Shown here piece by piece: positions 1 through 33,987 of a DNA stretch of 33,987 nt. This DNA is from an uncultured Collinsella sp. GTDB taxonomy: Bacteria > Actinomycetota > Coriobacteriia > Coriobacteriales > Coriobacteriaceae. Position numbers and translations under genes: made by a program. The first letter of the stretch is position 1, and each line of letters starts with the position of its first letter. A model generated the notes under the pieces. That model ran no database searches. It was not told where the DNA came from and was given only the letters and a program-made list of their open reading frames with translations. The stretch spans positions 1 through 33,987 of the forward strand of contig CABUTP010000001.1 in NCBI GenBank assembly GCA_902494545.1, written 5' to 3'.

Positions 1-165
1 GCGCTCGATATCGGCACGCGAATACAGGCGCGTGTTGCCGCCCGAGCGCTGGGGGTTCACCAGGCCCTTGGACTCGTAGACGCGCAGAGTCTGCGGATGC
101 ATGCCGGTCAGCTCGGCCGCCACGCTGATCATGTACAGCGGTTTGTTCCTATTGTCCTCGGCCAT
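1..165 (-). CDS. hspR: HspR heat-shock repressor (MerR family), 5' part; C-terminus lies beyond the window edge
   Basis: Manual translation from ATG at 165: [55 protein letters not shown], which has the HspR HTH signature. Last gene of the dnaK-grpE-dnaJ operon. Not in the ORF track. Confidence 0.93.
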
Positions 166-237
166 GCTACCTGACCCCTTTCCGTCTCGTTATCGTCCAT
201 CATAAGCCCGTGGGCGCGGGCGTGCGCCGCGACCGCC

Positions 238-1203
238 CTAGTACGTCGCCTTGTAACGGTTGACCTTCTCGCGATAGTCGCGTGTGTCGGTCTCGCGCAG
301 CTTGGTCATGGCATCGCGCTCGTCATCAGACAGGTTCGTGGGAACCTGCACCTTGATCTCGACGAGAAGCGCGCCCGTACGGCCACGGTGCTTAACGTCG
401 GGCGCGCCCATCTCCTTAAAGCGGAACTTCTTGCCCGTCTGGGTACCCGCGGGTACCTTCAGACGAACCGTCGCACCGCCGGGCGTGGGCACGTCCACCG
501 TGCAGCCGAGCGCCGCCTCGTAGACCGAGACCGGTACCTCCATGGTCACGTCGGCGCCCTTGCGCTTAAACAGCGGGTGCTCCTCCACGTGCGTGGTCAC
601 GACCAGGTCGCCGCGCTCGCCACCCGCAACGCCATACTCGCCGCGACGCTTGTAGCGCAGCTTGCCGCCGTCGACCGCGCCCGCAGGCACCGAGACCGTA
701 ATGGTCTGCTGCTCGCCTGTCGAGGGAATGCGATAGGTGACCTTGTGCGTCACGCCGCGGAACGCGTCCTCGGCCGAAATATCGACGGTCAGCGACAGGT
801 CGCCGCCCTTGCGAGCACGGCTGCGGCCCGCGCCGGCACCGGCAGCGCCCGCAGCCCCGGCAAAGCCCGAGCCCCAATCGCTGCCCCAAGCGCCGTTGCC
901 GCTAAAGATGCTGTCGAAGATGTCGCCCCAGCCGCTGGCACCTGCGCCGGCACCGTAGCCTCCGCCATACGCGCCGCCTGCGCCCGGCATGCCGCCAAAC
1001 ATGAGCATCTGGTCGTACTCTTTGCGCTTCTTCTCGTCCGAAAGCGTCTCGTAGGCCTCGCTGATCTCCTTAAACTTGGCCTCGTCGCCGCCGGCATCGG
1101 GGTGATATTTTTGCGCGAGCTTGCGAAACGCACTCTTAATCTCTTTGTCGGAGGCGCTCTTGGATACGCCCAGGATGTCATAGAAGGTTTTGCCTGCAGC
1201 CAT
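238..1203 (-). CDS. dnaJ: DnaJ co-chaperone, class B (J domain, G/F region, C-terminal domains, no zinc finger)
   Basis: J domain with HPD motif (KYHPDAGG), Gly-rich linker, DnaJ_C motifs, no CxxCxGxG repeats; operon context. Confidence 0.92.
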
Positions 1204-1276
1204 CGTAGCTCCTCTCCTGTTTCACCCGCCGCCCCTGCGGACGGCGGCTCATGCTGTCATATGGCACTTGGCCAGA

Positions 1277-1306
1277 AAGGGCCCCGGGTGTTGCCCCGGG
1301 GCCCTT
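1277..1306 (-). terminator. GC-rich stem-loop between grpE and dnaJ (weak terminator or mRNA-stabilising hairpin)
   Basis: AAGGGCCCCGGG-TGTTGC-CCCGGGGCCCTT, a 12-bp perfect stem just after the grpE stop; only a short U tract on the minus strand. Confidence 0.6.
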
Positions 1307-1311
1307 CTCAA

Positions 1312-2154
1312 TTACTCCTCGGTGCTCTCGGCTGTATCGGCCGTAGCATCCTCGGGCGCCGCTTCGGGCTCCGGTGCGGGGCGCTTCTCGCCACCGTAGG
1401 TCACCGTCACCATCGCGGAACGCAGGATGCGATCCGCCATGCGGTAGCCCTTCTGGTACACATCGTTGACGGTCTCGTCATACTGCGATGCGTCCTCGAC
1501 GCGACCCACAGCCTGGTGCTCGAGCGGATCGAACGCCTCGCCCTTGGGGTCGATGGGCTCAACGCCCTCGTGCGCAAACACATCGAGCAGCTTGGCATGT
1601 ACCGCGTCAACGCCATCGACGAACTGCTTAAAGTCGTCGGCAAGCTCTTGGCTGCGGGCATGGTCGATCGCGCGCTCGATATCGTCGACCACCGGCAGCA
1701 GCGCGGTGACGAGCTTCTCGGTCGCACGCTCGCGCTCGGCGATGCGCTCGCTGGCGGTGCGGCGACGGAAGTTCTCCCAGTCGGCCTGCAGGCGGGCGGT
1801 GCGCTCGGTAGCGTCCTTTGCCTTGTCCTCGGCGGCCTTCTGAGCCTCTGCCGCAGCATCGAGCTCGTTGCGCACGTCGGCAAGCTCCTTTTGGGCCTGC
1901 TCGAACTTGAGCTTAAAGTCGTTGTCGGCGGCTTCCTCACCGGCGCGGATAGCGGCTTCCACCATCTCGTCCTCGGTCATCGTCGCCTCCTTGTTGGAAT
2001 CCTCTACCTGGTTCTCGGCAGCCTCGGCGGCCTCGGCCTCGTTGGCCTCGGTATCGTCGACGGCCTCTACGGGAATCTTCACGTCCTTCTCCTCAGAGTC
2101 AACGGGGGCGGCGCCGGCGGCAGCCGCCTCCGTGCGAGCTTTACGGGCGGACAT
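1312..2154 (-). CDS. grpE: GrpE nucleotide exchange factor with a long acidic N-terminal extension
   Basis: RLQADWENFRRR, LLPVVDDIERA, FDPLEHQAV and VYQKGY..RILRSAMVTV motifs; between dnaK and dnaJ. Confidence 0.96.
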   Translation of the reverse strand: MSARKARTEAAAAGAAPVDSEEKDVKIPVEAVDDTEANEAEAAEAAENQVEDSNKEATMTEDEMVEAAIRAGEEAADNDFKLKFEQAQKELADVRNELDAAAEAQKAAEDKAKDATERTARLQADWENFRRRTASERIAERERATEKLVTALLPVVDDIERAIDHARSQELADDFKQFVDGVDAVHAKLLDVFAHEGVEPIDPKGEAFDPLEHQAVGRVEDASQYDETVNDVYQKGYRMADRILRSAMVTVTYGGEKRPAPEPEAAPEDATADTAESTEE

Positions 2155-2156
2155 GA

Positions 2157-4049
<1,893 letters not shown>

Positions 4050-4158
4050 TAGAAATTCCCTCTCTCTTGTGCGTTTGCACCGACTCGGCGGTCTGCCGCG
4101 CGGTGTTTCGGCTTGTCTTTCAGGATGTAGTGTATCCCCTTATGGGCCGGAATATACA

Positions 4159-4185
4159 AAATCTAAGTCAATTCATATAAGATTT
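4159..4185. promoter_or_regulatory. Candidate HspR operator (HAIR-like imperfect inverted repeat) upstream of dnaK
   Basis: AAATCTAAGTCAATTCATATAAGATTT has AAATCT/AGATTT arms and lies in the AT-rich dnaK promoter region. It diverges from the canonical CTTGAGT-N7-ACTCAAG. Confidence 0.5.
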
Positions 4186-4469
4186 CTTATCTCTGAGAGT
4201 TTAGGTTCTTAAATGCGCAGGTAAATACACTGTTTGAGTTCTCGGCAGATCTATTGAGATCTATGTAGAGTTGACTGAGGTGCGAGCCTGAAACTATCTC
4301 CCGCTTTGGGCGTGGATTACGGGATACGGTTTCCGCAAGCACGCTCAATCGCCCTATATTTCAAGTCACCTATAGCTAACATTTGCGCAGCTCAACGGCC
4401 TCACCTGCATGTTTTTTAGTAAGCCGCGGCATACTCGGCGAACGGTATGAAGATGCCGGTCAGAGGGTA

Positions 4470-4497
4470 TTGCAAACGGTCGCTCCCGTGGTATGTT
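4470..4497 (+). promoter_or_regulatory. Putative sigma70-type promoter of the ferredoxin gene
   Basis: TTGCAA-N16-TATGTT with an extended -10 (TGg), about 60 bp upstream of the start codon. Confidence 0.45.
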
Positions 4498-4558
4498 TTT
4501 GCCCGAATCAAACCGACGCGCATCGCCTGTAGCGTCGGTCAACAGAGAGGAAACTACC

Positions 4559-4744
4559 ATGGCTCATCCCGTAATTGATGCCGACGAGTGCATCGCTTGT
4601 GGCGTTTGCGTCGACTCCTGCCCCGCTGGCGTTCTGGAGCTCCAGGACGTCGCCACCGTCGCTGACGAGGATTCCTGCGTCGCCTATGGCGCTTGCCAGG
4701 ACGCTTGCCCCGCCGGCGCGATCACCGAGCTCGTCGAGGAGTAA
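4559..4744 (+). CDS. Small dicluster-type 4Fe-4S ferredoxin (61 aa)
   Basis: RBS GAGAGG before ATG 4559. Motifs CIACGVCVDSCP and CVAYGACQDACP. Confidence 0.9.
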   Translation: MAHPVIDADECIACGVCVDSCPAGVLELQDVATVADEDSCVAYGACQDACPAGAITELVEE

Positions 4745-4784
4745 CAACTCCCCCACTTGCACACTCACAAGTACACCGTGCACA

Positions 4785-4822
4785 AAAAGGAGGCCTCCGC
4801 ATCGCCGCGGAGGCCTCCTTTT
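4785..4822. terminator. Bidirectional intrinsic terminator between the convergent ferredoxin and niaR genes
   Basis: AAAAGGAGGCCTCCGC-ATCGCC-GCGGAGGCCTCCTTTT, a perfect stem with A and T tails. Confidence 0.88.
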
Positions 4823-4835
4823 GCATTCGTCGTTA

Positions 4836-5381
4836 CTAGGACAGGTCATCTTCGTAGGGCATTAGGTCCGCCAAGTAGCCTTTCTCCTTGAGCATGGTCT
4901 CGATCTCGTCGAGAGTCTGCTCGTCTTCTGCCGCAATGCGGTGGAAGTGATAGCCGCTGGTTACCGTTAGCAGCGGAAAGCTCTTGCCGCTCTCGATATC
5001 GTGCAGGTAGCGCTCAACATCGCGACGATTGCGGATGTCCAGGTCGGCCGTGATCTTGCCGTATACGCGGTGATTGACGATTACGTTGAGCACGGCGCCG
5101 CCCGCGTCGACGATGCTCGTGAGCTCATCGCCCGCCTGCTCCACGCCGTGGCGAACCTTGACCAGACGCGTGGGCACGGCGGGGCTGCTGGGGGCCTCCT
5201 GTAGTACATAGCCGCGATTGGTGGCGACGATATCGTGCCCGTCGGCGCGCAGCAGGGCGATGTCCTGCACCACGACCTGACGGCTCACGCCCACCTCACG
5301 GGCAAGCGCACTGCCCGAGACAGGATCTTTGGCTCTCTCGAGCACGGCCATGATGGAACGGCGACGCTCGCGGGCATTCAT
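4836..5381 (-). CDS. niaR: Niacin-responsive repressor NiaR (YrxA family; HTH_11 plus 3H domain)
   Basis: VSGSALAREVGVSRQVVVQDIALLRA HTH; 3H-domain histidines (VRH, NHRVYG, YHFH). Coupled to nadC by a TAATG overlap. Confidence 0.92.
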   Translation of the reverse strand: MNARERRRSIMAVLERAKDPVSGSALAREVGVSRQVVVQDIALLRADGHDIVATNRGYVLQEAPSSPAVPTRLVKVRHGVEQAGDELTSIVDAGGAVLNVIVNHRVYGKITADLDIRNRRDVERYLHDIESGKSFPLLTVTSGYHFHRIAAEDEQTLDEIETMLKEKGYLADLMPYEDDLS

Positions 5382-6241
5382 TATTTACCGTCCAGCAGAC
5401 GCAGGTGCTTAAGCGAAAGGTCGAGGATCGGCGCAGAGTGCGTCAGAGCGCCCGAACTAATAAAGTCAACGCCCAGGTCGGCGAGCGCGCGGATATTGCT
5501 GGCATCCACGTTGCCCGAGCACTCGGTCTTGGCACGACCGGCGATAAATTCAATCGCGGCAGCCATATCGTCGTGGGTCATGTTGTCGAACATGATGATG
5601 TCGGCGCCGGCCTCCACAGCCTCGCGCACCATGTCCAGGTTCTCGCACTCGATCTCGACCGTCGTGGTAAACGATGCATGGGCGCGCGCCATCTCGATCG
5701 CACGCGTCACGCCACCGGCGGCATCGATGTGGTTGTCCTTGAGCATGACAGCCGTCGACAGGTTGTAACGGTGGTTGCTGCCACCGCCGATCTCGACTGC
5801 GGCCTTCTCGAAGACACGCATGCCCGGCGTGGTCTTGCGCGTGTCGACAAGCACGGTCTTGGTGCCCACGAGCGCAGCCGCCATCCGATGTGTGTAAGTA
5901 GCGATGCCGCTCATGCGCTGCAGGTAGTTGAGCGCCACGCGCTCGCCCGAAAGCAGCACGCGCGCGTCGCCGCGCACCTGGCCCACGTGATCGCCGGCGT
6001 GTACCTCGTCACCGTCAGCAACATCAAACAGCACCGAACTCTGCGGATCCAGCAGCTCAAAGGTGCGGGCGAATACGTCCAGGCCGGCGATAATGCCGTC
6101 GGCCTTGGCGATGAGCTCCACCGTGGCGGGGCGCGCCGTGGGGCACACGCTCGCCGTACTCACGTCCTCAAACGTGATGTCCTCGCGCAGAGCCTGCAAA
6201 ATCAGATCATCGACGACGAGCTTCATGGTAATGGGATTCAT
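5381..6241 (-). CDS. nadC: Quinolinate phosphoribosyltransferase
   Basis: ERVALNYLQRMSGIAT, DTRKTTPG, NHRYNLS..MLKDNHI and GALTHSA..LDLS motifs. Confidence 0.97.
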   Translation of the reverse strand: MNPITMKLVVDDLILQALREDITFEDVSTASVCPTARPATVELIAKADGIIAGLDVFARTFELLDPQSSVLFDVADGDEVHAGDHVGQVRGDARVLLSGERVALNYLQRMSGIATYTHRMAAALVGTKTVLVDTRKTTPGMRVFEKAAVEIGGGSNHRYNLSTAVMLKDNHIDAAGGVTRAIEMARAHASFTTTVEIECENLDMVREAVEAGADIIMFDNMTHDDMAAAIEFIAGRAKTECSGNVDASNIRALADLGVDFISSGALTHSAPILDLSLKHLRLLDGK

Positions 6242-6244
6242 GGT

Positions 6245-7621
6245 CTACTCCTCCACGGCCTGCGTGCCGGCGGCACGGGCCAAATCATCGATTGCAAGGG
6301 TATCGGCGCTCAGGGCGCGGTGACGCCCGTCAAGCGCGGGCTCACCGGCCTGCTCCACGGCCAGCGACTCGCCGGTGCGCATGTACCACGCGGCGCGGCG
6401 GCCCCAGACCAGCGCCTCGAGCAGGCTGTTAGAAGCCAGGCGGTTCTTGCCGTGCACGCCATTGCAGGCCGTCTCGCCGGCGGCGTAGAGCTCGGGCATC
6501 GAGGTGCGACCGTCCTTGTCGACCCATACGCCGCCCATAAAGTAGTGCTGCGTGGGAGTGACGGGAATGGGCTCGTCCAGGATGTCGCGGCCGTCCTCCA
6601 GGCAGCGCGCGCGGATATTGGCAAAGTGCCCGGTCACCACGTCGCGCTCGACGGGGGCAAAGCTCAGCCACTCGTGCTCGGTGCCGTCCTGCCTCATCTG
6701 CTCGCGGATGGCGGCGGCGACAACGTCGCGCGGCTGCAACTCGTCGGTAAAGCGCTCGCCGGCGGCATTGAGCAGAATCGCGCCCTCGCCGCGGCAGCTC
6801 TCGCTGATCAGGAACGTGCGACCCGGCTGCGGCGAGAACAGACCCGTGGGATGGATCTGCACGTAGTCCAGGTGCTCCATCTTAATGCCATGCTCCTGAG
6901 CGATGTAGCAGGCGTCGCCCGTGAGCTGCGGGTAGTTAGTCGAGTGGTCGTAGACGCCGCCAATGCCGCCCGTCGCCCACAGCGTGTGGCGGGCATGGAT
7001 CTTAAACGGCTTACCGGCATGCACGCCCTCAGCGGCATTTGCCAGCTCGTCGGCGGGGCGAGCTGAATCGTCCTCGTCCACGGCGACGGCGACGACGCCG
7101 GTGCACACCGTGGCGTCATCGCGCTCGGCGGTCAGGATGTCGGTCATGGCAACGTGTTCGAGAATCTGCACGTTATCCAGCTTGCGGACAGCCTGGAGCA
7201 GCTTGGTCGTAATTTCCTTGCCCGTAATATCGGCATGGAAGGCGATGCGCGGGCGGCTGTGCGCGCCCTCGCGGGTAAAGTCGAGGCTGCCGTCGGCCTT
7301 GCGCTCAAAATCCACGCCCATGGCCAGCAGGTCGTTGATGACCGAGCGGCTCGAGCGAATCATGATGTCAACACTCTCGCGGCGGTTCTCGTAATGGCCG
7401 GCATGCATGGTGTCCTCAAAGAAGGCATCGTAGTCAGAGCCTTCGGGCAGCACGCAGATGCCGCCCTGCGCGAGCATCGAATCGCACTCGTCGACAGCGC
7501 CCTTGGAGAGCATGATCACGCGCGTGCTCGTCGGCAGATTGAGGGCCGCATACAGGCCCGCCACGCCGCAACCGGCAATGACGACGTCACACTCCATATC
7601 GGGGTATTGTTTGGTTTCCAC
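6245..7621 (-). CDS. nadB: L-aspartate oxidase (short form)
   Basis: GCGVAG FAD motif, SMLAQGGI, TREGAHSRPRI, QIHPT and GVHGKNRLASNSLLE. GTG start at 7621 chosen because GGGAGAGG precedes it; the ORF track extends to 7666. Confidence 0.93.
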   Translation of the reverse strand: METKQYPDMECDVVIAGCGVAGLYAALNLPTSTRVIMLSKGAVDECDSMLAQGGICVLPEGSDYDAFFEDTMHAGHYENRRESVDIMIRSSRSVINDLLAMGVDFERKADGSLDFTREGAHSRPRIAFHADITGKEITTKLLQAVRKLDNVQILEHVAMTDILTAERDDATVCTGVVAVAVDEDDSARPADELANAAEGVHAGKPFKIHARHTLWATGGIGGVYDHSTNYPQLTGDACYIAQEHGIKMEHLDYVQIHPTGLFSPQPGRTFLISESCRGEGAILLNAAGERFTDELQPRDVVAAAIREQMRQDGTEHEWLSFAPVERDVVTGHFANIRARCLEDGRDILDEPIPVTPTQHYFMGGVWVDKDGRTSMPELYAAGETACNGVHGKNRLASNSLLEALVWGRRAAWYMRTGESLAVEQAGEPALDGRHRALSADTLAIDDLARAAGTQAVEE

Positions 7622-7677
7622 AGGAATCCTCTCCCTTGTAATGTGGCATAAGGGATGGTCCCTCATGTCACATTGGC

Positions 7678-8703
7678 TTAGCGCGCCGCGTACTCGAGCA
7701 TGCGGTCGAGCGTGAGCTTGGCCTGATCGGCGGCCTCGTCCGACACGCCAATCTGCACCTCGCCCTCGCCCGTCTCCAGGCAGTGCACGAGCTTGTCGAG
7801 CGTGATGAGATCCATGTTGACGCAGGTGGGCTGCACCGCAGGGAAGTAGAACTTCTTGCCAGTGCCCTGGCAGCGGCGTTCAAGCTCGTAGAGCACGCCG
7901 CGGACCGTCACGATGATGAACTCGCTGGCGTCCGACTCCTCGGCATACTTGATGATGCCGGCAGTAGAGCCGATGTAGTCGGCCTCGGCCAGGACGTCGG
8001 CCTTGCACTCGGGGTGCGCCAGCACGAGTGCGTCGGGGTGCGCCTCCTGCGCGTCGACGATCTGCTCGACGGTGATGATGTGATGACGCGGGCAGTAGCC
8101 GTTGTTGAGGATGACGTGTTTTTGGGGCACCTGCTCGGCCACAAAGCGGCCCAGGTTTTGGTCGGGAATGAACAAGATGTGCTGCTGCGGCAGCTCGGAC
8201 ACGATCTTGACGGCGTTGGAGCTGGTGACGCACACGTCACTCCAGCTCTTGATCTCGACCGTCGAGTTGACGTAGCAGACGACAGCCAGGTCATCGCCGT
8301 ACTCGGCGCGCGCTGCATCGACCGTCTCGCGCTTGACCATGTGCGCCATGGGGCAGTCCGCGCCCGGCTCGGGCAGCAGCACGGTCTTGGTGGGGTTGAG
8401 CAGCTTGGCGCTCTCGCCCATAAACTCCACGCCGCACAGCACGATAGTCTGCTGCGGCAAGCTCTTGGCGAGCTTTGCCAGGTAAAAGCTGTCGCCAACG
8501 AAATCGGCCACAGCCTGAACCTCGGGCGCCACGTAATAGTGCGCCAGGATCACCGCGTCGCGTTGGGTCTTAAGTTGCTGAATGGCCTCGACGAGCTCTG
8601 CGGGCACCAGTGCCGCGCGCTCCGTTGCCGTCGTTGCCGATGCCAGGCCGGCCGCGATATCGCGTGCAAGCTCCGACGCATCCATGTTCGCGCTCTGTGC
8701 CAT
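7678..8703 (-). CDS. nadA: Quinolinate synthase
   Basis: ILAHYY, GDSFYLA, CGVEFMGES, CPMA, YVNS, AHPEC and C.NM motifs, including the three Fe-S cysteines. Confidence 0.96.
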   Translation of the reverse strand: MAQSANMDASELARDIAAGLASATTATERAALVPAELVEAIQQLKTQRDAVILAHYYVAPEVQAVADFVGDSFYLAKLAKSLPQQTIVLCGVEFMGESAKLLNPTKTVLLPEPGADCPMAHMVKRETVDAARAEYGDDLAVVCYVNSTVEIKSWSDVCVTSSNAVKIVSELPQQHILFIPDQNLGRFVAEQVPQKHVILNNGYCPRHHIITVEQIVDAQEAHPDALVLAHPECKADVLAEADYIGSTAGIIKYAEESDASEFIIVTVRGVLYELERRCQGTGKKFYFPAVQPTCVNMDLITLDKLVHCLETGEGEVQIGVSDEAADQAKLTLDRMLEYAAR

Positions 8704-8738
8704 CAAGGCCCCTCTCTTTTGGCGAATCTTGGGGCTTT

Positions 8739-8767
8739 AGTATGACACCTAGGTTTACAGCTGACAA
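8739..8767 (-). promoter_or_regulatory. Putative nadA operon promoter
   Basis: Minus strand TTGTCA-N17-CATACT; the -35 box lies inside the NiaR operator. Confidence 0.6.
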
Positions 8768-8777
8768 GACAGCTGTA
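8756..8777. promoter_or_regulatory. NiaR operator
   Basis: TACAGCTGACAAGACAGCTGTA (reverse: TACAGCTGTCTTGTCAGCTGTA) matches the Firmicute NiaR palindrome type. It sits directly upstream of nadA-nadB-nadC-niaR. Confidence 0.85.
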
Positions 8778-8812
8778 AAGCCAGGTGTAAAGTTGGAATA
8801 AAGATTCAATCT

Positions 8813-8871
8813 TGGGGCGGGTCCATTTTCGAACTGGCAAGCTGAGGATAGTTGAAAATGGACCCGCCCCA
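8813..8871. repeat. Long inverted repeat, possible REP doublet
   Basis: TGGGGCGGGTCCATTTTC ... GAAAATGGACCCGCCCCA, an 18-bp perfect stem. The arm AAAATGGACCCGCCCC resembles AAAATAAACCTGTCCC in the repeats at 29148 and 32863. Confidence 0.7.
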
Positions 8872-8918
8872 TGATTCGAGCAGCCGTTTTGTCTGGTCCG
8901 AGAGGCGGTGGGCATAGA

Positions 8919-8950
8919 AGCGGGCCCGAATCGCTCGATCCGGGCCCGCT
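8919..8950 (-). terminator. Stem-loop after the surface protein gene (likely terminator)
   Basis: AGCGGGCCCG ... CGGGCCCGCT stem about 16 bp after the stop codon; weak U tract. Confidence 0.5.
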
Positions 8951-8966
8951 GGGGACTGGCGCGCAA

Positions 8967-11900
8967 CTACGCGCGGCGCTTCATGGCCCAAGCCAGCAGC
9001 AGGGCTGCCACACCGGCAGCGAGTACGGCACCAGCCATGACGTACGCGCTGTCGCCGGACTCAGGCAACGTCTCCTTGCTAGCCTTCTTCTTAGACTTGG
9101 AAGACGTGGTCGTGGTAGTCGTAGTGGTCTGGCTCGAATCGGGCGTCGGCGTGGGCTTGGCAGCCTCGGCAACGGTAAAGGTCGTCTCGGCCGTGCCCGT
9201 AGTCGAAACCACGCTCAGCCTGTGCTCGCCCACGCCAAGCGTCTTTAGGAAGCTCGTCTTGAGCGTCACGATCGTGGAGCCCTCGGTGAGCACGTAGTTC
9301 TCGGCGGTGACCTCCTTGTCGTCGACCAGCACCTTCTGGAAGAACTCGATCGGCGCGCTCGAGCGGAAACTCAGGTCCTTGGCGGCGTCAATCACCATCG
9401 TCTGGCCCTTGCCGTCGATGATCTCGGGCGCCGGAATCGCCTCGGTCTTGCCCCTCTCGCCGCAGGCAATGCACTTCTGGTGCCACTCACCCTTGGCCTC
9501 GGTGGTCGCCGGCCTATCGACGACCCACTCAAAGGTATGCTCGGCCTTGTCGAGGGCTTCGCCGCAGCGGCAGATATGCCAGTGGTTCTTGGCGTCGTGT
9601 GCCCAGCCAGAGCCGTCGGGCTCGTGCTTAAGCACGCCCTCGACCGTCACGTTCACGTCGCACTCGACGTCCTTAAGCTCAAAGGTACCGGCGTCGGAGA
9701 GCTCAACGGCCTTACCGTCAACCTTTACGGCGTAGTCCTTGCCCGCAAAGTATGCACTATCGATGCTCATGGTGAGCGTTGCAGTCCCGTGACAATCGAG
9801 CTCGGTTGCCGTCGAGCTGAGCGCGTACCCCACCTGATTGCTCGGCAGCGTCACAATCAGCTTGGGACCGGCCGCCACGGTAACCTCGGTGGCGGAAGAG
9901 GCGTCGTAGTTGGCCTTAGCCTGGTAGCGCACCTCATACGTGCCAGCGGCAAGACCCGTAAGCTCGGCCGTGCCCTCGTCCACCGCCTGATACTCGTCAG
10001 CACCCTTGGCACGCCACTCCATCGTCGCGTCGACGCCCGTGATCTTACCGTCACGCTTGCCGCTCACGGTCTCGGCCGCAGCCTGGACCACCGGCGCGCC
10101 CTGCGCGGCGTTCTTGATGGAGAAGTCGCACGTCAGGCCCTCAGTCGGAAGCGCGTAGTTGCCCGCGGCCTTGCCCGTCAGCGCTGTGAGGGTCGCCTGA
10201 TACGAATCGCCAGCCTCGACCTGGGAGCCCACGACGGTCGCGCCGAGTTCATCCTTGCCGATAACGTTGCCGAGCGTCGCCTCGGGGCAGTGCTCCTCGC
10301 CGTCGTAGACAAACTCAGTAGTTCCCCACTTCACAGTGAGCACGCGCTGGTTGATGGTGAACACGCCATCAACGAACGTAATGTTGTAGTTGGGGTTCGC
10401 GCCCTCAGGCTGCGTCAGTTGCAGAGCATAGCCGCCATCACGCACGTTGTCGCTATCTTCGCGATCGATCTCGATGCCCTGAAGCGTTTCGCCCGCGACG
10501 AGTTTGCCAGAAGTGACATCCCACGTAAACACGGGGTCGGCCTCGCCGTACGTCTTGGAGGAGGCATCAGCTGCGACCGTAATCGCGCGCGGCTTAACCT
10601 CGAGCGTGACCTCACCCTCGGCGGTCGCACCGTCAATCGTCACCTGGTAGGCAACGACCAACTTGCCAACGTCGCGGATCTTGGGGGCCTCGGGGGACCA
10701 GTTCTTACCGTCGGTGCTGTACTGGGCCGTCGCGCCCTCGGGCAGACTCGTCGCATCAACCGTGTGATAGTCGCCGTCGTACTCGTCGGAGTAGCCAACG
10801 ATGGCGGCAGCCGGAATCTCGACCTCGGCCAGCTTGTGACCGCAGACCTTGCACTTCTGTTGCTTGGAGCCCTTCTCGGTTGCCGTGGGGGCCTTGACGA
10901 CGACCCACTCAAAGTCGTGCTTGGCCTCGTCGATCTTGTCTCCACAGGCGCACTTATGCCAATGCGTGCTGTCGTCGGAGAGCCACTCATCGTTCACGGC
11001 CTCGTGCTTGCGCACGCCCTCGACCGTGACGACGAGGTCGCTCTCGGCGTTCTGAACGGTGAACTCACCACGCGCGTCGGGCGCCACAACGGCATTGTTG
11101 ACCTTGACGGCGTAAGAGTCGTTGTCAGCAAAGTAGCCGCTCTCGATACTGACCGTGAGGGTGGTTGATCCGTGCCAGTCAAGCTCGTCCGGGCTCGCCA
11201 TAATCGTATAGCCGACCTGCTTGGCAGGCAGCGTCACGACGAGCTTGCCGCCGGCATTAACGGTAACCTCGGTGGCGGAGGAGGCATCATGGTCGCTATC
11301 GGCGCGGTAGCGCACCTCGTACGTGCCGACAGCACAATCCGCAATCTCAGTCACGCCTTCGGGCACACCCCGATACTCGCCAGAGTCCTTGGCGCGCCAC
11401 TCCATCATAGCGTCGACGCCCGTGATCTTACCGTCGGACTTACCGCTCACGGTCTCGGCCGTGGCCTGGACCTTCGGCGCGCCCTGGGGCGCCTTCTTGA
11501 TGGAGAACTCGCACGTCAGGCCTTCGGCGGGGAGCTTGTAGTTACCCGCGTCGTCGCCCGTCAGCTCGGTGATTTTCGCCGTGTAGGTGCCGGCCTTGAC
11601 CTTGGCACCGTCGACGTACGCGGAGAGATTGTCATCGCCGACGACGTTGTGGAGCTTCGCCTGGGGGCAGTGCTCTTCGCCGTCGTAGGTGAACTCAGTA
11701 GTGGTGTCCCACGTTACGGCGAGCTCGCGCTTGCCGATCGTAAAGGTGCCATCCTTGAACGTAATCTTGTAGTTGGGGTTGGCGCCTTCGGACTGCGCTG
11801 CCGTCACGGCGTAGCCGTCCTTGCGCACGGCCTCGCCGACCTCGCGAGAGACGGTGATGCCCTGGAGGCTCTCGTCCTTGACAAGCTTGCCCTTGGTGAC

Positions 11901-14900
11901 CTCCCACCCCAGCGCGGGATCAGAATCGCCGTACGTCTTGGAGGCGTCCAAAGCGGAAACCGTGATCGCGAGCGGAGTGACCTCGAGTGTCACCTGGCCC
12001 TCAACCGCCGCGCCGTCGATCGTGACGCGATAGTCGACCGTCACACTGCCGGCATCCTTGATGCTGGGCGCAACGCTCGTCCAGCCGCCGTCAGCAGCCT
12101 TGTATTCAACGACGGAACCTTCGGGCAGCGCCGAGGCGTCGACAGAGTGGTCCTTGCCGTCATATTTGCCCGAATAGCCCTTAACAGCCAGGGCCGGAAT
12201 CTCTACCGCGCCCGACTCATGGCCGCACACGGAGCACTTCCCGTGCTTGGAGCCGGCCTCGCTAACCGTCGGCTGCTTGTCGATCGTCCATTCGTACGCA
12301 TGCTCAGCGTTCATCTTGATTTTGCGGGACTCCGCATTGCCGGCGGCATCCGTAGCCACGATTACGTGCTCGGCGCCAGCATCACCCTCGGCGGCCTTAA
12401 CCGTATACCTACCGTCCTTGCCAGCCTTGAGTTCCTTGCCGTTGTCAGTGACCGTTACCGTCTCGTCACGGTCATCGATCACGTCAAACGAGACGCTCTC
12501 GCAATAGGCAGCGCCATCCTCCAGGTCATAAATGACGGGCTTATAGGTATCCTTATAGGTATAACGTTCTTCATCCCATTTGCCGCTGCAAACCCTGCAG
12601 ACCTTTTGACGAACGCCATCGGCTTCGGGCGTGGCGGGCGTAACGATCTCGTATTTCCACCTGCAGGGCTGGCGCTCCAGCTCCTTCTTCTTGCAGTACT
12701 TGCAGACCTTAACGTGGCTACCTTCGCCATTCGGCTTCCAAGCTGCATTGTCGGCAACAGCATGGGGTCCCGGCTCGATCTTGACCTCAGCATCGGCCGA
12801 CGCATTGTGGTTGTTATCCTCGGCATAGCGGACGTAGTACGTTCCCGACTTCGCAAGACCGGTCAGCTTATCGTCAGACGTTATCTTCTGGTAATCCCCA
12901 CTCGACCCGCGACGATATTCCATCGCCTTGGTCACGCCCGAGATGGAACCGTCCTTGCTGCTGCACGTGGTCCAATTATTGCCCACGAGCCCAGCCGGCG
13001 CGTCCTGATCGGCCTTGGAAATCTTCACGGTCGCTTTGCCCGTAACGGTCAGGTAGTCAGAAGCCGTCACACGATAGGATGTCGTGTACTCGGCCGCATT
13101 GCGATAGGTCGGCTTTTTCGTCGTCCAATCGCCACCCTCTTCGCAGTACTCGATCTTCATATCCGCCGGCTGGGGGTCATTCTTGACGTTGACCGTAATG
13201 CCGTGCTCTTTGCCGTCATAGGCGCCCTCAAAGCCAGTGGCCTCAAGGTCAAAGCGCGAAACATCAACGATCTCCCACTTGAGCGTCAGAACACTTGTGG
13301 TGCCGCCATCGGTCGTGAAGTTGCCCTTACCGATGACAATGCACTCGTATTGCCCTGGCTCGGTCTGCTTCAGTCCGGATTCACTTCGAGCGCTGAGCTC
13401 GTAATCCTTGCCCTCAACGAGATCGACCCACTCACCGGCACCGTTTTTGAACTTTGCACTTTCGACGACAGGCTGATGCTCCTTGCCGTCATAGGCATAC
13501 TTGCCCGCGCCCTTGCCGCCGTCTTTAAGGGTGAACCGGTAGGATTGACCCCTAACCAGGCGACGCGGCGAAATCTCAAAGGCCTTCTTGCCCTCGAGCG
13601 TCTGACCAGAGGCAGTCTTAAAGCTCGTGACGACATAGTAGTAGCCAGCGTCCGCCGGAGCATCCTTGAGCTTGGTGCCGTTTTTATATGCCTCGGCGTC
13701 CGCCTGGGACTTGCACTGATACCACGTGAATTCATCGCTGGCCGTCACGCCCATCTGCTCTAGATTCCACGCGCCGTCCTTATTCAAAGCAATCTTTACC
13801 GGGCAACCGTCATAGACAAGTTCGGTGCTCTGAGAGCTCGTTGCCTTGGACATGGAGAGCTCATACGTGGCCCTCAGGTACTTTTTGGGCTCACCGCTCT
13901 CGTCCTTGCCATATTCGCACTCGCTGTTGCGGAACGGGCCCACGCACGAAGCGCGAACGCCCAAACCGTCAGCCTCAACGTTCCACTTGTGCTGGTGGAT
14001 GGTCTCGCGGAAGGTGAGGTCGCCGTTAAGGTTCACGACCTCGTACTTGTCGGAGTTGTCGTCGTTCTCGGACGAGCCGTCTGGCACAACGCCTTCGATC
14101 TTGTTGGATTCGCAGGTGCCAAGGACACGCGACTTTACGCCATTACTGTCCGCAGTCTCCTCAATCGAGATCCAAACATTGTCTCCAAAGCCTCCGCGTA
14201 CGGAGAAGTCAGACGCGATATTCAGCGCCGGGACGTTGGCATCGACACTCTTTTTCTTCGGGACATACAGGCTCTTGGCGGTTCCCGTAGCTTTATCAGC
14301 TTCAGTGTACTTGTCGCCATAATTAGTATCGCCGGCGTGACTGTTCTTCCAGTAGCTCGCGATTTCCGGCGATCCGTTGAGGGTAAGGGTTCCGGCGGCG
14401 TATACCACGCATGTATTGCCGCGTGCGCCATAGCGTTCAATCGTGCCACCGTTTATGTTGCAGCGAGCGCTTCGTGCAACATTAAGGGCATCGACTGTCA
14501 AAGTGTTGTCGGCCGAGCTCGAACGCGTGCTGTGGAAGTTGCTCATGGTGCAGCTGTTGAGGTTGACCGTAGCGTTGGTGACGCCCATCACGCCTGCAAC
14601 GGCGCACTTTCCAGTCTCCTGAACCTGTGCGAACTCAGTGGTCTCTTCGACCGTCGGATATTTATTATTGGTCTGCCAAATGCCGCTGTCGGCATCGGAA
14701 CCAAACCGGCAGTTCTCGAACGTCGCAGTCAGCCTCGAAGCGACGTCCGAATTCACGCCACCACGGGGATTGCCCACAATTGAAACTGCACCGTTGTAGT
14801 CGCCAGACGTATTCCAGAACGCACAGTCAGTAAACGTAGCGTTGAGCTTATTAATATTCCCCTTGCCGTCATCGGAGAAGCTGCTGCGGAACAGGCGGAC

Positions 14901-15617
14901 CGGCACAGCATATTCAAGAATACTGTATGGGGAAACCTCGCCCAAAGAGTTGTGCGACTTGCCAGCATAGTCCCTAATCATCAGCTTACTGAAATTTGCA
15001 GACAGCTTTCCCTTGGTATTGCCCAGGGAAATCGCAGGTACCTTTTGCTCGTACTTGCTGCCATACGAGAGAATGAAGTTCTGCGAGCCGTCGCCAACCC
15101 CCAGGCCAACCGAGATGTCGCCCGATGCCTTTTTGTAGCCACCGCTGTAATAGCGGTCGGTCAAAAAGCCGCTTACGGACTCAAATTGCTTTTGGTTTCT
15201 ATGGAAGCTGACGCACGGATTGTTGACACCGATGAACTCGATATTGCTACCCTGTTTGATGTTGAACAGCCATCGAGTTTGCTCAACCCGCCAGTTAGTC
15301 TTATCGTTCACGTAGACCGTGCCATCGATGTAGATCCTCACAGGATTAATCCGAGATGCATCCGGCGCGTCGATGGTGTAACCCGAAGATGGCGTGACCT
15401 CACCCTCAGCCGTCTTAAGTACGTAACTGCCCGGCTCGGTGATTTGGACGGGTTCGTTGTTGGCCTGTGTAAGCGGCAGCACCTCCGCCCTCACCCCGTC
15501 GGGCATAACCTGCGTCTCGGCGTTTGCCACGGCCGGCGTCGCCACGAGCGCGCATGCCACGGTTGCGATACCCAGCAGACGCGTCAACGCAGCGCGCATC
15601 CCCATCTTCTTCCTCAT
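8967..15617 (-). CDS. Large sortase-anchored cell-surface protein (2216 aa), adhesin-like, with MBG-like beta-grasp repeats and Cys/His-rich modules
   Basis: Signal peptide ending AVANA|ET. C-terminal LPESG motif, hydrophobic helix and KRRA tail. Repeated YDG..H and ASKTYG..DP motifs. P/T-rich linker before the anchor. Confidence 0.88.
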   Translation of the reverse strand: MRKKMGMRAALTRLLGIATVACALVATPAVANAETQVMPDGVRAEVLPLTQANNEPVQITEPGSYVLKTAEGEVTPSSGYTIDAPDASRINPVRIYIDGTVYVNDKTNWRVEQTRWLFNIKQGSNIEFIGVNNPCVSFHRNQKQFESVSGFLTDRYYSGGYKKASGDISVGLGVGDGSQNFILSYGSKYEQKVPAISLGNTKGKLSANFSKLMIRDYAGKSHNSLGEVSPYSILEYAVPVRLFRSSFSDDGKGNINKLNATFTDCAFWNTSGDYNGAVSIVGNPRGGVNSDVASRLTATFENCRFGSDADSGIWQTNNKYPTVEETTEFAQVQETGKCAVAGVMGVTNATVNLNSCTMSNFHSTRSSSADNTLTVDALNVARSARCNINGGTIERYGARGNTCVVYAAGTLTLNGSPEIASYWKNSHAGDTNYGDKYTEADKATGTAKSLYVPKKKSVDANVPALNIASDFSVRGGFGDNVWISIEETADSNGVKSRVLGTCESNKIEGVVPDGSSENDDNSDKYEVVNLNGDLTFRETIHQHKWNVEADGLGVRASCVGPFRNSECEYGKDESGEPKKYLRATYELSMSKATSSQSTELVYDGCPVKIALNKDGAWNLEQMGVTASDEFTWYQCKSQADAEAYKNGTKLKDAPADAGYYYVVTSFKTASGQTLEGKKAFEISPRRLVRGQSYRFTLKDGGKGAGKYAYDGKEHQPVVESAKFKNGAGEWVDLVEGKDYELSARSESGLKQTEPGQYECIVIGKGNFTTDGGTTSVLTLKWEIVDVSRFDLEATGFEGAYDGKEHGITVNVKNDPQPADMKIEYCEEGGDWTTKKPTYRNAAEYTTSYRVTASDYLTVTGKATVKISKADQDAPAGLVGNNWTTCSSKDGSISGVTKAMEYRRGSSGDYQKITSDDKLTGLAKSGTYYVRYAEDNNHNASADAEVKIEPGPHAVADNAAWKPNGEGSHVKVCKYCKKKELERQPCRWKYEIVTPATPEADGVRQKVCRVCSGKWDEERYTYKDTYKPVIYDLEDGAAYCESVSFDVIDDRDETVTVTDNGKELKAGKDGRYTVKAAEGDAGAEHVIVATDAAGNAESRKIKMNAEHAYEWTIDKQPTVSEAGSKHGKCSVCGHESGAVEIPALAVKGYSGKYDGKDHSVDASALPEGSVVEYKAADGGWTSVAPSIKDAGSVTVDYRVTIDGAAVEGQVTLEVTPLAITVSALDASKTYGDSDPALGWEVTKGKLVKDESLQGITVSREVGEAVRKDGYAVTAAQSEGANPNYKITFKDGTFTIGKRELAVTWDTTTEFTYDGEEHCPQAKLHNVVGDDNLSAYVDGAKVKAGTYTAKITELTGDDAGNYKLPAEGLTCEFSIKKAPQGAPKVQATAETVSGKSDGKITGVDAMMEWRAKDSGEYRGVPEGVTEIADCAVGTYEVRYRADSDHDASSATEVTVNAGGKLVVTLPAKQVGYTIMASPDELDWHGSTTLTVSIESGYFADNDSYAVKVNNAVVAPDARGEFTVQNAESDLVVTVEGVRKHEAVNDEWLSDDSTHWHKCACGDKIDEAKHDFEWVVVKAPTATEKGSKQQKCKVCGHKLAEVEIPAAAIVGYSDEYDGDYHTVDATSLPEGATAQYSTDGKNWSPEAPKIRDVGKLVVAYQVTIDGATAEGEVTLEVKPRAITVAADASSKTYGEADPVFTWDVTSGKLVAGETLQGIEIDREDSDNVRDGGYALQLTQPEGANPNYNITFVDGVFTINQRVLTVKWGTTEFVYDGEEHCPEATLGNVIGKDELGATVVGSQVEAGDSYQATLTALTGKAAGNYALPTEGLTCDFSIKNAAQGAPVVQAAAETVSGKRDGKITGVDATMEWRAKGADEYQAVDEGTAELTGLAAGTYEVRYQAKANYDASSATEVTVAAGPKLIVTLPSNQVGYALSSTATELDCHGTATLTMSIDSAYFAGKDYAVKVDGKAVELSDAGTFELKDVECDVNVTVEGVLKHEPDGSGWAHDAKNHWHICRCGEALDKAEHTFEWVVDRPATTEAKGEWHQKCIACGERGKTEAIPAPEIIDGKGQTMVIDAAKDLSFRSSAPIEFFQKVLVDDKEVTAENYVLTEGSTIVTLKTSFLKTLGVGEHRLSVVSTTGTAETTFTVAEAAKPTPTPDSSQTTTTTTTTSSKSKKKASKETLPESGDSAYVMAGAVLAAGVAALLLAWAMKRRA
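9431..12303 (-). repeat. Intragenic tandem duplication: two full ~460-aa units plus a partial third
   Basis: The anchor CCGGAATC recurs at 9431, 10811 and 12194 (offsets 1380 and 1383 nt). The protein units share AQGAP.VQA.AETVSGK.DGKITGVDA.MEWRAK and HWH.C.CG. Confidence 0.9.
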
Positions 15618-15755
15618 CGTTCAGCTCCCTTACCCCTATGCTTTCGCGATGTCCGATATCACTTGGCGCGGCCGGCATGGTCCCTCGCCAGCCGCCAGCT
15701 CAAATTGACATATATATTCACCTGGTATTGTGCAACCACATGTTTTGACACCCTG

Positions 15756-15789
15756 CCGCTCGGCGCGAGTTGCGTACCGTGGGGCGCAA
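15756..15789 (-). promoter_or_regulatory. Candidate LytTR-binding direct repeats upstream of the surface protein gene
   Basis: Minus strand TTGCGCCCCACGG and TCGCGCCGAGCGG, spaced exactly 21 bp apart, ending 23 bp upstream of a -10-like CACAAT (15727-15732). Confidence 0.45.
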
Positions 15790-15856
15790 ACGGAACGCAC
15801 CCCCGCGGGTGGCGCGTGCACGATGTGGCAAAATCGAGGTACTAAGGGGGCCCAAT

Positions 15857-16579
15857 ATGCTCAGAATCATCGCCTGCGACGACGACGTCGCCTTTCTAGA
15901 TAACCTGCACCGCATGATCAACCGCTGGTCTGCCGAGACGGGTACGGCGGTCGATGTTGCACTCGTTACGCGCGGCGAGGACCTGCTGGCACGCCATGCC
16001 GCATCGCGCGCCGACATTATCATGCTCGACATGATCATGCCGCTCGTCAACGGCATGGACACCGCCCGCGAGCTGCGCCAATCCGATACCGCCGTGCGCT
16101 TGGTGTTTCTGACCTCATCGCCCGAGTTCGCGCTTGAGTCCTACGAGGTCCGCGCCTTCGACTACCTGCTCAAACCCGTGACCTACGAGCGCGTGGCGCA
16201 ACTGCTCGACGAGCTGTCGAGCCTACGTCCGGCAACGATTGACGAACTCGTCATCAAGACGTCCTTTGGCTACCATGCCCTGCGCCTATCCGATATCGAA
16301 TATGCCGAGGCTCGCAACAAGCACGTGGTCTTCCACCTGCGCGATGGCCGCGATATCGAGGCGCTCGAGCCGTTCCGCAGCATCGAGGACCGGCTGGCCC
16401 AAAACGCGACCTTCTTTAAGTGCCACCGCAGCTACCAGGTCAATCTGCGCAACATCGACCACTTCAATCGCACGGAAATCGTCATGCGCTCGGGCGCGTG
16501 CATACCGCTCGCGCGCAGCTGCAAGCAGGGATTCCAAGACGCCTACTTTGCGGTGCGGTTCGAGGGCGGGAGACGCTGA
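15857..16579 (+). CDS. LytTR-family response regulator (AgrA/VirR-like)
   Basis: Receiver domain (IIACDDD, MLDMIMP..NGMD, YLLKP) plus LytTR domain (IEYAE, FFKCHRSYQVNL). RBS AAGGGGG before ATG 15857. Confidence 0.92.
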   Translation: MLRIIACDDDVAFLDNLHRMINRWSAETGTAVDVALVTRGEDLLARHAASRADIIMLDMIMPLVNGMDTARELRQSDTAVRLVFLTSSPEFALESYEVRAFDYLLKPVTYERVAQLLDELSSLRPATIDELVIKTSFGYHALRLSDIEYAEARNKHVVFHLRDGRDIEALEPFRSIEDRLAQNATFFKCHRSYQVNLRNIDHFNRTEIVMRSGACIPLARSCKQGFQDAYFAVRFEGGRR

Positions 16580-17856
16580 TGCTTTCCTCGGCAGAACTGG
16601 TACTTTGGGCAATCCACCATGCGACGACGTTGCTCTTTGGCGTCTTTGCCTCGGCGGCGCTGTGCGGTGTCGAGATCAACGGCCGCCATTCGCTCGAGCT
16701 GGTGGGGGTCGGCGCCGTAACCGGATGTGCATTCGGCCTCGCCAATGCCGTCGGCGGCGAGCTTTTCGCCCGACAGGCCTATCCGCTCGTCGTGCATCTG
16801 CCGCTTGTCGTCTACCTGTGCGTACGCTATCGCCTGAGTCCGCTGCTCGCCATCCTGGGCGTTACCAGTGCCTACCTGAGCTGCCAGTTTAGCAACTGGA
16901 TGGGCATCGCCGCATTCGCCGCCACCGATTCGCAGGTCGCGTACTACGCGGCGCGCATCATCACCACGCTCGGCGTCTTTGCGATCCTGCTGCATTGGGC
17001 CAGAGACATCGGTCCGCGCCTGGCGATCAAAAGCCCCACCGAGCTGGAGATTCTGCTCATCCTGCCACTCGTCTACTACATCTTCGACTACGCCACCAAC
17101 GTCTATACCACGCTCTTCCACTCGGGCTCGGTGGTAACCGTTGAGTTTTTGGCGTTCGCCCTCTGTGCCTTCTACCTTATGTTTCTTGCCGTCTACCTGC
17201 GCGAATACGAGGCAAAGGAAATCGCCGAGCGCGAGCGCTGGATGCTCGCGACCCGCGACAGCGCGGCCATCAAAGAGCTCGAAGCCTGGCGCCAGTCCGG
17301 ACGCGAGCTCTCGGTTCTCCGTCACGACATGCGCCACTACCTGCGCGGTCTAGCGGCCCTGATCGAAGAGGGTCACACCGATGAGGCGCTCGAGCGCATC
17401 GACGCGCTCTGCGAGACCAACGACCGCACCGCCGTGCGCCGCTACTGCGCCAACGAAACGGTCAACATTGCGCTCTCGTCGCTTTCCGCGGACATCAACG
17501 CGCACGGCATCACCGCCGTGCTGCGCGCCGCCGTGCCCGAAACCGTCCACGTGGGCGATGTCGATCTGTTCAGTGTGGTATCGAACGCCCTGGACAATGC
17601 CATCGCCGCGGCGAGCGCCGCCCCCGAAGGCAAGCGATTTGTCGACCTGGACCTTCGCTACGAAGACGGTCAGCTTCTATTGCTGGTTTCCAACACGTTT
17701 GGCCGTGCGCCGCACATGGTCGACGGCATGCCCGTGGCTCAGCACACTGGGCACGGCTTTGGCACCAAGAGCATTAAGCTTGCCGTCGAGCGCATGAACG
17801 GCAACTGCCAGTTCCGCATTAATGGCGACCGGTTTGAGCTGCGCGCCGTGATGTAG
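16579..17856 (+). CDS. Membrane sensor histidine kinase, GHKL type (AgrC/VirS-like)
   Basis: TGATG overlap with the regulator gene. Several N-terminal transmembrane segments, H-box LRHDMRH, N-box NALDNAI and G-box GHGFG. Confidence 0.9.
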   Translation: MLSSAELVLWAIHHATTLLFGVFASAALCGVEINGRHSLELVGVGAVTGCAFGLANAVGGELFARQAYPLVVHLPLVVYLCVRYRLSPLLAILGVTSAYLSCQFSNWMGIAAFAATDSQVAYYAARIITTLGVFAILLHWARDIGPRLAIKSPTELEILLILPLVYYIFDYATNVYTTLFHSGSVVTVEFLAFALCAFYLMFLAVYLREYEAKEIAERERWMLATRDSAAIKELEAWRQSGRELSVLRHDMRHYLRGLAALIEEGHTDEALERIDALCETNDRTAVRRYCANETVNIALSSLSADINAHGITAVLRAAVPETVHVGDVDLFSVVSNALDNAIAAASAAPEGKRFVDLDLRYEDGQLLLLVSNTFGRAPHMVDGMPVAQHTGHGFGTKSIKLAVERMNGNCQFRINGDRFELRAVM

Positions 17857-17874
17857 GGGCTGCCGCCAGCCTCG

Positions 17875-18450
17875 CTACAGCGGTGCAGCTGCCGGGGTCA
17901 GCTGCTTAATGTAGGCCCACATGCGCTGCTTGGCGGCCTTGTCGGTGAGCGCCGCCTCAAAACCGTCGAGTGCCAGCACGCGGCGCCCCTGCACATGGGC
18001 GACCAGGCCGGGCTTGAGCATGGCGGTGTCAAAGTCATCAATTGCCACAAGCATATCGGCATAGGTCTCGCGCATGACATCGGCCGCGCTGTTGTCCAGC
18101 AGCAGCACCGCCTCGGGGTCCAAGGTCTCCAGCGCCTCGCGGAACAGGTCGCACGTCAGGGCCTCGCCCGGCGCGACCGCTCCGTCGCCCGCGCCGGCGA
18201 CGCTCGCCAGCACGCAAAAATCCTCGGGGGCATATCCGATGGCGCCGAGCGCCTTGCGCAACGCGGCGCCATCCGCGCCGGCAGCCAGCTCGCCGCCCGA
18301 GCACTCGGCTTCGTCCAAATCGCCTTTGACCAGCACAATCGGCGAGCACGCGTTGCCCGCGATACGCACGCCGCGGCCCGCGAGCGATGCGAGCTCCTGC
18401 TCGGTCGCCCGAGCGATGGCTTCTTTTTTCTGGCTTTGTGACGTGGGCAT
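17875..18450 (-). CDS. Hypothetical protein resembling a degenerate family-4 uracil-DNA glycosylase fold
   Basis: GGAGAG RBS before ATG 18450. GNACSPIVLVKG...AGADGAALRKALGAIGY..EDF...E.LDPEAVLLL parallels the family-4 UDG layout but lacks the GEAPG motif. Confidence 0.6.
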   Translation of the reverse strand: MPTSQSQKKEAIARATEQELASLAGRGVRIAGNACSPIVLVKGDLDEAECSGGELAAGADGAALRKALGAIGYAPEDFCVLASVAGAGDGAVAPGEALTCDLFREALETLDPEAVLLLDNSAADVMRETYADMLVAIDDFDTAMLKPGLVAHVQGRRVLALDGFEAALTDKAAKQRMWAYIKQLTPAAAPL

Positions 18451-18586
18451 GCGCTCTCCAATCATTTGCGTGCCCACCATTATATAAAAGAGCCGCCTGC
18501 GAGTGGTTGCTTTACGAGCCGCTGGGTATAAGCACGGTCGTACTGAGTTTTACGCGGCCGAGCCGCGTCACATTATGGAGGTCACC

Positions 18587-18907
18587 ATGGCTGACATCAA
18601 GCAGATTACCCCCGAGAATTTCGACGCTGTCGTCAACGATAGCCTGCCCGTACTGGTTGATTTTTGGGCCCCATGGTGCGGCCCCTGCCGCTCGCTCTCG
18701 CCCATCGTAGACGAGGTTGCCGACGAGCTGGCCGGCAAGATTGCCGTGGCCAAGTGCAACGTCGATGACAACCAGGACCTGGCCATGAAGTTTGGCGTCA
18801 TGAGCATCCCCACGCTGATCGTCTTTAAGAACGGCGAGGAAGTCGACCGCTCTGTCGGCGCCTTACCCAAGGCAAGACTTCAGGCACTGCTGGAGAAGCA
18901 TCTGTAA
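18587..18907 (+). CDS. trxA: Thioredoxin
   Basis: VLVDFWAPWCGPC and SIPTL motifs. GGAGG RBS before ATG 18587. Confidence 0.96.
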   Translation: MADIKQITPENFDAVVNDSLPVLVDFWAPWCGPCRSLSPIVDEVADELAGKIAVAKCNVDDNQDLAMKFGVMSIPTLIVFKNGEEVDRSVGALPKARLQALLEKHL

Positions 18908-19127
18908 TACGCTTGTTACCTGTCTGCCGTCCATGAGCGGTTTCGCACCGCTCGCCGGAGTGCCAAACGCAAGGCATGCGACCACGGATAGTATGGTAGA
19001 CACAAACAGCCCCCAGTGAACGGGTGCGAGTCAGACGGACTCGCGCCCGTTTTCTTATGCGGCGGCGCCCAAGGCGGGCGTAGTAGAATCTGAACCACCA
19101 TTTCGCCCCGTACAAAAGGAGATTCCC

Positions 19128-19376
19128 ATGCATGACGTCGGAATGAACATGAGCCAGCTTGCCATGAGCGTCAAGCAGGTCGACGACACCATTGAGCTCG
19201 CTCACGAGTGGAGCCATCAGCTGCTGCATGCGACCGAGAACTTTGACATGGAGCGCATTGGCGCCAAACTCGAGGCCGCCATGTCTGCGCTGCACGAGGC
19301 GCACGATGCGCTCGAGGGCTACGAGGAGGCCATCGAGGCAGATCACAACTCCGTCGGCTCCGTGAAACTGGTGTAA
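19128..19376 (+). CDS. Small His/Glu-rich helical hypothetical protein, first gene of the nikR-hypF unit
   Basis: Strong RBS AAAGGAG, host-like codon usage, and a stop codon 1 bp before nikR. Confidence 0.75.
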   Translation: MHDVGMNMSQLAMSVKQVDDTIELAHEWSHQLLHATENFDMERIGAKLEAAMSALHEAHDALEGYEEAIEADHNSVGSVKLV

Positions 19377-19377
19377 C

Positions 19378-19872
19378 GTGGCCGAGCACGAGCACGCGCA
19401 CGATCACGGTGCGGACGACGATGCGAGCTGCCGCTGCAGCGGCTCCAACTCCGAGCTGGTCCGCTTTTCGGTCACCGCGCCCGACGACCTGCTGCGCCGC
19501 TTTGACGAGCAGATCGCGCGCCGCGGTGACGTGGCCAACCGTTCCGAGGCCGTACGTGATCTGATTCGCGCCTCGATCGCCAAGGAGCAGATGCGCACGC
19601 CCGACGAGCAGGTCATCGGTTCGCTCACCATGATCTATGACCACCATACCGGCGATCTGACGCGCCGTCTGGACGAGGTGCAGCACGACTACACCGACGA
19701 GATTGTCTCGACCATGCACGTGCATCTGGACCACCACAACTGCCTGGAGATTCTGGCGCTCAAGGGTCGCGGCGAGCGTGTCTACGAGCTGGCGGACCGG
19801 TTGCTGGGGCTGCGCGGCGTTAAGCACGGCGAGCTCACCTGCGCCGCCACCAAGCAAAGCCTGGGGCTCTAA
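19378..19872 (+). CDS. nikR: Nickel-responsive regulator NikR
   Basis: Ribbon-helix-helix RFSV..PDDLL..FD...NRSEAVRDLIR. Nickel site motifs YDHH, QHD and HVHLDHHNCLE. Confidence 0.95.
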   Translation: MAEHEHAHDHGADDDASCRCSGSNSELVRFSVTAPDDLLRRFDEQIARRGDVANRSEAVRDLIRASIAKEQMRTPDEQVIGSLTMIYDHHTGDLTRRLDEVQHDYTDEIVSTMHVHLDHHNCLEILALKGRGERVYELADRLLGLRGVKHGELTCAATKQSLGL

Positions 19873-19901
19873 CAGCACACACTTCAATGAAGGGGAGCCA
19901 C

Positions 19902-22355
19902 ATGCGGCATGTGCATATTCATGTGACGGGCATTGTGCAGGGCGTTGGCATGCGACCATTTGTGTATCGCGAGGCTATGGCGCATGGCATTTGCGGCTGG
20001 GTGCTCAACGCGGGCGATGGAGTGCACATCGAGGCGCATGCTTCGGTCGAGGCACTCGACGGCTTTGTCACCGCGCTGTCGGAGCACGCGCCCGCCGCGG
20101 CCCGCGTTGAGCATGTCGCTGTTGCAGACCTGGAGCCCGACACTTGGGATGCCGACGATGAGCAGGCCTTTCGCATCGTAGCGTCGCAGGATCAGACCAT
20201 GCACACGACGCTCATCTCCCCCGATATCGCCACCTGTGACGACTGTCTGCGCGAACTGTTCGACCCCGCCGACCGACGCTTTCACTACCCCTTTATCAAC
20301 TGCACCAACTGCGGGCCGCGCTTTACCATCATCCGGTCGCTGCCTTATGACCGAGCGGCCACGTCGATGGATTGCTTTCCCATGTGCCCCGAATGCGCCG
20401 CAGAGTATGGCGACCCGCTTGACCGGCGCTTTCATGCGCAGCCCGATGCCTGCTTTGACTGCGGGCCACATATTACTTGGCGCGAGGTGGCGGGCGACAT
20501 GGAGCTCGAAGGCTCGGGGGCGACGCCAGCCGTCGGCAGCACGCGCGAAACCAGCGATGCCATTATTGACCGCTGTGTCGAACTGCTGGCCAGCGGCGGT
20601 ATTGTCGCCATCAAGGGCCTGGGCGGATTCCATCTGGCCTGCAACGCCGCCAATGAGCAGGCGGTGGTCGAGCTGCGCCGTCGCAAGCGCCGCAGCAACA
20701 AGCCGCTTGCCGTTATGGTGCGCAGCCTTGCCGATGCTGAACGCCTGTGCCATGTCGATGATGCCGAGCGCGGCTTGCTAACCGGCAGCATCCGCCCCAT
20801 CGTGCTGTTGCGCCGGCGTGCTGTTGGCGAGGGAGATTCCCCCGACGCCCCTACACTCGCGCCATCCGTCGCGCACGATCTACCCGAGCTCGGCGTCATG
20901 CTCCCCTATACACCGCTTCAGCATCTGCTGCTTGCAGCTGCCGCGTCGCATGACATGCACGCGCTAGTCATGACCAGCGGAAACCTGAGCGAGGAACCTA
21001 TCGAGACCGACGATGTCCTTGCATGGGAACATCTTGTTGCAGCCGGCATTGCCGACGCGCTACTTGGCAACGACCGTGCGATTCTCTCGCGCTACGACGA
21101 CTCCGTGGTACGTGTGGTCGACGGCACCGTCATGCCCGTGCGTCGCGCACGCGGATATGCGCCTCGGCCGTTGCCGCTACCGGCACTCGACACCGTCGAG
21201 CCCTGCGTGCTCGCATGCGGCCCACAGCAAAAGGCAACGATCGCATTCACACGCGAGGATGCGAACGGCGAGGCGGCCTGTTTTGTGTCGCAGCATATCG
21301 GCGATGTCGAAAACGGCGAGACCTTCGATGCCTGGAGCGCCGCGCGCACGCGCTTGGAAGATCTCTTTGACTTGGCGCCCGCCGCCTTGGCCTGCGATTT
21401 ACACCCCAGCTATCTATCGAGCCAGTGGGCGCGTGAGCAGGCGCGAAAATGCAATCTGCCGCTCGTCGAGGTGCAGCACCATCATGCGCATATCGCAAGC
21501 GTAATGGCCGAGGCCATCGCCACGGGCCAGCTTACAACCGACGCGCGCGTCCTTGGCATCGCCTTTGACGGCACGGGAGCGGGCACCGACGGAACCATTT
21601 GGGGCGGCGAGTTCCTTGTTGCCGGCCTTGCCGATTTTGAACGCGCCGCACACCTGCGCACCTGGGTGCTGCCAGGCGGTGCCGCATCCGTGCGCGATGC
21701 CCGGCGCAATGCCTTTGCCCTGCTGAGCGAGCTCGGCCTGCTCGAGCACCCGGGTGCCGCGGGGCTATTGGACACCCTTGACGAGCAGACGCGCAGCATC
21801 ACGGCTACGATGATCGAGCGGAACATCAACAGCCCACGCACGAGCAGCATGGGGCGTCTCTTTGACGCCGCCGCTGCAGTTTTGGGCATTTGCGGGCAGG
21901 CAACCTACGAAGGCGAGCCCGCCATCGAACTCGAAGCCGCCGCCTGGCGCGCGCTCGGCAGTAAGCCCGTTCGTCTCGACGGCAATCATACAGGCGTGTT
22001 CACGTCTGCCGACGACTCCCCCATCTTGGACCCCCAACCGCTCATCGAAGCTCTTCTGAATGGAATCGAGGCAGGCGCGCCGGCCGACAGGCTCGCCCTC
22101 GGGTTTCACATCGCCATTACGCACGCTACGATCCACATCGCGTGCGAGATCTGTGATCGCGAAGGCATCGATACCGTCGCGCTCTCGGGCGGTGTGTTCA
22201 TGAACCGGCTTTTGCTTCAGCTCCTTACCCACGAACTCAAAGACGCCGGTCTTGCCGTCTTGGTCCCCCACACTGTGCCCGTCAACGACGGCTGCATCGC
22301 CTACGGTCAGGCGGCTGTCGCGCGCGCTCGTCTTGCGCAGATCGCATCGCAATAG
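19902..22355 (+). CDS. hypF: Hydrogenase maturation carbamoyltransferase HypF
   Basis: GIVQGVGMRPFVY acylphosphatase-like domain, zinc fingers CDDC..NCTNCGPR and CPEC..CFDCGP, KGLGGFHL, QHHHAH and GGVFMN. Start 19902 follows AGGGGAG (alternative 19887). Confidence 0.97.
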   Translation: MRHVHIHVTGIVQGVGMRPFVYREAMAHGICGWVLNAGDGVHIEAHASVEALDGFVTALSEHAPAAARVEHVAVADLEPDTWDADDEQAFRIVASQDQTMHTTLISPDIATCDDCLRELFDPADRRFHYPFINCTNCGPRFTIIRSLPYDRAATSMDCFPMCPECAAEYGDPLDRRFHAQPDACFDCGPHITWREVAGDMELEGSGATPAVGSTRETSDAIIDRCVELLASGGIVAIKGLGGFHLACNAANEQAVVELRRRKRRSNKPLAVMVRSLADAERLCHVDDAERGLLTGSIRPIVLLRRRAVGEGDSPDAPTLAPSVAHDLPELGVMLPYTPLQHLLLAAAASHDMHALVMTSGNLSEEPIETDDVLAWEHLVAAGIADALLGNDRAILSRYDDSVVRVVDGTVMPVRRARGYAPRPLPLPALDTVEPCVLACGPQQKATIAFTREDANGEAACFVSQHIGDVENGETFDAWSAARTRLEDLFDLAPAALACDLHPSYLSSQWAREQARKCNLPLVEVQHHHAHIASVMAEAIATGQLTTDARVLGIAFDGTGAGTDGTIWGGEFLVAGLADFERAAHLRTWVLPGGAASVRDARRNAFALLSELGLLEHPGAAGLLDTLDEQTRSITATMIERNINSPRTSSMGRLFDAAAAVLGICGQATYEGEPAIELEAAAWRALGSKPVRLDGNHTGVFTSADDSPILDPQPLIEALLNGIEAGAPADRLALGFHIAITHATIHIACEICDREGIDTVALSGGVFMNRLLLQLLTHELKDAGLAVLVPHTVPVNDGCIAYGQAAVARARLAQIASQ

Positions 22356-22423
22356 CTCGCCCTCGCACGCCGCCGCGCTCAACCGTCTCACAGGTGTAAC
22401 GCGTTTGCTCGCGACTCCCGCGA

Positions 22424-22450
22424 GCGTTACCATCATCTGATGGGTAATTA
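22424..22450. promoter_or_regulatory. Candidate NikR operator upstream of hypC
   Basis: GCGTTA-N15-TAATTA with a nearly palindromic spacer (CATCATCTGATG). It resembles the GTGTTA-N15-TAACAC type of NikR site. Confidence 0.35.
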
Positions 22451-22489
22451 GGCGCCTATCCAGCGCAAAACGTATAAAAGAGGAACATT

Positions 22490-22750
22490 ATGTGCCTTGC
22501 CGTTCCCGGTAAAGTAGTCAAACGCGACGACGACCTTAAGGCGACCGTCGACATGATGGGCATCGAGCGCCCCGTTTCGCTGCGCCTCGTGCCGACGGCA
22601 CAGGTAGGCGACTATATTCTCGTGCACGCCGGCTTTGGCATTCAGATTGTCGACGAGCAGGAAGCCCAAGAGACACTCGAGCTCGTCAATACCATGACCG
22701 AGCTGGCCGAAGAGGACCAGCTCGCCACTAACCCGGCCGAGGCATACTAG
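22490..22750 (+). CDS. hypC: Hydrogenase maturation chaperone HypC
   Basis: MCLAVPG N-terminus and VGDYILVHAGF motif. Confidence 0.97.
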   Translation: MCLAVPGKVVKRDDDLKATVDMMGIERPVSLRLVPTAQVGDYILVHAGFGIQIVDEQEAQETLELVNTMTELAEEDQLATNPAEAY

Positions 22751-23865
22751 TGGCGGCGACGCAGCCGGTTCGCTCCGGTATCGACTTTTCGGCATTTCGC
22801 GACCCCAAGCTGGCTCGCGAGCTCATCGATCGTATTCATGAGCTTGTCGGTAACCGCAGCATCAACCTTATGGAAGTCTGCGGTACGCACACCGTGAGCA
22901 TTGGCCGCTATGGCTTTCGCTCCATCATGCCGACGGGACTCAAACTGCTAAGCGGCCCGGGTTGCCCCGTTTGCGTCACCGCCAACCGCGACATCGATCA
23001 CGCAATCGCGCTTTCCAACATGGACGACGCCATCATCACCACCTTTGGCGACATGATGCGCGTTCCCGGATCGTCCACCTCACTTGCCGCGCAAAAGGCG
23101 ACGGGGCGCGACATCCGCATCGTCTACTCTCCGCTCGACGCACTCGACATTGCCGAGCAAAATCCCGAACGCCCGGTCATCTTTATGGGCGTCGGCTTTG
23201 AGACCACAACGCCCACCATTGCCGCCGCTATCCTGGAGGCCGACGCGCGCGGGCTCCAGAACTTCTCGGTCTACTGTGCTCACAAGACCACGCCGCCGGC
23301 TCTGCGTGCGATCTCCAACGACCCCGAGACGACCATCGACGGCTTTATCCTGCCTGGTCACGTCGCTACCATCACCGGCCTGGCGCCCTTTAGCTTTTTG
23401 GTCGACGAGTTCGAGACCCCCGGCGTAGTCACCGGGTTTGAGCCAGTCGATATTCTGCAGGGCATCTGCATGCTGGTCCAGATGGTTGTCGAGAACAGGC
23501 CGGCGATCGACAACGCCTACCGCCGTGGCGTCAATGCAGACGGCAATCCCGTAGCGCGCCAGCTGGTCGAGCAGGTATTTGAGCCGTGCGACACCACGTG
23601 GCGCGGGCTGGGACCGATTGCCAACTCGGGTCTTTCCATCCGACCCGAATTCGCGCGCTTTGATGCCGGCGCCCGCTTTGACGTGCCCATTGAACCGACG
23701 GTTGAGCCACGCGGGTGCCGCTGCGGCGACGTGCTGCGCGGTGCCATCACGCCGAGCGACTGCCCGCTCTTTGGCCGCACCTGCACGCCCGAACACCCCG
23801 TCGGCCCCTGCATGGTGAGCTCCGAGGGCAGCTGCGCGGCGTACTACCGCTACCGCGACTATTAG
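22750..23865 (+). CDS. hypD: Hydrogenase maturation protein HypD
   Basis: MEVCGTHT, GPGCPVC, GFETT, PGHV and GPCMVSSEGSC motifs. Confidence 0.97.
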   Translation: MAATQPVRSGIDFSAFRDPKLARELIDRIHELVGNRSINLMEVCGTHTVSIGRYGFRSIMPTGLKLLSGPGCPVCVTANRDIDHAIALSNMDDAIITTFGDMMRVPGSSTSLAAQKATGRDIRIVYSPLDALDIAEQNPERPVIFMGVGFETTTPTIAAAILEADARGLQNFSVYCAHKTTPPALRAISNDPETTIDGFILPGHVATITGLAPFSFLVDEFETPGVVTGFEPVDILQGICMLVQMVVENRPAIDNAYRRGVNADGNPVARQLVEQVFEPCDTTWRGLGPIANSGLSIRPEFARFDAGARFDVPIEPTVEPRGCRCGDVLRGAITPSDCPLFGRTCTPEHPVGPCMVSSEGSCAAYYRYRDY

Positions 23866-23946
23866 GTTCCGCCGTTCTAACGAACAGCGGGCCGGTCGAC
23901 GCTGCGCCTCACCCATATAATTCCACCCACGATTGGAGTTTTCGAT

Positions 23947-24981
23947 ATGTCCCGTACTGCCACCGATAGCACTGTCCTGCTGGGCCACGGCTCCGGCGGC
24001 CAGATGATGAAGCGCATTATCGATGAGGTCTTTCTGGATGCCTTTGGATCGCCCGAGCTGCTTGCAGGCAACGATGCCGGTGTCGCCGCGCTGCCCGCAA
24101 GCGGGCGAATCGCCATGTCGACCGACAGCTTTGTGGTAACGCCGCAGTTCTTCCCCGGCGGCAATATCGGCCGCCTCGCCGTATGCGGAACCGTCAACGA
24201 CGTCGCGACCTCGGGCGCTAACGTGCGCTACCTGTCGTGCGGCTTTATCCTCGAAGAGGGCTATCCCATGGACAAGCTGCGCCAGATTGTGCAGACCATG
24301 GCCGAAACGGCACATGAGGCAGGTGTGAAGATTATCACCGGCGACACCAAGGTGGTCGAGCGTGGCGGTGCCGACGGCGTCTACATCAATACCGCCGGCG
24401 TAGGCGAAGTGCCCGCGGGCGTAGCGCTCAGCGGTGCAAACTGTCGGCCCGGCGACGCCATCCTGGTATCGGGTACGCTAGGCGACCACGGCATCGCCAT
24501 TATGAGCCAGCGCGAGGGCTTGGCGTTTTCGAGCAACATCGAAAGCGACGCTGCGCCGCTCAATCATCTGATTGCCGACGTGCTCGCCGCCGCCCCCGAC
24601 ACCCGCTGCTTCCGCGACCCCACGCGTGGCGGCCTGGCATCCACGCTCAATGAGTTTGCCCAGGCCAGCGGCGCTGCCATGGAGGTCGACGAGGATGCCG
24701 TGCCCGTGCGTCCCGACGTGCAGGCCGCCTGCGAAATGCTCGGCTACGACGTTCTGCAGGTGGCAAACGAGGGCAAAATGGTCGCCGTGGTGCCGGCTGA
24801 GCAGGCCGATGCCGCGCTGGCGGCCATGCGCGCCGCCCGCTACGGCGAGAACGCCGCCATCATCGGTCGCGTGCTGCCGCTTGCCGAGGGCGCTCGACCC
24901 GCCGTGCGCGTACGCACCGGCTGGGGATCGACCCGCATCCTCGACATGCTCGTAGGAGAGCAGCTGCCGAGAATTTGCTAA
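23947..24981 (+). CDS. hypE: Hydrogenase maturation protein HypE
   Basis: HGSGG, GTVND, TGDTKVV, RDPTRGG, ANEGK and the C-terminal PRIC motif. Confidence 0.97.
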   Translation: MSRTATDSTVLLGHGSGGQMMKRIIDEVFLDAFGSPELLAGNDAGVAALPASGRIAMSTDSFVVTPQFFPGGNIGRLAVCGTVNDVATSGANVRYLSCGFILEEGYPMDKLRQIVQTMAETAHEAGVKIITGDTKVVERGGADGVYINTAGVGEVPAGVALSGANCRPGDAILVSGTLGDHGIAIMSQREGLAFSSNIESDAAPLNHLIADVLAAAPDTRCFRDPTRGGLASTLNEFAQASGAAMEVDEDAVPVRPDVQAACEMLGYDVLQVANEGKMVAVVPAEQADAALAAMRAARYGENAAIIGRVLPLAEGARPAVRVRTGWGSTRILDMLVGEQLPRIC

Positions 24982-25106
24982 CGACAGAGATGGTCGGGCA
25001 GCGCGGCCCGATACACGGTATTCAAAGTTGTTCAGATTTCAAACATGCCCGACATGCCAGCCCGGTATCATGGGTGCGTCCTATAACCCAAACGGCAGGA
25101 GCACCC

Positions 25107-25775
25107 ATGGCAGCAGCTTTTTCCCATGTGATTTTTGATTTAGACGGCACCCTCCTCAACACGCTCGAGGACCTGGCGGCAGCCGGTAACCATACCTGCG
25201 AGATGCACAGCTGGCCCACGTTTGCCGTGGACGAGTACCGCTACAAAGTGGGAAACGGCATGCTTAAGCTGGTCGAGCGCTTTATGCCCGCCGAATATGC
25301 GGGCGACGGCCGCGCCTTTGAGCAAACGCTTGCTGAGTTTAGGGCTTACTACGGCGAGCACAAGGAGGACCACACCGCCCCCTATGCCGGCACGATTGAG
25401 ATGCTCGACCGTCTGCGCGCAGCGGACGTTCAGCTTGCCGTGCTCACCAACAAGGACCATATTTCGGCAGCCCCGCTTATCGAGAAATACTTTGGCCCCA
25501 ATCGCTTTGCGCTGGTACAGGGCCGTGTTGATGCGTTTCCGCCCAAGCCCGAAGCGCCCGTCACACTGCATGTGCTGGAGGAGCTGGGTGCCGATCCGGC
25601 AACCACGCTCTATGTGGGCGATTCGAATGTCGATGTTCTGACCGGCCACAACGCCGGCCTTAAGAGCGCGGGCGTCAGCTGGGGCTTCCGCGGCCGCGCA
25701 GAGCTGGAGGCCGCCGGCGCCGACTACGTGGTGGACACCCAGGACGAACTTGCCGAGCTGATCTTGGGCGAGTAA
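25107..25775 (+). CDS. HAD-superfamily hydrolase (phosphoglycolate phosphatase-like)
   Basis: FDLDGTL, LTNK, KP and YVGDS..D motifs. AGGAG RBS before ATG 25107. Confidence 0.9.
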   Translation: MAAAFSHVIFDLDGTLLNTLEDLAAAGNHTCEMHSWPTFAVDEYRYKVGNGMLKLVERFMPAEYAGDGRAFEQTLAEFRAYYGEHKEDHTAPYAGTIEMLDRLRAADVQLAVLTNKDHISAAPLIEKYFGPNRFALVQGRVDAFPPKPEAPVTLHVLEELGADPATTLYVGDSNVDVLTGHNAGLKSAGVSWGFRGRAELEAAGADYVVDTQDELAELILGE

Positions 25776-25793
25776 CCGCTCATCCCTCCCACG

Positions 25794-25884
25794 GGTAGCC
25801 AATGTGGGACGGGACTCTTTTAGCTGCCCCCGCACCAAAGGAGTGTCCCCAACTGCCGGCAGAAAAGAAACGTCCCCAAGTGCC
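25794..25884. repeat. Cluster of three degenerate REP-like ..GTCCC units
   Basis: AAAAGAGTCCCGTCCC on the minus strand (25806-25821), then AAAGGAGTGTCCCCAACTGCC and AAAAGAAACGTCCCCAAGTGCC on the plus strand. Confidence 0.55.
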
Positions 25885-25885
25885 G

Positions 25886-26080
25886 CCCCAATGACTACCA
25901 TGGCAACGTCGCAGGTAGAGGACGGACAGCGAGCGGGCACCAGAGCGAACAAATTGGCATGAAAAGAGGACGGCATAGACCTTCTGGTCATGCCGTCCTC
26001 TTTGAATGACAAGTTGTCGCTCTGGTGCCCGCGCAGCGTCGAGCAGTTACGGCGTTTGGTAAAACGCCGTAACGAACTAC
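25886..26080. repeat. Structured non-coding repeat element, copy 1 (long bulged hairpin plus short hairpin)
   Basis: 100-nt hairpin at 25933-26032 with a GACC-TTCT-GGTC apex. Second hairpin GTTACGGCGTTT-GGTA-AAACGCCGTAAC at 26046-26073. Homologous to 33791-33983. Confidence 0.85.
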
Positions 26081-26092
26081 CGCGTAACTCCC

Positions 26093-26650
26093 CTAGCTCA
26101 TCATGGCATTCATCATCTCGTTGGTTGCGGAATCGTCGGCAGACCACTCGCCGTCGTCATTGCAGGAATACTTGAAGGTGACCTTGGTGTCCTTGGTCTT
26201 AGCAGCCTTGGTCACATCGACCATAACCTGACCGGCCATCTTGTACAGCTCGTCATCGGAAGGCATCGAATCGAGCGCAGCGACCTTCTCCTGGTACTGG
26301 GTGGCAAAATCCTCAACGATCTGGTTCATGGACTTGCAGGTAATGGTGACCTCGGCAGTCGCGGTGCCCTTGTCCTCATCGACCGTCACGTCGCCGATCT
26401 TGTAGTCAAAGCCCTCGAGATAGCTCTTGGCGTACTCCTTGGGATCGATGCCCAGCTGCTCGAACTCGTCGCCCGAAGCCTCTTCCAGGCCGGCGAGGAA
26501 GTCGTCGCCACCGTTCTTGACCTCGTCAAACTGCGTCGTAAGATCCTCGGTGATGAGCTCCTCAACCGAAGGACCTCCGCAGCCGGAAAGCACAACCACG
26601 CACGCGACCAGAACAGCCATCAGGGGCACAAGCAGCAGCTTCTTTTTCAT
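26093..26650 (-). CDS. Putative lipoprotein
   Basis: MKKKLLLVPLMAVLVACVVVLSG|C lipobox; acidic mature domain. Confidence 0.85.
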   Translation of the reverse strand: MKKKLLLVPLMAVLVACVVVLSGCGGPSVEELITEDLTTQFDEVKNGGDDFLAGLEEASGDEFEQLGIDPKEYAKSYLEGFDYKIGDVTVDEDKGTATAEVTITCKSMNQIVEDFATQYQEKVAALDSMPSDDELYKMAGQVMVDVTKAAKTKDTKVTFKYSCNDDGEWSADDSATNEMMNAMMS

Positions 26651-26829
26651 GAGATTCCTCCCAACAAGCGGCACCGCGCTTCCCGACGCGGTGCACGTCG
26701 TAACAATAAGGCCATACTAGCCGCTAACGAACACCCCCGGCAAAGCAAAGGCGCAGTCGGCTCGATTTAACGTCCGAACGGTTTACCGGTCCGCCCAACG
26801 CGCAATAAAACGTTCCGCCGCATTGTAAT

Positions 26830-26860
26830 AAAAAAGGGTGGTCGAACGATTCGACCACCC
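26830..26860 (-). terminator. Intrinsic terminator after the PTS EIIA gene
   Basis: GGGTGGTCGAA-CGA-TTCGACCACCC, an 11-bp stem followed by T6 on the minus strand. Confidence 0.85.
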
Positions 26861-26885
26861 CAAAACACCTTTATGTTGCCGCAGC

Positions 26886-27422
26886 TTACTTGCGGACGAC
26901 CTTGACGATGGCATCGCCGGCGGCGACAGCGGAGTCAGCCTCGACGGTAAGCTCGACGTCAGCGAACTCGGCGGTGTTGGACACAGCCACGACGACGCAG
27001 TCCTTGTAGCCGGCAGCGGCAATCTTGGCGCGGTCGATCTTGAGCATGGGCTGGCCAGCCTTAACGACATCGTCAGCCTTGACGAAGCCCTCGAAGCCGT
27101 CGCCGTTCATGTTGACGGTATCGACGCCAACGTGCACCAAAACCTCGATGCCGCTATCGGACTGCAGGCCCACGGCGTGACCCATGGTGACGGTCACCTT
27201 GCCGTCGCAGGGAGCGTAGACCAGGTCGTCCTCGGGCCACACGGCGCAGCCCTTGCCCAGTACCTCGCCGCTAAAGACGGGGTCGGGCACGTCGGCCATC
27301 TTGACGACCTTGCCCTTGACGGGCGAGCACAGCACGTCAGCGCCGGCGGAAGCAGAGATGGAGGCAGGAGCAGCGGCAGCCGCGGGCTCAGCCTTCTTCT
27401 TGAACATATCAAACAGACCCAT
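26886..27422 (-). CDS. Stand-alone PTS glucose-family EIIA component
   Basis: VPDPVFS...LGKG, HAVG and EVLVHVGVDTV (phospho-His). GAGGAG RBS before ATG 27422. Confidence 0.92.
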   Translation of the reverse strand: MGLFDMFKKKAEPAAAAAPASISASAGADVLCSPVKGKVVKMADVPDPVFSGEVLGKGCAVWPEDDLVYAPCDGKVTVTMGHAVGLQSDSGIEVLVHVGVDTVNMNGDGFEGFVKADDVVKAGQPMLKIDRAKIAAAGYKDCVVVAVSNTAEFADVELTVEADSAVAAGDAIVKVVRK

Positions 27423-27562
27423 GCGTTTTCTCCTCTTGATTAAGCGCAACGTTATGCGCATGCTTATGGTGATTATAGTGCCAAATGGTTCAAATGCTAA
27501 GGTGGGGACTCGAATCGTGAGCCCATCCCAAGGCTATTCCCCAGCGGCACTCATATTGTCGA

Positions 27563-30191
<2,629 letters not shown>

Positions 30192-30307
30192 GGCATCACT
30201 ATCGTTGATTCAGTCATATGCTGTCGTGATTTTGATATTAGCAGGAATGCGCGCGCGGCGTACTCTGACTTCAATCGATTTAAAAGGTTGGTTTTAGAGG
30301 AGTGGAT

Positions 30308-32878
30308 ATGGCGGCATACGACAACCATGTGCTTCCGTTCTTGTGGCTCAAGGGCGAGGCGCACGAGACGATTACCGAATACTTGGAGCAGATTGCCGGT
30401 GCGGACATCCGCGAGGTCTGCCTCGAATCGCGCACGCATCCCGAGTTTTGTCGCGACGGCTGGTGGGCTGACCTGCGTTTTATCATTGGCGAGTGCAAGC
30501 GCCTGGGCCTGAAGATCTGGCTGCTCGATGATGCCCACTTTCCCACGGGCTACGCCAACGGCGCGCTTGCAGGCGAGGATGTAGACCCCGCGCTCAAGAA
30601 GACTGTGCTTAAGCATCACACGGTAACGGTCGTTGGGCCCCAGCCGTCCACGGTCATCAAGCTCGGCAATCTTATGGATCCCACGGAGCACTTTGTGGGC
30701 GCGGCGGGTTTTGACGCTGCCGGCGTGCCGCTCGACCTTGAGCTCGCCGTTGAGCAAACCGAGGGAGGCACTCCCGCCTGCCTGCGCTTTGACGCGCCCG
30801 CCGGTGTCACCACCCTCGAACTCTACGTCACCAGCCAAAAGACCGGCTTTCGCGATGAATACATCAACATGGTCGATGCCGATTCGTGTCGCATGCTCAT
30901 CAACGCCGTCTACGAACCCACGTTTGAGCATCTGGGCGACGAGTTCGGCAAGACCATTCTGGGGTTCTTTACCGATGAACCGGGCTTTATGAACGAGAAA
31001 GGTGCGACCCTCGAAGACGCTTCTACCAGCAGCTTTATCGGACGCGGCGACATGGCGCTGCCATGGTCGGACGAACTTGCGCGACGCCTGCACGAGGCAC
31101 TGGGCGCGAATTGGCTGAGTGAGCTCCGCGAGCTTTGGACGCGCGACCCCGCCGGCGCTCGGGTCCGCCACACCTACATGGACATCGCCACGCAACTCTA
31201 CCGTGCGTGCTTTGACGAGCAGATCGGTGACTGGTGCCGCGAGCGCGGCGTTATGCACATTGGCCATGTAATCGAGGACAAGAGCTGCCACGCACGCTTG
31301 GGCCAGGGCGCTGGGCACTACTTCCGCGCTGTCGCCGGTCAGGACATGGCGGGCATCGATGTGGTTATTAACCAGCTCGCCCCCGGCATCGACCACGGCC
31401 CTTACAGCTACTTCCATGGCACATGGAACATGGAGTTCTTTACCTACGCGCTTGCCAAACTGGGCTCTTCGGCCGCGCGCCTCGACCCCAAAAAGCAAGG
31501 GCGCTGCATGGCCGAGGTCTTTGGCGCCTTTGGCTGGCACGAGGGCTTGCGCGAGATGAAGTGGATTGCCGACCACATGCTCGTCCGCGGCGTCAATTGG
31601 TTTACGCCGCACGCGTTTAGCATGGCGCCCTTCCCCGATTGGGACTGCCCGCCGCACTTTTACGCGCACGGCAACAACCCGCAGTGGCCGCACTTTGGGC
31701 AGCTCATGAGCTATATGAACCGTACGGCAACGCTGCTTTCGGGAGGCTGTGCCACGCGCCCCGTCGCCATCCTGTACCATGCCGATGCCGAATGGGCCGG
31801 TAGCGCCATGCCTATCGAGCGCGTGGCGGCAGAGCTCACGCGCGCGCAGATCGACTTTGATTTTGTGCCCGCCGAGGCTTTTGAAGACAAGAGCCGCTAC
31901 GAGGTTTCGATTGCCGACGGATTACTTTGCGTTAACAACTGCCGCTACCAGTCATTTGTTATGCCCGGTGCTACGTTTATTGGCGCGGAGACGGCGCAGG
32001 CCGTAAGGCGCATGATTGATGCGGGAGTTATGGTCCTTGCCGTCGACGAGGTGCCGAGCGCGCTTTACGACGCGGACGTCCTGGTTGAACTGGGTGAACT
32101 TGCAGCGACTCAGCTTGCCGATATGGCGGGCGTGTTGGCGAGCGCTGGGCTGCAGACGGTTGTCACCGACACGCCCCAGCCCTGGTTGCGCGCGCTTCGT
32201 TACGAGCGCGCCGGCGAGACCTACGTTATGCTCGTCAACGAGCACCCACGCGAGCGCATCGACTGCACGGTTGCGCTTGCGACAGGCGAGCGCCTTTGCG
32301 GCACGCGGCTCGACCTGTTAAACGGTATCGAGCCCGTTGCGTTTGACGGTGCGTTGGAGCTCGCACCCTTCGAGAGCTGCTTCGTTGTTTTGGAAGCGAG
32401 CAGCGAGGATGCGCCCGGAGACGGCGCAATCGACGCTGATGCATCGCTCGACCTGCGCATCGAAGGCCCATGGACCGTTGCCCTCTCCCCTGCCGGCAGC
32501 AATGACGCCTTTGGTGAAGCGCAAGAGCTCGAGCACCTATGCGACCTTACAACCGATCTGTTCACCGGCACCTGCGGCACCTACCGATATCATGCGTCGT
32601 TTGAGCTGGCGAACGACCTTGCCGATGCCACAATCGACCTGGGAGATGTCTACGAAGTCGCGACACTTACGCTCGACGGACGCTCGCTCGGCACACGCAT
32701 CTGCCCGCCCTACCGTTTTGCCGCCGACGCACTTTCCGCTGGTGCGCATGAGCTCACGGTCGACGTCATCAACACGCTCGACCATGCGATCCCCGACATC
32801 TTCGCCCTCACCGAGCCCGTTGCCCCCAGCGGCATCCTCGGCCCCGTTACCCTTTGCAGACAAAACCTGCCAAAATAA
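30308..32878 (+). CDS. Large cytoplasmic glycoside hydrolase, GH106 (alpha-L-rhamnosidase)-like
   Basis: PFLWLKGE, WLLDD.HFPTG, GFFTDEP, EVFGAFGW, DHMLVRGVN..PHAF, and a C-terminal beta-sandwich ending SGILGPV. No signal peptide. The family assignment comes from recalled motifs only. Confidence 0.7.
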   Translation: MAAYDNHVLPFLWLKGEAHETITEYLEQIAGADIREVCLESRTHPEFCRDGWWADLRFIIGECKRLGLKIWLLDDAHFPTGYANGALAGEDVDPALKKTVLKHHTVTVVGPQPSTVIKLGNLMDPTEHFVGAAGFDAAGVPLDLELAVEQTEGGTPACLRFDAPAGVTTLELYVTSQKTGFRDEYINMVDADSCRMLINAVYEPTFEHLGDEFGKTILGFFTDEPGFMNEKGATLEDASTSSFIGRGDMALPWSDELARRLHEALGANWLSELRELWTRDPAGARVRHTYMDIATQLYRACFDEQIGDWCRERGVMHIGHVIEDKSCHARLGQGAGHYFRAVAGQDMAGIDVVINQLAPGIDHGPYSYFHGTWNMEFFTYALAKLGSSAARLDPKKQGRCMAEVFGAFGWHEGLREMKWIADHMLVRGVNWFTPHAFSMAPFPDWDCPPHFYAHGNNPQWPHFGQLMSYMNRTATLLSGGCATRPVAILYHADAEWAGSAMPIERVAAELTRAQIDFDFVPAEAFEDKSRYEVSIADGLLCVNNCRYQSFVMPGATFIGAETAQAVRRMIDAGVMVLAVDEVPSALYDADVLVELGELAATQLADMAGVLASAGLQTVVTDTPQPWLRALRYERAGETYVMLVNEHPRERIDCTVALATGERLCGTRLDLLNGIEPVAFDGALELAPFESCFVVLEASSEDAPGDGAIDADASLDLRIEGPWTVALSPAGSNDAFGEAQELEHLCDLTTDLFTGTCGTYRYHASFELANDLADATIDLGDVYEVATLTLDGRSLGTRICPPYRFAADALSAGAHELTVDVINTLDHAIPDIFALTEPVAPSGILGPVTLCRQNLPK

Positions 32879-32902
32879 ACCTGTCCCTTTTTTGGCAGGT
32901 TT
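32863..32902 (+). repeat. REP-like stem-loop overlapping the glycoside hydrolase stop codon
   Basis: AAACCTGCCAAAA-TAAACCTGTCCCTT-TTTTGGCAGGTTT, a 13-bp perfect stem. Confidence 0.85.
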
Positions 32903-32921
32903 GGCGAGTGTGGGAGTTCGC

Positions 32922-33776
32922 ATGGATATCAAACGCAAGATCACCGAGGCGCAAGGCCTCACCCCCACCGAGCAACAGCTCGGCATTGCAGCCCTTGCCA
33001 TCGGTAAGGACATCCGCGGGCTTTCGATTAAGGAATTTGCCGCGCGCACCAACGTTTCGGTCGCGAGCGTGCACCGTTTTTGCAAAAAGCTCGGCCTCGA
33101 GGGCTTCAAGGACCTCAAGGTCGAGCTTATTCGCTTGGCAACCGAGGCGGGAAACCGCCGCGACGTGGACATCAACTTTCCCTTCGATGCTACGTCCACT
33201 CCTGCGCAGGTTATGGAGCGCATGGAGGGACTCTACCAGACCACGCTGGCCGAAACGCAGGAGCTGCTCGACCCCACGCAGCTTGACCACGCCGCCAAGC
33301 TCATCGCGAACGCCCGACAGGTCGACATCTACACGGGCTCGCACAATCTCTATCCAGCGGGAATGTTCCGCGACCGCCTGCTCTCCGCCGGTAAAAGCGC
33401 GACGTGCCACGACGGTGTCGAGGCCCAGGTGCGAACGGCGCTCGCCTCGGGTCCCGACCATGCGGCAATCGTCATCTCCTACAGCGGCCTTGCCCCCAAC
33501 CTCAAGGACATCTTGCCGATCCTCAGCAGCCGGCATGTCCCGGTCATCGTCATCGGCACGCCTTATTGCGCGCGCCTGCACCCTGGTTTTGCCGCCTACC
33601 TTACGGTGAGTGACCACGAGAGCATGACGCATCGCATCACGCAGTTCGCGAGCCACATCGCCGTGCAATACGTACTCGATTCGCTCTACAGCAGCTACTT
33701 TGCCAAAGATTATGCCCGCTGCGCCGAATTCCTAGAGCGATCGTTTCCCTACACCCGCCTCCCGGGGCTTGAGTAG
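32922..33776 (+). CDS. RpiR/MurR-family transcriptional regulator (HTH plus SIS domain)
   Basis: LTPTEQQL, SIKEFA...VS.ASV.RFCKKLG.EGF.DLK, and SIS motif ISYSG. GGGAG RBS before ATG 32922. Confidence 0.93.
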   Translation: MDIKRKITEAQGLTPTEQQLGIAALAIGKDIRGLSIKEFAARTNVSVASVHRFCKKLGLEGFKDLKVELIRLATEAGNRRDVDINFPFDATSTPAQVMERMEGLYQTTLAETQELLDPTQLDHAAKLIANARQVDIYTGSHNLYPAGMFRDRLLSAGKSATCHDGVEAQVRTALASGPDHAAIVISYSGLAPNLKDILPILSSRHVPVIVIGTPYCARLHPGFAAYLTVSDHESMTHRITQFASHIAVQYVLDSLYSSYFAKDYARCAEFLERSFPYTRLPGLE

Positions 33777-33803
33777 TCATTTAAGAACGTCCCCAATGAC
33801 TAC
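33773..33803 (+). repeat. REP-like stem-loop overlapping the rpiR stop codon and heading element copy 2
   Basis: GTAGTCATT-TAAGAACGTCCCC-AATGACTAC, a 9-bp perfect stem with a ..GTCCCC loop. Confidence 0.75.
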
Positions 33804-33983
33804 TACGGCAACACCGATGTTTTGGCAACGCCAGCGAGCGGGCCGCATTTGAGACAAGGTGACGTGAAACGAAAGGGCGCTGACCTTCTGGTCGCGCCCT
33901 TTATGTTTAACGTCAGATTGTCCAAATGCGGCCCGCGCAGCGTCGGCCCGTTACGCGGTTTGGTAAAACCGCGTAACCCCTAC
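33791..33983. repeat. Structured non-coding repeat element, copy 2
   Basis: 99-nt hairpin at 33838-33936 with a GACC-TTCT-GGTC apex. Second hairpin GTTACGCGGTTT-GGTA-AAACCGCGTAAC at 33950-33977. May continue beyond the window end. Confidence 0.85.
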
Positions 33984-33987
33984 GGCC

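What the first reader, a model, noticed from the sequence alone, without database searches (positions are those of the whole stretch)
25886..26080. ~190-bp structured non-coding element present twice, with conserved geometry and compensatory stem changes
Seen: 25886-26080 and 33791-33983 share the ordered motifs CCCCAATGACTAC-N3-GGCAAC-N19-CAGCGAGCGGGC, the apex GACC-TTCT-GGTC, GCCCGCGCAGCGTCG, and GTTAC-N4-TTTGGTAAAA-N4-GTAAC..CTAC. Spacing is the same in both copies: 47 nt from CCCC to the long stem and 13 nt between the two hairpins, with long hairpins of 100 and 99 nt. The stems differ in sequence yet stay paired. The basal stem is GCGGGCACCAGAGCG/CGCTCTGGTGCCCGC versus GCGGGCCGCATTTG/CAAATGCGGCCCGC. 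The upper stem is AAAGAGGACGGCAT/ATGCCGTCCTCTTT versus AAAGGGCGC/GCGCCCTTT. The small hairpin is GGCG/CGCC versus GCGG/CCGC. Both copies keep a single bulged A above the basal stem and a single bulge below the apical GACC. Inference: structure is maintained by selection or by a copying mechanism. This is either a multi-copy structured ncRNA or a non-autonomous hairpin element (REPIN/MITE-like) acted on in trans. No ORF explains it.
Basis: partly seen in the sequence, partly recalled or inferred. Interest (0 to 1): 0.88.

Follow-up and report, generated by a model that had tools for sequence, protein, structure and literature searches.

The report
Collinsella gene-end hairpin repeat family
The two look-alike stretches are copies of an undescribed, non-coding, hairpin-rich repeat found dozens of times per genome in Collinsella gut bacteria, almost always placed right after the stop codon of an ordinary gene.

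Summary
The two copies are not a pair. They belong to a family of about 25 full copies in this 1.9-Mb draft genome and 25-46 model matches in each of 22 of the 24 other same-genus species searched (one had 3 weak matches, one none). All 80 listed hits of a public scan are titled Collinsella or Coriobacteriaceae. A diverged version occurs in one other genus.

It starts 0-6 nt after the stop of a co-oriented, unrelated housekeeping gene in 17 of 21 own copies and 99 of 111 foreign loci.

Presence is polymorphic: 8 filled and 27 empty sites after rpoD. Modules are swapped at orthologous sites, and filled alleles lack the native terminator. Both hairpins are strongly maintained (97% paired; 32 of 53 pairs compensatory), but G-U and A-C cells are equal, so nothing points to RNA.

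In a complete genome, 28 of 30 copies are co-oriented with replication. It is not Rfam Collinsella-1 or any other Rfam family.

Best reading: a non-autonomous mosaic repeat of the REP/BIME, ERIC or SPRITE kind, with an unidentified mobiliser. It is a new member of a known kind, of moderate interest.

The parts
26093..26674 (-). Gene whose stop codon (TAG, 26093-26095 on the - strand) precedes copy A. No Pfam family found.
   Evidence: ORF list. Codon-position GC proxy. Pfam scan found 0 families (protein 4). Orthologues in 11 other species end with the same ...MMNAMMS/..AMLS stop followed by the element.
26074..26092 (-). Partial duplicate of an element 5' end. On the - strand the stretch reads, after the stop TAG, GGGAGTTACGCGG followed by TAGTTC. 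It explains the unusual 18-nt gap between the stop codon and the small hairpin in copy A.
   Evidence: The alignment of 12 orthologous loci shows a 16-nt insertion TAGGGGAGTTACGCGG in 4 of 12 species, this genome included.
26046..26073 (-). Small hairpin module of copy A (28 nt, 12-bp stem).
   Evidence: Helix 1 is 98.9% paired, with 8 of 12 pairs showing compensatory changes across 98 distinct copies.
26033..26045 (-). Spacer plus the conserved core motif (CGACGCTGC on the - strand, 26033-26041).
   Evidence: Invariant or near-invariant columns in 20 own copies. Conserved as TGACGCTGC in the other genus.
25933..26032 (-). Long imperfect hairpin of copy A (100 nt). The apex is GACC-AGAA-GGTC on the - strand. 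It carries conserved unpaired TTCAA/TTTCA internal loops.
   Evidence: It is replaced as a block by other hairpin subtypes at the same orthologous site in 4 of 12 species.
25900..25932 (-). TCGCTG motif (25927-25932 on the - strand) and the 3' tail of copy A. The far boundary is approximate.
   Evidence: Family alignment. The tail survives alone at a site that lacks both hairpins (own contig C65).
25840..25898 (.). Units of a second, separate short repeat family (..GTCCCCAA.. / TTGGGGAC..).
   Evidence: It recurs beyond the far end of about 9 of 23 own copies evaluated. The same motif in inverted orientation flanks RAYT-like genes.
33802..33982 (-). Copy B: tail, TCGCTG (33832-33837), long hairpin 33838-33936, core 33937-33945, small hairpin 33950-33977, then CCC and the reverse complement of a TAG stop (33980-33982). 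The gene that this stop ends lies beyond the window end.
   Evidence: The junction GGCCGTAGGGGTTAC is identical to that of an SDR-family gene on own contig C36.
23866..23908 (+). Solo unit with a small hairpin (GTTCCGCC..GGGCC) plus CGACGCTGC but no long hairpin or tail. It sits directly after the TAG stop (23863-23865) of the + strand gene 22750-23865 and 38 nt before the next gene's ATG (23947).
   Evidence: nhmmer partial hit, sequence, stop-adjacent list.

Best explanation
The finding is one family of non-coding, non-autonomous, mosaic intergenic repeats. It is specific to the Collinsella aerofaciens group, with a diverged relative in one neighbouring genus.

A full unit reads, on the sense strand of the upstream gene: stop codon, 0-6 nt, a 28-nt hairpin, a 4-nt spacer, CGACGCTGC, a ~100-nt imperfect hairpin with conserved unpaired loops, TCGCTG, and a ~25-35-nt tail.

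SHOWN
- The modules are separable. Solo small-hairpin units, units without the small hairpin, hairpin-only units and a tail-only remnant all occur.
- The element spreads or is exchanged at the DNA level. Sites are filled in some species and empty in others, and whole modules are swapped between copies at one orthologous site.
- It occupies the exact 3' boundary of genes, in one orientation.
- Where it is present, the native intrinsic terminator between the stop codon and the next repeat is missing at all three loci examined.

INFERRED
- It is copied by a strand-specific, single-stranded-DNA process at the replication fork. The sense-orientation strand, which is the lagging-strand template in 28 of 30 copies, folds into the two hairpins, which a trans-acting protein recognises through the conserved unpaired motifs. 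That requirement keeps the stems paired while their sequence drifts.
- Once in place it is transcribed as the 3' UTR of the upstream gene. There its hairpins probably take over 3'-end formation or protection from the lost terminator.

The mobilising enzyme is not identified.
For: Copy number and range
- 25 copies scoring above 80 bits on 23 contigs of the own genome.
- 25-46 model matches in 22 of 24 other same-genus species; one more had 3 weak matches and one none. No matches in 15 of 16 other genera of the order.
- All 80 listed titles of a public scan are Collinsella or Coriobacteriaceae.

Position and orientation
- In the own genome, 17 of 21 copies with a callable upstream ORF start -2 to +6 nt from its stop. 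The other 4 are separated by a partial duplicate, an extra small-hairpin unit (2 cases) or a terminator.
- Of 111 foreign loci with an upstream ORF, 93 have the stop 30-37 nt before the core, which places the small hairpin directly after the stop. In 6 more the core is 6 nt after the stop. These loci represent 27 distinct genes, 24 with at least one adjacent member.
- In a PGAP-annotated C. aerofaciens record, an unannotated copy ends 3 nt from the lysS stop.

Neighbouring genes
- They are unrelated housekeeping genes: rpoD, glmM-like, queA, dapH, an aaRS, htpG and others.

Mobility
- After rpoD, 8 of 35 species are filled, with three different junction and module types.
- Two further loci have filled and empty alleles, and one own site keeps only a degenerate core plus tail.
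- At the copy-A site, three long-hairpin subtypes and several small-hairpin variants sit between identical flanks in 12 species.

Structure
- 97.1% of 5144 pair cells are standard pairs. 32 of 53 pairs show double changes. There are 889 double-change cells against 304 +/- 17 in shuffles and 63-154 when partners are slid.
- The architecture and the unpaired motifs are conserved in another genus while the stems differ.

Strand bias
- In a complete genome with dnaA at 1.77 Mb and a GC-skew switch at 0.65-0.74 Mb, 28 of 30 full copies are co-oriented with replication, against 160 of 249 (64%) of proxy ORFs. Binomial P = 2.6e-4.

Terminator loss
- Empty rpoD alleles and the empty alleles at the L101 and L153 loci carry a hairpin plus T-run. 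The filled alleles do not.
Against: - No transposase or recombinase is linked to the element.
  - 16 RAYT-like/IS200-like loci have no copy within about 1.5 kb.
  - The other genus has 33 copies but no PF01797 match.
- No clean insertion with a target-site duplication was found. The three filled/empty pairs that could be read across both junctions are replacements of the terminator-bearing segment, not simple insertions. Recombination between copies could therefore account for part of the spread.
- The leader between stop codon and hairpin varies (none, G, GG, GGG, A, GA, TA, TT, GGGA). This is unusual for a precise transposase.
- The replication-strand excess shrinks to P = 0.044 if the carrier genes are 80% co-oriented, as essential genes often are.
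- The Collinsella small hairpin has no T-run, so a terminator role is not evident from sequence.
- Stop-codon adjacency to within a few nt is hard to explain by any known DNA target, because stop codons and tRNA 3' ends share no sequence.
Confidence: 0.6

Rival explanations
1. A host-beneficial cis-acting 3'-UTR module. The small hairpin, abutting the stop codon or an RNA gene's 3' end, and the long hairpin act in the mRNA as a U-tract-less terminator, as a 3'-exonuclease block, or as a brake on the terminating ribosome. The brake role is recalled from E. coli, where REP sequences within about 15 nt of a stop are reported to lower expression. On this reading, selection for that function sets the position, and mobility is secondary.
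For: - Very tight spacing to the stop codon, in one orientation.
- Native terminators are absent from filled alleles.
- In the other genus, 3 copies follow tRNA-Ser, tRNA-Phe and tmRNA within 4-9 nt, and by my reading of the sequences printed about 7 of 30 small hairpins are followed by a T-run like true terminators.
- Non-complementary internal loops are conserved across genera, which a purely palindrome-correcting process would erase.
- In convergent gene pairs the element lies between the stop codon and a retained bidirectional terminator, so it would be transcribed.
Against: - Presence is polymorphic for the same essential gene: 27 of 35 species lack it after rpoD.
- The carrier genes share no theme.
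- G-U and A-C cells are equal (64 against 62), so there is no RNA-strand signature.
- There is no U-tract in Collinsella copies.
- The replication-strand bias is not predicted by an RNA role.
Confidence: 0.22
2. A recombination site system. The long hairpin, flanked by the direct repeat CGCTG (within CGACGCTGC and TCGCTG), would be a cassette exchanged by a site-specific recombinase that reads folded single-stranded DNA. This is analogous to integron attC sites, whose extrahelical bases give strand choice.
For: - Whole long hairpins are replaced between identical flanks at one orthologous site.
- The flanking motifs are conserved in two genera.
- Unpaired bases within the stem are conserved.
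- Strand bias with respect to replication.
Against: - There are no cassette arrays. Copies are dispersed after core genes.
- No integrase was sought or found near copies.
- Ordinary gene conversion between about 40 similar copies explains block replacement equally well.
- Variation in the flanking motifs does not covary between left and right sides.
Confidence: 0.08
3. A multi-copy, trans-acting structured small RNA gene family.
For: - Very stable, conserved secondary structure.
- Lineage-wide conservation.
Against: - The element abuts stop codons in sense orientation and no conserved promoter element was noticed in the family alignments; no promoter scan was run.
- Subfamilies differ in most stem positions, so no common target-pairing sequence exists.
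- It matches no Rfam family.
- Modules occur separately.
Confidence: 0.05

Closest known systems
REP/BIME elements of enterobacteria and pseudomonads, with REPINs and the GTAG-type SMAG repeats of Stenotrophomonas
   Same: High-copy, extragenic, hairpin-forming units at gene 3' ends, assembled into mosaics of separable modules and transcribed with the upstream gene. The review PMC3184786 (passages read) describes SMAG units preceded by GTAG that alter the stability of the upstream transcript, and the proposal that RAYT proteins mobilise REPs.
   Different: - The units here are larger (28 nt plus about 100 nt) and asymmetric.
- The TAG before the small hairpin is the gene's own stop codon, not part of the repeat. 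It is absent from copies that are not at a stop.
- No RAYT-like gene is flanked by the element.
- A genome with 33 copies has no Y1 transposase match.
[quoted passage not shown]
   Same: Non-coding repeats of about 100-130 nt that fold into a long hairpin and lie in transcribed regions next to gene ends. SPRITE is described as terminator-like in PMC3184786 (passages read). ERIC is recalled from general knowledge, not from a call.
   Different: There is no sequence relation. Collinsella copies lack a U-tract. Placement within a few nt of the stop codon, and loss of the native terminator in filled alleles, are not features I know to be described for those families.
IS200/IS605-derived non-autonomous elements (PATEs) moved by Y1 HUH transposases
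   Same: Subterminal hairpins rather than terminal inverted repeats, no obvious target duplication, a single orientation, and co-orientation with replication (28 of 30). Co-orientation is what insertion into the lagging-strand template gives, a property recalled for IS608/ISDra2.
   Different: No parent element with matching ends was found. There is no fixed 4-5-nt target. The junction is simply TA(G/A) of the stop codon followed by a variable leader.
Rfam RF01700 Collinsella-1 RNA (Weinberg et al. 2010, PMC2864571; table row seen)
   Same: A structured non-coding motif of similar length (196 model positions) from the same genus and habitat.
   Different: It is a different sequence and structure at different loci. 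In the own genome its best matches are C6:8369-8572 (34.6 bits), C27 and C266, and it has none in the window or at any copy scanned.

Membership tests
Rfam RF01700 Collinsella-1 (and any Rfam 15 family) | Match to the covariance model at or above the gathering score | tested here: not met
   There were 0 gathering-level hits in the whole window. On six copy-bearing loci at E <= 1, only chance microRNA-type hairpin matches appeared, far below their cut-offs. RF01700 matches other places in the own genome.
REP/REPIN-RAYT system | The RAYT (Y1 HUH) gene is flanked by copies of the repeat it mobilises | tested here: not met
   There were no R1 matches (E <= 1) in 16 loci of about +/-1.5 kb around Y1/RAYT-like genes from 10 genomes. 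The RAYT-like genes in loci L236, L237 and L238 are instead flanked by inverted TTGGGGAC/GTCCCCAA repeats.
REP/REPIN-RAYT system | Co-occurrence of repeat and RAYT across genomes | tested here: inconclusive
   A RAYT-like protein was found in 58 of 61 same-genus genomes. Of four genomes with few or no copies, two lack it (G015, G050) and two have it (G014, G045). G026 has 33 copies and no PF01797 match. The genomes are close kin, so these are not independent observations.
REP/REPIN-RAYT system | A conserved 5' tetranucleotide (GTAG type) belongs to the repeat | tested here: not met
   The TAG is the upstream gene's stop codon. It is TAA in 4 of 21 own loci and 27 of 111 foreign loci, and it is missing where the hairpin is not at a stop (C161, and the second units of C284 and C225).
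MITE (IS-derived, terminal inverted repeats plus target-site duplication) | Terminal inverted repeats at the element ends and a duplicated target | tested here: inconclusive
   The whole unit has unlike ends (small hairpin versus tail). The long hairpin alone could be read as two inverted arms flanked by the direct repeat CGCTG, but this motif is near-invariant and its rare variants do not match left to right. No clean empty site was recovered.
IS200/IS605-type non-autonomous element | Single orientation relative to replication (active strand on the lagging-strand template) | tested here: met
   28 of 30 full copies in the complete genome G021 are co-oriented with replication. dnaA and GC skew define the replichores. 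The proxy-gene background is 64%. This feature is compatible with the family but does not prove membership.
IS200/IS605-type non-autonomous element | A fixed 4-5-nt target 5' of the left end, and a cognate Y1 transposase with matching ends | tested here: not met
   The left flank is only TA(G/A) plus a variable leader. The one strong IS200-type gene in G021 (136 bits) has no element-like ends.
Intrinsic (Rho-independent) terminator / SPRITE-like terminator element | GC-rich hairpin followed directly by a T-run | tested here: not met
   Collinsella small hairpins are followed by NNNN-CGACGCTGC and the long hairpin by TCGCTG. In the other genus, about 7 of 30 small hairpins do carry T5-6, by my reading of the sequences.
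Integron attC / gene cassettes | Arrays of short cassettes, each ending in an attC with RYYYAAC...GTTRRRY boxes, next to an intI gene | tested here: not met
   Copies are dispersed singly after core genes of normal length. GCGTAAC/GTTACGC do not fit the box consensus, which I recalled rather than took from a call. No intI search was run.

The most novel reading that the evidence does not exclude
The element is a gene-end-homing mobile module. A strand-specific, single-stranded-DNA mechanism, run by an enzyme that is not a recognisable Y1 transposase, places it exactly at the functional 3' boundary of a gene: the stop codon of an ORF, or the 3' end of a tRNA or tmRNA. The same event removes the native terminator, which the element's own hairpins then replace. 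That would be a mobile element whose target is defined by where a gene product ends rather than by a DNA sequence. It may read the boundary through the transcription-translation machinery or through the terminator hairpin.
Probability: 0.15. Interest if true: 0.8.

Novelty: new member of a known kind. Interest (0 to 1): 0.5.

Why it matters
Collinsella aerofaciens is a common human gut actinobacterium, and these repeats sit behind core genes such as rpoD, lysS, glmM-like and queA.

Practical consequences:
- The family breaks short-read assemblies. Many copies lie at contig ends.
- It is unannotated in RefSeq.
- It could be mistaken for a regulatory RNA.

Biological interest:
- Three features together give a tractable case for asking how small non-autonomous repeats choose sites and whether they take over terminator function: placement within a few nt of stop codons, replacement of native terminators, and bias toward the replication-exposed strand.
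- Filled and empty alleles among closely related species give natural controls.

Tried and rejected
- Rfam. The gathering scan of the window found 0 hits. The E-value scan of six copy loci gave only chance microRNA-like matches. RF01700 hits lie elsewhere in the genome.
- Regulon idea. Pfam on 20 adjacent genes shows no common function.
- RNA-strand test. In the 20 own copies G-U seemed to exceed A-C by my hand count of the table. On 98 distinct copies the counts are 64 against 62, so I dropped that argument.
- RAYT link. RAYT-like genes exist (NF047646, 56.7 bits, below the 80-bit cut-off) but are flanked by a different repeat and never by this element. One of the two own paralogues lacks the HUH histidines and the tyrosine motif, by my reading of its translation.
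- TAG as part of the element. TAG is enriched (17 of 21 own loci), but the genome background is already 49% TAG and 8% TGA. Orthologues switch between TAG and TAA.
- Base before the stop. T is somewhat enriched (9 of 21 stop-adjacent candidates, not all true copies, against 12% background), on too few independent sites to use.
- Right junction of the third rpoD type. The metagenome scan found 4 contigs, and all end within about 100 nt of the junction.
- RNA-seq. No RNA holder was listed.
- Phages: no match. Plasmid collection: only one 0.9-Mb C. aerofaciens replicon, with 11 places.
- Earlier scan notes: none for this genome or sequence.
- Literature. Four full-text searches found no description of this element: Collinsella + repetitive element/hairpin/intergenic; Collinsella-1; C. 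aerofaciens + MITE/REP/palindromic; RAYT/REPIN + Actinobacteria/Coriobacteri. Subscription journals are not covered.
- The E. coli 'REP near stop codon' paper could not be found in the library and is cited from recall only.
Full report

Yes.
- Copy A: CCCC at 25886; long hairpin 25933-26032 (100 nt, 47 nt downstream of CCCC); 13-nt spacer; small hairpin 26046-26073.
- Copy B: long hairpin 33838-33936 (99 nt); small hairpin 33950-33977.
- The stems differ between the copies and stay paired.
- Copy A folds far better than dinucleotide shuffles on both strands (z = -10.2 and -12.0).

**2. It is a large family, not a pair.**

- A similarity search of the window's own assembly (1.9 Mb, 376 contigs, 84% complete) gave 48 matches.
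- Iterated nhmmer gave 65 hits at E <= 1e-3. Of these, 25 are distinct copies scoring above 80 bits, on 23 contigs. The rest are reverse-strand echoes of the palindrome or fragments. Several copies lie at contig ends, as expected for a repeat that breaks assemblies.
- I built a covariance model (R1) from 20 own copies and ran it on 41 genomes.
  - 22 of 24 other species of the same genus had 17-46 matches each (25-46 except in a 59%-complete genome). One (G014) had 3 weak matches and one (G015) none.
  - 15 of 16 other genera of the order had no match. One genus (G026) had 28-33 weaker matches.
All 80 listed titles are Collinsella or Coriobacteriaceae, including C. aerofaciens ATCC 25986.

**3. 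Anatomy and orientation.**

On the sense strand of the upstream gene it reads:

STOP, 0-6 nt, GTTACGCGGTTTTACCAAACCGCGTAAC, NNNN, yCGACGCTGC, the long hairpin, TCGCTG, and a tail of two main kinds.

Own genome:
- 21 of the 25 copies had a callable upstream ORF.
- 17 of these start -2 to +6 nt from its stop.
- The other four are explained by a 16-nt partial duplicate (window copy A, 18 nt), an extra small-hairpin unit (51 and 54 nt) or an intervening terminator (140 nt).
- Two further copies that lack the small hairpin overlap their gene's stop directly (C45 and C76).

The 122 foreign loci:
- 3 were too close to the locus start, 8 had no ORF end within 150 nt, and 111 had one.
- In 93 the stop lies 30-37 nt before the core, which places the small hairpin directly after the stop. 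In 6 it lies 6 nt before the core, with no small hairpin.
- In the other 12 the distance is 40-51 nt (5), 78-85 nt (6) or 125 nt (1).
- The 111 loci reduce to 27 distinct upstream genes. 24 have at least one stop-adjacent member and 20 have all members adjacent.

An independently annotated (PGAP) C. aerofaciens record shows an unannotated copy ending 3 nt from the lysS stop.

**4. What the neighbours say.**

The upstream genes are unrelated housekeeping genes. They include dapH-like, rpoD, two phosphoglucosamine-mutase-like genes, a pfkB kinase, dcuC, an SDR, queA, a DAHP synthase, a LytR-family gene, an aminotransferase, htpG, an RNase D-like gene, a class I aaRS, an ABC-F protein and a serine dehydratase. 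This does not look like a regulon.

Stops at own copies are TAG in 17, TAA in 4 and TGA in 0. The genome as a whole uses TAG 505, TAA 433 and TGA 83 among 1021 proxy ORFs. Orthologues switch between TAG and TAA. The stop codon therefore belongs to the gene and is not part of the repeat.

**5. Structure.**

- On 20 own copies, RNAalifold finds 53 pairs, 32 of them with compensatory changes.
- On 100 copies from many species (98 distinct), 97.1% of 5144 cells are standard pairs.
- There are 889 cells with both sides changed, against 304 +/- 17 in shuffles (0 of 500 reach the observed value) and 63-154 when partners are slid by 1-3 columns.
- Two qualifications apply.
  - These are paralogous copies, so cells are not independent events.
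  - G-U cells (64) equal A-C cells (62). Nothing singles out an RNA strand, and pairing is essentially Watson-Crick, as expected for a DNA-level constraint.
- On the other hand, unpaired features are conserved between subfamilies and in the other genus. These are CGACGCTGC, TCGCTG, the TTCAA/TTTCA internal loops and a pyrimidine-pyrimidine mismatch pair. A mechanism that merely perfects palindromes would remove them, so some single-stranded form is being recognised.

**6. Mosaic structure and mobility.**

Modules occur separately:
- A solo small hairpin plus core sits directly after a stop in the window (23866-23908, between two genes of an operon). Extra copies of the same unit sit in front of full elements (C284 and C225).
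- Units without the small hairpin exist (C45 and C76; 6 of 111 foreign loci).
- Long-hairpin-only variants occur after stops, some with one helix segment flipped (C9, C222, C100, C352).
- One site keeps only a degenerate core plus tail, where two other species have the full unit.

At the orthologous copy-A site in 12 species, the flanks are near-identical but the long hairpin is of three different subtypes (8, 3 and 1 species). The small hairpin also varies.

Downstream of rpoD, 8 of 35 species carry the element and 27 do not. The filled alleles fall into three types: TAG-TAGTTAC in 5, TAG-GG(G)TTCC in 2 and AGC-TAG-GAGTTAC in 1. They sit on two different rpoD 3' alleles.

Empty rpoD alleles carry TAA or TAG followed by a canonical hairpin plus T-run. 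Filled alleles lack that terminator. The left junction is at TA of the stop codon (empty TCT TAA CCTCGC against filled TCT TAG TAGTTAC). The right junction lies in or next to the second repeat family. The same replacement pattern holds at two more loci.

I did not recover a simple insertion with intact flanks, so the termini and any target duplication remain undefined.

**7. Replication-strand bias.**

- In the near-complete genome G021, dnaA lies at 1.769 Mb.
- GC skew in 20 sampled 20-kb regions is positive from 1.78 Mb through 0 to 0.64 Mb, apart from one near-zero value at 0.40 Mb. It is negative from 0.74 to 1.68 Mb.
- 28 of the 30 full-length copies (E < 1e-10) point away from the origin. 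The exceptions are at 1,389,225 and 1,793,008.
- The proxy-gene background is 160 of 249 (64%).
- The binomial tail is 2.6e-4, or 0.044 if the carrier genes were 80% co-oriented.
- The strand that carries the element in sense orientation is thus the lagging-strand template, which is transiently single-stranded. This is the signature recalled for IS200/IS605-type single-strand transposition. It is suggestive, not decisive.

**8. Candidate enzymes, and the second repeat.**

- PF01797 (Y1 transposase) matches exist in the own genome (2), G021 (3) and G010 (3). None was found in G015 (no element) or G026 (33 copies).
- The own 249-aa protein is closest to REP-associated tyrosine transposases (NF047646, 56.7 bits, below the 80-bit cut-off).
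- Relatives occur in 58 of 61 same-genus genomes.
- None of the 16 loci examined has an element copy nearby.
- Instead, the RAYT-like genes in three loci (L236, L237, L238) are bracketed by inverted TTGGGGAC.../...GTCCCCAA repeats.
- That same short family lies beyond the far end of about 9 of 23 own copies evaluated.
- It is a plausible REPIN-RAYT pair in its own right.
- The mobiliser of the hairpin element remains unknown.

**9. The other genus.**

G026 carries 33 matches with the same order of modules and the same unpaired motifs but different stems. Of 30 copies examined:
- 15 start -8 to +3 nt from an ORF stop, and 3 start at 15-24 nt.
- 3 start 4-9 nt after tRNA-Ser, tRNA-Phe or tmRNA.
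- 9 have no gene end called.

By my reading of the sequences, about 7 small hairpins there carry a T-run like true terminators. Nearest-neighbour identity among copies is lower there (71-98%) than in the own genome (80-98%).

So the rule is 'at the 3' end of a gene product', not 'after a stop codon' as such.

**10. Comparison and verdict.**

The element is not in Rfam 15, and it is distinct from Collinsella-1, RF01700. Four literature searches found no description. It has no phage match.

It works like the mosaic extragenic repeats of other bacteria (REP/BIME, SMAG, ERIC, SPRITE; review PMC3184786, passages read). It fails the tested membership criteria for:
- REP-RAYT systems;
- canonical terminators;
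- attC sites;
- IS200/IS605 derivatives, where it meets only the strand bias.

I file it as a new member of the known kind 'non-autonomous structured intergenic repeat'. It has three unusual traits that deserve follow-up: exact gene-end placement, terminator replacement and replication-strand bias.

No expression data could be obtained.

Noticed in passing
window 25840-25898 and 33777-33801; own contig C8:7880-8900 (locus L236:1290-1320 and 2235-2270): A second short repeat family (TTGGGGACGTTCTT.., GTAGTCATTGGGG.., GACTAGTC), often as inverted doublets. It brackets RAYT-like Y1 transposase genes in inverted orientation in three genomes and looks like a REPIN-RAYT system of Collinsella. GGGGACGTTC occurs 47 times in the own genome against about 7 expected.
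   Followed up: partly
whole own genome; prfB at G000:C145:3215-4276: TGA is a rare stop codon (83 of 1021 proxy ORFs, 8%) in a 60% G+C genome, while TAG is the commonest (49%). RF2 (prfB) is present above its cut-off in the own genome, G021 and G015, so this is usage bias and not loss of TGA recognition.
   Followed up: partly
own contig C290:970-1848 (locus L239): A second RAYT-like paralogue whose HUH motif reads HVD and whose YxHxNP motif reads VHAGP. It is probably catalytically dead.
   Followed up: no
own contigs C6:8369-8572, C27:680-769: Matches to Rfam Collinsella-1 (RF01700) just under the gathering score (34.6 and 28.5 bits against 35). This is the described Collinsella motif, and it is unrelated to the finding.
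   Followed up: partly
G026 loci L271, L272, L277 (about 30 nt before each element copy): Sequences that look like tRNA 3' halves (..GGGAGTCCCGTCACCCGCTCCA) lie directly before element copies. In L272 and L277 they are about 198 nt downstream of real tRNA-Gly genes, and ARAGORN does not call them. They may be duplicated tRNA ends left by integration events.
   Followed up: no
own contigs C115:382-1725 and C84:6571-6879: Two phosphoglucosamine-mutase-like genes with nearly the same C-terminus (..AMKRIA[S/N]ALEAL), each followed by a copy. They may be strain variants co-assembled in the bin (contamination 3%) rather than paralogues.
   Followed up: no
own contig C100:968-1201: A long-hairpin-only unit directly follows the TAG of an ORF whose C-terminus looks like a peptidase or amidohydrolase (my reading; no family scan was run). 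After it comes an in-frame 77-codon stretch that reads like the C-terminal fragment of a membrane transporter, possibly a gene remnant.
   Followed up: no
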